Positions 1 through 64,000 of a DNA stretch of 64,000 nt are shown piece after piece; position 1 is the stretch's first letter, and every line of letters begins with the position of its first letter. The position numbers were made by a program, and so were the translations under genes. Under the pieces are notes generated by a model that worked only from the letters and a program-made list of their open reading frames with translations, did not search any database and was not told where the DNA came from. The stretch comes from Lepidodermella squamata. Its lineage: Eukaryota; Animalia; Gastrotricha. The stretch lies in contig JBLDXI010000042.1 of NCBI GenBank assembly GCA_047495785.1, positions 2,604,001 through 2,668,000 on the forward strand, read 5' to 3'.

Positions 1-3000
1 ATCCGAAGTATCCAAATGGCGAATGTAGAACGCGTGGTGGTTGAAATCGCCAAAAGCAGCCGCATTTGAGTCACCTTAAAATTTCAAGTTTCAATATTTT
101 GATCATTTTTGAAAATTTTACTCACCCCATCGACCGTTCGGAAACTCGTCCCAGTTCAGAGTTCGATAAACGTAGCTGCGAGGGTGATTTGACCAGAAAA
201 TAGGCCGGACTTCTTCCTTTCCTTTCCGCGAAGGATTCGCTGTTTGTTGCTTCCACGGTAATAACGGGCGTTGAACCCGCTCATCACGCCATAAGCCTAA
301 CTGTTTAACAATATTTATCGTTGCAACGTCTCGATTGAGCGTGTAGAAATGCAGGCCGAATACGACGCCACTCGCCAGCAGTTCTCGACACATTTTCACC
401 GCATAGTCGATGCCGAATTTACGAATCGCTTCGTCATTCTGTTTATTCGCCTCAATAACAGCCATCGCATCTTCAGGCAGCTCGGATTTCGCTAGAGCGG
501 TTATCTGCCTTAACGACTGATACGCCTGGATAGGGAATATGCCTGGAATAATCGGGCAGGTGATTCCCAAGTTGCGGCAATCTCTGACAAAAACCAAATA
601 ATCTTCAACTTTGAAGAACAGCTGAGTGATGATCAAATTAGCGCCAGCGTCGATTTTCTCCTTAAGGTGCATCAAATCTTCTTCGTAGCTATTTGAGTCA
701 GGGTGGCCACGAGGAGGCGGGTAGCCAGCGACTGCGATAACCATCTCGTGGGATGTCGGAAATTCTTGGCGGATGAAACGAACAAACTCAGCGGCGTAAT
801 TCACATCGCCGGCATCCTTCACCCACTTGCGGCCTTGAGGCGGATCACCGCGTAGCGCCATTATATTGGAAATGCCGTAGTTTTTCGCTTGTTGCAACAC
901 CGATCGCAACTGGCCGATTTTCTGGCCGTAGCATGTGATGTGAAGCATCGACTCCATACCGCAGTCTATAAGCAGAAATCAGAAGCATTATTAAGAGCAA
1001 AATAATACAAAATTCTCTCAATTTCTACCTAATTATAATTTCAATTTGTCGATACTGGGGCTTCAATATCTAACATCTCAACCAATAATGTGGATGATAT
1101 CCTCGAAAACGTTTTTCGGTTTATCATTTTCTTTAAAATGTTAAAATCAAATAGAGACCAGTATTTCCCAAGTTACCCTGACTTGTATTCCTACTTATCC
1201 ATCTCAGATAAGACATACGAGATTCCGTGATTTAACTAGCCCCGTGGTTAACCATCTGGCCGGGGTCGAATCCGGTGGTTAACCAAAACTGACTCTCAAA
1301 TTCTCTCAAATTCTCAAATACTCTCAACGCCCGCTACATCCGCGGGTTTGGAACAATATCTTTCGCAAATTAGTCCAACCATAACAGAGCCAAAAGATTA
1401 GCAGATAATATTATGAAGGTTCGAACGAATTACTAGAATTGATTCGATCTGAAGACAGTTGATGAAACTGTCACTTCAAAGCGGCGTTGCAACACCGAGC
1501 AGGACGGCTCCTGGAAGACGAGAATTCGAAATAAATCGGAATGGATTGGATCTAATTAAATATTCTCAAATACTCTCAACGCCCGCTGTATCCACGGGTG
1601 TGAAACGGTGCTGTATTTTCCGCAAATGAAGCAATGTACCGGACCACTGCGTGGCTCCAAGCATGCTAAGTGATGTCGTGGTCAACCCTAAGACGATAGC
1701 TGCCAGGATAGCTTCCAATCTGGGCTATGATATCAAGCTGGCTGAAAGGTTTGCTGGCTCGGTGGCCTCACAACTGGCACTACATGACATGACATCGTGG
1801 TGTGCCGTGCTCTGGGTTGCTGTTCTACGTGAGCATTAGCACAGTCTGCTGGTATAGCCCGAAACACGCCCAACGGCGCTCTTCCAATGAAGCTGCAAAT
1901 TAGTCCATCCAAAACAGAACCAAATCTCGATTAGCAGATAACATGATGAAAGTTCGAACGATTCACTAGAATATATTCGATCTGATGATAGTTGATGAAG
2001 CTGGCACCTCAAAGTGGCGTTGCAACACCGAGCACGACGGCTCAGCTGATCACACTGATCCTAACGCTGGGAATCTGACAATGGGACGATCTTGCTATAG
2101 CTACGGCAAACCAACTCTTTGCGGCACTACAAACCACTGCGAAGCGTGCACCCACTCAACGTAAAGTTGACAGGGGCAAAGTTGTCACAGATATAACTTA
2201 GAATGATATAATTATATATACTCTACGCTGATTCCCTCTCTAAGCAAAAAACACTTCATGTACGGTGTATGGAGTTGTTTAAAATTTAAAACTCCCAAGA
2301 TCTTGACGAATCAACGATCATTCGAATACTGATGATGAGCATCCCGCCCAAAATCACAATAACACCACTGCAAAGCGTGCTACCAGATCGTCATAGATGA
2401 TCTTTGCGAAAATTCATGGGTAAAACTGCCTGCTTCAAACACACCGCCGGCTTAGTATGACACCAAAAATTCAAAAATTTACTGTCCTAAGCCGATTCAA
2501 CGAGTTCAATATCGCTCTATCGGCCAAGAAGAGCGAGTTCTTCGCCAAGCGAGTCAAATTTTGCGGTCCTATTTACAGCGAAAATGGCTGATTTCCACCT
2601 AAAAGCGGTTTTCCTCGCCCGACCACGAAGAAGGCAGTCCGCTCCTTAGTTAGCACCGCCAATTTTTTGCGGCACCACCTGCCCGACGTCACCCTGCCGC
2701 TTTGACATGTTCGTTGGACTCCGGAGTGCGAGAACGCTTTCCAACGCTTGAAGACCGCTCTAGCATCACCGTCCGCCCTAGACTTTTGAATTTTTGCCTG
2801 CCTTTCCGTCAACGAGGGTGTTGCCGCAGGTAACACTGTCATATGTATCAAAGACCTCGGTTTTGTAGTTGGTTTAATTTATCTCGTCAAAAGCGTTCGA
2901 CGCAGTGCCTATGCAGCTACTAATTAATCAATTTTTTAGCCTAAGAATAGTCGGCAGAATGCCCAAATGGCTGGAAGCTTTTCTATCTGATTCTTTCTAA

Positions 3001-4348
3001 TTTTTCTCTAATGCTTTTTCTGGAGTCCCCGAGCCTCGGTATTAGGCCCTATTTCATTTGTAATTTTGACTATAGTTTGTAATGAATATAAAACTTCTTA
3101 CAAATTCAGTAGCTGAATTTTTTACGAGGTTACATCTTTTTGATAAGATTTCGAGTAAGTGGCTAAATAACCATTAACAAGTGAAAAGTGGAGTGGCAAA
3201 AAGTGGATGTTTGACATCGCGAGATGTTGATGCCGCTTTCAAGATCAATGAACGAGGAGTCGAATGATATCAAAAAGAGGTTGATAGTCGTCAGGGTCGC
3301 TGAAAAAATGGGCTTCAAAGTTTACAGGTTGAAATTGCTGTTTAAAAAAATGCGCGTAAAAATTTTAGTTTGTTATTGCATCAATTCATAGCGCAATAAA
3401 TACTGATGTTGTTTCTTATGCGCAGTCGAGATTTTATTGGGGTAATCTTAGGTGAGAAATCTTGCAAGATGTTCAAAAACTTTGATTTAAGTAATCTAGC
3501 TATTAGCTAGCGCTTCCACTAAAACGATCTCCTTACTAGAGCGATAAGCCTTTTCTCCAGTCTTTTAAGGTGGATGAGAGCCTAGATAGAGGTCTGAATT
3601 CGGAAAATTTAAAATCCTAAGAAAAACTACAAGAGAACATCTAGGAATCCAAGAATCGTCGCTCTTGAAGTTAACGCACTTTTTGCCATTTACTGGAAAA
3701 TACAGAAAATTCGCCTAACCCCACTTTTCACTCGTCAACGTTCAAATTAAAACATCAATTAAAAATAGCATTTCATCAAATAAAAATTCCAATTTTTTAA
3801 TAAATCCGAGTCGGCTTTACTAACCAATTGAAGGAAATTGTGAGATAATGGTGAGACTATGCACAATAAATTATCTTCAACTACGCCCTTCAAATGGTTG
3901 TTTTTAGCAAAAATTCATTAAATTATTAGTTTGCTTACAGTTCAGCATGACATTAGCAATCATCAGCGAGCTGGTTGGCTTCTCAGTCGAGGCAGGATCA
4001 CCTAGAACCAAATAATTAAACCCTCTAATTCAACTCGATAAAGAATTTTCGGGCCCGTGCCTCGGTACCTGCAACATGCCACGTGATATCGCAAAACAGC
4101 GGATCGCCCCTGGCAAATGTCTCGAATTTCGAACATAAATTAGCGGCGCCGTTTGCAGTTCGAGGCGGGAAAAATTCGAGCGAGAACCAGAAATCTCGCG
4201 ACCGGATCCGCTGTTCAATCTTGTCGAGCAGCGTTTGCTGCGAGCTTTGCCGCCGGGTCAGCGAGCATCCACTATTGTTACGCGACATGCAACCGTTCCC
4301 ATTGCCATTCATTTTACTGGCCAAAAAGGCCTCAACCTCTGTACTCAT
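1..4348 (-). CDS. MTHFR: Methylenetetrahydrofolate reductase, 5' part (runs off the window start); exons approx. 4348-4069, 4001-3939, 965-126, 74-<1
   Basis: Motifs [52 protein letters not shown] and [10 protein letters not shown]; GT-AG junctions keep the frame (AG|DPAS, LN|YCGMES). Confidence 0.96.
1311..2041. repeat. Diverged direct duplication inside the MTHFR intron
   Basis: TTCTCAAATACTCTCAACGCCCGCT at about 1311 and 1563; block GCAAATTAGTCCA...GGCGTTGCAACACCGAGCA-GACGGCTC at about 1365-1510 and 1895-2041; the second copy is interrupted by about 270 nt. Confidence 0.8.
2487..2790 (+). mobile_element. Degenerate Ty3/gypsy LTR-retrotransposon pol fragment (RT end/connection)
   Basis: Translates in pieces as [50 protein letters not shown] and [18 protein letters not shown], with stops and deletions. 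Confidence 0.8.
2860..3060 (+). mobile_element. Highly decayed CR1/L2-type LINE reverse transcriptase fragment
   Basis: [16 protein letters not shown] and a broken GVP(QG)SVLGP motif in the expected order, frameshifted. Confidence 0.6.
3169..3742. mobile_element. Possible MITE / non-autonomous DNA element
   Basis: Imperfect inverted repeats of about 25 bp: AACCATTAACAAGTGAAAAGTGGAGT (3169-3194) and ACCCCACTTTTCACTCGTCAACGTT (3718-3742); no ORF between. Confidence 0.45.
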
Positions 4349-5449
4349 TGTATTTTCTAGAAAATTACGGAAAAAGTCGCCCATATGCACATTATGAATG
4401 ATTTTTATGAAAGTCTTCTGTCTTTATCCGCATTATAATTCATAATTATTATTAAACAACCGATTTTCGCGCATGACCGAACCTTGATACAACAATTATA
4501 TAATATTTACGAGTCACTCAAGCAAACACCAGAGAGCAGTTGATGCTTATTATATAACAGTATGGTATCCATCGATTTCTTTTATATCAAAAAATTATCT
4601 ATATATACAAGCAAGCCGATTCGCTGTAAGAATGCGAGATGGTATAAGATTACACATCTTAAGCCCGGGCCACGCGAGAAAACAGTATCATAGAAAGCCA
4701 TGGTCAGTTATTATTAAATATTTGTAACAAAGATAGAACCTATTTCGTAGCATTAATTACGTTCATAACGTCACATAGTAGTAGTAGCGAGCGCAGATTT
4801 GAAATCTAAAGCAACTCCTCCGCTAAAAGTAAACAATCATTTGGCGAAACATAACCGAAATACTCATCTATCAGCAATTTGACACAATCAAAATGTTTAG
4901 GCATCACGTGTATCTTGAGAGAGAAAAGACCTAACGATGATAAACCGAAAAATTAACAACCATAAACCTGCTAAAAACGCGTCAGGTGATAATTAAAAGG
5001 AAAGGAATTAACATGGGTCATAATGAGAATATAATGAGAAAAATCCCGTAAAAATGTTTTGCTAAAATTACTGTCTGTCGTTCCATGAAGCGCTATACTC
5101 ACTTAAAAAAGCAAAACAGGATTGGTTATATCCAAGCCTTGTAATTGACTGAGACGCAATTCAGGCCGAATGGGTCGTTAACACGCTATTTAACCGAAAT
5201 ATCATGAGGTTTGTAATTGGCTATAGGACTTTGTACCCAACGTGAACTTGAGTGAATGCCTAGATTAAACAGCAGCACGAGGCCTGACCACGTGAACATG
5301 GCGCATTTTTTTCTCACTCACAGCAAAAAACATAGCGAGCCATGGTATTTAAACAGCGGGTTAATTCGTGATTTTTTTCTCAATAGAAGTCATTATTTTA
5401 ATTAATAAAGAGAGGAGTGACGGGGTGAACAAAAAAACAAAGTCGGGCG

Positions 5450-8307
5450 CTATAAAAATTCTGATGAAGTGAGATCGGCGTGTATTTGGTGTTGTTGCCG
5501 ATTCAGCGATGTTGTCGACGATTTCGCATCCAAATTGTTACTTGAAATAGCAGCAGTTGAAGTTGTTGTTGAGGAAGGCTTAGAATTCAGCGACGCACGA
5601 CTAGCGCCGAAATTAGCGGCATGTGACTGGCCGCCTTCGATGATTCCACCCGGCCCAGCGTTGATGTAGTCGTGGGAGACCGCGGTTGAGGACCGTCTGT
5701 TATTCAAAATTTAACACAAATTATCTGCCCAATTATTACTGGTGCATAGCTCAAAGCAAACAAGCCATGGGGAGCAAGAATGACCACATCAATCAACTTG
5801 AAAAGTTTTAATCAAATATCAGTTTTCATCCAAAGACCCAAATTACTTATTTTTCCGCATGAAATTTCTTTTTTAAGTAAATTTTGTAACAAGCTCAATA
5901 AATAACGATGGCCATTTTTTATAATTTACAATAAGCCCAAAGATTGACGTGGTCATTTTGTTACTTCTGCTTGAGAAGCTACTATAATTCTAAGTGTGTG
6001 TGCTTTGCGTTCAAGGTCTCACACCAGCAATCTCCCCAGCCTTTACACTTTCGTCTCGCCCTAGTTGTCGTGTTAGTTTCTAATTGAGTTCACGCAAATA
6101 CACACTAGGGGTCGGTTTACTCAGTCCACACACCTGGCAACGATGACGGCGGAAGCTTTTTTATTAATCTGTTCACGGTTTTGCAACATTAAAAACAGCC
6201 GAGTTGTGACACATGAAACAAAAATTTGCTAGCGGTAATTATTCATGCAAAATGTTGTGTGTTTTTTGCTAGATGATAATGAATAACCGCGACGCTTACC
6301 CTGATTGCAGCTGAGTACTGGCGGCCATCAGTTTCGCAGTGCTATTTGCAGCCTGGAAATTAACATAATCGTTATTGCCCGCGTTTGGCGCGCCGGGTGA
6401 CAGGATAAGTTGGCCGTTGCTGCTGTTGTTGTTGCCGGCAGCGGGCGTTGATGTGCTGGTCGTCCGGCTCACATTGGCACTGACTTGTTGACTGGCGGCC
6501 GCCGCAGCTGCAGCCGCGGCGTCTTGCTCACCCTTGACCCGCTTCACGTGCGCTTCTACTACCAGATAAATGAATTTGTACTGTGACTCAGTCTGCACCA
6601 ATCCCGATCTTTGTTGCCGGCATGAAAGAACCGTTCGTTGCACATCAATTTCCGATTCAAGACCTGAAAATTACAATAAAACGATAATAAGACGTTATTT
6701 CCATGCAAAAATTTAACCAACCATATTTTCGAATTTGTTCGAGTAGAATATCGATGACGATGTAAGTACCCGTCCGGCCGATACCAGCACTGCAATGCAC
6801 GAGAGCAGGCCCGGGCGGGTCGAATTTCGTCCATTTTTCGTTAATGCAATCCCTGAGCTGAATAATATCAAGCGGATTCTCAGGTATGCTGTGATCTTGC
6901 CAAGACTTGTAGTAAAACTGGTGGACAATGCGAGGCTCTTCAGGGCGATTCGGCGCCAAAGGTTTAAACGAAACAGTCAGGGTCCGAATTCCGAAATTTT
7001 CCGACTCCGTTTGACTAACCAGGGAAATGACGAATTTGCCCGATATCGAATCTACCTCAAGTGGTGATGAATTATCTTCCGGCCAATAACGAATGCACTT
7101 ATTTTTGCCGCGTTCCATTTCGAGGGTGATCATCACGATGATATGGCAACGTTCTTGCCAGATCATTCGCCAAAAATCACCCATTGTCGACTGCATGCAA
7201 CCCTGAGCGGCGATATATTCTCGCCGGTCGGGAGACGGCTCTTCCATATCAAAAATTCTGTTGGCATTTATGTAGTCCGACCCGGACTGATAATACTCCG
7301 GGTTCGAATTTGGCGAAGAGTCAGGATGGGTGCAATGTTCAGTCAGTTTCACCCGAGAATGATCGTAAGGTAGAATGTTCTTGTATCGATTTTTCGGCCG
7401 ATTTTCCGGCCTTTGGCCCTCTTTTCGGGTCAAAGTTCCTTGGTCTTGTTCCTGGATGTATTTAAACTCCTCCCAGAACCCGCTTTCTCCCTTCGAAGAA
7501 ACTGATCGGTTCAATTCAGCTATCCGGTCAGTAACACGATTTGCCATAATTCGGGTGGCATTAAAAGGCTAAATAATTCAAATACTCAGTCCACCGTGAG
7601 AAATAATAATTTTCCGACATACTTGGATCAAGTGCAGAACAGATCCGCTTTCTTCAATAATTGCTGACTGCTTATAGTAATCAACAAGCTCGGGTAATGT
7701 AGCAAATTTAGGGCCTCCGCCCACGTCGTAAAGAGGCGTCGTTGAGTTCTAGATATAATTTAGCATGAAAATTGGCTCATAAGTAGGATGAAAAAAGTAC
7801 CTGATCCCTTAGAGTTCTGATAATAACTTGAACAACTTTTTCGTCGTCAGCTTTCACAACGAGAACATGAGAGCCAGGTTGGGTGCGGGACTCGCGGACC
7901 AGAAAGCTGCCCATTCTGCCTCGAGATTTGAGCATGGACTCGGCGTCTGGTCCCGATAAATAACCGTGAAACCATCTTTCAGTTGTTGGTTCTGTTGATG
8001 GCAGTGGGTATTTTAGATGTAGTACGTCGCCCGACTTCTCCTTGAGCACGCCACTTTCCATGTAGTACTGGATTAGTTCAACCATTGACGCGAACTTCTC
8101 CTCGCCGTACAGCGAGAAACTTTCACCCGTATTACGAATTTTAACATGGGTCACGGTTCCGTTAAGCCGGCGTACTGATACAGTGAAATCACCAGGTTTG
8201 CTGCAGCTAGGACGAACCAAAAAGCTGCCGGGTACGCCTTTTGTCAGGAGCAAGTCTTCTGCAGAAGCACCGTCAAGATTGAGATGCAAACACCTTTTTA
8301 CAGGCAT
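5450..8307 (-). CDS. PTPN11: SH2-SH2-PTP tyrosine phosphatase (SHP2/corkscrew type); exons approx. 8307-7801, 7748-7623, 7568-6722, 6663-6300, 5696-5450
   Basis: Two SH2 domains ([12 protein letters not shown]...GSFLVRES), [47 protein letters not shown]; last exon joins in frame (QSG|RSST) and the tail has two Y-x-N motifs (DYVN, DYIN). Confidence 0.93.
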
Positions 8308-10366
8308 TTTGATATGTTAAATAAAAAAATATAAAAAAAACTATTGAAAAGATAAGCAGTGTGTAGATAAGCTCCAGAGCTAGAAGTATTTGCGCTTGGC
8401 AAAGAAATAATCACGCCAATTCGCAACAATTTAGCGATAAGAATTCAATAAATAGCGCCGTCGCATAATTGTATGCTACAACTTGACGTTAATCATCAGC
8501 AACCACGTCTATCAGCAAGGATTAGGGCCAACCAGTGATGACTAAATTGAATAATTATCAGATAAGGGGATAGAAAATGACAGAAAGCATTTAAGCATTA
8601 CTAGAATCGGTGTAAAAAGTACTCCATAAGAAATAAAAAACTGATAACGCCAAAGGGAACATCGAGATAGTGAGTTGATGCGCCATAGAAAAAGCCAACC
8701 ACTTGGCATGAAATAAACAGTAGCCTGGGCATAGCGTTGATCAATTTTGAGCCCGAGTATAGATTGAACCAAGTCTGTAGATGTTGAAAGGCGAGCGTGG
8801 AAAGGCCGTCAGCTGACATTCAGATAAAATCCAGCTTTCTCACAGCGTTTAATTCGCAATTCGACTTTGTTTACAATGTCGGTTTCTTCAGACATCAGAC
8901 ACAATTTCAGCGCTGCGGTTGGGCAAGCAGGGAAGCATCCAGGGTAAATCAAAATACGCAGCTCCGTCAAATTAAATATTCAACATGTTTAATGATTAAT
9001 ATCATGCTTAATCACCCATCCGGCATTCTATAGGCTAAGGGCTGCAACCGAACATCATGATGCTTCCTTAACTCACCCAACTCTGCGGATGGAATTTCGT
9101 CTGACAAGCTACGATGACATTTGTTATTTAGAAGGTTTTAGAAGAGTCAATGGTGGAAAGGGACTTGGTCCGAGGAAAATTGATATCTTAAAGGCGTGTT
9201 CAGTAGTGCTGTTTTAAATGGAATGAATCTTTCTGCAGCTAAAATGCCTTTCATCCTTTAGCATTTACTGCAATTTTAGCATTTATTATAGTCTTCAGAT
9301 GAGACATAGCTTGCTGTGCGGCTGCAAATAAGCAACGAGTTCCGCACGACTAGTTATGACCTTTCCGCTGGTCGGCAGGTTGCAGGTTGTTCAGACGTCG
9401 GACGTCATAAAAGACTCTCAATCATGACAATTTTGCTTTGTCTTCCGAATTCCGAAACTGTCACTCCACCGCACGAAATATTATTATTTCAATAGAATGA
9501 ATTGCTGATGAGGCGGATGAAATCAAACTGACAGGCATGGAGAAGTGAAAATCCTTACAATAAGTTCCCTAAGATTTCAAGAGATAAGAATTCATACATC
9601 TAGAAACGAACATCCAAGATAGAAGGCCCACGGATCACAGATATCACACATCGTCAATGCCAATAATACAGAACTTTGAACTTCAAATAACACATGCAAT
9701 CCACAATCCACACTGAGAAAAAATTTCAAGAACGTGACAAATGTCAGGCGCGCCAACAGCCAACAGAAAGTGCGAAATCCTCTGAGTAGCGCAACTAAAA
9801 CATGAACCAGAAAATAAAAAATGAAGAAACTCGAGACGTAAAATGTGGAAAATGTGTGGGAACATCACGTGAAAATGGCCCTCGAGAAGAGTTTCAAACG
9901 CAACTCAGATCTTGATTGTTCTTCAATGTTCAACATCAAATATAAAGCCGCCCTTCGCAAAATGCAACATGCAACAGCTCGCTCATTGTACCAAAAATAC
10001 CAAAAATCACGAGCGGAAAAGACATCTAAACAGCCAAACGCAACGAAAAACCCACCTGATGAGAGCCAACCCGGACGCCAACAAAAAATCAACTTTTCTA
10101 ATTTTCACAAAACATTATAAAATATATGTTTAAAAATATTATGAATTATTTTTATATAAAACTGAAAAATTGCATTTATTATAGTCATTGGCAACGTCCA
10201 TTTTTTGCGGTATCTGCTGTCCTTCGGGGAGTCGTACGCACGCTGGCGCCTGCTACTGATCGCTTCTCTACCTCTTACCTCGTATTGTTACAATATATCT
10301 ATAGGACCTCTCTTTCCTCTTTGATCAAAGGTCATATTAATTCGCTGTTTAAACAAATTGCAAGTC

Positions 10367-13300
10367 ATGTCTAAGAAGAATAGGACTGACAGTGAAGGTT
10401 TGCCTTATTACCTACATAAAGTACATAAATACCAAAACTGACGTTCAATCCATTTAGAAGCAGATGACGTATTCAACGAGCATCCACCGAATCTTCCCAA
10501 GGGAAAATTGGATACAACGTAAGTAACGTCTGCTTGTCATTTTCTGATTTGAATTTCATGGTCGCGCAGAGTTGATAGAAGGTTGTCATTAGACACCCGT
10601 TCATTGAGTCGACAATCATCGCTTGGGTAAATAATAAGTCTCGGCTTCAGCTAATAGTTTAGAATTCACTGAAAAATAACTGGTATTTACATGTACTCTG
10701 TAAACCTCAAAACTTTTGCACGCGATGTTGGGTGTTTTTTATCACACGTAAATCTATGATGCACTACAGAATGTCATCTGCACCTTAACCTTTTACTTAT
10801 CTCTAGCCATGAAATTAAGCTTTTGTCACTTTTTTACCAGGTTGGATTTCATGAGGCCGCCTGGTAGAGATAGCAACATGGAGTTAGTTGTTATGATCAC
10901 TAAAGAGACGCAAACCGATTGGGAGTGGGCAGACGTGCAAGCCAAACAAACTGCCATTGAGTAAGTTAATTAGTGATCTCCCTGCTTTCATTTTGAATTT
11001 AAAATACCTCTTTTAGGGTGAAAGAACATCCCAAGATGCTGGAGATCGGTAAGCGACCGTTATTTTTTTCTTCCATGGGACATTCAAGTAAAATTATTGC
11101 GAATCAAAAGATCCAAATAAACCAAGCACTCCGCCTCCAGTGGTAACTCCATTGGATCACGTTCGAAATGAAGGTTGATGATTATTGAGAGTAGTTGACC
11201 TAGATGTAATAATGCTTCTCGGTAAAACCTATTACAACTTTAATGTTAGCTTGTACACTGATGTGATTTGTCACGTAACGCTTATAACAAGAGTTGTTGA
11301 TTTTCTCTAACCCTTAACACATCAAAGGAATACAAGTCGATACGCTCCAGAAAAAGAGCATGTCTATCGGAATTCAGGCATTTCATGAGCAACCACCGCG
11401 TATGTTTCTTCGGCGAATTCTCGCTGACTGATGATTTCTTTAATCCTCTTTTTGTGTATGTTTCCCGCTTAATCACTCCTAATTTCTATTAATAATTTGC
11501 GAGCTGAAATCGCTATCGAATGTTTACATGTATTTCATCTTGCTATTTTCTCTTTTCTAGCCGATGATGTTGTACCGGAGCCGTACCTAGAACTCAGTAT
11601 GCATTTTTCCTCATCTAATTGACGTGATTACTATGCTTATTCATTAAACTCTCAGAGATGTCAAGGGCCGAAACTCGAATAGCTGACACGCCTGCCGCAC
11701 GTAAACACGGAGGCGCTACTCCTGTTCAGGAACCTTGGCCCCCAAGGTGCGCAACTTGTTTACTGCGCGAGTGGAATGAATGGCTATTATTTATTATTCT
11801 TATTGCACAGATCTCCTCTTTACGGTCGTCCTGTCATGCTTTACAAAGACGAGGATAACACAGAGATGGAATCGCCACAAAAGGAAGTAGAATTGGATGA
11901 AAATGAGGACAAAGACATAGAAAGTTATTTGGAGAAAATGGCGGCAAATGACGGGAAATTAGCTCAACTAGGCCTGCCTGCATCTCTTAGTGTACGCTTA
12001 TATCTTTTGAACCTTTTAAATTTGTTAACGCTTGACTTTGTAATAGATTAAAAAAGATTCCATGGATCTCGGTAGACCTAGGAATCGTAAGGAGTTTCAG
12101 CAGCTGATATCCGAACCTGCTGTGCGAGTGGAAACCGACGAAGATGGCGCGGGAAGCGATGCAACCTTTGCAAATCTTGTTTGCGAGTTTTGCCACAACC
12201 CTCTACGCCAGTTTCCTACCCTCGAGCAGCAACGTACAATGGCTTCAAGCGAGCTGTACTGCTGCGACGATTATCGCAAATTTGTCGAATTCGTTTTAGC
12301 GACTGACGACTCGTTCGAATCTCAAATGAAAAACCGGCTCATGGGCAACCGATCTGATACGAATGTAAGCGACACACAGTCGAAACCAGAGAAGACCAGT
12401 GATACACTAAAAGTGAAAATTGCCAAACAAGCCAGTGGGAGAGTGTTGCGGCAAAATGCCGAGGACGAGCGGAGACATCGGCTCGAACTTGAAAGGCATA
12501 TGGCAATGTTGGAAAAGGCAAAGAAGATGAGAGAGACCCAATTGAAAGATGGCAAATCAGTGAAAACTATCAATTTTCAACTATCGAAATATCGGTGTTT
12601 CGAGCAAGGCATGGTTATCCTACCGCCGGATTTTCATTTATCAGAAATGGAGCAGTTCCAGCACAAGAAAGTACAAGCTGCTATGGCAGAACAAGCAGCC
12701 CTGCAACAAAAGAGGCTTATCAGCGATATCGAAGGGTTGGCGCCGGCGGTTGAGTTTAGCTCAGCTGGTGATTTCTCGGCTACTCGACGCCATCATGGCG
12801 AGATGAGCTATCTTCTTGATGGCGGCGTGCCTGTGATTAAAAAATACGATGACAAAGTTACGACATTTCTTATCCTACTTGCTGATGGTACTAGCACGGT
12901 TTTGTAAGTTCTAAAATTTATTCTAAGACGTTTCGAAAAGTTCTATTTGATATAGCTACCCGTCCGGGAATATCGCAATTACTGTTTCGCTTTTCAATGG
13001 CATTCGAACCTTCACGGCTTTCGACGACCGGCCGATAGCCGAAACACGAATTTTAGCAATGTTCATGTCGTCTGGTTTCGGTACAGTTTACACGAGCGAC
13101 GGCGCGGTGCGGTTATCGCTAACTCCAGCAGCCGGGTTCGAGGCGAACCCAATCGATGGGACAAAACGGCGCCGTTGGACCTGGGCTGAAATGGCGGCCG
13201 GCAGCCACGTTCACGCCCCGCCATTCTCGTGTATTTTCTACCACGTCAACTCGTATTTAAGCGTTCGAATCGCCGATAATCAGGATTGGACGCTGACATT

Positions 13301-13766
13301 TTTCTACAAGCAATTCCGGTGCCGGTTCAATGTCATGGCCTTCCAACCTTTCGATGTAATTTTTTCGAATTATTAAATGAATTTTCTCAATTTATATCCT
13401 AATTCAGATTGTCGACTCGAACGCTTTCGACATGTCGGACATGCGACTAGTAAAACTGAACAAATATCGAACTCAATTTAACGAAAGTCACATGAAACTC
13501 AAGTACGTCCCACATTTTAATGAGATAAGCCTACAGGGTTATGTACTCAAATTAGGGCTTTACTTCGCGAGATCAATTATATGCTTGGCCTGCTTCCGGT
13601 CAGTAGCGGAGGCCTATCGAAATCTTTAGACGCGTCAAAGGATTTATCTCCCCGCGGCAAATCGAAACAGAAATTGGCGGTGAATCCAGGCAACAAAACA
13701 TCACGCCAATCCAACTCAGTCGTTCTACCACCTATAATTACTCAATCGGTTGTAGAAGTCGACTGA
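10367..13766 (+). CDS. ERICH6/FAM194-like protein, many small 5' exons (start and early exons tentative)
   Basis: CEFC...ELYCC, YPSGNIAI, GFGTVY, RRRWTW and HVHAPPF resemble the FAM194 domain; chain of GT-AG bounded exons from ATG 10367 to TGA 13766. Confidence 0.7.
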
Positions 13767-13898
13767 AGTAGTACTCGAACTAGAAACCCTTCTTCTTCTT
13801 CCTGTGTTCCTGGAAAATACTCAATGTAATATTTTGATTTAAAATGATGCAAAAAAGAGGAATAAATTTAATGAATGTAACAACTTTTTTATTGTTAT

Positions 13899-16170
13899 TC
13901 ATTCATTCATGAAAAGAAATTTCGAATTTGAATAGAAATCACGCGATGAAGCGAGGCGTTGTTGTTTTGACTCTTTCCGCTTCGAATGATGCCGATGATG
14001 ATGCCGATGCCGCCGTTCCTGAAGCCGCTGACCGATAGCTTCAGATCCTTTCAGTTCAGTCTCAAAAATTTGAACTTCAAGGTTATTAGGAATAGGCGGT
14101 TTCGAGGCATTGTTCGATATCCAGATTTGATTACTAGAATCTTCGAAAATTCCACTTTCATCTCGCGTAGTTTGATTTCGCGTCGCCATTCGTTGAATCG
14201 GACTGCAGTCTAGCAGGACCTCTTCACTGGTTTCTTTTTTCAGAACCAGGCGGTTCGGATTGACTGTTACTTGACCCGGAACGGTCACGCTTCTAGGCAT
14301 CGGTAACAAAATGACAAAATCGCCGAATTCATTAATCGACTGCTGGCCCGAGGTCGAACCCGACATGCCGCAGGTCGAGCTGTTACAATCCCCGAGAAAA
14401 TTAGCCGCCCGGATTGGGCCGGGGGTTGTCAAGTTGGTTTCTGTTGTCTCGGTTCTTAGCAGAGGGGAAGCTTGACTGGGCGCGCGGTAAACCGGTGAAT
14501 CCAAATCGCGGTTACTTGAGCTTTTCTCTTTCAGCCATTTATGAGGAGAAAATGTTAGCGAGCGTTGCCGGACGAGTTTCGCCGTCCGGCGCCTCGCGAA
14601 CCGGCCGCCGTTTTGAAACGCGGCCGGAACAGGGCTGCATAGTCTAAACGGCCGCGTTCGCGTTGAGCTTTCGCTATTACCCGATGAGTCGATGCTTTTC
14701 CCCATCTGGTCGTTATTATTCGTTGGTTTTTTCACCGCAGCTGAGTTGTCCGAAGCGGACTGCGATCGTTTTATCGAAGTATCGATTGTAAGAAAGTTAT
14801 TGTCGTCGTTTCGATGTAATTGGTCGTCGGATTTAATGTGATAGAGGCAGTTGTCGCTGAGTGTTTTCAAGTCGTCGTCAGATGAAGAGAAAAGCAGCTC
14901 AGGGCCGATTGTCGGCGGTGGCCGGTCGACGGGGCGGGGCGGCGGCGGTGGTGGTGGGGGTGGTACGACGAGGAATGACGGAAAGTGAGCCGATTCGTCT
15001 ACTGATTTCGCCGCATCGGGATGTGTTGTAGCTAATCTCGTCCAGTAATTGACTATGGATGAAGCACTGGAGAGGAAACAAACAGTAAACAAATCAATGG
15101 ATGATGGTACTCATGAAAGCAATGCGCAAAAATAACCGCAAGCAAATTACAGAAAAAAGCAACCGATACAATAATTATGCGCGGATTTTACTACAAAATT
15201 AAAATTTCAAGCTTGGTGTAAAAATTTGTAAATAAAACCTGTCGAGCAACGGCCTGAATTTATGGGAATTAAAATTAAAAAAATTAAAAAAAATTTCTAT
15301 TGGAACTCTACTTTCTAGAAAATATCGAAAGCCAAGATCAAAATTCCCAAGGCTAATTCTTCTTCACGCAAACCATGCAGTTGAAAACGCTTTTAATTAA
15401 GTTTTTCGAATCGAGCTTGTGTTCATCGTGCTTAGATAATTTTCGTGCAAAGTGCCCAACAAAACGTATCCTACAAACTTGTCAAACCCTAGCCCGCCAC
15501 CGAATAACTGAGCAGTCTCGGAGTAGCTTGTATTTTGAAAAATTACATCTTGATCTGTCGCAAAACGAGCGTTAACTTACGTTTGATCGTCAGGGTCTTG
15601 AATGGTCATAACAGGTTTAGGCAATATTGGCACTCCAAGGCCGCCAGCGGCTTGCTGGGCGAATTCCAACAACCGGCTGCGGATATTTGGCCGGCGCGCT
15701 TTTTCCAGCGCTCTCAGCCTCGCATCCGGCGGTTTTGACACGTGAGGACATTTCTTCCAGATGAGCGTAACAACTAGCAGATAGCCGATAAAGAAAGCCG
15801 AGCCGAAGAAGGACGACAAAAATAAGCCAACACCGCGGGGTAGCGTTTCACAATCATCGCAATGCAGATCGCCCTCAGCAGTTCCGGTGTGAAAATCGGG
15901 CGTGTGAACGTCTCGTGGTGCCATTGTCAGGCCTTCAAAGAAAATCATACGAATTTTCGTTCCCTCATGTACGTTATCCCGCGGTCGAATCGTTGTAGTC
16001 GAGGTAGTTATTCGAACCCGTTCGTTATTCGGGCGGCCTTCGCCCGACGGATCAGCCTTTTTCGTGTGTGAATGCCGTTTAGTTGTGTGACGGCTACTTG
16101 TTGACGAGCTTCTAGTCACCGTGAACTGCTTCCACGCCTCCTCCTTCGCCACGGGCGCTTTAGTCGTCAT
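13899..16170 (-). CDS. Uncharacterised single-pass membrane protein with Pro/Ser-rich tail; exons 16170-15581 and 15066-13899
   Basis: The 197-aa and 397-aa ORFs join in frame through GTAAGT...CCAG (DQT|ASS); one hydrophobic segment GVGLFL...VVTLIW followed by KK; poly-Pro and His-rich stretches. The 5' end may be incomplete. Confidence 0.65.
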
Positions 16171-17213
16171 CGGCGGCTATTTCCAGCCGCGGGAGTCAAA
16201 TCTATATGTCCCACTTTCCCATATATAAAAAACGGACCTATCACTATTATTACATCTAGATATGTAAGTATAAATGCAAAAACAAATCCGTGAGAAAAAT
16301 TCCTAAGCGTAGGTACAAAATTGACGCCGTAGTCGGACACACTTATTAAATTGAAGTAGAGAGGCGGGTATGAAAAAATTTACGTAATAGCTATATATAC
16401 TACGACGCAATATAAAAATAGAATAAATAGTTGCTTTTATCTGTTTTATATGTGCTATAAGGATCATATTCTTACGCGACTACATCATGTTAGATTATGA
16501 TGCCTTGAGGCCAGCCACATCGCAGCAAGACAGCAAAAAACTATACTACTTAGGATGAATAAATATCGCGATCATCACGCGGGAGCGCGCGCAAAAAAAT
16601 CGCGTAGTTATATTACAGAATGTTGGAGCTGCGACAGAAAATTTTGGCGCCGCTGCTCTCTTCGCCGATATTCCCGGGGTTTTTGATAAAGCGACATAAA
16701 GATGGGCTTATATGAATGTGATCATCACCACAGCTAATGGCTAAATCGCCGTTGCAAAATATAACCGCAGTCAAATGGCTTATAGAATTTCTTAAAATTA
16801 GCTATTATATATTATAAAAAAAATGGAATAAATTTTTGAATAAGGTTAAAATTATTGATCTGTTGTAGAAGACTTTAATTTTCGTATGTCACCCGCAGTC
16901 GCGAAATGATGAGACAGTAAAGGACAAGCTTCCAGTGATTTCGGGTCACGCAAAATGAAACATAATAACGGCTCCCTATAAATCTATTCGATGCACATCG
17001 ATGCCTGATTATTCATGCAATGGCGCCGCCTTAATATAAATCGAAATTATAGTGCCAGCGAAGCAAAGTGCTCATTAGTAGACGTTGGAGGCGAAATTTG
17101 ACAAAAACATTATTTTTTGTTTTATTAGTCAACAGCTTTAACAAGAATTCACAACGGATAATTTGATTATTTTTCGAAAGCCCCTCGAACACCTCTTCAA
17201 AGTTAGAATTTGC

Positions 17214-18555
17214 TCACAGAACGCAAGCATCCTTGCCGTTTGCCTGGCGCATGTCGACGTGGTGGTTGCGGTTATTGTTTTTGCGGGGGTCCATAGGCGA
17301 TTCAATCATAGTGTCGTATTCGGAGACTTGCAGCACTCGCAGGCTGACACCAGCGAGAATGGCTCCAGCCAACGGACCGGCCCAGTAGACCCACTGGCGC
17401 GACCAGCACTTGCCACCGAAGACTACAGCAGGGCCAAGAGTACGGGCCGGGTTCACGCTGCCACCGGTGTAGGGTGCCAGGATGATGATAACAACGGCCA
17501 GGACAGTTGCGATGCCGATCGAGACAACAACGCCAGAATGCTTGTGGCGTTCAGCCGCCGAGACTATGGAGAGGGCGCCGAAGCAAAGGACAAAGGTGCC
17601 CATCATTTCAAGGACCACGCCCTGAAGCGGCGCTGTATAAAAAAATATTATTCACAAATTAATTATTTCACGGATGACTAATTGATGGTGTGGCTGGGTT
17701 ATGATAAGCAGGCGATACGATCGAAAAGGTCATTGATAGGAAAAATTAATAAAAGGAACGTACAAACGCCTTCAGCCAGAGTGGTGCAAGCGAAAAAGTC
17801 ACGGCGCATGGTGGGGAAGCAGCAAATAAGGAGCCCGGCGCCAAGAAGTGATCCGCAAATTTGAGCCAACATGTAAAGCAACGCGCGAACAAGCGTAACT
17901 TGACCAAGCATTAACGAAGCTGAAATGACAATAATTATAGCTCTCTCAATATATTAGAAATAGGTGGAAGAACTTACAGAGAGTGAAAGCAGTGTTGAGG
18001 TGAGCACTGCCGTGGGGGAAACCGAAGCCGAGGCAGAAAATGATGCCGCCAACAACTGCGCCAATTCCAGCCGCTGTCAGAATGACCTTGGTGCTGTACG
18101 GTACAAAATCGTTCGGAATCTTAACCGGCTTATAGGCCCTCTGATGATCCTTCTTAGAATCCAGTTGTTCGAAGCTCAAAACAACTTGGTGGTTCTCAGT
18201 TTTGTTAGTGCCGGTTGCGTTGGGTTTCGTAGCCTCTCCGCTGACTTTCAATCCAGTTGGCTGGCCGTTTTCGCCAAGGTAATATTTCGGCCTTGAGGTA
18301 GCGGGGGATTCTGAGTCATTTGAACTGGTAAGGGCAGCGGGGCTGCCAGGTTCTGGCACTGGGTTCTCAGGCTTGTAGTGAATATAAATGACTCCGATGG
18401 CGAGGAACACCAGAAGAGCCGTGCCTGTAAAAAAAACCCATATATATTCATATGTTTAAAGTAAAATTGTCTCATTTACCTATAAACTCGCTAAGTACAC
18501 CAATCCACAGATTCTTTCGCGTCAAAGATTCGCTAAAGCGAGGCATCGACGACAT
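17214..18555 (-). CDS. Aquaporin (MIP family), 4 exons, first NPA changed to NTA, long loop-A insertion
   Basis: LWIGVLSEFIG, HLNTAFTL, AQICGSLLGA, YTGGSVNPARTLGP, WVYWAGPL. Confidence 0.93.
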
Positions 18556-19867
18556 GGTTAATTGCTCAACAAATCACGCAAAAAAACTGCTAGCGATAAT
18601 CAAAAAAAATTACTGAAATGAACAGCGTGGCGATATGGAGCAGTGATCACCCGTTTTGATAAAGAGCGAATTAAGACGCTGTGCTGCGGTCCTATATGAA
18701 AAAAAAGTCCAAAGGGCGTGGCGCTATGAACGCGCGATGCGATTTTTTGCGCAATAAAACTCGAAATTTATATGAAGAATATGCAGTGGATCGGGTGCCA
18801 ATAAATCACTTTTCTATTTTATTGTTATCGCTGCTGCGCTTTCCTATCCCGAGGCACGTGTGTGCCGATCGCGCGATTTGTGCCAGCAAACACTCGGCCA
18901 TGGTCTTCTCGAAAGATCAGCCTATTGTTTTTTTCGACGGTGGCGATGCAAACAATAACTCGTCGAACACGTGCTATCCAACAAAAAACTGGCTGGTCGA
19001 AAAATCGAGGCCATAGGACCTATATTATAAGCCGGGCGACTTTATAGCCGGACCACATCAATTATCATCAAAATTGAGGATATTTCGTCTCCAACTCTTG
19101 TTTTTAGGAAAATCGCTATTACCAGCTTGACCTTGAGATTGAAAAAAACTGCGATTGTACCAAAGTTTTACTTTTATTAATAATTGATTAATTATTAATG
19201 CTCACGAAAATGAAACCCTCCAAACAAGTTTTTTCTTCACGAATTGTTTGGATGTCAAATAAATTACTGATGATGTTGAATAATTCATCATGGATTCATC
19301 ATAAAAAACACAAAAAAGCGCTTTGCAAGGTAAGGATTGTAAATGTAAATAGGAAAAATATACTAAAGGCAGTTGAGGGCACAATTGACTAGATATATCA
19401 GGTAGATTCATTTTTTTCAAGCACAAAAAGTGACAGAGGAAAGTTGAGCGCATTCAATATTTTTATCGGAAAAAATATTCATGTAAAATACATACTGACA
19501 TGATGACGCGGATAAAACAATCGGCCAATTCATCCAGACCCGTTATAGAAACAAATTCCTCACCATTTTTCGAGATACTCATCGTCATACAATAACGAAA
19601 GATTAAGTGGTCGCCGAAAAACGTGTCTCACTTAACCGGAAATACTGTTTTGTGCGGAGATTTTTTTCTTATATTATATGATGGCGAGATGGTAAAAAGA
19701 GGCGCAACATAAAATGTGAAAACTAGAGGGTTATACCTACAATTTTTTACAAAATTTTTCCGTAAATTTTTCGAATAGCAGTTGATTAGATAAGAAAAAG
19801 CAGCCTTGACTAGGTGTTGTGACAATTTTACAAGTTTTTTAGTTGAGTTTGCCGTTGTTCCGCCAAT

Positions 19868-20812
19868 TTACGCTGTGCTGCTGCCCGGGGCCTGGACCAA
19901 CTTCTCGCTAAGTTCAACCTCACCGCCGGCTTGGCGTTGGCAGGTAGTTGGCAGGGCAGCTTCGTCCTCGTTGAATAGCAGAATGCGAACAACAGCGCCG
20001 GCGAGGAGGCCGCCAGTCAACGGGCCGGCCCAGTAGACCCAGTGGTTAGACCAGCACTTGCCACCGAAGAGGATCGCCGGGCCCAAGCTGCGGGCGGGGT
20101 TCAGGCTAGCACCAGTGTACGGCCCGGTAATGATGACTAGAATCGCGATCAGGGTGGCCACACCGGCGGCAACAACAACAGCGCCGTAGTGGTGGCGTTC
20201 GGACACGGCAACCAGGGCTAGGATGCCGAGAACGAGGACAAAAGTCGCGGTCAATTCGATGCCGAAAGCTTGCAGAGGCTCGACTGAAACGGTAGTGCAC
20301 GCGAAATGGTTGCTACGCATCGTTGTGAAGAAACCGAAAAGCAGCGCGGAGCCGGCAAGACCGCCCAAAATTTGGGCAATAATGAAGAAACCTCCTCGCA
20401 TAATCGTCAATTTATCCAACACCAGACAACCTGTACCAGAAAATTGTAATCAATTTTTTTCTTAAATAATTGGCTGATTTTACCTAGGGTGAATGCAGGG
20501 TTGAAGTGGGCACTTCCATGCGGGAATCCGAAGCCGAGAATCAAAACGAGGAAACCAACAGCGAGACCGAAGCCGGCTCCAGTCATTATGAATTGCGTGC
20601 TATGGGCAACAGCCGGCTTGTCAGGGTGGCTGAAGTTGATGTAAATAATGCCGATACCGAGAACGACGAGGAGCATAGTGCCTAGAAATTTGTATGAAAT
20701 TTTTAAAAATATTTTCAAAACTGGTATTGAAATTTTTACCAAGGAATTCGGATAACACGGCAATCCATAGATTTTTGCGCGTGATAGGCTCGGCAAGTCG
20801 GATGATGGCCAT
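19868..20812 (-). CDS. Aquaporin (MIP family), 3 exons, tandem paralog of the preceding gene
   Basis: LWIAVLSEFLG, HFNPAFTL, YTGASLNPARSLGP, HWVYWAGPL; shares GFGFPHGSAH with its neighbour. Confidence 0.94.
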
Positions 20813-22559
20813 AGTGGACTTGATGCGTGTGCCAAGAAATCAATCGAATATAATGAAATTTGGCCTAAAAATAGCCGAGCGATAGGACGACAATGTTCAA
20901 ATAATTAAATGAGACAAAGGCCGTTCGCGTGTCTGTAATAAGGCGACATGTTTGTTTCCGCTTCGTCGGTTTTCATTAGTGGCTTCGAGGCCGCTAATTG
21001 CAATTATACCGGCTAATACTTTTACTATCGAGTGATTATTAATATCATTAAAAATCTACATGCGCATACCTAAGAGTGCGTAATTTGCCGGTGGATTGTT
21101 AATATATATTGAAAAATTGCGCCTCGAATGGCGATATTATTAATCGTCGACAAAGCTCGTGAGACAAGATATATTAGTCGCGTAATATCCTCTTGATGCC
21201 GCGTTCGAAAACGCGCCGAAGGGCATGCAAGCGTCGCTTATAATGCGCGATCAGCCTGTGACTAGTAGTAGTACCTACTGGGGGGCAGTAATTGCATTTT
21301 CATGCTCCGGCGAACAGTAAAAATTTTTATTGCAAAACGCACGCGCCGCTGCTGGACACAGCCAAATTATTATTAGCATTACAAGGTGCGCGTGTGCATG
21401 AAGGAACGGAAGATAATTATCGGCGCAAGACGGGGATAATTTTTTAATCCGCACACCGGGATGTAATAAAAACTCGGGTAATAATTGTAAGTCATTAAAA
21501 GGCCGACCTGGTTCATGGAATTTGGGCGCGAGAAATGGACAGCGAAGCGCGGGCTGACTACTCAAAGTGGCCTGCGGTTGTAAGCACATGCCGATGCAAC
21601 AACAATAATAACACGTGCATGAGAGCTGGTTGTAAAAATAGACGCAAAAAGGATCCGAAGCCTGTAATAGCAGCAGTCGGTATTAAAGCGTCAACAAAGA
21701 TCAAACGGCTATATTATTATTGCTATTATATAAGTCTGATGCGCGTTGTTCGGATCTGCGGTGGTTCGTAAAAGGCGCGTGCGCGTGAAAATTGTTATAC
21801 GATAAGGTCGGGTCGGTGAAATGCGCGCGCGCTAACGCCCCGGCCGATAAACAAGCGCGCCTGATCGAATAATCGGCTGTTATCGCGCCTGGCCATCAGT
21901 CGAATACAACACAGCATTGATACAAACCGATGTTTATCCCGGGGAATAAGAGCTGCTTAAAAGCCTTTCTATTTATATAATATACCTTCGCGCGATCATT
22001 CCTGTCAAAAGCTATTATTATTATCATTTTCCACGCCCTATTCTATAGCTTTGATTTTCAGCGTTTCACTCACCCTCTTTGCGAGATGGATACAACAAGA
22101 TAGCTACATGAAAAAACAAACGATTAGCAGCTGCCGGTGTAACGCGCACAGATCAACGGTATATAAACAGCGCGCTTTTAGGGCGGGCGTAATAATGATA
22201 ATAACATTACCTCTCCTCGAACCTTTCCACCTTTCTACAACATGCCCTCGATATACAAATGCGGAAAAACACGAAGGATGAAACGTAATCTATCGTGACG
22301 TTAAATTCGGCCGAGACATGCCTCAAATTCGATTAAATGGCGTGCAAAATGAGAGGAGAAAAACAGTTTTTCGATGCCCTGAGCACCCCGGCCACGTGGC
22401 TGACCAGAGGCGCTATTGTTGACGCTGGTTAACGTAGATTGTCTAGGATGAGAGCTCAAACGTTCTTGTTTTTTCAAGTGGCGAAAGTCAATTTTTTCAG
22501 CCGGCGCGACGTAGTAGTAAATACTAAAAAAAATCGAAAATTCCTTTTTTATTATTGAG

Positions 22560-22849
22560 ACGTCCCATTCGTTGAATGGATGGGCCGAAGCCATGGGTCC
22601 CGAATGAGCGCTCTTAGGGTCGCTTGTTGGGGTCTCTTGAGGACAGCTCGGTAGCGATTAGTGCAGTCTCGCTGACACTCCTAATCTACCACTTTTCACT
22701 TTTGTAACACGATGGAGTGGTCGGCCACCGTCGGGGTAGAGCGTCATTGATAAACCACGGTCGACCCGGGTGGGGATCGAACTCGTGCCCATCGATCTTG
22801 ACGCTCAATACACAGCAGACAGCTATCCACTGAACTACTGTGTGCCCCC
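22560..22849 (-). mobile_element. tRNA-derived SINE-like element
   Basis: Minus strand begins GGGGGCACACAGTAGTTCAGTGG (A box) with GAGTTCGATCCC (B box); no clean cloverleaf; GC-rich body in AT-rich context. The 3' boundary is approximate. Confidence 0.55.
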
Positions 22850-24120
22850 TGAACTACTGTTTTTTTTCATTTATCAATAGCCCAGAGATGTTTTTTGGCA
22901 TTAGAAACAGAAAATATTAATCGTTTCATCAAACATTATACACAGAGCAAGAATTAAAACACACCCTGGGGAGTAACATGCGGCAAAAATCCGCACTCAA
23001 CGCGATTTTTTTTCACCGAAATTCCAGCAACAAAATGACCTAAATTTTGCCGAATTGTTTCATGAAATTAAATCAAATCTCATTGAAAAAATGATCAGTG
23101 CGTGTGATTAGTTTTTCGCTGCGCGTGGTGCGTAATGCGATAACACCACCCGGAAAAATACTGCAACTGCATGAAAATTTAATACGCTATCACTTGCGTG
23201 CGAATAAATGCAATTATTATCGATGATTTCACTGTGTGGACCCCTGGTATTCTTGATCGATCGATAAAATCTTGACTGTAAATAGGAATTACTTCGCACT
23301 GAGCATTAGTGCCATCTCAACGAAAAACGCAACCACGACTTTTCAGCTAGTTTTATTTTATTACTTCATCAACGACAAGAACAATATATAGAATCAATAA
23401 GATCAAATAAATAGTGATGCCGATTTTTCAAAGCACAGATTGATGTTTTCATAATATATTATACCGTCGATTTCAATCATAGATCATTTTCTTCAATATT
23501 TGTTTTCGAATAAAAGACTGCAGATGCGAGATATTGGATTAGAATATATCAGATCGTGTTTTTTTCATCAGATGCAGACCAGAAGATTTTCAATCACAAA
23601 ATAGAACGTGGCTTCCGCTATTATAATGGCATTATTTTCAGCTATAATATATATAGTGATATTGCACAAGACACCGATTAAAAAAGACGCCACAGACCAG
23701 GAGAGAAAAAATAACCAATCACAAAATGTAACAAAAGTGACTTAGAATTCTTAGAAAAAAAAGCAAAAAATACTTTATGTTCAATTTTAGAATGGTAATT
23801 TGAACGCAAGATGAAGCAATATTTTCACTTGGAATTATTTTTTTTCAAATGTTTAACAAGATGCAGAGGCTAAAATATTTCGTGGCTAATTATAATAATA
23901 AATGCACAACACAATTTCATGTTTTGTTGGAGCCAAGTGAACAACACAACTTCTATATTTACAGAAGAAAAGCTGCTGTTTTTGTTTCAACATCGATCAT
24001 TACACTCCCCACAGAGGTGAACAATTTTTTGTTATTATACAATTTTGTGAAGGTAATGTAATAATTTATTTTCTCAAAGTATAAAATTTGACAAGATCAA
24101 GGTGGATTTTTTACCCTCTC

Positions 24121-27100
24121 TCAAATCGCGTCGTGCGGTGCTTCATCGTCGACGCTTAGAGCCGTCGGCACTGGAATCACCTTTTTGTTCAGTGGCGAAG
24201 GCGGCTGTTGTTGAGATTGCTGCTGCTGCTGCTGTTTCGAGCCTAGCAACAGCCGACCAGCCCGCCCACCGGTGAAACCCGCCGCTTCGTCTTCGAGATC
24301 TGACTCAGACTCGTAGTCTTCGTAGTCTTCATCGTTTTCAAACGCCTGGTTTTCGCCCGCATTTCGGCACTCGGCGGCCTTACTCGAGTCGTGGATGACC
24401 AGCTCGCCGTCTTCAGCCGCCGATAGCGGGTTGACAACTACGTTGAACCCGCTGTTGTCCCACTCCATGTCGTCCGGGTTTTTCCCGTTCGCGACCAGGC
24501 GTTGCCGCGAAATATCCGAGCCACGACGCCGAGATCGGCCAGACTTCCGACGCCGGCAGGTGATGATGACCAGCGCGACTGCGATGAGGCCAACAGCGAC
24601 GACGATTAGAAGGGCGATGCCGATACCAGCCGCTGAGCCGGTTTCAACAAACGCAGCGATGGACGCCGCTTTACCAGCCACTTCCTCGCCGAACGTTTCC
24701 TTCCTCATCTGCGAATGGCCGATATAGCCATGGCCGTTTCCGTTCAGCGTCAGCTCAACCGCGTAAGTCGCGCTGAGAATTCGCGTGTCGTCATACGCGC
24801 AAGTTAGCGAGAAGCGACGGGAAATGCTCGATGTAGCAGCCAGGCCTGGGGTCAGTTCGACCGTGTATTCGATCTGGCGAAGGAATCGCTGGTAAACCGC
24901 AGCTCGTTTCGCGCCTCGGACCAACAACTGGCCGCTCGGGTCGCTTTCAACCTCCAGACCGTACTTATCCGCAACCTGCATCGGCGCGACAATGTGTTCA
25001 TTCCTCAGAATTGAATCATGCCCACGTCCAGATTCCTGGTCCAGGGTGACTACACATTCGGTTAGGGTGGACAGCTTACGGCGCACGAGGAGTTTTACGA
25101 TATCATCGGTTAGCTGGGCATCTGGCGGCAGACCAGAATGGCCGAAATCGAGCTTGGCCGATAGCGTTAGGTCCGGGAAGAGACGAATGCCCTGTCCGGG
25201 TTTGTTGAACACCGATGAACTGGCTGAGATCGGGTGCAGTCCACCGACGAGCAGGGACGTATCGTAAGGTAACGAAACTGCGACGGCCGTTTCCAACCGA
25301 GGGACGTTAACTTCAACGCCAGAAGCACAGCTAAAAATCACGGAATAATAAAATCCACCTTAAAATATTGAAAAATCGAAACTAACACAGCCTTGATGTC
25401 GACGGTAAGGAGACGATCGCCGTTTTCTGGTAGCAAATGAGTGTTCGAATACTGGGTATCACGAACAACCCTGATAACTTCATCAACACTCGCCCCAGAA
25501 ACGATGAGCTGGCTGTTATCGGCGTTGAAGCTCATCGACATCTGCGACTTGAGATCACGCATGTCGGTGACAGATAGGCGCTCGCGGCAGTCGCTCAGGC
25601 AACGAATAGCCTGTAGGACCTCCTTTTGGCCGATTAGGACGTTAACATCGGCAAGATCCGCGATCAAAAATTCCGAGAGAGCTAAAAAAATATCAGAATT
25701 AATCGCTGTAAATTGATAAAATTAAGGTGGACTTACGCAAGCTTGGGCAGCCTCCAATGCGGATTTGCGGGTCATTTCGAGCCGAAGCATCGTTGACGAA
25801 ATCAGCAACGCCCGGTCCGTTAGCCGGGTTGGTTTCAACGAGGCCGTCGATGTAGAGGGTGACCTCAGGGGCGCCGTTCTTACTCTGGCCCGAAACCTGG
25901 ACGGCATAGTGATGCCACCGGCCGTTGCACAACTGCGGGACATTCCACGTCCAGAAGTAGATCGAACCCCGATTCACGGCAACATCGAGCTGCAACGAAC
26001 AACCACGGACAGCAATGTCAACGTTGGACATTGTGCCGTTTTCGTAGCACAAAATGTGCTGCCGGGTCGGGTAGCGTTCGTTCGGATCGCCGATACGCCG
26101 CATCCAGAAATGAACGGCGAAGTTGCGGCCGAAGCCAATGGGGGTTGCTCGGCTTAACAACAGCGATTTATTCACGGCGATGGGCTGGGTGATGCCGTCG
26201 AACGAAACAACCGCGTCGTTAGGCGGGAATTCAGCCTCCTGGTCGACGTCTTGCACCGGCTTCATCGGCAGTAGAACCGTCGAATCAGCGATTTTACAGT
26301 ACTTCCGCCGCGCAGTTAGCGAAACGTTGTCCAGGGCGCATTGCGGCTGGTCGGTGCTCGCCGAAACGTCCCTTGGCATCAAAGAAATCGTCGCAGTTGC
26401 CGACTCGACTTTCTTACAGGTCGAGGCGGGTGCGCAGAACTGGTATGACATGTTCGGGAAAAGGAGTAAACGGCCTGATAACGCGTGGTAGAAAATCGAA
26501 TCAGGCACTCCGTTGATGCGATCGCTGCAGGGCGGCAGGACGTTGACAACCACCCTGGCTGGCTTCGATGACTTCATGCCACCGCAATCTTCGGCAACAA
26601 CGTCGAATTCGTAACGCTTATTCGCGTTATGGTCGAGCTCGATCGTCGGCCGAACTGTGCCGGATTTGTCGATGGTAAACGGCACATCTCGCAGCGAAAC
26701 GATGTCATAACGGCACACCTCTTTGTATAAAACGGAGGCATCGCCGTCGATGGCATGTAGTGTCAGTAGACTAGCGTCGACTAATTTCCCAGAGTTAACA
26801 TTTGTTTCGTAAAGACTCTGCGGGAATTCAGGCGCGAATTCGTTCACATCTTCAACTTCGATGACAACCGGAATGCGGTGCGAATAATTCGGCACGGCGC
26901 CGCAATCAAACGCGGCAATATCGAATTCATAGCTCTGCTTCTCTTCGAAGTCGATATTATAAGCCGGCGGGACGGTGACAGAAGCCGAGCCGTCCTTGGC
27001 GCCCTTCGTTAGGGTGATTTGGAACGGCACTGGGCCCTGGGTGGCGTAGATTTCGTAGCCACAAATTTCGCCCTCTTTCCCGGTGTCGCCATCAAGGGCG

Positions 27101-27229
27101 TGCAATTTGGGATTCATTTTAACGACACGGGTATTTTCTTTAATAAGCCCGTGGTACTTCGGCACAAGTTGGCCGTCGTGTTGTTTGACAAGTCGCGGCG
27201 CATTGTTGTTATTCGCGGCGAGTGAACCT
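24121..27229 (-). CDS. CLSTN: Calsyntenin (two cadherin repeats, LamG domain, TM helix, acidic tail); signal-peptide exon lies further upstream, candidate ATG at 28297
   Basis: YHGLIKEN, LHALDGD...EICGY, DFEEKQSY, DVNEFAP, LCNGRWHHYAV, TM segment, MEWDNSGFNVVVNP (W-acidic kinesin-light-chain motif) and an acidic stretch. Confidence 0.92.
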
Positions 27230-30200
27230 AAACATAAAAATTGGAAATTTAACAAATTTTCAAAAATTCCTCCTTAATTATAATTTTTCTTGGATATTTT
27301 TCATCTCAGCTTCGAATGCACCCAAAATTGAGGTCAATGGCACTCACACTTCGAGGTCGTTCGCTCGTGCGGACAAATTTAATAGTTAATTTTCACACAT
27401 GAGCGGAAATCGATTTAAACTGATTCATCGCCAGATTTATAGGCCCAGGATAATTCGCATTATAGTTCAATTATTCTGCTGGTCATTTGATCTCGCCTAG
27501 CCTTAAAATATCCAAATAATTCACAATCTGTCATGTTTCAAACTATCATAATATTTAATCAATTTTATACGCAATCAATTAGCGAGTAATCAATTTTTCC
27601 TACCCCTGGTTGACAATTGTATCAGCTTTCGATTTATTATATCAAAGTTCACGTTATAAAACACGAATCATGTAATTTTATTATTTTTGTCATTCACTTT
27701 CTCGCTCGCGCTAGCCAGGGAATCACAAATCAATGTGACGGTTTGAAACAGGAGTTAAAAGCTCCATGACACCTCTGCGTGCGCGCGGGAGCGGGCGATG
27801 CTAAATAAATTTATTACCAGGCGAGATTCGAATACGACAGAACTTGGCAGTTTTATTACTATTTTATAACATCACACGCGGACGCGCCAAATCACATACG
27901 ATGTCACTTTAATTTCACAACAAACACACACGCACGTATCTGCTGTTGCTGCCGGCTATAGAGACACGATCGATAATCGCGCGCTGCACGCCAAAAACAG
28001 GCAGCATTTCGCACGCGCTCGCCCGACCAAAAATCAATTACCTCTCGAGTACACATTTCGCATTCAGAGACAGTAGTAGTGGGCAAGCAAGCGAAGAAAC
28101 TCGCCATTTCGCCTGTGCTTTCTTCGCTCTCCGCGGGCCGATCGCAGCTGCGCCGCTGCTTTACATATTCATTTTTATTATGATTATCGATCGAATTTTT
28201 CAGCTACGCACACAACACAGCCTTTTGCCTTCACATCCGCCAGCGCAAACACGTCGCATAGGGAGTATAATAATAATAATATAGGATATATATTCATATG
28301 AGACGCATGTCGTCTCGGTAGCCGGAGAGGAAAAAAGTTGCGGTGCGACATCGATCGATAATTTTTCTCGTCAAAACACAAATGCAGTTAAGACGCCGAT
28401 TATTCGCTGCTGCCGACGATGAAAAATCATTCGGCAAATAATAAAAAAAGACGTCCATCATCTTGAGGTCTCGTTTTAATAATGTAATGAAAACTTGGCC
28501 ACTGGAAAGACGAAAATTCGCGCGCGCGAACGGCTGCTGTCTACGACAAACAATAAACGAGGGCCACATAGTAAATGCACCATGCAATTTAACGCGGAAA
28601 TCGATATATGACCCGAGTCGATAATTTGTTATTCCAGCTGTTATTATTGTGTTGTTTCTACCACCACAAAACGATGATGATGATGACGACGACGACAATA
28701 ATGCAAACAACGACGAAGACTACAATAACAACAAAACAGAGTAGCAATTTCCATGCTATTAGGCGCCTCAAGCACTCGCGCGGCGTATTTACAGCTTAAC
28801 GACCTCGAAGCGTTTATTTTTGTTGTGACCTCGACCCTTTGGGGAGTACATCTCACAGCTTCCGATAACGCCGAGTTCTGCGTTAAATAAACGCACAAGA
28901 AGCGTCCGTAAAATTTATATCGAATTTGAACACGCACAGCCGGAGCTTTAAATGAACATTCAGAAGCGGATTGAAAATTAATCGCTATGACGCTATGAAA
29001 ATAGCTTCGCATATGGCGCAGCTCAAGTCAATGAATTTTACAAAACGTTAAAACAACAAACCTGTCAGGAATGTAGCGGTGAGTAATAAAGGAGCAAATG
29101 TCGATTTGTGGAACATTTCTTTACAAGACGTTGATTTCTTCAATTTAAACCAGTATCACATTGCTCGCTGAAAATAATAACAAACATTCCTATTATAAAA
29201 AAAAACATAAAAATTTCATGTCATGATCCGTGCAAAAGAGTACTAACTCGTGAAAAAATCAAAGATTAAGCTCAAAAAAATGCGCCCTTGAAAATCGATT
29301 TTTTAATCAGTATTAAAATGTGTGAAGTTCACATATGAGCTAGTGCGTGTCAGTTTGGGCGGAAAATTAGCTCACGTCATGAAAAAAGCAGCGAGCTGAT
29401 CATGAGATAAGCATTAGTGCGTCCGTATCTTAATAATGTGATTTATTGATCTGAAACCGTTTTTTTCCTATAAACCTGGTTAATGCGATTCTTGATGCAA
29501 TGTAGTAATAAACTTACTAATAGAGAATGAAACCTCTTTATGTCAGACTGAGTTAACTTCACAGAAAATACTACGAAAAACAAAAAATGCATCAACAGCC
29601 ATTCATTCAAAATAGCGTCTCGCTAGATCGAAGAATTATATGGTTGAACAATCTTGTCAACGACTGTACATAATTCGTAAACTGAAGGCCGCGTAGAATG
29701 ATGAGCATTGTTCATCGCTTCATGTAAAATCCAAGCATTTCCAATAGACACCTGAATTATTGGTTCTCGCACTAGACGCACTAGACATTTCCTCCATCTA
29801 TTAATTGTCAATTAGAATACCTAGAATACACGTTTAGTAAACGAAGCAAAACGATCTACATTCGGCTGCTGCGGAGCGCTTAGTTTATCAGCTAAAAACA
29901 CTAAAAGGACAAGATAAACACAGGATTCAGCCCACTGAGCTTAGAGCAACAGCATAATATGGACCAGATGGGTAAAAAATTCTTCCAGATTCACTCCATG
30001 AAAAATTGAACTCAAGAACACAAAACAACCTCTTTCCAGTAGCGAGCCTGTTTCTTGTAAAAATCCTTCAAACAGTTATTGTCAGCAAGAACCTGCCAGC
30101 GGAACCCTGGCGATTTCCGAGTGGGTATGTCATACGAGTTGTGAAATTTAATACTTCAAGCTAATATGTCAGGGCCTAAGGTGAAAAGCGTCAAGAGCGA

Positions 30201-32493
30201 AGGCTTTTATAATTACAAGACATATACGATCAACAAACTGTTAGACAGATGACGCAGTCTGCGCACAGGAAGCGGAGAAAAGGTGCATGCTAACCCAAAT
30301 TCAACGCTCTCAAAAATGACCGATTCGGCGCCCTTCAAGTTACAAGTTATACCATATACCTTACACGCTAATCCTACGAGGCGCCCTCTAAAGCCCCACC
30401 TTTTTTAGGTAGAAAAAAAGTATGTCACCAGGATAACTAAAGTAAAGGGTTTAGTAGACTTTTTCTTACCATTCGATTGGCGTAAACAAAGACATATATG
30501 TATAAATAAAAGTTTGAAGCGTAAAATCGGACTATTTTCACTTCCCGTGCTACTCCAGGCTCCACCCTTCCGAGTTATCTCCACTACTGCCTGTTAAACT
30601 TCCGGCGCCAGGAATAGGTATATAACACGAAATGCGATTGTGAAGTTAACTAAGAGAATGAGGATAATGTTATACGTCACCAGGCTTCAACGGCGATGCC
30701 CTCCATGGTAAACAAATGGTAAATGGTAGTAAATGGATAATAACTGTTGCAGAATTTCTCAAAGCCTCAAGACAGCGCATCCTTGTGGTCATCAATATTA
30801 CCTAGATTGATGCGAACAAAATGAACTACTGATGACTTTCATTCGGGGCAGGCATAAACAAAATTTGGGAGAAGGTAGCATGAAATGCTTCAGCTCAATT
30901 AAGACAAAGTCAGTATGTGGGCGAAGAAATCATATGGATATACAAGGTTGTCCTCGATCCCAATTCAAGTAAGACTTGAAAGGATTCTGCATTCTTACTT
31001 CTATCAGTTATCGCAAGATTGATAGCGAACTCATTTATTATGAGTTAACAGTGGTTGTCATAGGTCATAGGTCCAATTGAATAACTTTATTCTCACTGAC
31101 ATCGCTATTAGAGCCTCAAAGGACGAATGATTTAGACGCATATCAGCAAGAGATAGCAGAGAAGAAAGGAAATTGTGGAAACCACCAATGCAAGACGTTT
31201 ATTTTCCCAAGCTGACATTTACCCGTTCCTTATCGAGCCAAGCAAACTGATTCTGGCTAAAATGAAGTGCAAGTTGAGCGAAGCAAAGTATTTCTATGGA
31301 GTCTCCATGCGGTAGCGCCAACATCAATTGACAGGAAAAGGCACTTAGCAAAAAGCAAGCACCCGCCACGAATTTACACAATTTTACTGAAGACTGAAGG
31401 GTGGAGAGGACGCTTAACGCTTATCGGCGATCGGCTAACGGCTTACCGCAACAGGACGGAAATGCGAAGGACACTTGGTTTTAGTTGGCTTTGGCAAAGA
31501 AAAATCGGGTCCCCAAAAAGACATCGCCGTCCTACCCCACACTTTTTATACATTTCCGCCGAATTAAAATGATACTTCAACAAATAAGTCAAATAGTACA
31601 TTTAAAAATCTGAAACATATACTTACATTTATTATATGTGAAAACAAAACCAAAATAAAAATGTTGCCGCTGCCGCGTGGGAAAACCCCGCGGCGAATGA
31701 GACTCAAAACGTTCGAAGCCTGTCGTTAGTTCTGAAAAAAGAAAGCAGCCAGCAGCCATCGACAATCGGTCATCGATCATAATCTGCCATCACCACTTTG
31801 GTTCAACGGGGTGTTGTAATATATACCGGTCAGGTTTGATTTTCAATGGATTCTTCTGATGTTTTTTACTCAGAGCCTGCAATACCGAAACAAAATGAAA
31901 AATTAATCCTGCTCAGGGTTTCATCTTCATCTTCTTCGAAGCTGAGAACTGGGTGTTTGATATTATTTGTGTTTCGGCCTAAATAGCTGACAGTGAAGAA
32001 TCACTAATGTTTTACTTCTTGAACTTGAGTTGAATTGTGCAGAAAAGCGTTGTTGGGCTCATCGTGATAGATGCCCGAAGGTAAAGATGCCGGGCATAAG
32101 GCATTTCCATTTTCAAGCATTAGAACTAAAGCATGAATGATCAGGTTGTCGAGATCCTCACTTTCAATGTCTAAGTAGCAATAACATCAGTGAGTTGGTG
32201 GCTTAGTGACGGAGGCAGTAGGCTATCGTTCTGGATGTTCAAGAATCCCTATGAAGTATGAAGCTATCCATCTGGTGAGATAATCAGTGCCATTTGTCAA
32301 TTGCAAATGTTTTTTGCTGAAACATTCCTTCGAAATCTCTTTACACTGCATCTTGGTACCAACCAGTCTTGTTATTGCACATCCCGTAATTCCAATCAGT
32401 ATTTTGCAATCCACTCTGTCTAAAGCTCAATGCTCACGCCATTCTTAATCTCATAAACATGTTCTTTTTTATGTACTTAGATATTTTATATTG

Positions 32494-35400
32494 ATGGCTT
32501 GGATTGACTCAAGCTGTCCGCTCAGAAATGCTAAGAGAGTGCAGTTCGGCATTTTATCGCCAGAAGAAATTGTAAGTTGACTACTCATTGTTAAAATGGC
32601 AACTGATTATTGATCTTTTTCCAGCGGCGGATGTCAGTCACAGAAGGTGGTATCACCTTTCCTGGCACTATGGAGGCTGGCAAGCCGAAGCTTTGCGGTT
32701 TGATGGATCCTCGGCAGGGTGTCATTGAGCGAACGGGCAAATGTTTGACTTGCTCATGTGATATGAACACATGTCCTGGTCATTTTGGCCACGTTGAACT
32801 GGCCCGCCCGGTTTACCACATTGGCTGGCTTACAAAAACTATAAAAATTCTTCGCTGCGTATGCTTTTACTGCGCAAAAATGCTCGTCGACTCAGTAAGC
32901 GTTGTTACGTGTAATGTGCTAACTATTTTATCGGTTTTGTTGTTGTCAGGATAGCCCTGCAATTAAAGAAGCTATTGCAAAGACTCGACTAAGCCCGCGT
33001 CGTCGACTCGCCCTCGTATATGAGCTGTGCAAATCCAGAAATATTTGCGAAGGCGCAGAAGAAGACGTACCAGGTGGTCAGCCGGTGAAGGAGGAGGAAG
33101 ACGATTTTGGCCTAAAGAAAAAGAAGAAGGGCTTTGTGAAAGGTGGCTGCGGGCGCTATCAACCTCAGTACCGCCGTCAAGGCCTCGAGTTGACAGCAGA
33201 ATGGAAACATCAAAACGATGACACCCAAGAGCGTAAAATAATTTTAACTGCCGAGCGCGTTCTCGAAGTATTTCGGCGTGTGTCTGACATTGACTGCTTC
33301 GCATTGGGTATGGACCCGCGTTGGGCTCGTCCCGATTGGATGATAATATCGGTTCTTCCCGTTGCACCATTGTGCGTTCGACCTTCAGTTGTCATGTTCG
33401 GCACGACTCGAAATCAAGACGATTTGACTCACAAATTGGCTGATATAGTCAAGTGGAACAATCAGTTGAAGAGGAATGAACAAAATGGTGCAGCTGCACA
33501 TATCATTGCTGAGGATGTAAAGATGCTTCAATATCACGTAGCCACGCTTTTCGACAATGAAATTCCCGGTCTTCCTAAGGCTACACAAAAATCCGGTCGT
33601 CCCCTCAAATCAATCAAACAAAGATTAAAGGGGAAAGAAGGTCGTATTCGAGGCAATTTGATGGGTAAACGTGTCGATTTCTCCGGTCGTACTGTCATCA
33701 CGCCTGATCCGAATCTACGGATTGATCAAGTCGGCGTTCCTCGAACAATTGCTCAGAATTTGACGTTTCCTGAGATTGTCTCCCCGCTCAACATGGACTA
33801 CCTGCGAGAGCTCGTAGAACGTGGTCCGAATCAATATCCTGGTGCTCGATACATCATTCGAGATGATGGTACTCGAATCGATTTGCGATTCAATCCTCGC
33901 CCTGCTGATCTCCACCTTCAACCCGGTTATAAGGTGGAACGACATATGCGAGATGGCGATGCTGTCGTTTTCAATCGTCAGCCCACTCTTCACAAGATGT
34001 CTATGATGTGTCACAGAGTCAAGGTGCTTCCATGGTCTACTTTCCGCCTTAATCTTTCAGTAACAACCCCGTACAACGCCGATTTCGACGGTGACGAAAT
34101 GAATCTTCATTTGCCTCAATCATACGAGGCGAGAGCTGAAATTCTCGAGTTGGCTTTGGTACCTCGTCTCATCATCACACCCCAAGCCAATCGACCTGTC
34201 ATGGGTATTGTGCAAGATACGCTGACAGCTTCCAACAAAATGACAAAGCGCGACGTTTTCATCGAAAAAGAAAACGTGATGAACCTGCTGCTTCAAATTC
34301 CTCATTGGAACGGCATTATCCCCCAGCCGGCTATTCTCAAGCCAAAACCACTATGGACCGGTAAACAGCTGTTCTCACTGACCATTCCTGGCAAGGTTAA
34401 CTGCGTCAGAACCCACAACGCCCATCCTGACGATGAAGATCGAGGGCCATACAAGTGGCTATCCCCGGGTGATACGAAGGTCCTAATCGAAAACGGCGAG
34501 CTGATTTGCGGAATGTTGGACAAACGCACACTCGGTCCGTCTAGCGGTTCTCTCATGCACATTGTCGCTTTGGAGTTGACCCACGTTGAAGCCGGCGAGT
34601 TTTACGGCCACATTCAAACCCTCATCAACAACTGGCTGCTAATCGATGGTCACACAATCGGTATTGGTGACACTATCGCCGACCCTCAGACCTACGAGGA
34701 GATCCAGGAAACGATTAAATCCGCCAAAAATCGTGTGTATGAAGTCATTGAAAAAGCGCATCACGACGACTTGGAGCCCACCCCTGGTAACACGTTGCGT
34801 CAAACTTTCGAGAACACCGTGAATCACCTCTTGAACGACGCCCGTGACAAAACTGGTGGTTCTGCTCAGCGTTCGTTGTCAGAGTTCAACAACTTCAAGG
34901 CGATGGTCGTTTCCGGTGCGAAAGGTTCGAAAATTAACATTTCTCAGGTCATCGCCTGTGTCGGTCAGCAAAACGTCGAAGGTAAACGTATTCCGTTCGG
35001 CTTCTCGCGGCGTACCCTGCCTCATTTCATCAAGGACGACTACGGTCCTGAGTCGAAGGGTTTCGTCGAGAACTCTTACCTCGCCGGTCTGACCCCGTCC
35101 GAATTCTTCTTCCACGCCATGGGAGGTCGTGAAGGTCTTATCGATACCGCCGTCAAAACTGCCGAAACCGGTTACATCCAACGTCGTCTCATCAAGTCCA
35201 TGGAGTCAGTCATGGTCAAATACGACGGAACTATTCGTAACCAGCTCGAGCAGATGGTTCAATTCCGTTACGGTGAAGATGGCCTCGACGCGACTCGAGT
35301 CGAGTTCCAGAACTTGCTATCGTACAAGCCTAGCGACAAAGCCTTCGAAAAATCGTTCAGGTTCGACCTGAATAATCAAAAGCAGTTGAATGACGTGTTC

Positions 35401-38400
35401 AACGACGATCTTGTGCGAGAGATTTCAGGTGACACCAAACTCCCTCTTGAAATCGACCTCGAATTCGAGCAGTTATCAAAGGATCGTCGCGAGCTGCGAA
35501 TGTTGTTCAAAAATGGAAACGCTCGAGTTGTCCTACCGTGTAATATCGAACGTTTAGTTTGGAACGCGCAGAAAATTTTCAAAATCGACACCCGCCGTCC
35601 TACAGATCTCAACCCACTTCAAGTCGTGCAAAGTGTCCGAGACCTTTGCGAGCGACTGGTCATCGTGAAGGGCGAGGACCGTTTGAGTAAAGAAGCTAAC
35701 CGAAACGCAACTTTGCTGATTGATACTCACATTCGATCATCACTGTGCACGAAACGAGCCTGCGTCGACTATCGGTTGAGCACTGCGGCCTTCGAATGGC
35801 TGGTTGGTGAAATTGAGTCGCGCTTCAACCAGGCCATGGCCCATCCGGGTGAAATGGTTGGTCCCCTCGCCGCCCAGTCTCTCGGTGAGCCGGCTACTCA
35901 GATGACACTGAACACTTTCCACTACGCCGGTGTGTCGGCTAAGAACGTAACACTCGGTGTGCCGCGTTTGAAGGAAATCATCAACGTGTCGAAGAAGCCG
36001 AAGACCCCCTCGCTCACTGTTTTCTTGACTGGTCAGGCTGCTAAAGACGCGGAACGAGCCAAGGATGTTCTCTGTCGACTTGAGCACACAACTCTTCGAA
36101 AAGTCACAGCAAACACGGCGATTTACTACGATCCAGATCCTAAGAACACGGTACGTATTTATGGTTTAGAAATTTCCACTGTATTTAAGCTGAATATTTC
36201 ACCGCCCAACTTGAACTTTTTTAAGGAGGATTTAAAAAATAATAATTATCAACAGGGTTGCTACGTGAAATGTTTAGCTTAAAGTGGAAATTCCGCATTA
36301 GACTTTCTGTGATGAAATGTGTGACTTGCCCTCTATCTGATCAAACTTGATTATTAAGTCTAATTAACCTGATTTTAAAATTGAAAATTTTAACCAATTT
36401 TTCCATATTTTCTTGCGAAAATAACCTTTTTTACGTTTTAATTTCAGCTGATTGCCGAGGATCAAGATTTCGTGTCGATTTACTACGAGATGTCTGAAGT
36501 CGACCCGTCTCGGTTGTCGCCATGGTTGCTACGTATCGAGCTCGATCGCAAGCGTATGACCGACAAAAAGCTGACAATGGAACAGATTTCGGAGAAAATT
36601 TCCCTCGCTTTCGGCGAAGATCTTAACTGCATGTTCAACGACGATAACGCTGAGAAGCTCATCTTGCGTATTCGCATCACCTCGAACCCTGAAGAGAAGG
36701 TCGCCGAGCAAATGGATAACGATGGCGGGCAGGTCGTGGTCGAATCCGCGAATCGCATGGACGACTACATGTTCTTGCGGTGTATCGAGGCTAATCTGCT
36801 CAGTGATTTGACCCTCCAGGGCATCGAAGCTATTTCGAAGGTCTACATGCATCTTCCGAAAACTGAAGACAAGAAGCGCATCGTTATTACCGACACTGGT
36901 GAATTCAAGGGCATTGCCGAGTGGATTCTCGAAACCGACGGTACTGCGTTGCAGCAGGTCTTGAGTGAGCGTGACGTGAATAACTCGAGAACATTCACCA
37001 ACGACGTCGTTGAAATTTTTTCGGTACTCGGTATCGAAGCTGTGCGTAAATCCATCGAAAACGAGATGAATAACGTCATTTCTTTCGACGGCTCGTACGT
37101 CAACTACCGTCATTTAGCCCTGCTTTGCGAGGTTATGACTGCAAAGGGCCATTTGATGGCTATTACCCGTCACGGTATCAACCGGCAAGACACTGGTGCG
37201 CTGGCGAGGTGCTCGTTCGAAGAAACTGTCGACATTTTGTTGGACGCGGCGAGTCATGGTGAAAGTGACCCGTTGCGTGGTGTCTCCGAAAACATTATGA
37301 TGGGTCAACTTGGTCGGTTGGGCACCGGGTCGTTCGAGTTACTACTCGACGCTGAGAAGTGTAGACAAGCCATGGAAATTCCGATGGGACCTGGTTTGGG
37401 AATGGGCATGACTGGTATGCTGGAGGCCGGTCCGAGCCAAATCACCCCCTGGCACGACTTGTCAGCTCAAACCCCTGCCTATGTCGGCGATATGTTCCCT
37501 GGTGGCGCTACCCCTGGTGGTTTTGGGGTGGGTGCCTTCTCACCCAGCGCTCAGTCTGAAGTCGGTCTTTCGCCCGGCTACAGCCCTGGTTGGTCACCAT
37601 CCGGCGGCATGTCACCCTCAGCGAGCCCGATGAGCCCTTATGTACCCAGCCCGGGGCAACATTCGCCATCTTATTCGCCGACTTCGCCTCTATACATGCC
37701 GCAATCACCGGCTAGCCCTGGTCTACCGGGTGGTCTCGCCTCGCCGACTTACAGCCCGAGCTACTCGCCATCTACGCCAGCCTATCCACCGGCTAGCCCT
37801 CACTACAGCCCGACCAGCCCGAGTTACAGTCCAACTTCGCCATCATACAGCCCGACGTCGCCTTCCTACTCGCCATCGAGTCCTAAATTCAGCCCGACCA
37901 GTCCGACTTACAGTCCAACTAGCCCGAGCTACAGCCCCACATCGCCGTCGTACTCGCCTTCTAGTCCGAAGTTCAGTCCGACTAGTCCTACCTACAGCCC
38001 GACAAGGTAATTTGAATTCATAATTCTACCCAAAATGACGCTTTTATGATGAGATTTTTGACTTGCCCTCTATTAGTTTACCGATGATTATTAAGTCCTT
38101 ACTGATTCAAGCTTTATACTCAATTTTCGAAGCGTGTAATTTTGCATGGTTTAATGCGATTTTTTTTCAAATTTTAAGCCCGTCGTACAGTCCGACTTCG
38201 CCTTCTTACTCGCCATCGAGTCCGAAATTCAGTCCGACAAGTCCGACCTACAGTCCAACAAGGTAATTATTTCAGCGATTTTCGTGTACATATTCAGAAC
38301 TTATTTTCCTATTTTAGCCCGACGTACAGCCCAACATCGCCGTCTTATTCACCGTCGAGCCCGAATTTCAGCCCTACTTCTCCGACTTACAGCCCAACCA

Positions 38401-38826
38401 GGTTTGTATTCGATTACCTTTCAGTAACAGATTGCCGATTTTATGATGATTTTTCAAGACTTGCCCTATATGAATCATTTGATTATTAGTCCTCATAACT
38501 GATAGAATTCTTTTTAGTAGAGATTTATGGCTTTTTGTATCTTTGTCAAATTTTTTATTCCAATTTTCTGATTTTCCAGTCCGGTTTATTCACCAACATC
38601 TCCCGCGGTCTATTCGCCATCGTCACCTGCCGCGTATTCACCGACGTACTCGCCAACTTCGCCGCGTTACACACCTGGCTCGCCTGAATACAGCCCATCT
38701 AATATAACATCGCCAGCCTACACTCCTCGCACTCCGGCGACACCCGGCCAACCGGAGGCAAGACGCGACGGCGCCGGTCCATCCGGAACCGGAGGTCGAG
38801 GCGCTCAGGGCGGAGCGAAACGTTGA
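32494..38826 (+). CDS. POLR2A: RNA polymerase II largest subunit; exons approx. 32494-32571, 32625-32895, 32950-36150, 36448-38006, 38179-38262, 38318-38401, 38580-38826
   Basis: [37 protein letters not shown] active site, [11 protein letters not shown] trigger loop, YSPTSPS heptads; AATAAA at 39108. Confidence 0.99.
36309..36372 (+). ncRNA. Box C/D snoRNA copy 1 (type A), RPB1 intron 3
   Basis: GTGATGA...GACTTGCCCTCTAT-CTGA...TTGATTA...AAGTC...CTGA; D box 75 nt from the 3' splice site. Confidence 0.88.
38046..38105 (+). ncRNA. Box C/D snoRNA copy 2 (type C, degenerate D'), RPB1 intron 4
   Basis: ATGATGA...GACTTGCCCTCTAT-TAGT...ATGATTA...AAGTC...CTGA; 73 nt from the 3' splice site. Confidence 0.85.
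38443..38502 (+). ncRNA. Box C/D snoRNA copy 3 (type B), RPB1 intron 6
   Basis: ATGATGA...AGACTTGCCCTAT-ATGA...TTGATTA...AGTCC...CTGA; 77 nt from the 3' splice site. Confidence 0.88.
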
Positions 38827-39266
38827 TTTGATCCGCAACTTGTATAATCTTAACTTCTAAATTTTCTAGACTTCACACCAGAACCTTGAAATGTTTAGAG
38901 CTGCTTGGTTGTCTATTTCACTGCTCCTCATCTCACACGCCTGCGTTTCTTTAGTTGACGTCGCGGCGATGTGTTGATTTCTACGCTTAGGGATCATGCT
39001 TTCTTTCGAGCGCAATATTCAACCTAACAACTGCTCTTGTCTTACTGCATTCAATTAATTCATTCATTTTGTGATTACAGTTTTCGTATACGGTGTCTTA
39101 TCTTGACAATAAAGATCCATCACCATCTTTGGATAAATCCAGGGTGACTTTTTATTAATTTTTTTACGGTGTATTTCTAGGTTAATAATTTGGTTTTTAC
39201 GCTACGCATGAAGTTGGGCCGAAATCAAGGTATTTTATTTATCGAGGTGAAACGAGTTGTTTGATA

Positions 39267-39329
39267 GTGATGATATTCGTGACTTGCCCTCTATCTGAGC
39301 TTCGGCTTTGATAATTAAGTCTAATCTGA
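39267..39329 (+). ncRNA. Box C/D snoRNA copy 4 (type A)
   Basis: GTGATGA, guide GACTTGCCCTCTAT, D' CTGA, AGC-TTCG-GCT hairpin, C' TTGATAA, D CTGA. Confidence 0.9.
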
Positions 39330-39479
39330 AAACAGAGGGAAAGAAATGAATTTTTCCGACAACGTTTCGGTGGCTAAATTTTATTTGTGTACAGGTTCAA
39401 TTGTTGCTGATGGAAATAGAAAATTGGCGTAAATACGAGGTAAGATTTAAAAACATCTCGATTAGCAAAACTAGAGTTT

Positions 39480-39542
39480 ATGATGATATTCGTGACTTGC
39501 CCTCTATCTGAGTCAAGACCTTGACTTTTAAGTCTTTTCTGA
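39480..39542 (+). ncRNA. Box C/D snoRNA copy 5 (type A)
   Basis: ATGATGA, GACTTGCCCTCTAT-CTGA, terminal CTGA; nearly identical to copy 12. Confidence 0.9.
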
Positions 39543-39704
39543 TTAGCGCATGTATCGCCTTGATTTGAGAGGTTTGAGCGCAGTAATTGATTGTTTTTTC
39601 AACGTTTTATCAGACTGCAAACGGCGTTGTTCCTGATCAAGTTGGTCTGAAATCTCAAGGTGATTTTTCAATAAAACTTGTAGGATATTGCGGTGTTTTA
39701 TAAC

Positions 39705-39766
39705 CTGATGAATTTGAAGACTTGCCCTATATGAAAAAATCTTGATTATCAGTCCACAAATACTGA
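39705..39766 (+). ncRNA. Box C/D snoRNA copy 6 (type B)
   Basis: CTGATGA, AGACTTGCCCTAT-ATGA, TTGATTA, CTGA. Confidence 0.87.
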
Positions 39767-40075
39767 AAATACTTATAAATGCTTGGAAGGAAGAAGAAAC
39801 TCATGTTCTCGATTTTTACACGGTTTTTAATTTGCAGTTTTTCGGGCTTGAAGATCGTTGAGAAAAAGGCGGATCTACCCTCGAACGAGCTTGATGGCGA
39901 ATGGCAATTAAAAGAGGGCTTGATTGAAGCTCTTGAAAAATGAAGTTGCGATCAAAGAAACATCGACAGAAATATTTGCGACCTGTGTCGACTTCTCAAG
40001 TTCAGCGGATCTTGAGTTCAATGGAATCCTATGATGAGGTAATGCTCGGAAATATTCGTATTATCAATCGCAATT

Positions 40076-40135
40076 ATGATGAGAATTTCGACTTGCCCTC
40101 TCTTAGTAAATCAATGATTATTAAGTCTTAACTGA
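40076..40135 (+). ncRNA. Box C/D snoRNA copy 7 (type C)
   Basis: ATGATGA, GACTTGCCCTCTCT-TAGT, ATGATTA, CTGA; resembles copy 2. Confidence 0.85.
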
Positions 40136-40317
40136 ATGAATTTGAAACCTAGCTTTATCGAACGGATTATTTGTGGACCTTACGAGAACAAACCTTGTTA
40201 TTTCCAGGTGGATGCTGAACAAACTAGATCTGTTGGATCGAGAGCGACAAATGATCGTTCCCAAATGTCAAGCGAAAACGGTACGCATGAGATGTTTTAA
40301 TTGGATTTTATGCTAAA

Positions 40318-40380
40318 GTGATGAGATTTGTGACTTGCCCTCTATCTGAACTTTGGTTTTGATATTTAAGTCTACTCTGA
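40318..40380 (+). ncRNA. Box C/D snoRNA copy 8 (type A)
   Basis: GTGATGA, GACTTGCCCTCTAT-CTGA, TTGATAT, CTGA. Confidence 0.9.
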
Positions 40381-40562
40381 CTGCAGAAGTCATCTCGCAC
40401 TAGCATAGGTGGCTAAATATTTTATTTTTCTAGTGTTCTTCTCTCTTTTTCAGGCCGCTTGCGTTTATCCCGAAAACCAAGGCCAAATCGTCACACAGGT
40501 CAAGGCGTGGCATACAATGTAAGCTCCTTTGTCTTGCTATATTGAAGATACCATTTTACATT

Positions 40563-40624
40563 ATGATGATTTAAAAGACTTGCCCTATATGATGTTAGTG
40601 ATTTATAGTCCAAAATTAAGCTGA
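40563..40624 (+). ncRNA. Box C/D snoRNA copy 9 (type B)
   Basis: ATGATGA, AGACTTGCCCTAT-ATGA, GTGATTT, CTGA. Confidence 0.88.
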
Positions 40625-40782
40625 ATTCAATCTATTGGAGCACTTCATCTCAACAATTTGATTCATTTCTGAAAATATTTCATTTTTCTTTCAGATTGCC
40701 ACAAATCGTCCATGCGATGCGCAAAATTCGATTCTTCTTCATGAGATGTAAGTTTCAAGGATAACTTCCCGAGTTTTATTCT

Positions 40783-40847
40783 GTGATGATATTCGTGACT
40801 TGCCCTCTATCTGAGCTTTATAGCTTTGATAATTAAGTCGATCCTGA
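40783..40847 (+). ncRNA. Box C/D snoRNA copy 10 (type A)
   Basis: GTGATGA, GACTTGCCCTCTAT-CTGA, TTGATAA, CTGA. Confidence 0.9.
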
Positions 40848-41008
40848 TAACTTTCCTCAATTTGTTTCATCAGGAAATTGATCAGTTTTATCTCAAGCTC
40901 ATTTTGTAATCTTTTTCAGGATTCGATTGAGCTCGGTTCGGCTACTGATTCCAGCTGATTCATGAAGGTAGGCTAAACTTCAATTACATTAATTCACGGC
41001 GTTTTTTC

Positions 41009-41068
41009 ATGATGAGTTTCAAGACTTGCCCTATATGAATCCTTGATTATTAGTCCACATTTTACTGA
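41009..41068 (+). ncRNA. Box C/D snoRNA copy 11 (type B)
   Basis: ATGATGA, AGACTTGCCCTAT-ATGA, TTGATTA, CTGA. Confidence 0.9.
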
Positions 41069-41214
41069 TCCTGTGTGAAAATTCATCATTTCTTGCGCTT
41101 TATACCAATATTAATTGCGTTTTTCTTTTCAGGGACAGCCTCTGTATTCATCTTCGTGCGAATTTGCTACTTTCAAGGTAATTTGCGCTAGATATTCATT
41201 GCCTAATTTTTTAA

Positions 41215-41277
41215 ATGATGATATTCGTGACTTGCCCTCTATCTGAGTCAAGACTTTGACTTTTAAGTCTTTTCTGA
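41215..41277 (+). ncRNA. Box C/D snoRNA copy 12 (type A)
   Basis: ATGATGA, GACTTGCCCTCTAT-CTGA, terminal CTGA; nearly identical to copy 5. Confidence 0.9.
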
Positions 41278-41454
41278 TGAAAAGTTACTCTTTTTCACCT
41301 CGTGAATAATTGTTTCCTGGAATAACTTTGATATTTTTTTGTTCAGGTATGCGATGGTCGAAATCAAAGAGACGATGAAGCCAAGGAGCTTTCAAAATGC
41401 AATCTACATTGCCAAGGTGAGCTTTAAACACGATACCCAATTTTTAGAAGTAAA

Positions 41455-41514
41455 ATGATGATTTATAAGACTTGCCCTATATGAAAACATTGATTAGTAG
41501 TCCTTCAGATCTGA
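41455..41514 (+). ncRNA. Box C/D snoRNA copy 13 (type B)
   Basis: ATGATGA, AGACTTGCCCTAT-ATGA, TTGATTA, CTGA. Confidence 0.9.
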
Positions 41515-41660
41515 TTTACCTATCGAATTGATTTTTCAACTGGAAGAAGTATGAGATTTTCTCTAAGTTACCTATTCTTGTTTTCCAGACAACGGACCAG
41601 CTTGGCTAATTTATAAAAAGGTAAATGTTTTTAAATTTCTAATCAATTAAGTCATTTTTG

Positions 41661-41723
41661 GTGATGATATTCGTGACTTGCCCTCTATCTGAGCTTCGGC
41701 CCTGATAATTAAGTCTACTCTGA
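41661..41723 (+). ncRNA. Box C/D snoRNA copy 14 (type A)
   Basis: GTGATGA, GACTTGCCCTCTAT-CTGA, GC-TTCG-GC hairpin, CTGATAA, CTGA; close to copy 4. Confidence 0.9.
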
Positions 41724-41880
41724 TTTACGAGCTTTACGTTATTTAATTATTCGTAAATATTTCTACCATTGGCTTAATCGCTTCTGATTTTGCAGATTTG
41801 ATTCATCACAATGCCACCCAAAACTATTCTACATGCTTCGAGGTAAATAAAGAAAATATATGCCAGCTTTTTCCTAAAAA

Positions 41881-41941
41881 ATGATGATTTAAAAGACTTG
41901 CCCTATATGAAAACACTGATTAGTAGTCCGTTTCAATCTGA
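41881..41941 (+). ncRNA. Box C/D snoRNA copy 15 (type B)
   Basis: ATGATGA, AGACTTGCCCTAT-ATGA, CTGATTA, CTGA; close to copy 13. Confidence 0.9.
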
Positions 41942-44217
41942 TTTTATCAATCTAAGAGATATAAAAAATAAGGAACCAATTTCAGATTTTTCCAATGCTA
42001 ATATTCCATTATTTTTTCCAGACATGGCGATAAGCGAAAAATAACTGTCATCTCTGATTTCTTTGATTTGAAAAGCCTAATTTATGTAATATTTTCGGAA
42101 TAAAATGAAATCGCTCAATTTTTTGGTTAGTTGTTTACTAAACATGAGGAAGTATCGCGTATAAGGCCATTAAACCAGGCTGGTTCGCGAATAACACGCC
42201 ACACTTGCACAAACACGCGAAAGCGGAATCATCGTTTTCACGTTTCTGCTTGATGCTGACACGAGAGGATGCAGATACATGACAGTCAACCGCAAGAGTC
42301 TCGTTTCTGTGTGTGTTTGTAGCCTTCCCTAACAATTTATAGCAAGAGCAAATGTGACACAGACACAAAACGTAGGGCCGCTTAAGTATAAACACTTATG
42401 CTTAGTATTCTCGTGATGACCTCTTCGGCAGCGAAAATTTGCGCGCAACAGCTATTGTTCATCACAGGGCCAGGACAGGCCGAAAGCAGCAACAGCAGAA
42501 TACACACATACAAGACGAGAACCGTTTGGCGGCTCATCGCAACCACAACGACGGCACGTTTTATTTACCCTGGTGGCATCATGGCTCCTAAATGCGAGTG
42601 TATAATTACCTTCCCGGCGCGATGTATAGTTTATTAGGCTGTCTTACCTTTCCGCAGCAGCTGCCTCAATTTAAAGATGATACCTGTCTGTATAAATTCA
42701 AATTACAGTTCCGCATCGCCAAATTTTTTGATAAGAATTTCTTTGCCCGAATAATTATACATCTATATGCCAATCACGTGCTAGCCGTTATCGCAGATGT
42801 GGTATATCTACGTACCATGTTGTTCGGAAAAATGAGGTAGAGGCAACAACAGTTGACCGGTTTTTATTCGGCGGAATCGATGCGAATTGTTTACATTATT
42901 TATACTGTAGCTGCAGAAATTTACACCCTTAAAAAGGCGTCGTGAGGCGCAGCCCACCTTGCGTTCTTATTTTCGCTATTAGGTGTGTCGCTCTCTCTGC
43001 AAAATGCGCGTGTCTGATGACAGCGTAAGTTTAAGCCGCGCAATAAATCGTCGTCCCTGCTTACTATTAATAATATTAATCATGCGTAGGTGAAACTTGG
43101 TTTGATAAATAATGAATAAGTGCTTTTGTTGTGCTGTGTTTCGGCCCATTCCTACTGCGCAAATGCCAGCACCTGTGTTCTTCACACACACGCTCAAGCG
43201 TATATATAGGCTATTTATACATTTCTTGGCCGTGAACACTTTGTGCGGAGAAATATCTCAGCCTTGAGGTGACTGCGCTTACAACAACCACAAAGCCGCT
43301 TTATGCTTGTACGCAGTCCAGTAAAACATGTAATGAGTATGCGCAGGTCACATCTCCAAGCTTTGTGTCATCGGTTTTCGATGAATAAGCGCCTCTGAAT
43401 TATTCTTATAAAAGTATCCACACAGTAAAATGCTTCGTTAGTACAGCGTCTTTGAGGTTAAATTTATTGCTTACTTGAATTCCTCTTACACTAGTTGTCT
43501 AAGGAGGCGGCATTAATAACCGTGACCCTGACTCAATGGAAACGTTTTAATGCGGTGAATAAGCGTGGCACTCCTTATAGAATAATAATGTTGTAGAAAG
43601 GTGGTTTTTTTCAATTGTTGAAAAAAACAAGCGCGATCGAAAATTAAGGTGACTCTTTTAATTAATTCCGCAATATCATTTTTTCGCACATGCTTGTTGA
43701 GCCCTCATTTACATTTACCTATACCCGGCTTGTGGACAAAGCTTATAAAACCAGTGCCGCGTGGCCATTGAGGCGTCGGTTATTTGCGAGTCCATGATGT
43801 TGGCCGCGCCGTTAGTCAAAGGCGGCGTCGCTGATGCTTGATGCGTTTTGTTTATTACCTGCTATTATGAATTAAGTCATTAGCTGTATACACCGTTTTC
43901 TGTCGTGCCAAATGAGCCTGATGCTATAGTTTAAGCACGCCTTAACCAAATTTTCGTATTTTTCGCGCATTATTGCGCTTTATTATCCGCTTGCATTTCA
44001 CCTGTGACGTAATTTACGCGCGCTAATGTCTTCAAAAAATTGGCGCCTCGGTGGTTCAGTCGACCTTGCGGGCGCACCGCCACTTCTCGTTGTCACCAGC
44101 CCAGGAGGACGTCCTTCTATTAGTAGCCCTTTTTATAGGCAACAACACTCTAATCCTAATAATTCGACCAGCTGTTGCCAACTGAAGAGTGATTCGAAGA
44201 GCAACGTCGCTGTCAAG

Positions 44218-45268
44218 ATGGGCGGAATTGGTGTAATCCTTTTCGAAAATCTTAAATCGAAAGATTTTTGGCGAGCAGTTTTTGCAGAATTTGCCGGTAA
44301 AATTTAAAAATCCTGAAATTTTATTTTTATAAAAATGTTTTTCTAACCTTAGGAACTATGCTCCTGTTAATTTTAGGAGTCGGCGGAATTGTCGTTAATT
44401 TTTCGCACAAAGCTCACGTGACCGAACAGGCCGATGTTTATGCTCACATAAGAGTAGCGCTTGGCTTTGGCGCCGTTATAGGCGGCATCGTTTTCAGTTT
44501 GGGCCACATCAGCGCCCACATTAACCCAGCGTTTACATTGGCGACCTTCCTCCTCGGCAAAATTAGCCTTGTTCGGGCTGGTTTTTTCGTCGTTGTGCAA
44601 ATCGTCGGTGCCATAGCTGGTTCGGCTGTGTTGTATGGAATAATTCCATTCACCCGCGAGAATCATTTCATGTGCACGAGGCTTGATAAAAGCATTCGGC
44701 CGCTTGAAGGCTTCGGCGTGGAGCTTACAATCACTGCGGTTTTGGTTTTCGGCGCTTTGGCTATTGTCACTAAGTTGGAACAATCAGGCAGTAACCCAGG
44801 AGCATCCGCTATCGGAATTATGTTCCTGGCCACCCTATTAATTTGTATCGGAGTACGTAATGTCCCATTTTACTTACTAGTTTGAAAATAATTCTTAATT
44901 TACTTCAGGGACCTTTGACCGGGGCCAGCATGAACCCTGCTAGGAGCTTGGGTCCAGCTATCATTCTACAAGGTGACTGCTGGGAGTCCCACTGGGTGTA
45001 CTGGCTGGGCCCACTCGGGGGTGCAATTCTCGCCGCAATCTGCTTCAAGGTCACGCTTAAGGACGTGCAACGCCGGGCGCCCTCAGTAAAACGCCTCGCC
45101 CGCCTCAGCTCTTACTGCGTGCCGGACGAACAGCCCATGCCAACTGGTCGTCACCACAGCTCGGGACATCGGCTCAACGAGATGACCGCAGCTTCACCCA
45201 TCGCGCTGAAAGCTATTCCGGAAGGATCTGGAAACGACGAAGAATTGGCCGCATTGCAAAGTGCTTAA
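44218..45268 (+). CDS. Aquaporin (MIP family), 3 exons; an in-frame upstream ATG at 44026 could add 64 aa
   Basis: FWRAVFAEFAG, AHINPAFTL, GPLTGASMNPARSLGP, HWVYWLGPL. Confidence 0.94.
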
Positions 45269-45878
45269 ATATATAGAAATGAATAAGATCTGATTTCTCC
45301 TATCTGCTATTATGGATGATTTCTAGCGAAGCCAGTCAAAATTAGCCTTTTTCATTTTTTGAACCGCGCAATGTATTGAAGTATTCGCTGTTTTTCTCGA
45401 GAGTGGAAACGTGTGCTTTTTCCCGCTTTATAAGATGGAACGGGCCGATTTTTTCCATGATTACTGTGCTTGATATTCGAATCGGCTGCAACTAGGTATA
45501 TTATAATATTGTTATTCAGCGGTTCCCAAATGTTTCCTTGGAGAAAAAGCATACTGTTGACTAGCGGCGGGTCTCAAAACCGCTAAAAATTTGGTCGATT
45601 TTCGAGAAAATGTAGCCCTCTGAGATGCAATATTCGGGAACCACTTCGACACATATGTATTTGTGTATAAAATCTGATCGTTTTTATGTGCATTCGATCA
45701 TTTTAAAATTATTGTTCGCCTCACCTCTAAAAAATTGTTATTCATTTTTGTTTGACAAATCTAAAAGGTGTCTTTTTGAGAAAATAATTTTGGAAATAAA
45801 TTGAAAAAAAAATAAATGAGTCAGGTTTTTATTCGCGTATCAATTTGGGCAGTTCTAACACATTTTTATGAGCGAGTT

Positions 45879-46935
45879 TTATTTCTTTGAAGGCAAGTGG
45901 TGATCTCCTTTTGTATGAGCCAGCTGACGTTGAAAAGTGCGTTCAGTCAAGCGGCGCATCTCGTCAAGGTCCATCGCCGTTGCTCTGTGCACCAGACGCC
46001 CTGTTCGGCGACTGGCCGGGGTCGAAGCTTCTGATCGCTGCTTACTTTGATCCACTAGAAGGTGTGGGGTACTGTGATTCCGTGACAGCGGCAAGCGATA
46101 TGCATTCGAAAGCGATCTATCAATTTCCTCTACTTCTCTGTAAAAAGGGTGATGAAATATGAAATCAGCATTCAGATGAAATCCTTACTCACCTGATGGC
46201 TGAGTATGAGCTGGGATAATCATCTCCTCGAGTAGGGGATTCGTTGAACGATCGATCAGTTATTTCGCCAGTCTCACTTTGCGGCTGTCGCATGTCAACT
46301 GAAAGCTTACCACCCAGGGAGACATTAGTCCGATTAGTCGTACCACCAGCTCCTTGAGTGGCGGTTTCGTCTTCCATCCCCTCTAGCTCATCTAGCTCAG
46401 AAATGTTAGTAGACCCTCGAAGACTCGCATTAGCCGTCAAATTGTGATGCTCAGGCGTAGTCGAGAGTAGCGGCGTCATTCGACTATTTGAACGTAACGA
46501 CATCATGCTTTTGCTTTTCGTTAATTTCCCATGATGGCCAGCAATTTTTGGCCCGGCATGGTTCATCAAATCTAACTGAGAACTTGAGCCGCCGTTCCTG
46601 CTAACAAGTTTCTCAGGCTTTTCTTCCGAAGCAGCAGGTGGCGTCATGGCTGAAACCGATCTGGTGATTGAAAGCGGAATTTTCGGGGGCGTTGACGGTT
46701 TCTGTAGCGCCTTTTGCTTGTCGAAGTCACTGACCGCTTTCCTCATAGAATCCATCAACTTTTTGCGGTCATTCGTAAACTTGATTCGCCATTTGAAGTG
46801 GTTAGATTTCGTTGCATCGATGCGAACGGTTAACGCGTTCAACTCCGCTAGAGCATCGTTGAAATCCTGTTCGACTGGATCGGCTGGATTGTCTTCCTCT
46901 GGCGCCTCATCATCTAGTACGTAGGCTTTTGCCAT
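45879..46935 (-). CDS. Uncharacterised protein, 2 exons, N-terminal helical region and low-complexity Ser/Thr-rich remainder
   Basis: 274-aa ORF ends at a GTGAGT donor and joins in frame (SAIR|EVEEID) to the ORF ending at 45879. No family recognised. Confidence 0.6.
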
Positions 46936-47191
46936 GATAAATATAGTGTAATGAGGTTGCAATATGCATGCTTTTAAGAGACAACATTTTCGCGAGAAGC
47001 GGTTGCCAAGCAACTTTTTATCACTTATTTCGCGTGTTTACATTCAAGCTATTGACAAAGCGCCCTTTTGCGTTTGATTACAATTACTTGCCGGATATTC
47101 CGAAGATTTCGGCAAACAAGCCGTTAAAACAAATAACAGAAAAAACTCGAGATGAAGAAGCAGAAATGAAATTTTGTTGAAATCTGTCGAA

Positions 47192-48461
47192 ATGATTTTC
47201 GGGTTAGCTTTCCTCTTCCTGGCACCTTCTGTGATGTGCCAGGAAGCCGAGTATGCGATGTTATCTGAAAAGTTGAAGTTTTACCCTGAAATCTTGAAAA
47301 ATGGAAGTGGTCGTCCGGTCGTTAAGTATACGGATAAGACTGAAATCAGCATCAGGCTGGTACCTATGCACATGACACAGTTGGACGATCAGAAACAAAC
47401 GATTTCCATCCTGGCAACACTAACACTTCAATGGACTGATCCTTTCTTGGCGTGGAATGAAGATGATAGGTACAATAAGTATATGGGGATGGTTTCAATT
47501 GAGCACGATGAAGCATGGACCCCAACAGTCGTCCATCTGAACAATGTGGAGTCTCCTGAGATCGTTGCGCAGCTTGGAGAAAGGGCTCATTTGTTCGTCT
47601 ACAAGGAAGGTAAAGTCACATGGGAGCCGACAGGAATTTACAAATCATCATGTGAACTAGTAAGCCCGCTAATGCATCATAACTTACGAACCAACTATCT
47701 ATTTATGTTTATAGACCCTGACAAAGTTCCCCTTTGACCGTCAAACGTAAGTACAAGGCCTTTGTAATGATTGATTTCTAGTTTGGAAGTTTGCTAGGTG
47801 TGAAATGATATTTGAACCCTGGCCAACGATTCCTCAAAAGAGCGATGCGGATAGCACACAATTCTCTGACCCCGGAGCTATAATCTTGGCAAACGTCAGC
47901 CTGCAGGATCCATCTGTTAAAGAATTCCTGTTTCCTGGTTCCATTTGGTCGCTGGAAGCATTTACCTACGAGAAACGCGGCAATCAAGCAAGATTCAAGA
48001 TCAGCCTGCGCCGAAACTTTCAGTACACCCTCTACAACGTAATCATTCCTTGCGCGTTGTTGAGCATTCTGCAGATAACGGCGTTTGGAATCCGGGCAGA
48101 TACTCCGGATCGGCCTGCTTACTCCGTAACCGTTCTTCTGGCTTTCAGTCTGTTTCAAGTCATGATCAGTGAAGACATGCCAGAAACGTCCGATATCATC
48201 TATCTACTAATCTATGTCATCATTCAGTTTGGTATCGGAACCATTGCAGTAGTTTACACCACGTTTTTGAGTTACATTCTGGAAAGAAAAGAAATGAAGA
48301 AGAGGATTGAAGCGATGGGTCAAGGATACGCTTACGAGCCACCAGTCGAGGATCTGGCTCCCAATTACGCCTTGATTGATAAAGTCGTGTTTGTGATTCT
48401 TCTTTTCGCATGCGTTGCATCACACGCCGGCATTTTCGCATTTATTATCCTCGATTGGTAG
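47192..48461 (+). CDS. Divergent Cys-loop pentameric ligand-gated ion channel subunit 1
   Basis: Signal peptide, RPV, WTDPFLAW, WTP, spliced Cys-loop CELTLTKFPFDRQTC, LRR pre-M1, four TM helices, short M3-M4 loop. Confidence 0.9.
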
Positions 48462-48587
48462 GTGTAGCAAGGCAACATCTAACGAGTGACACAATTTTAT
48501 TCATTCGCAACTCGCAACTCTTAATCTTCTGCTGCTTGCTTTATTTCTTTTGTGCAAATAAAAATGTGTAGTCTGTAACGGCAAGCA

Positions 48588-49901
48588 TTAAAGTACAAGA
48601 CCCAGAGCACGCTTGTTCCAATAGTATGGGCAGGAGTCGATCGTGGCCAGCCTTGCTCTATGAGTCTCCAAAGCACCAGGATAAACAGAAAAATCATCAG
48701 ATTCGAAAACAAACTCGATCTGATTGACAGCAGATTTCCTATCACCAAACTGGCTGCAGAATGAAGGCCTCTGAGGATCATCACTGCCCATTCCGTAACA
48801 GACGCCTTTTTGAAAAATGGTCTTCAAGGGAAATGCTTGTTCCAGGTAGCGATAATGAGTCGCGAGATGTGGCCGTAATCGCTCGAATATTTGGCCGTCA
48901 GACATGCCGTCAACAAGCCGCCAATCACCGACTTGATCAGGAGAGTTTGGCCAGCCGTTGTAAGACGCGATCCAAAAGTAGTCACTTCTGAAGAGATTCC
49001 ACATATAGGCACACATGATACTGAACTCTGACAAGCTATCCGTGCGAATCAAGTCAGCGAAAACCTTGTCAAAATCTGTCGTGTTCCGTCTTTTACTGAT
49101 GGCCCTCCGCATTACGGCCAGATGTGATGTCTTGACTATCATAGGGAAGTAGCTCATGCAATTGAAGGGTTCTGAGAAAATGCCCTTAAATCGTTTAGCA
49201 AAAATTGTATTCAATTCGTTACCTTTAAAACCTGTAGCCAAGTGAGTTGTGCTTGGTACGTTATACCAGTAGCCCTCCGGTTCTTTTGTTCTGCCATAAA
49301 CAGGGCGAACAATCGGCTTACCATCGGCAAACAAGTCGAATGTTGTTACTCGAGTCACAAAAAGCGTGTCTGTATCGATAAAACCAACATACTCAGCGCT
49401 CGTAAAATTAGATGCCCAGAATTTGAGCCACTGGGACTTGTACCAGCCTGGCCGACGGGTGAAACCAAGCGGTGGAAAAGGGGCGAAGAAAACATTTGGC
49501 GTGATGCCGATGATCTTGACCGCTAACTCAGTGATGACTCGCTTCAGATACCTTTCGAGATGCGGGTTACTTTTATCGCCGATTATTACCAACTTAAGAT
49601 GTCGTTTCGGCCAGAAAAGAGCCAGGGAAGGGAACAGCCAGTTGTGCAGCTCAAGTATACTTTGACTTGAAGAACTCACTGGCAGGATGAGGGCCAAATC
49701 GGGCCACGTAATATTGCACTCCTCGATTTCGCCAACAGCATCCTCTCCATCGCTGTTTGAAGTCCAGTTCAGTCGATTTTTAAGTAAGAGGAAACCACTT
49801 GAAATTCTCGGCCGGAAGTAAATGATTTGAATGGTAATAAACACAGTGAGAAGACTGATAAGGAGAGTCTTCAAGCAAATTTCGCAAAACCCCCATGACA
49901 T
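48588..49901 (-). CDS. Type II membrane, GT-A-like putative glycosyltransferase
   Basis: N-terminal TM anchor; YVGFIDTDTLF (DxD motif); probable 51-nt in-frame intron at 49172-49222. Specific family not assigned. Confidence 0.6.
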   Translation of the reverse strand: MSWGFCEICLKTLLISLLTVFITIQIIYFRPRISSGFLLLKNRLNWTSNSDGEDAVGEIEECNITWPDLALILPVSSSSQSILELHNWLFPSLALFWPKRHLKLVIIGDKSNPHLERYLKRVITELAVKIIGITPNVFFAPFPPLGFTRRPGWYKSQWLKFWASNFTSAEYVGFIDTDTLFVTRVTTFDLFADGKPIVRPVYGRTKEPEGYWYNVPSTTHLATGFKGNELNTIFAKRFKGIFSEPFNCMSYFPMIVKTSHLAVMRRAISKRRNTTDFDKVFADLIRTDSLSEFSIMCAYMWNLFRSDYFWIASYNGWPNSPDQVGDWRLVDGMSDGQIFERLRPHLATHYRYLEQAFPLKTIFQKGVCYGMGSDDPQRPSFCSQFGDRKSAVNQIEFVFESDDFSVYPGALETHRARLATIDSCPYYWNKRALGLVL

Positions 49902-50243
49902 TGAGCATTAATTTTGGAAAAACAAGCAAAGTGCATGAGAACTGCATGCCTACATTGAAATAAGTCATGGCTATTCAGAAGAATCGGCTATTCAACTCTT
50001 ATGAATGTCATATTTGTTACCGGGGGATAATATTTTAGGGACTATTACAATGAGCAATGAGCATGTTCTTATCTATTCAATAATTACACAAATAAAAATG
50101 AAAAATTTCGAGAAATCCCCAGTGCAGATATTCAGATATGGCTTTGTTTGAACTAAAATCAAATTTCCGGTATTCCACAACATGCTTATCTCTGCATAAA
50201 ACTAACATTTCATTGTCACCGATTGTGAATTTCACACTCGAAC

Positions 50244-51685
50244 ATGATAAAGCTTGCAACAGTCCTTATATTCACTCCATTTTTGCCGTTTGTAAGATGC
50301 CAGAATGTGACCACCAGCGAGAAACCGGAATACAAATTAATTGATAGCCTATTAGCAAACTATCCTATCAAGATTGGCGAAAAGCCCACAACAAACTCAG
50401 AGCAGCCTGTTGAAATTCAGTTGGTGATGAAGTCGATAAACGTGGTAGAAATCGACGATAACGGAAAATTCGCTAGAATAAGCGCTGAAATCATAGCTAA
50501 ATGGCGCGATCCTTTCCTCTCCTGGGAAGGCTACTCTTCATTCCAACATATCAGCCGAGTCGTGATAAACCTAAGGTCTGGAATTTGGATGCCTCCGCTG
50601 GAAGCATCGGGAAGAATTTATGACACTCAGGAAGCAGCAAATGTCATTTCGGCAACCAGTCCTGTTCTTGTATCTAAGGATGGGTCTGCGCAGACATCCT
50701 TCAACTATGATTGCAAGATTTCGGTAATCTTTCTGACAATAAACATAACATATATTAACTTCGTCAACCTAGTTTGACCCAGATTTGCAGCTATTCCCAT
50801 TTGACAAACAAAAGCTAATTTTAGGCTTCACCTCGGTTCTGGACTCTAATAAATTGAAATTCACGAAATTCGATGCGGATCTGCCTCGATCGAATTCGCA
50901 CAACTGGAATGTTCTTAGTAATACCGCAAAACTTGCTAAATCTTCACGACATGACCAGGTAGGCTTTTGATCGATACATTCATGACTCTAAGTCGCTAGT
51001 TACACAGGCAATGCTGGGGATTGAAATCCAACGGAATCCTTATGGACCCTTGCTTCGCACTGTGGTTCCTGCCATTTTTCTCAGCATATTGCAGTTAGCA
51101 ACTTTCGGACTGCCTCTGACAGAACCTGGCCGGTCAGGTAATCCATTCGGATTCGTCATCATGAAACGTATCTTCATTTAAAACTTTTCTTCCCAAGTTT
51201 ACTCGGTTTTGGTTCTCCTTGCTTTTGGATTGTTTCAGGTATTTATTAGAGTGTCCAGTTTGTACTTCAATAACGAATTTTCCCAACAGCTTTCGATAAA
51301 AGATGAGGTCCCTAAAAGCTCCGATGTGATTCTTTTCCGATTGTATTTATTGCTCGAGTTCGCAATCGGCACAGCATGTACACTGACTTCAACAATTCTC
51401 TGCTGCATCTTCTTCGCTAACAGCACGGCTTATGCTTTTACTACTGAACCGCTATCAAATTCTGCTGCTCCAATTGTGAGAGCCAGAAACAGAGTATACC
51501 CTTCACCGGCAACGCCTCGAAATTTAATTACAACATCCTCGACGAGAAAAGCTGAAGCTTTACTGAAAAAATTGAGGATAGCTGATGGAATACTTTTCAT
51601 CTTTCTATTGATTGCTACCGCCGCGATTCATATGGGCATCTATTTGTACACGAGTCAGCCTAGAGATAACAACGTTGAGCTGTGA
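50244..51685 (+). CDS. Divergent pentameric ligand-gated channel subunit 2, apparently lacking the Cys-loop cysteines
   Basis: Signal peptide, WRDPFLSW, IWMP, FDPDLQLFPFDKQKL, IQRNP pre-M1, VPKSSD M2-M3 loop, four TM helices over about 5 exons. Confidence 0.82.
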
Positions 51686-51841
51686 AAAGCTATGGAAACT
51701 TTGTACACTACTGACTGAGAATTTGATAATAAAAATCAACATTGATCGGATATTAGTTGCTGTGATTCATTTTCCAGCAACGAAAATGTCGACAGTGCTT
51801 TTAATTCATCGACCATTGTGAGGCAGAGTTTGATCGGTACA

Positions 51842-53241
51842 ATGGATTTCATGGTTTTTTCTGCACTTGTTGCTGTAGCCTGTTATCAACAAATCAGTGG
51901 CATCAAGGGGTGCAGCCTGCCAACAATTCGAAGATTGAACCAGTATGAACAGAAATCGAACGACCGCGAGCTGAAGTGCCGTGATAAGCTGGGGTCTGTC
52001 GATTCTTACCTGCTGTGCTGCATTCGCGAAAGATTTACTTCAACGACCATTCTCAGATCGAGACCAGTTTTCGATTACAAAGACACCGTGAAAGTGGCGG
52101 CGTTATTCGAACTATCAGGTGATATAAATCCTGAGATAAATGACAGCGACCAATCGGTTGAGCTGGATTTAGCCATCACCCTATCTTGGAGTAATCCTTT
52201 CATCGATTGGAATGTAAGCTATTTTACAGTTTTTTCTATCCAACTGACCTAATTTGTTAACAGGGCTCAGGTTACAACGTTTCCGAACTCGAACTGGAAC
52301 CTAACAATTTTGAAATCTGGAGGCCAACCTTATTGAATGTCAATTCTTTCGGGAAATCATTCCGCACCGATATGGCGTTTACATCAGTAAAACTTCGTCC
52401 AACCTCGGTTGAGCTGAAGTATAACCTTCGACCAATGGCTAGGTGCAGGCTAAAAGGATTGGAGAATTTTCCCTTCGATCACCAAATTTGCTACATTGAG
52501 TATGCATTATACGTAATTTCCGCCATACATTAACATAAAATTTTTAGCTTTGCACAGCTCGATCCTCCGAACTTAGTGGCTTGGGATAATGCAACTCTTA
52601 TATCAGAATTTGCTGACTCAACGTTGGGAAACCGTTGGACAGTGAACAAGGCATTACTCAGTAACCGCCGTTATGATTTCACAACTAAGCGGCGCGTAAT
52701 TCGCCTTGAAGTCGCCCTATCAAGGAATTACGTGGATTGGCTGATCCAACTGATCATACCAATCATCCTTCTTTCAGGTCTACAACTCGGCACTTTCTTC
52801 GTTCCAGTCTATCGGCAGGAACGACCAGCATTTTCTGCTTTTATTACCGTTATATTTGCGAGTTTACTACTGCAAGTCAAGTCGGAATTACCGAAGACTT
52901 CGAAACTAATCACTCTGGTTATATACTTATTGGCCCAATTCACGATTGGCTGCTTCGCCACCCTTTTTTCGACGATAATGGTTGGTCATTATTTCCGAAG
53001 GATTAGGGCGGAGGGCCGATTTTTTTACTTGAGTAATTTCATATAATCCCGTTACTATATATATAGCTGATTTGGTTATTTTCCAAATCTAGGCGGCTCT
53101 GCAGCACCCTATTCGAAAGTGAACATGGTCAATCTTACTGTACTGCTTCTCGTCGCAGCTGCAAACTTGGCCACGCATTATCTGCTGTACACGGCCGCAT
53201 TCGGACAAGATTCAGGTGTAATCTTTGATGATAATTCTTGA
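51842..53241 (+). CDS. Divergent Cys-loop channel subunit 3
   Basis: RPV, WSNPFIDW, IWRP, CRLKGLENFPFDHQIC, LSRNY pre-M1, ELPKTS; M4 in the last exon (donor site uncertain). Confidence 0.82.
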
Positions 53242-53429
53242 GTTTTCATTTCCGAAATAAATAAGGACGCTAGCCTTCGTACTTGCAATTAAGATAAGAG
53301 TTATCATCGAAAACTTCCGAAAGGTCACGTTCCTTTAATCTTTCACTATATTTTATCATGGCCCTACTTTAATTGACACCCTCCTAAAACGGTAGTCAGT
53401 ATTATCATTAACGACAGCCGACTTTAGCC

Positions 53430-56400
53430 ATGGAAACTCGTTCAAGTTTAGAGAGCCGGGGGTCCGTCACTAAAGCAAACGTATTCATTAGCTACAAATG
53501 GAACGAAACAAAAGAGGATGTGTGGAAGACTGCAGAATATCTCGAAAGTCTTAATAAGTATGTTGTTTGGCTGGATAAACAGGAAATGTACGCCAACAAA
53601 TTGGAAAGAATGGAAGAGGTATATACTAATACTTAACATGCCAATTGATGCCTAGACTTCCCTAATTTCCAATTTTTGTTATCAGGGCATTAAGAGGGCT
53701 GACGTTGTCGTGATATTCTTCAATGATGACTATCAAAACAGTATTGACTGCAGAACTGAAGCTGAATCGGCTTACAGGCATAGGAAGAAGAAGCTGTTTG
53801 TAAAAACGCGCCCCAATGACGAAGCCTTTCAGAACTGGTTCGCTCCGATTATTGGCAACAACATTTACATAGACTTTTATGGCTTCAACCATCCAGAGTC
53901 GGAAATAGCTAACCACATCGACAAATTGCTTACCGAAGACTCTTCGGTACGGCCTGAAATCAAGTAAGATACCATCTAGCTACCTTAATTCTTTAATTTC
54001 ACAAATTTCTTACAGACTGGAAAAGTCAAGAGACATTCCAGCAATCAGCAATTATTTAGATAGAAAAGAGGAAGACGAAATTCAATCCGCTTTCCGAGGG
54101 ATCGCGGAGAGAAGTGAGACTGGTGGTATTTTAATTTTTGGGGAAGGTGGGGTCGGTAAAACGATGCTCGTCGCTAAATCCGTGGCATCTAATGACCAAT
54201 TTCTACTTGATAATGGCGTAGCGTCCACCATTTGGGTTAATGTTTTTCGACTGTCTTCAGATGGTTCTCCTGCTGCGAGATTTTACGAAGTGCTTGCTGA
54301 TTTACTCAACATAAAACATGACGGCACAAATGCCATCGACCGGTTGCAGGATCATTTCAAAGCGCTGAAGCCTTTTAAAGCTCTGCTTGTGTTGGATGAC
54401 GTTTTCAACGAGAAAGTTCTCGAAAGCGCCTTTCGACTTGGAAGCAACGTTCGAGTCATTGCTCTCTCCCGTCGTAGAGATGTGATCGGAACTAGTTGCG
54501 ATCGCTTTTTCAACGATGTTATCGAGGTGAAGTGTCTTGCGACTGACGACATCGCTCAGATTTTCCGATCAAGCAAGGACCTAAAGCTGGACGATACGAA
54601 GCTTTACCAAGTTGCCGAGGTCTGCTCCGGCCTCCCTCTTCTTGCTAGTGTAATTCGCGCCAAGTTGAGGCGATACGCAACAAAGAAGCAAGCTGAAGCC
54701 TATGCGTCTAAACTGATGGCTGATTTCAGCCAGCTTCTCAAAGAAAATTGGGACGAGCGACACGCAACTATATCTGAAATGTTGTTAAGCGGCTTTGTTC
54801 ACGAACGCGAAGAATTGAGGCGCCGGTATTACGCATTTCTCATCTTTGAGGAAGGTTCTAACGTGGCAATAGAGGACCTAGCGATATTGTGGCAATGCCC
54901 CATGGACGATGCGATTGAATATGCTACAGAGTTGTTCAACATGTCTTTAATAAGAGCGAACTGTGGCGATGAGGAGAATGATTTCGACATTTTCACTATT
55001 CATGCCTATCTTTACGGTGCTGCAGTAGACTATGCGACGAAGCGAGAAGCTAATCCAGCAAAGGACTTGAATCAACTGCGCATATCCCTTCTTAGCTCCA
55101 TTACAAGGCCAGATGGTAGAAATGTGCTCCATGAAGCCATTGCTGGTGGCCGCAAGGAGCTGCTGCAAGCGATTTTGAAAACAGCATCATCCTCTCCTGA
55201 TTTCATTCTGGACCTTTGCCGTCAAACTTCTGCGGCTAACAACGAAACACCACTCCATATGCTGATTAGCTCATTAGAGACTGATTCATTCCTCACGAAA
55301 CAATTTGCGATGGAGGTGGCATGTTCGGTCGTGGAGCTCTGCCTAATTGCGGATAGAAGCAAGGCCATAGAGATGATGAATATAAAAGATTAAAAAAGAA
55401 TGACTGTTTCTAAATTCCTTTTGTCTAGCATCAAAACTGGGGAAAAGTGGTACTACAACGCCTTTCACGTTGCTGCTTCGAAAAGCCTACTCTCCCTAGC
55501 CGAATATCTCCTCGAGAACGGGGCAGATATCAATAATTTAGATAGTGAGAATTCTAACGTTCTTACGACCTCAGTGCATTGCGGGCAACCCCAATCATTG
55601 AAATTCTTCGCCAAATGGCCAAAGCAGAAAATTGACATGAATTCTGTGGATAAAGCCGGATGCACTCCTTTGATGAGCACAGTAGGACGCGACAGCCTAG
55701 AGTGCGCGAAAGTTTTAATCGAGCTTGGTGCCAATGTCAATACAAGGTCTGGTGAATTGAACTTGAGTGCTGTAGTCGTTGCGCTGACGTTGGGCAGGCT
55801 AAACATGGCGAAATTTCTGTTTCAGAACGGTGCCGAGCTCGATGACTTAGAGTTCGGAATCGCGTTGCAGCGAGCCAAATTTCTGCATCGGGTGGACCTT
55901 GAGCAATGCCTAATCGAATGGCAAAAATCGCAAACTGCTGAACGAGCTGCAAATTTGACATCCCTCACAAGTCTTACGAAGAGTGGCTTTCACTACATTT
56001 CCCGCCTAATTGGGGCCGACGATTTAAATGCCGATCCTGTTTTAATCAGTGTCGCTAATAAAGCTTTATTTCAAAACGAAATGGCTGACATTACTCGTAT
56101 ACTTGACACTGGCTTGATGAGTGAAAAAATTAAACGGCTGCTTGTTATGGCCGCCGCATTTTTCGGGAATGTCGAAGTTTTACAACTTCTTGTTGCGCAT
56201 GGTGCCGGTGTAAATGGTGTTGGGAACAGCCAACACACGCCGTTGATCGTTGCAGTCGACGGTTCCCACTTTCGAGCGGTCGAATTTCTGCTAAAAAATG
56301 GCGCCACTGTGAATGACAAGGGTTACTACGAACATACGGCTCTGATGTCTGCATGCTTTAATGGATGTGAAGAAATCGTAAAAATCTTGATGGACTACGG

Positions 56401-56716
56401 GGCTGATGTAAATGCTCGTAATCGAGGTGGCACGACTCCGCTCTACCTTGCTTGCATCACTGGAAAGTACCAAATTGTAAAAAACCTTCTCAGTAAAGGG
56501 AACGTCGACGTCAATCAAGCTGACGGCGAGCAATCCACACCATTGATGGCTGCTTCTTCTTACGGCCATGTTTCGATTGTTAAGCTGTTACTGGAGAACG
56601 GTGCTGATCCCTATGCAATAGATAAAAGCGATATGACGGCGAAAATGTGGGCTCAGAGAGGAGAACACGCAGCAATTGTTGACATTTTCAATGCTTTATC
56701 TAGGAAATCCGTGTGA
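53430..56716 (+). pseudogene. TIR-NB-ARC-ankyrin gene copy 1, interrupted by one in-frame TAA at 55391-55393 (pseudogene, split gene or readthrough)
   Basis: VFISYKW, VWLDK, DCRTEAE, Walker A GEGGVGKT, Walker B LLVLDDV, GLPL, ankyrin repeats; ORFs 54164-55393 and 55400-56716 are in the same frame and collinear with copy 2. Confidence 0.75.
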
Positions 56717-56795
56717 ATTGGTGTTATGCGATTTGAAACATGTATTCGAATTCTTCAATTTTTCATCGATTCTTGTTCCAAATTAGTGTATAAAA

Positions 56796-59700
56796 ATGGA
56801 AAAACCCATGGTATTTATTAGTTACAAATGGAATGAAACGAAAGAAGATGTGTGGAAAACTGCAGAGTACCTTGAATCGTTGGGCAAGTATTCATTATGG
56901 CTAGATAAGCAAGAAATGTACGCCAACAAGTTGGAGCGAATGGAAGAGGTAACGGAAAAGCTAGCTACAATTAAGCTTTTTCTCAGTTTCTTTGCTAAAC
57001 AGGGCATTAAAAGAGCCGATATGGTCATCATTTTCTTCAATGACGATTATCAAGATAGCATTGATTGCCGAACAGAGGCTGAAGCCACGTATAGGCACAG
57101 GAAGAAGAAACTGTTCGTGAAAATGAAGCCGAACAACAACCCGTTCCAAAATTGGTTTGCGCCCATCATAGGAAACAATATTTACATAGACTTCTACACT
57201 TATACGAATCCTGCTGCAGAGATAGCCACTCACATTGAGCGATTACTTGCCGAAAAGACTAGCAACAGCGATTACAAGTGAATTTTGCTTGTTTACCTTT
57301 GAATGACTTGATGCAATTTTTATTTGATTAAGGCTGGAAAAATCTCGAGACATTCCGTCGATTGGAAGCTATTTGGATCGCTCAGCAGAGGAGCGAGAAA
57401 TTCAAGCCGCTTTCAAAGAAGTCTGCGATATGCCAGAAACAGGTTGCAATGCTTCTTTTAAAAACATCAGAATTTTATCCTTGACTTGCAGGCGGAATTC
57501 TCATATTTGGTGAAGGCGGGGTCGGAAAGACAATGCTAGTAGCGAAGTCAGTTGCGTCAAATGACGAATTCTTGAAGAAATGCTCGATCAGCTCAGTTTA
57601 TTGGCTCAATGTATTTGAAGTTTCAATGGAATTCACCAGCAGCAGTTCAACCAGCAAATTTTATGAAATTTTAGCCGATTTATTGAACATCAAGCATGCA
57701 GCTGAAACGACAGAAAGACTGCAGGATTTTTTCAAATCTCTGCTGCCCAACAGGGTGTTGCTGGTTCTCGATGATGTATTTCATGAGTTGATCCTCGACT
57801 GCGCTTTCCGGCTTGGCCCAAATGTACGTATCATTGCCCTATCAAGGCGGCGGGACGTTATCGGAACTAGTGCAGATCGATTTCTCAACCAAGTGATCGA
57901 AATAAGCTGTATGAACAATGATGAAATTTCGAAAATTTTCCGCCATAGCAAAGACATCAAGTTGGACGACGAGAAAATCGGCCAACTCGCGAAACTTTGC
58001 TCTGGCCTCCCTTTACTAGCCAGCGTTATCCGAGCTAAATTGAGACGATGCGCCACAAAACGGCAGGCTGAAGCCTACGCCTCCAAGTTGACGGCGAATT
58101 TTTCTCAACTTGTGGCAGAAGTGTGGGCGGGAAGCGAGAAGAAGCAGCAATCGATCTCTGAGTTACTTTTATGTGGATTTGAGCATGAACGCGAAGAAAT
58201 TCGGCGTCGCTATTACGCTTTTTTGCTTTTCGAGGAAGGTGCGAATGTCGGTCTGGAAGATCTCGCGATCCTATGGCAATGTAGCATTGACGACGCAACA
58301 GAACACTCAACCGAACTGTTCAACATGTCCCTGATTCGAGCGAATTGTGGCGATGATGAGAATGACTTTGATGTCTTTTCAGTTCACGCTTATCTTTACG
58401 CAGCTGCGATCGAATTCGCTACTAAGAGAGAGAAAGAGCCGGCCAAGGACCTTGACGATTTAAGATTGTCACTAATGTATGGAATAGTAAATGAGAAGAA
58501 CGAAAATATTATTCATCAAGCTTTGGCTGCAAAAAGGATCGATTTACTTCGCACAGCTATTCGAAACTTGCTGAAACACCCCGCGGCTTTGTTCGAAATA
58601 ATTGCTATGCAGTCTTTACCGGAAATGAAAGTACCACTGCTATACTACGAGCCATTTCTTCTACGTCTTGATTCGAATGACCAGGGAAATATTGAAGGCT
58701 GTCCAATTGCCAAGTTCTGCCTCAATATGGCGTCTACAGCTTGCGATTTCATTCTGGCAATAGATCGAGAAAAGGCTGAACAAGTGCTAAACATTCCCGA
58801 TTCTCGCGGGTACACTACTCTTAAAATGTTACTCGCCACAGTACGTGAGCGATCTAAATGGTTTCACAATGCCTTACACCTCGCTACAGCAAAGAACCAC
58901 CTCAATACCCTGAACCTCCTTCTGGAGAACGGAGCTGATATCAACGTGAAAGATGATGAGGGTAGGACACCGATATTAACCGCAATCCATTGTGGTCGCC
59001 CTGAATCGTTGTTAGCCCTCTTGTCTTGGCGTAAACAAGGTTGCGCTTTGGCAGATTTGCAAGAAGTGGATGATTACTATCGGACTCCGTTGTTCATGGC
59101 TGTCGCGACAGGAAATCTTAAACTTCTGAACATCTTACTCGATCACGGCGTTGACATCAATTATCGATGTGGTAAACTTTGGATAAGTGCGCTGTGGATT
59201 TCAATTGTGTTCGACAAGTTTCAAGCAACGGAGCTATTACTACAGCGCGGAGCTGAGCTGAGTGACTTTGAGCTGGGCGTATCCCTGCAAAGGGCTAGGT
59301 TCCAGAAACGTAAGGGGCTCGAAGACATGCTTTTTAGATGTTCGAAAATATCAGATGAGACGCGGGCTCAAATAACAAAAGGCGATTCCAGTTTTCTGAC
59401 GAAAACTGCTGTGACGTACATTTTGAGAGTTCTTGCTATCGAAGACATAGAAGTGACAGACGAAATTCTTGAATCCGCAAGGAAAGCTATATTTGATGGG
59501 GACGTCGAGTCTATGAATCGTTTTTTGGCAGATGGTAAGGCATCTGAATTGAAAAAGTCAGTTGCTATGGCATTTGCTGGCTTTTATGGTAACATTCCAG
59601 TTTTGAAACTTCTAATTGGATACGGTGCTGATTTGAACGCTTTTGCTCGAGTCGGGCATACCCCGTTAATCTTTGCAGCGGATAATGGGCACTACGAAGC

Positions 59701-60133
59701 CGTTGAGTTTCTGGTCGAGAGTGGAGCAGAAGTCGACGCACGCGGTATGTTTGAGACTACAGCTTTGATGACAGCGTGTTACAATGGAAATGAAAAAATG
59801 GCCAAATTCTTGGTCGCACGAGGTGGCAATTTGAAGGCGAGAAACAAACAAGGAATCAGCTGTCTAGGATTCGCAAGTTACAATGGTCATGCTGATTTGA
59901 TTAAATACTTGTTGGAAACGAAAGAGGTGGACATCAATCTAGGGGACAACGACTTCTGCACTCCTTTGATGGCTGCTGCGATAAACGGTCACCTGAGTGC
60001 TGTCAAACTACTGGCTGAGAATGGCGCGAACATCAATATTAGAGATCGACGCGATATGACTGCCGCCGATTGGGCGGAGGCAAATGGCCACCCCGAAATT
60101 GCCAAATATTTGACTTCCAAATCTTCAAAATGA
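56796..60133 (+). CDS. TIR-NB-ARC-ankyrin (STAND/NLR-like) protein copy 2, intact
   Basis: TIR_2-like N-terminus, GEGGVGKT, LLVLDDV, CSGLPL, winged-helix region, many ankyrin repeats (TPL...A...GH, GADIN). Confidence 0.9.
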
Positions 60134-60251
60134 ATCATAAACATCATGCGTGCTCGCTCAGTGCTTGCAATATCCGCTTAGAATAGTTGCTAGATTGGCA
60201 GATGCGTTATACCTGCTACGATTCAATAAAATTATAGAACGACAGCACTAC

Positions 60252-60668
60252 ATGGCTTTGTATTTTTTCCTTTGTTGCCTTATGGCCGTTGTGATTAAGT
60301 CTTCAACGGCAGTGTTCAACGAGGCAGGCATCTTAAAAGGCATAGCTAACAATTCCCAGAATTTTAGAAATGGAGGACGCCCTGTTTCAAATTTTTCTCA
60401 AGTCTTGATCATTGACCTAAGTCTTAGCATCACGGAGCCGCCGGTCCTGAATGAAACCACAGGGTTGGCTAGAATAAAAGCGGATATCGTGTTCCAATGG
60501 ACTGATCCTTTCATGAAATGGGGCTCAGAGAGCAACGTGACATCTGATTACGTGACAATCGAACCTGGGAAAGCTGACATGTGGTTTCCATGGTTGATCG
60601 GCTTTGATCAGTCTAAATCTCACTCGATCGACATATATGCAAGTGGAGCAGTTGAGTGGAAGGTATGA
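60252..60668 (+). pseudogene. Truncated pentameric channel gene (signal peptide plus first half of the extracellular domain)
   Basis: NGGRPV, FQWTDPFMKW, MWFP, GAVEW; ends at AAG|GTATGA and no FPFD or TM exons are visible before the convergent gene at 60837. Confidence 0.6.
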
Positions 60669-60836
60669 TTTGAAGTCAAAACCAAGTCCATTTCGTTTTT
60701 AATGAAAATTCTCGTATAATTACAAATTAAGTCGTTCCTCCGTATAAGATATTTCACAGATCACAGAGCTGACATTCTTGCGTCAATTATAAGGCGACTC
60801 TCATTTGGCACAATAGGATATATTAAACAAGTTTTG

Positions 60837-62519
60837 CTACCGATGTTTTGGGGGTATTACAAGCGTTCTGTTTTCGATTAATTTCAAAATGCATGGCTTT
60901 CGCATAAGATAGGAATAAGCGTGCGTTAGTTTCAATAAGTTGCAGTAGACACACATAGCGCCGGTAGTGTTCCTATGCACCTGGCTAAGTTTGAAAGGAT
61001 GTACCAACTCGTAGTGAGTTCCGTACGTCATTGTAATAGGACGGCCCCGATTTTGACCCCAGTCGTGTGCGGTTATATCTAAGAACTGCAGATCGCCATC
61101 TCCGCTGATTGTCTTCAATACTGTACCAACCGCAATTTCTAGAAAAATCCTATGGTGATCAAGTAGCTGGAAGAATTTCGCGGCGGGTCGAATGTAGCGT
61201 TGTGTGACGTAGAAACAATCCCCACTTGCTCTACCCAGCATTCGCCGTCTACCGCCAGTTTTGCTCTCAAGGCTTGAACGGATTTTTTCCCAAAACCTCC
61301 GCCCATCGAGAAGCGAAACATCGCCAGTCAAGTTATAAGTCTCGCTAGTTTCCTGAGGTTTCTTCTTGGAATAAAATCCAGACAGAGTCTCCAGATTCTC
61401 GTAAAACAGTAGCATGTTCTGCCGATAAACGCCAGTCCATAGCCAAAATATATCTTTCCGCTTACAATCCAAAGCGTTGAGCGAACTATTTTTGTTGCAG
61501 AAGTGCCCCTAAAAATAAACTCTTTCGATCATGGAAAAAGGTTGCATAAGACTTTAAATTACGTGATCGATCTCAAAAGCATCTTCCACATCTCCTCGCA
61601 TCATCCAATTCTTGTCCAGCCGCTTACCGCCTGACCTTAATCGCCATAAATTTAGAATCATATCGTCACTCATCATCAGAATGCCGTCGAGTTTGGAAAC
61701 ATCAGCGGCTTCTGAAGCTAAAACGAAGCATTTGTACACGTTTTCAGCGTTGCTTCGATGAGCTGTTCCATAGCCAAAGAATTTCGTGGAATTTAGCGGC
61801 ATTGATGAAATGTTGTCGTTTGTGACCGATTCATTGGCCATTCGCCAAAAATCTGATGCGTCATAAGTAGGCCCGCAGTAAAAGATATCCGCAAATATCC
61901 TATAAATTACGAAAGTTTATTTTGAATAATTTGGTATAGAAGCAAAGTCCAACCTGCGGTAGAGGGCGTCTACCTTCGCCGCTGATTTGTAGGTGTGCAT
62001 ATTAAAATGCGCGACCAGAAGCACCCGAGAAAAATCTAACATATCCGATTCAGTGAAAGACCATTGATGCCTCTGTCCTAAGCTAGATTCTCCGCGCTTC
62101 CTCCCGGCTTGGTTTCTTTGAAAATAGCCAAAAGGTCCCTCGAGGAACAGCGAACAATTCCGAGAGTATTCTGATTCGAAAGAAGAGCATTCCGCATGAT
62201 TCGGAGATTTCGAGGAGAATTCCTGGAACAGTGACTTCGATAAAGCATCACTTTGAAGATGGCTGCTGATTCGATAATCAGGCTCATCAGTGCATTTCAT
62301 CAAGCTGAAACCATGAAATTCATCAGAAAACGCTGGCAAAACTTCTCCATTCGAGCCTTGAAGCAATAGCAAAACCATTCCATCAGACAGGGTTAGTAAA
62401 TTCGCAGCGTAAATGAAAGTGGAAGCTATTAAGGAGGCTAGAAAGAGCCCGAGAATTGTCACAATTTTCCGCCGTTGAAAGGACTGATATATATTTCGCC
62501 ACGAGAAGTACGTTAACAT
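60837..62519 (-). CDS. DUF288/STELLO-like putative glycosyltransferase, type II membrane protein, 3 exons
   Basis: N-terminal TM anchor, DIFYCGP, DGILMMSDDMILNLW, DCFYV, FLEIAVGT and HPFKLS motifs. Confidence 0.7.
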
Positions 62520-64000
62520 TTCTAAAGCAAATATTAAAGATTAGACATGATCACAGGAAAGAAAGTCAGTGAATAAAGATTATGGATCTTTAATCGATAC
62601 AAGAACGGGTGTGCATTAGCAGTCACGGGAGTCCTAATAATCCAATTAAACTACTCCTGAGAACAACATTTTTTGCAATATTGATCTGGTCCTAAAAACG
62701 GCGGGGACAGAATTATTAAATAAATTTTACGCATCAATGTATTTTTCGCTAAAAATGGCGATTTTGGGAGTTTGTTTACTCAACAGCGGGGCGTTTGCTG
62801 AAAATAAGATTATTTATCAGGATTTGAGGCGATTAGCGCGCTTAATTATTGATAAGCGCGGCACACTTCAGCAGCAATTTACCTTCGTGAATATTTCACG
62901 AATTATTGTTCAGTTTGGAGTAAAAACAGAATTTAGACACACGCTTTATTACTACATCAGGGAAACGCTGGTGATGATGATCATCACGCGCGCTCGGCTT
63001 TTTGCCACGCGTGTAATTTTATTAGTCGCACACGCACAACGAGAGCTGGGCGCGCGCGCGATTATTTGTCTTTTATTTGCGCGCGCACAAGGCGAGGCGT
63101 CTATACATATAATAACGCAAAATGGGCGGCGCACACCTCACCTGCCGCGCGACTTCATCATCATCATCGCGGTCGTACAGCTAGCTCATAAAACCGCAGA
63201 AATACGCCGATAATGTGTTAGTTTTGCCGACATGAAATTTTCATTTGCTCCGGTAATTTATTAGCTCAACGTGTTTAAGCTGGTTGCCGGGTGCGTCGTT
63301 GTCGCTCCTCTATGTTTGCTGGGCCCGCAGTATGAGAGCCACAGGGCGCATTTATACTCGCATTGGGAAACACTTGTGCACTTGTTATTTATTCACTTTA
63401 AAACATATCCAACTCTGCTACTGTATGATTGCATAATAACGAGCATGGCTACAATTTTCTCAGATCACCGGAAATTTCGAACTGCGGTGCGATATGATGC
63501 TCTATTATTTTCCATTCGACGTCAGCAAATGCCAATTTGAGCTACGACTTGCGGAGGACCCACTGCTGCTAAACGTTGGCAAGTTATCAATCACCAAGTC
63601 CCCGTCTTATGAAGCGATTTCAAGTAAGAGCCGATTCAACATTGTGGGTTAGCGAATTAAATTAAATTAATTTGCACCTAATTAATTCTTGAAAAACTAT
63701 TAAGATCTGACTTGGAAGCTGAGTAATGGGTTGACATTAGAGATACTTGTCGGCCGGAAAACTGGTTATTACGCATCAGCATTATGCGCTCTATGCGTTT
63801 TATTGGCAGCGTGCCAACTTGCTACCTTTCTATTACCGATTCACGGAACGGAAAGAACTGTTTTTGCTATGCTTTTGTTAGTAATATTTTCGGTTGTGGT
63901 TCATGTAAACATCGACGATGAATTGCCGAGATCAAGCCAAATCACCCTTGCTGAAATTTATTTAGTTCATCAGACAGGATTTGCAGCATTTTACGTTCTG

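Follow-up and report, generated by a model that had tools for sequence, protein, structure and literature searches.

Fifteen probable box C/D snoRNA genes of a single family in introns of RPB1 and an adjacent, apparently non-coding gene of Lepidodermella squamata

The introns of RPB1, which encodes the largest subunit of Pol II, and of a gene located downstream of it carry 15 units in L. squamata that are probably functional genes of one box C/D snoRNA family with a guide complementary to 18S rRNA. The array is a known kind of gene present in an unusually high number of copies, and reveals no new mechanism. The annotation of an animal genome gains 15 guide-RNA genes and a previously unrecognised gene that is apparently non-coding; the predicted target of the guide-RNA genes is concrete and belongs to the decoding-centre region of 18S rRNA. 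Such a scale is uncommon: one or two neighbouring rRNA nucleotides are the predicted target of 15-18 paralogues, which are distributed among RPB1, an RPB1 paralogue and the apparently non-coding host. The locus offers a natural system for the maintenance of snoRNA dosage, the appearance of new methylation sites through a shift of the guide register and the homogenisation of snoRNA paralogues by conversion.

Results and discussion

Anatomy of the units and intron geometry

The analysed window is a stretch of 64,000 nt, and positions are counted from its first nucleotide. Exact matches to the guide sequence GACTTGCCCT occur 15 times, all on the + strand, from 36323 to 41895; with one mismatch allowed the window contains 16 matches against 2.3 ± 1.7 in its shuffles, none of which reached 16. 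In each copy the C box TGATGA is situated 7-8 nt 5′ of GACTTGCCCT and the D box CTGA 41-46 nt downstream of its start, and the elements follow in the order C box, guide, D′, C′ and D box (Table 1). The C box, the guide and the D box are invariant in all 15 copies, and the C box is preceded by a purine in 14 of them and by C in copy 6. According to the D′ box the family comprises seven type A copies with CUGA, six type B copies with AUGA, among which TATATGA is invariant, and two A′ copies in which this box is unrecognisable. Thirteen copies have a UGAU(A/U)A-like C′ box, and the other two have UGACUU. The box C/D architecture and the unit size of about 60-65 nt proposed in the first-pass annotation were thus recovered, the measured distance from C box to D box being 59-64 nt. 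About half of the copies show flanking complementarity that could form a terminal stem (3-7 bp, judged by eye); elsewhere it is weak or lacking. The folding energy of the units is no better than that of shuffled sequence (MFE z-scores from -1.2 to +1.3), as is usual for C/D snoRNAs.

The units also contain a further conserved element, AAGUC or AGUCC, which does not occupy the place of a D+5 guide. Its sequence resembles that of the target and is able to pair with the guide's 5′ part.

All 15 copies reside singly in introns with canonical GT..AG ends, as had been claimed from the sequence, and always on the sense strand of the host. The distance from the 5′ splice site to the C box is 36-46 nt (159 nt in the 297-nt RPB1 intron 3), and the D box precedes the 3′ splice site by 64-80 nt in every copy, the same range as noted before. 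The snoRNA-bearing introns are 165-179 nt long, apart from the one of 297 nt, whereas three ordinary RPB1 introns (the one with the joint 38260->38316 and two 5′ introns) have only 54-55 nt, which matches the earlier estimates of about 165-180, 300 and 55 nt. The uniform placement of the D boxes agrees with the conserved position of intronic C/D snoRNAs, which lie about 50 nt ahead of the branch point (PMC8162545). This position is known to favour splicing-coupled assembly, as had been noted.

Table 1 Features of the snoRNA array in window coordinates
Feature	Position	Strand	Remarks
RPB1 (Pol II largest subunit), ATG to stop	32494..38826	+	six introns; numbers 3, 4 and 6 hold copies 1-3
RPB1 intron 3, host of copy 1	36151..36447	+	297 nt; GT..AG; X1 loose end before 36447 reads upstream exon
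Copy 1, type A	36310..36372	+	63 nt C box to D box; RPB1 intron 3
Copy 2, type A′ (D′ degenerate)	38047..38105	+	RPB1 intron 4 (38007-38178); X1 loose end behind 38006
Copy 3, type B	38444..38502	+	RPB1 intron 6 (38402-38579); joint 38397->38576
Downstream host gene	39120..42118	+	13 short exons, 12 snoRNA introns; 39120 is a model start only
Copy 4, type A	39268..39329	+	intron 39230-39394
Copy 5, type A	39481..39542	+	intron 39440-39613; joint 39437->39612
Copy 6, type B	39706..39766	+	intron 39660-39837; joint 39657->39836
Copy 7, type A′	40077..40135	+	intron 40039-40207; joint 40036->40206
Copy 8, type A	40319..40380	+	intron 40281-40453; joint 40279->40453
Copy 9, type B	40564..40624	+	intron 40519-40694, predicted; joint absent from those listed
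Copy 10, type A	40784..40847	+	intron 40748-40919; variant contig uses acceptor at 40920
Copy 11, type B	41010..41068	+	intron 40968-41132; joint 40965->41131
Copy 12, type A	41216..41277	+	intron 41178-41346; joint 41175->41345
Copy 13, type B	41456..41514	+	intron 41417-41588; variant-contig joint 41406->41587
Copy 14, type A	41662..41723	+	intron 41621-41795; joint 41618->41794
Copy 15, type B	41882..41941	+	intron 41843-42021; joint 41840->42020

Host genes

The identity of RPB1 is established by a phmmer match of 1771 bits to mammalian RPB1 in PDB, extending over 1018 aa; its N-terminal exon also matches, and its exon joins are present in the contigs of run X1, which behave like RNA. Across nine of the 15 snoRNA introns these contigs contain GT..AG joints, and loose ends join the exons across two further introns of RPB1. 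For the downstream host, joints or variant-contig joins are listed at nine of the 12 introns predicted in the first-pass annotation, together with the acceptor of a tenth. An AATAAA signal is located at 42100 with the poly(A) site near 42118, behind which the X1 contigs run into an A-tail. Contigs of the DNA run X2 contain no joints. The joints and the A-tail in X1 and their lack in X2 demonstrate that the host is expressed, spliced and polyadenylated.

The spliced host model of about 930 nt has 14-16 stops in every frame, and its longest open reading frame (111 aa), which extends over several exons, starts at position 304 after four upstream ATGs; the GC content of its exons is 41% versus 54% in RPB1. 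The gene is therefore apparently non-coding, and with this qualification the proposal that the array spans RPB1 (three copies) and an adjacent non-coding host (12 copies) holds. Since no more than about 100 nt separate the AATAAA of RPB1 (39109) from the 5′ end of host exon 1, the host transcript may possibly arise by read-through from RPB1. The tie to the Pol II largest subunit that had been postulated stands as co-location, which is common to the RPB1 paralogue, and extends to nothing beyond it.

Guide, 18S rRNA target and two registers

Each unit contains a 10-nt core complementary to 18S rRNA. The guide pairs with the species' own 18S at 5′-GUGGAGGGCAAGUC-3′, and this rRNA (L001/L005) reads CTAGTGGAGGGCAAGTCTGG, containing A545 and G547; the complementarity to the 5′ side of helix 18 that had been read from the guide is thus confirmed on the rRNA of L. 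squamata itself. The guide covers 18S positions ~541-557 on the 5′ strand of helix 18, including the GGC which, following the established 16S/18S structure, belongs to the 530-loop pseudoknot. The region upstream of the D box revealed no consistent rRNA target.

In type B copies the guide forms 11 consecutive Watson-Crick pairs (positions 3-13), and in type A copies, which have an insertion of 2 nt before D′ and a register shifted accordingly, 14 pairs including two G-U (positions 1-14). The D+5 rule places the methylated nucleotide opposite the fifth guide position (PMC4344503; PMC11014333). On this basis type B is predicted to target G547, the equivalent of human 18S Gm601, and type A to target A545, whereas the register of the two A′ copies is uncertain in view of their missing D′ box. 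A599, the human counterpart of A545, is not known to be methylated. The claim that all copies act on one rRNA site hence holds at the level of one helix and a shared guide; it does not hold for the registers, which point to two sites 2 nt apart, with two copies lacking a recognisable D′ box.

Could every copy guide the single site G547, the 2-nt difference between types A and B being an artefact of D′ calling and the A545 site not existing? All copies share an identical conserved guide portion, D′ boxes are frequently degenerate and are missing from the A′ copies, and G601 is the sole documented site that we found for this guide sequence in a different organism. However, in all seven type A copies a perfect CUGA follows CCC at a distance exactly 2 nt greater than that of the type B AUGA, and the extra CU extends the pairing with 18S (C-G, U-G) to 14 pairs up to the box. 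The shift combined with the extended pairing looks like a real shifted guide, and we regard the single-site reading as possible but rather unlikely.

In the comparison with Rfam that had been proposed earlier, no family reached its gathering score in the window; SNORD103 (RF00188) scored 18.5 bits against a threshold of 45. The Rfam consensus guide of SNORD103, ACUUGCCCUCA followed by CUGA, nevertheless aligns column for column with the units, and its CCCUCA + CUGA is in the same register as CCCUAU + AUGA of type B. SNORD103 is listed as the guide for human 18S G601 (PMC8881200), and with the type B register aligned to its consensus guide the idea of a target new to science was rejected.

That the family might act, like U3 or U14, mainly as a folding or processing chaperone for helix 18 with its 530 pseudoknot, with methylation secondary and the many copies ensuring a stoichiometric supply, is suggested by the coverage of the pseudoknot GGC, by a copy number unusually high for one site and by the AAGUC/AGUCC element outside the D+5 placement. 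Against this, the guide has the exact D+5 geometry of SNORD103, an ordinary methylation guide, and the units revealed neither long nor bipartite complementarity to pre-rRNA. We consider such a primary role improbable.

Conservation, distribution and origin of the copies

Pairwise identity between the units is 62-98%, whereas their intron flanks are at 0.51-0.54 against a shuffled null of 0.50-0.52. As the flanks are at random similarity, every copy at the main locus appears to be maintained by selection, probably for total dosage. It is very unlikely that most copies are redundant leftovers of a neutral tandem amplification of which one or a few are needed. Copies at the paralogue do decay, and the host exons are apparently unconstrained non-coding sequence, as neutral amplification would have it, but all 15 copies of the main locus have kept perfect boxes and guide next to flanks so diverged that neutral copies of such age would have decayed.

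Pattern and model searches of the 121-Mb genome found the family only at the main locus and at a nearby RPB1 paralogue. This paralogue, ~19-25 kb outside the window, retains a single intact copy; in a second copy the guide is mutated, and a third is interrupted by an insertion of ~210 nt. No other SNORD103-like guide was found, the remaining pattern matches being coding sequence. The genome-wide count suggested in the first-pass annotation therefore gives 15 copies at the main locus plus those of the paralogue and reveals no dispersed repeat. This restriction to two linked loci, the constant sense orientation in the host and the full C/D anatomy with the 18S-complementary core in every unit make it scarcely credible that a mobile element, a satellite or a splicing signal is present here instead of RNA genes, even though the units are repeated, short and confined to introns. 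Moreover, the similarity does not extend past the C and D boxes, and neither terminal repeats nor shared flanks are present.

The identity reaches 98% between copies 5 and 12 and 95% between copies 4 and 14; the flanks of these pairs cannot be aligned, and their order is not colinear. Segments of snoRNA size have possibly been exchanged between copies. No base substitutions between strains or alleles are listed inside the units; one listed insertion of 1 nt, at 38496, falls within copy 3.

Proposed mechanism

By the canonical pathway, RPB1 pre-mRNA and the downstream polyadenylated, apparently non-coding RNA would be spliced, and the excised introns debranched and trimmed to snoRNPs of ~60-70 nt with Snu13, Nop56, Nop58 and fibrillarin, whose assembly would benefit from the constant placement ~70 nt ahead of the 3′ splice site. 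We infer that the mature snoRNAs so formed would pair through the guide 5′ of the D′ box with 18S rRNA, including the GGC of the pseudoknot, and direct both 2′-O-methylations to the nucleotides opposite the fifth guide position. The array itself probably expanded through local duplications of old date between the introns of RPB1 and those of the host gene.

A more comprehensive reading is speculative, and as a whole we hold it to be unlikely. Two specialised guides would produce Am545, specific to the lineage, and Gm547, the counterpart of human Gm601, both on the pseudoknot strand of the decoding centre; about 15 copies would be kept so that the snoRNP can prevail in the short kinetic window that precedes the folding of helix 18; sequence likeness among the copies would be preserved by the exchange of segments corresponding exactly to the mature snoRNA, the near-identical pairs with unalignable flanks in non-colinear order hinting at RNA-templated conversion; and AAGUC/AGUCC would act as an internal anti-guide.

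Comparison with known systems

Like SNORD103, the units are intronic box C/D snoRNAs with the guide core ACUUGCCCU(C) 5′ of the D′ box, and type B (but not type A) shares its D+5 register opposite the middle G of AGGGC. Human SNORD103 has three copies, hosted by PUM1, whereas here 15-18 copies occur in RPB1 and an apparently non-coding gene, with type A shifted by 2 nt. Beyond guide and boxes the sequences are unrelated, and the units have 59-64 nt in comparison with 83 in the consensus.

The downstream host resembles UHG, GAS5 and Drosophila Uhg1-8 in being a spliced, polyadenylated transcript with short exons and apparently no credible open reading frame, which carries one snoRNA per intron at a constant distance from the 3′ splice site. 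Seven Uhg lncRNAs of Drosophila together contain 42% of its intronic C/D snoRNAs (PMC11014333). Those hosts mostly carry mixed snoRNAs with different targets, in contrast to the 12 copies of one family found here, and the family described here extends into introns of the upstream protein-coding gene. The array is unusual in comparison with GAS5 and UHG, as had been remarked, but it is not without precedent: in the mammalian tandem arrays SNORD115/SNORD116 and SNORD113/114 one C/D family has been multiplied many times within a repeated non-coding host, whose introns hold a copy each (PMC8162545). The amplification in L. squamata is of the same single-family, one-per-intron kind and differs in its canonical rRNA target and canonical position and in flanks and exons that cannot be aligned.

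Yeast snR40, which guides Gm562 of 18S, provides another case of a C/D-guided Gm in helix 18. Its equivalence to human G601 was considered and rejected, as yeast G562 corresponds to human G611, a different nucleotide 10 nt downstream of G601 (PMC4344503).

Organization of the snoRNA units

The decamer GACTTGCCCT was found 15 times on the plus strand between positions 36323 and 41895, and 16 matches with at most one mismatch were counted in the window, where shuffled sequence would give 2.3. In each copy TGATGA stands 7-8 nt ahead of the decamer, an internal pair of boxes follows it, and a terminal CTGA closes a unit whose length, C box through D box, is 59-64 nt. Alignments within each type defined three unit forms. 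The C and D boxes and the guide are perfect in 15 of 15 units, and the register of the D'-C' hairpin differs from copy to copy. In type A the short hairpin is followed by a C' box resembling TGAT(A/T)A, then by TTAAGTC, a stretch of 4-8 nt and CTGA.

Main features of the snoRNA array and related loci (window coordinates unless a contig is named)
Feature	Position	Strand	Characteristics
RPB1	32494 to 38826	+	six introns
Type A units	copies 1, 4, 5, 8, 10, 12, 14	+	TGATGA, 7 nt, GACTTGCCCTCTAT, CTGA, short hairpin, C' box
Type A' units	copies 2, 7	+	guide as in type A; D' box not recognisable
Type B units	copies 3, 6, 9, 11, 13, 15	+	TGATGA, 5-6 nt, AAGACTTGCCCTAT, ATGA, TGATT, AGTCC, 6-9 nt, CTGA
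RPB1 paralogue (L006)	G000:C42:2686000-2689400	minus	about 19-25 kb past the window end, orientation opposite to RPB1
rDNA unit (L005)	C2:2911000-2920500		18S, 5.8S, 28S; spacer 5S gene on the opposite strand

An invariant element precedes the D box: AAGUC in types A and A', AGUCC in type B. When 18S, 5.8S, 28S and the spacers were scanned with the sequence ahead of the D box, no target recurred consistently across copies, and the distance from the element to the D box varies between 4 and 9 nt; for both reasons the element does not qualify as a D+5 guide. AAGUC is also the 3' part of the rRNA target, and the element is able to pair with GACUU(G) in the guide of its own unit; several copies show this pairing in their minimum-energy fold. 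Such self-pairing is beyond the reach of covariation, since the guide sequence is fixed by its rRNA target. In 18S, GACUU and GGACU were looked for around the target as sites of extra base-pairing; only two distant, uninformative 5-mers came up.

The predicted rRNA target and its two registers

The rDNA unit is 8.46 kb long and present about 500 times in the genome; about 500 occurrences of a conserved 18S 23-mer were counted in the assembly. The 18S rRNA of this species (1817 nt) carries the guide complement at 541-557 (5'-GUGGAGGGCAAGUCUGG-3', including A545 and G547). Type A pairs through its guide at 14 positions, two of them G-U, up to the perfect CUGA; the type B guide forms 11 successive Watson-Crick pairs (positions 3-13) and is followed by AUGA. 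By the D+5 rule for box C/D target nucleotides (PMC4344503; PMC11014333), counting from CUGA, the predicted site of type A is A545, opposite position 5; G547 faces position 5 of type B and is its predicted site. Type A has two extra nucleotides (CU) ahead of D', its predicted site being shifted 2 nt upstream.

At gathering thresholds no Rfam family matched in the window, and at permissive thresholds only generic weak C/D matches appeared. Among these SNORD103 was singled out because its guide aligns with the units: the consensus ...CACUUGCCCUCA followed by CUGA corresponds to them column for column, and its position 5 lies opposite the middle G of AGGGC, which is the type B register. With a score of 18.5 bits against a gathering score of 45 the array family falls below the RF00188 cut-off and was not filed under that family. 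Numbering from human G626, which we take to be the equivalent of E. coli G530, gives A599, G600, G601, G602 and C603 for the target. This agrees with the listing of SNORD103 as the guide of human 18S G601 (PMC8881200). Given the shared position-5 register and that listing, type B is, as a predicted guide, the functional counterpart of SNORD103, while type A would act alike 2 nt away. Yeast Gm562, guided by snR40, was considered as an equivalent target and rejected, since yeast G562 is another helix-18 nucleotide, corresponding to human G611 and not to G601 (PMC4344503). Literature searches returned nothing relevant on Gm601/A599, and on helix 18 by RiboMeth-seq a yeast study only.

Host genes and intron geometry

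The 1022-aa exon of RPB1 scored 1771 bits against mammalian RPB1 and about 1220-1270 bits against fungal RPB1, a difference that marks its source as an animal. Three of the six RPB1 introns are short (54-55 nt); those containing copies 1, 2 and 3 measure 297, 172 and 178 nt. Behind RPB1 follow 12 more GT..AG introns of 165-179 nt with one snoRNA copy apiece, separated by exons of 32-201 nt. The C box lies 36-46 nt from the 5' splice site, except in the long RPB1 intron, where 159 nt separate the two; in all snoRNA introns 64-80 nt remain between the end of the D box and the 3' splice site. The latter spacing agrees with the placement conserved among intronic C/D snoRNAs, which are best located about 50 nt ahead of the branch point, where snoRNP assembly coupled to splicing is promoted (PMC8162545).

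The spliced model of the host gene behind RPB1 is about 930 nt long. Its longest ORF (111 aa) starts at position 304 behind four ATGs, each frame has 14-16 stops, and the GC content of the exons is 41% vs 54% for RPB1, so the gene is most likely non-coding. As its 5' end lies about 100 nt or less from the RPB1 AATAAA at 39109, the host transcript could also arise by read-through from RPB1. A weak Rfam snoZ196/R39/R59 match (26.6 bits, threshold 55) was observed on the plus strand at 39063-39137, in the RPB1 3' UTR or intergenic DNA; it has an 11-nt complement to the species' own 28S at 1037-1047 and no D box, and may be a decayed snoRNA or chance.

Splicing of the host transcript

Splicing was read from contigs of two public runs that contain the stretch. 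Contigs of the RNA-like run X1 behave as RNA and join exons at GT..AG borders of the predicted introns (38397->38576, 39437->39612, 39657->39836, 40036->40206, 40279->40453, 40965->41131, 41175->41345, 41618->41794 and 41840->42020). A 55-nt RPB1 intron is also spliced out, and loose ends connect RPB1 exons over 36151-36447 and 38007-38178. One contig ends in an A-run after 42118, with AATAAA at 42100. The DNA-like run X2 covers both exons and introns and contains no splice joints. The first-pass description of 15 box C/D units, exactly one per intron, proved right.

A second, diverged X1 contig (depth 75.6, positions 39646-42025) has exon joints also at 40920 and 41587; its remaining joints are imprecise, with non-GT..AG edges, exons 5 and 7 are apparently skipped, and variant letters stand at two junctions. 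The contig may stem from a different allele or strain, or from alternative splicing of the host RNA.

Genomic distribution and history of the family

Patterns and sequence models applied to the whole 121-Mb assembly confined the family to the contig of the window (C42), where three copies in an RPB1 paralogue add to the 15; the motif is not a dispersed repeat. A match at C87:19847 was rejected as a further copy, having no D box and an unrelated sequence. Other SNORD103-like guides (ACTTGCCCT, 1-6 nt, CTGA) gave extra genomic matches at about background level, and the four inspected were coding sequence.

The paralogue is 91-94% identical in DNA to RPB1, introns included, so the duplication is recent. 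Its unit 3 is intact, unit 1 has a mutated guide (GACAATGCCCT), and about 210 nt of inserted sequence interrupt unit 2. Homology stops about 30 nt past the stop codon, hence no second host array accompanies it.

The units share 62-98% pairwise identity, and similarity among copies is lost about 3 nt or less beyond the C and D boxes. Mean identity of the intron flanks is 0.51 upstream (36 nt) and 0.54 downstream (64-80 nt), against 0.50 and 0.52 in shuffled controls, a contrast with the units that speaks for maintenance of each copy. With flanks so saturated, the dispersal of copies between the RPB1 introns and the host gene is far older than the RPB1 duplication; forms A, A' and B of the RPB1 copies all have counterparts in the host gene. 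The closest pairs are 5/12 (98%), 4/14 (95%) and 13/15 (91%). Pairs 5/12 and 4/14 have flanks that cannot be aligned and are not colinear in order, unlike a segmental duplication; between copies 4 and 5 there are 11 differences, so these positions are free to vary. Together these observations point either to an exchange among copies of segments the size of a snoRNA or to very tight constraint on every position. Among the best-supported differences listed between the assembly and the runs, no base substitution falls inside the units, 12 lie at 39334-39374 directly 3' of copy 4, and a 1-nt insertion at 38496 is inside copy 3; coming from such a listing, the substitution pattern is only suggestive of unit maintenance.

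Comparison with known arrays

Intronic C/D snoRNAs placed one per intron at such a distance from the 3' splice site, in coding and non-coding hosts, are textbook knowledge, and the exceptional novelty claimed at first reading was not borne out. Single-family arrays likewise have a precedent in the SNORD116 repeats (PMC8162545). The array is real and its general type already known. Less usual are the many copies retained for a single conserved rRNA site, the two guide registers within one family, its extension over RPB1, the RPB1 paralogue and a non-coding neighbour, and conservation limited strictly to the units. The suggestion that high dosage may serve methylation and/or chaperoning of helix 18 is not supported by the present analyses.

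A metagenome scan for relatives yielded 120 loci, all single chance-like matches, mostly in other contexts, and none combining a D box with the AGUC element; the scan supplied no cross-species support. Two related low-GC metagenome contigs (L027 and L036) carry AATGATGA, 6 nt and GACTTGCCCTTTAT, then CTGC or TTGC. Neither shows a clear D box, and the resemblance may be due to chance or to a remote SNORD103-like gene in another eukaryote.

Nearly identical coding stretches occur on contig pairs C7 and C32 (L008/L009) and C10 and C48 (L010/L011), so parts of the assembly are doubled, as uncollapsed haplotypes or recent duplicates. The snoRNA array is present only once.

What the first reader, a model, noticed from the sequence alone, without database searches (positions are those of the whole stretch)
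39267..41941. Guide-register shift: subtypes predict two methylation sites 2 nt apart
Seen: type B (6 copies) reads AGACTTGCCCTAT-ATGA, type A (7 copies) GACTTGCCCTCTAT-CTGA, type C (2 copies) GACTTGCCCTCT(A/C)T-TAGT. Applying the D'+5 rule to the consensus 18S, type B targets the middle G of GGAGGGC, which by my recollection corresponds to human 18S Gm601 (SNORD103/SNORD85 family), while type A targets the A two bases upstream, a site I do not know as a conserved methylation. Type C has no canonical D' and may be non-methylating or shifted by one base. Inference: duplication plus a 2-nt indel created a new rRNA modification site.
Basis: partly seen in the sequence, partly recalled or inferred. 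Interest (0 to 1): 0.78.

Follow-up and report, generated by a model that had tools for sequence, protein, structure and literature searches.

The report
Two-register SNORD103-like snoRNA array
Fifteen small guide RNAs in the introns of two neighbouring genes all pair with one stretch of this invertebrate's 18S ribosomal RNA, and a 2-base shift in half of them predicts a second, so far unmapped, ribose methylation two bases from a conserved one; the prediction is sound, but this way of gaining a site is already known.

Summary
Twelve lie in 39267-41941. The other three lie in RPB1 introns at 36309-38502.

The animal's own 18S reads GUGGAGGGCAAGUCUGG. The fifth-base rule puts type A on A546 and type B on G548. 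Type B has the same register as the Rfam SNORD103 consensus, which targets human Gm601. The human site list I read has no site at A599, the equivalent of A546.

Both subtypes look selected:
- Guide plus D' never varies within a type.
- Spacers vary, and intron flanks are at random identity.
- Every copy sits about 72 nt upstream of its 3' splice site.

Type C has no recognisable D' box.

Methylation and expression could not be tested, and no relative's genome was found. Human SNORD45A/B and SNORD45C already show paralogues whose sites lie 2 nt apart, so this is a new variant of a known kind.

The scan had already noted this same array in another reading (s1-422657), and another 15-copy snoRNA host gene elsewhere in this genome (s1-398054).

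The parts
36309..36372 (+). type A snoRNA, in RPB1 intron 36151-36447
   Evidence: guide+D' GACTTGCCCTCTAT|CTGA; 75 nt from the 3' splice site
38046..38105 (+). type C snoRNA, in RPB1 CTD intron 38007-38178
   Evidence: D' position reads TAGT
38443..38502 (+). type B snoRNA, in RPB1 CTD intron 38402-38579
   Evidence: AGACTTGCCCTAT|ATGA
39267..39329 (+). type A snoRNA, host intron 39230-39394
39480..39542 (+). type A snoRNA, host intron 39440-39613
39705..39766 (+). type B snoRNA, host intron 39660-39837
40076..40135 (+). type C snoRNA, host intron 40039-40207
40318..40380 (+). type A snoRNA, host intron 40281-40453
40563..40624 (+). type B snoRNA, host intron 40519-40694
40783..40847 (+). type A snoRNA, host intron 40748-40919
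41009..41068 (+). type B snoRNA, host intron 40968-41132
41215..41277 (+). type A snoRNA, host intron 41178-41346
41455..41514 (+). type B snoRNA, host intron 41417-41588
41661..41723 (+). type A snoRNA, host intron 41621-41795
41881..41941 (+). type B snoRNA, host intron 41843-42021 (3' splice site less certain: 41985 or 42021)
39230..42104 (+). spliced non-coding host gene: 12 GT-AG introns of 165-179 nt separated by exons of 32-201 nt, with AATAAA at 42099-42104
   Evidence: stop codons in all three frames of exons 39838-40038, 40920-40967 and 42022-42125
36448..38826 (+). 3' part of the RPB1 gene (Rpb1 domains 5-7 and CTD heptads), stop codon at 38824-38826; its introns host three of the snoRNAs
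   Evidence: (best hits are RPB1; Pfam PF04998, PF04990, PF05001)

Best explanation
This is one family of 15 splicing-dependent, intron-encoded box C/D methylation-guide snoRNAs, related in guide and target to vertebrate SNORD103. All use the guide upstream of box D' to pair with 18S helix 18 (nt 542-556). Type B keeps the ancestral register and should direct fibrillarin to G548, the equivalent of human Gm601. Type A has two more guide bases between CCCU and a canonical CUGA D' box. It forms a 14-bp duplex that reaches the D' box, and its fifth base pairs with A546, so it should add Am546 two bases upstream. Type C has the type A guide but no recognisable D' box, so its activity is open. The sequences, pairings, intron geometry and conservation pattern are shown. 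Expression, snoRNP assembly and both methylations are inferred.
For: - **Unit structure.** All 15 units have box C and box D. Type A has D' CUGA and type B has AUGA, and C' is UGAxxx in every copy.
- **Targets.** A scan anchored on the D' box, over 18S, 5.8S, 28S, 5S and both ITS, gives one clear best site per type: A546 for A and C, G548 for B. Runners-up are much weaker, and the box D guides have no shared target.
- **Duplex energies.** A is -25.7 kcal/mol and B is -21.0, against shuffled-guide means of -13.1 and -8.7.
- **Register.** The Rfam SNORD103 consensus has the same core and the type B register. A metagenomic SNORD103-like RNA (L034, 29.4 bits) also has D' AUGA in that register. The human numbering is confirmed.
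- **Selection.** Flanks are 0.50-0.51 identical, against 0.49 for random 60-mers, while snoRNAs are 0.80-0.82 identical within a type. Variable columns number 0/18 (A) and 0/16 (B) in guide plus D', against 10/17 and 15/19 in spacers (p = 1e-4 and 2e-6).
- **C'/D' structure.** The type A linker hairpin keeps pairing through compensatory changes.
- **Position in the intron.** Copies end 64-80 nt (mean 72, sd 4) before the 3' splice site.
- **Experimental precedent.** In yeast, a base inserted between guide and D' moves the methylated nucleotide by one (PMC5389607).
Against: - There are no RNA-seq or methylation data for this animal.
- No Rfam family reaches its gathering score. SNORD103 scores 18.5 bits on a type A copy and gives no hit on type B.
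- Type B's D' box is non-canonical.
- A and B bind the same rRNA stretch, so they must compete.
- Some copy pairs are 95-98% identical, so part of the invariance may reflect recent copying or gene conversion and not selection.
- No orthologue was found to show that the A/B split is old.
Confidence: 0.6

Rival explanations
1. Only one subtype is an active methylation guide, so the rRNA carries one mark, not two. Either type B's AUGA D' box is inactive and the site has moved from G548 to A546, or type A is a tolerated but inactive variant.
For: B's D' box departs from CUGA. The human list has only the G site. No methylation data exist for this animal.
Against: Both subtypes keep invariant guides and boxes in 6-7 copies while their spacers diverge. 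L034 shows AUGA in another SNORD103-like RNA. B's C' position 6 is always U, which can pair with the A at D' position 1. Divergent C'/D' motifs are often active in yeast (PMC3116282). Type A has a canonical CUGA and a structured C'/D' motif.
Confidence: 0.2
2. The register cannot be read from the sequence this simply. Unusual C'/D' motifs can let one snoRNA methylate two nearby nucleotides or shift the site by one, so A and B may overlap in target or give other sites such as G547 or G549.
For: van Nues and Watkins showed that snR13, snR48 and U18 each methylate two nucleotides through alternative C'/D' structures. Use of the sixth base has been reported in Dictyostelium and zebrafish.
Against: In that study the ambiguity was tied to a C as the last guide base before a D' box lacking its 5' C. 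Here the last guide base is U in both A and B, which is the preferred base in active guides.
Confidence: 0.1
3. The family acts mainly as a pre-rRNA folding chaperone for helix 18 (the 530-loop pseudoknot region), and the high copy number serves dosage. Methylation would be secondary or absent. Type C would be a pure base-pairing form.
For: There are 15 copies for one rRNA stretch. Type C has no D' box yet keeps the guide in both copies. The invariant AGUC element lies outside guide and boxes.
Against: The exact, type-specific spacing between guide and D' is conserved, which matters only for choosing the methylated base. The vertebrate counterpart is a methylation guide.
Confidence: 0.07

Closest known systems
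Vertebrate SNORD103/SNORD85 (Rfam RF00188), the guide for human 18S Gm601
   Same: Box C/D snoRNA with a D' guide core ACUUGCCCU pairing with GGAGGGCAAGU of helix 18. Type B has the same register: three bases between CCC and D', with the fifth base on the middle G.
   Different: The score is below the Rfam gathering threshold (18.5 against 45 bits). The units are shorter (60-65 against about 83 nt) and lack the CUGGC/GCCAG terminal stem of the consensus. There are 15 copies in RPB1 and a non-coding host. Type A is shifted by 2 nt, and type C has no D' box.
Human SNORD45A/B (18S Um172) and SNORD45C (18S Cm174)
   Same: Paralogous box C/D snoRNAs of one family assigned to sites 2 nt apart in the same rRNA stretch (table in PMC11550049).
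   Different: A different rRNA region. In that case both sites have been mapped experimentally; here they are only predicted.
Yeast snR13, snR48 and U18 (two sites from one guide region)
   Same: Two closely spaced 2'-O-methyl groups in one target region, set by details of the D' box and the guide's 3' end.
   Different: There, one snoRNA forms two alternative C'/D' structures. Here, two separate paralogue sets each have a fixed register.
Multi-snoRNA non-coding host genes (the UHG/GAS5 type)
   Same: One snoRNA per intron, short exons full of stop codons, and each snoRNA at a fixed distance upstream of the 3' splice site.
   Different: All 12 introns carry paralogues of a single family aimed at one rRNA helix. 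The array continues from the introns of the upstream protein-coding gene RPB1.

Membership tests
box C/D methylation-guide snoRNA | Terminal box C (RUGAUGA) and box D (CUGA) | tested here: met
   15/15 have UGAUGA and CUGA. The base before UGAUGA is a purine in 14 copies and C in one.
box C/D methylation-guide snoRNA | Internal D' and C' boxes | tested here: inconclusive
   A has CUGA with UGAUAA-like C' and a linker hairpin with compensatory changes. B has AUGA with UGAUUA. C has UAGU at the D' position, with no GA dinucleotide.
box C/D methylation-guide snoRNA | At least 10 bp of guide-rRNA duplex next to D or D', with the fifth base Watson-Crick paired | tested here: met
   A forms 14 bp (12 Watson-Crick and 2 G.U) with 18S 542-555. 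B forms 11 Watson-Crick bp with 546-556. Each is the single best site across the rRNAs.
box C/D methylation-guide snoRNA | Intronic position about 70-80 nt upstream of the 3' splice site (an established feature of animal intronic C/D snoRNAs, cited from memory of Hirose and Steitz 2001) | tested here: met
   64-80 nt, mean 72, sd 4, for 15/15 copies.
box C/D methylation-guide snoRNA | Stable expression, binding of fibrillarin/Nop56/Nop58/Snu13, and methylation of the target | not testable with these tools
   No RNA or modification data are available.
SNORD103/SNORD85 (RF00188) | Score at or above the Rfam gathering threshold (45 bits) | tested here: not met
   No hit at the gathering threshold. 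A type A copy scores 18.5 bits, and type B gives no hit at E<=10.
SNORD103/SNORD85 (RF00188) | D' guide that places the fifth base on the middle G of 18S GGAGGGC (human G601) | tested here: met
   Met by type B (G548). Not met by type A (A546). Undefined for type C.
SNORD103/SNORD85 (RF00188) | Terminal stem CUGGC...GCCAG of the family consensus | tested here: not met
   Flanks of the 15 copies are unrelated and show no shared stem. The metagenomic L034 does have it.

The most novel reading that the evidence does not exclude
This animal's small ribosomal subunit carries a lineage-specific Am at 18S A546 in helix 18, next to the decoding-centre 530 loop and two bases from the conserved Gm. The site would have arisen from a 2-nt register shift in a SNORD103-like guide. 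The near 1:1 alternation of A and B copies in one host transcript would keep the two competing guides in balance, so ribosomes could carry one or both marks. Type C, which has no D' box, could act as a non-methylating competitor.
Probability: 0.5. Interest if true: 0.5.

Novelty: new variant of a known kind. Interest (0 to 1): 0.4.

Why it matters
If both marks exist, this locus shows how an rRNA modification site is born: duplication, a 2-nt change next to D', and retention of both forms. It gives a precise, cheap prediction (Am546 and Gm548) in a poorly studied invertebrate lineage. The site lies in helix 18, beside the decoding centre. It does not change the rules, because register-shifted paralogues are already documented (SNORD45A/B against SNORD45C).

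Tried and rejected
- **Rfam.** At gathering thresholds there was no hit. At permissive thresholds only weak, generic C/D hits appeared; SNORD103 was the one that shared the guide.
- **Relatives through RPB1.** The word search with exon 36448-38004 gave best identities of 64-73% and no close relative. Two contigs with the same exon span (L016, L017) hold no such snoRNA.
- **Metagenome pattern scan.** Only L034 is a credible SNORD103-like RNA. Other candidates (L019, L021 family, L023, L028, L059, L097) got no Rfam support and remain unverified.
- **Scan of bacterial and archaeal genome contigs.** One chance hit.
- **Box D guides.** They have no shared rRNA target. The type C match to 18S G1524 runs through its own C' box and was rejected.
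- **Literature on Am at this position.** Nothing found. The planarian map is sparse (10 full sites in 18S). The Drosophila site tables are not held as text.
- **Human sequence.** No contig looked human.

Full report
**Observation**

The 9-mer ACTTGCCCT occurs exactly 15 times in the window, always on the + strand, between 36324 and 41904. The stated range holds 12 copies. The other three (A at 36309, C at 38046, B at 38443) lie in the last introns of the gene for the largest RNA polymerase II subunit. That gene's domain 5-7 exon and CTD heptads are plain, and its stop codon is at 38824-38826.

A genome-wide pattern search found no further copies except in an inverted duplicate of RPB1 about 40 kb away.

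**Setting**

The 12 downstream copies sit one per intron in a chain of GT-AG introns of 165-179 nt. The exons between them are 32-201 nt. Three exons have stop codons in all three frames, so the host is non-coding. I checked exons singly and did not build or search a joined model.

Every snoRNA starts 35-45 nt after the 5' splice site. The one exception is the longer RPB1 intron 36151-36447. Every snoRNA ends 64-80 nt (mean 72, sd 4) before the 3' splice site. This is the spacing expected for splicing-coupled assembly of animal intronic box C/D snoRNPs (Hirose and Steitz 2001, cited from memory).

**Target**

The genome's rDNA was fetched. Its 18S is 1817 nt, with GGAGGGCAAGUC at 544-555.

- **Type A.** The 14 guide bases before CUGA pair with G542-C555 (12 Watson-Crick and 2 G.U). 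The fifth base, U, pairs with A546.
- **Type B.** Eleven Watson-Crick pairs cover A546-U556. The fifth base, C, pairs with G548.

A scan anchored on the box, over all rRNAs and both ITS, gives these as the single best sites. The guides before box D have no common target. Duplex energies are -25.7 (A) and -21.0 (B) kcal/mol, against shuffled means of -13.1 and -8.7.

**Relation to the known family**

The Rfam SNORD103 consensus reads CACUUGCCCUCA|CUGA. It has three bases between CCC and D', as type B does. Human G602 and C603 form the helix 18 bulge and Gm601 precedes them, so Gm601 is the middle G. It is assigned to SNORD85/SNORD103A/B.

Type B is therefore the functional counterpart of SNORD103. 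It does not qualify as a member at the Rfam threshold. A metagenomic RNA (L034) scores 29.4 bits against SNORD103 and also has D' AUGA in the type B register. This shows that AUGA occurs in this family.

Type A's target corresponds to human A599. The human list goes from Am590 to Gm601 with nothing between.

**Are both subtypes maintained?**

- The 60 nt flanking the copies are 0.50-0.51 identical, which is the level of random 60-mers from the region (0.49). The snoRNAs are 0.80-0.82 identical within a type.
- Within the snoRNAs, guide plus D' has 0/18 (A) and 0/16 (B) variable columns. The spacers have 10/17 and 15/19 (Fisher p = 1e-4 and 2e-6).
- The type A linker forms a hairpin that keeps its pairing through compensatory changes.
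- In type B, C' position 6 is always U. It can pair with the A at D' position 1, where the canonical motif has G-C. This last point is inference.
- The last guide base is U in both types. This is the preferred base in active yeast guides and not the C that blurs site choice.

The inverted RPB1 duplicate gives a natural comparison. It is 95% identical to the window copy in the main block and has a frameshift. Its introns are 88-90% identical to those of the window copy. In the duplicate:

- the A copy has two changes, both in the guide;
- the C copy is split by an insertion of about 250 nt;
- the B copy is unchanged except for 2 nt in a variable spacer.

**Caveats**

- Two pairs of copies (39480/41215 and 39267/41661) are 95-98% identical, yet sit in introns with unrelated flanks. 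The identity ends at box C and box D. Some homogeneity may therefore come from gene conversion or RNA-mediated copying and not from purifying selection.
- No relative's genome was found, so the age and direction of the split rest only on the outgroup register (SNORD103 and L034).
- Nothing here shows expression or methylation.

**Type C**

Both copies have UAGU where D' should be, with no GA dinucleotide, although their linkers and spacers differ. Whether they methylate A546, act without methylating, or are decaying cannot be decided.

**Unexplained element**

AGUC after C' is invariant in all 15 copies. It reads UUAAGUC in types A and C and AGUCC in type B. It can pair with GACU(UG) of the same RNA's guide. 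It can also pair, weakly, with 18S 535-542 just 5' of the main duplex. That would resemble the 'extra base-pairing' that van Nues et al. describe in the second guide region of single-guide snoRNAs, a list that includes human U103. I could not decide between the two.

**Novelty**

Paralogues of one snoRNA family that specify sites 2 nt apart are documented: SNORD45A/B for Um172 and SNORD45C for Cm174. The dependence of the site on the number of bases before D' has been shown experimentally. This locus is a new variant of a known kind. Its new points are a predicted new site in helix 18 and an unusual layout: 15 copies for one helix, spanning RPB1 and a dedicated host gene, with A and B alternating.

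Earlier notes of this scan call the organism probably a gastrotrich (s1-398054). I did not test that.

Noticed in passing
G000:C42:2683000-2692000 (L014, minus strand), about 15-24 kb beyond the window's end: Inverted duplicate of RPB1, 95% identical to window 33101-38031, with a frameshift and changes at conserved residues, so probably a pseudogene. Its intronic A copy has a mutated guide, its C copy is split by an insertion of about 250 nt, and its B copy is intact.
   Followed up: partly
window 39063-39137 (+): Relic resembling snoZ196/R39/R59 (26.6 bits, below threshold). It keeps the 28S guide ATCACCATCTTT but has a degenerate box C and no CTGA box D. It lies between the RPB1 stop codon and the first host intron.
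   Followed up: no
window 39480-39542 vs 41215-41277, and 39267-39329 vs 41661-41723: These snoRNA pairs are 98% and 95% identical, while their intron flanks are at random identity. The identity stops at box C and box D, which suggests short-tract gene conversion or RNA-mediated copying.
   Followed up: partly
window 39230-42021: Very uniform host introns (165-179 nt), each with its snoRNA 35-45 nt from the 5' splice site and about 72 nt from the 3' splice site.
   Followed up: yes
L138 6626-6744 (minus strand), i.e. G000:C130: A 5S rRNA gene lies on the opposite strand about 230 nt downstream of the 28S gene, so 5S is linked to the rDNA unit.
   Followed up: no
window 37806-38262 and RPB1 introns 38007-38178, 38247-38316, 38402-38579: The CTD-coding region is cut by several short introns and contains 84-nt and 21-nt tandem repeats that encode non-canonical heptads (e.g. 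[14 protein letters not shown]).
   Followed up: no
L034 55-126 (metagenome contig VSKX01067565.1): SNORD103-like snoRNA (29.4 bits, E 0.0013) with the family's GGC/GCC terminal stem and D' AUGA in the Gm601 register. The source organism is unknown.
   Followed up: partly
L021, L029, L031, L067, L070 (soil metagenome contigs): These share the element CTGATGA-TCCRGACTTGCCCT-CTGA, which has 13 nt complementary to the same 18S stretch. Its register would put the fifth base on the C of GGGC. It is not confirmed as a snoRNA.
   Followed up: partly
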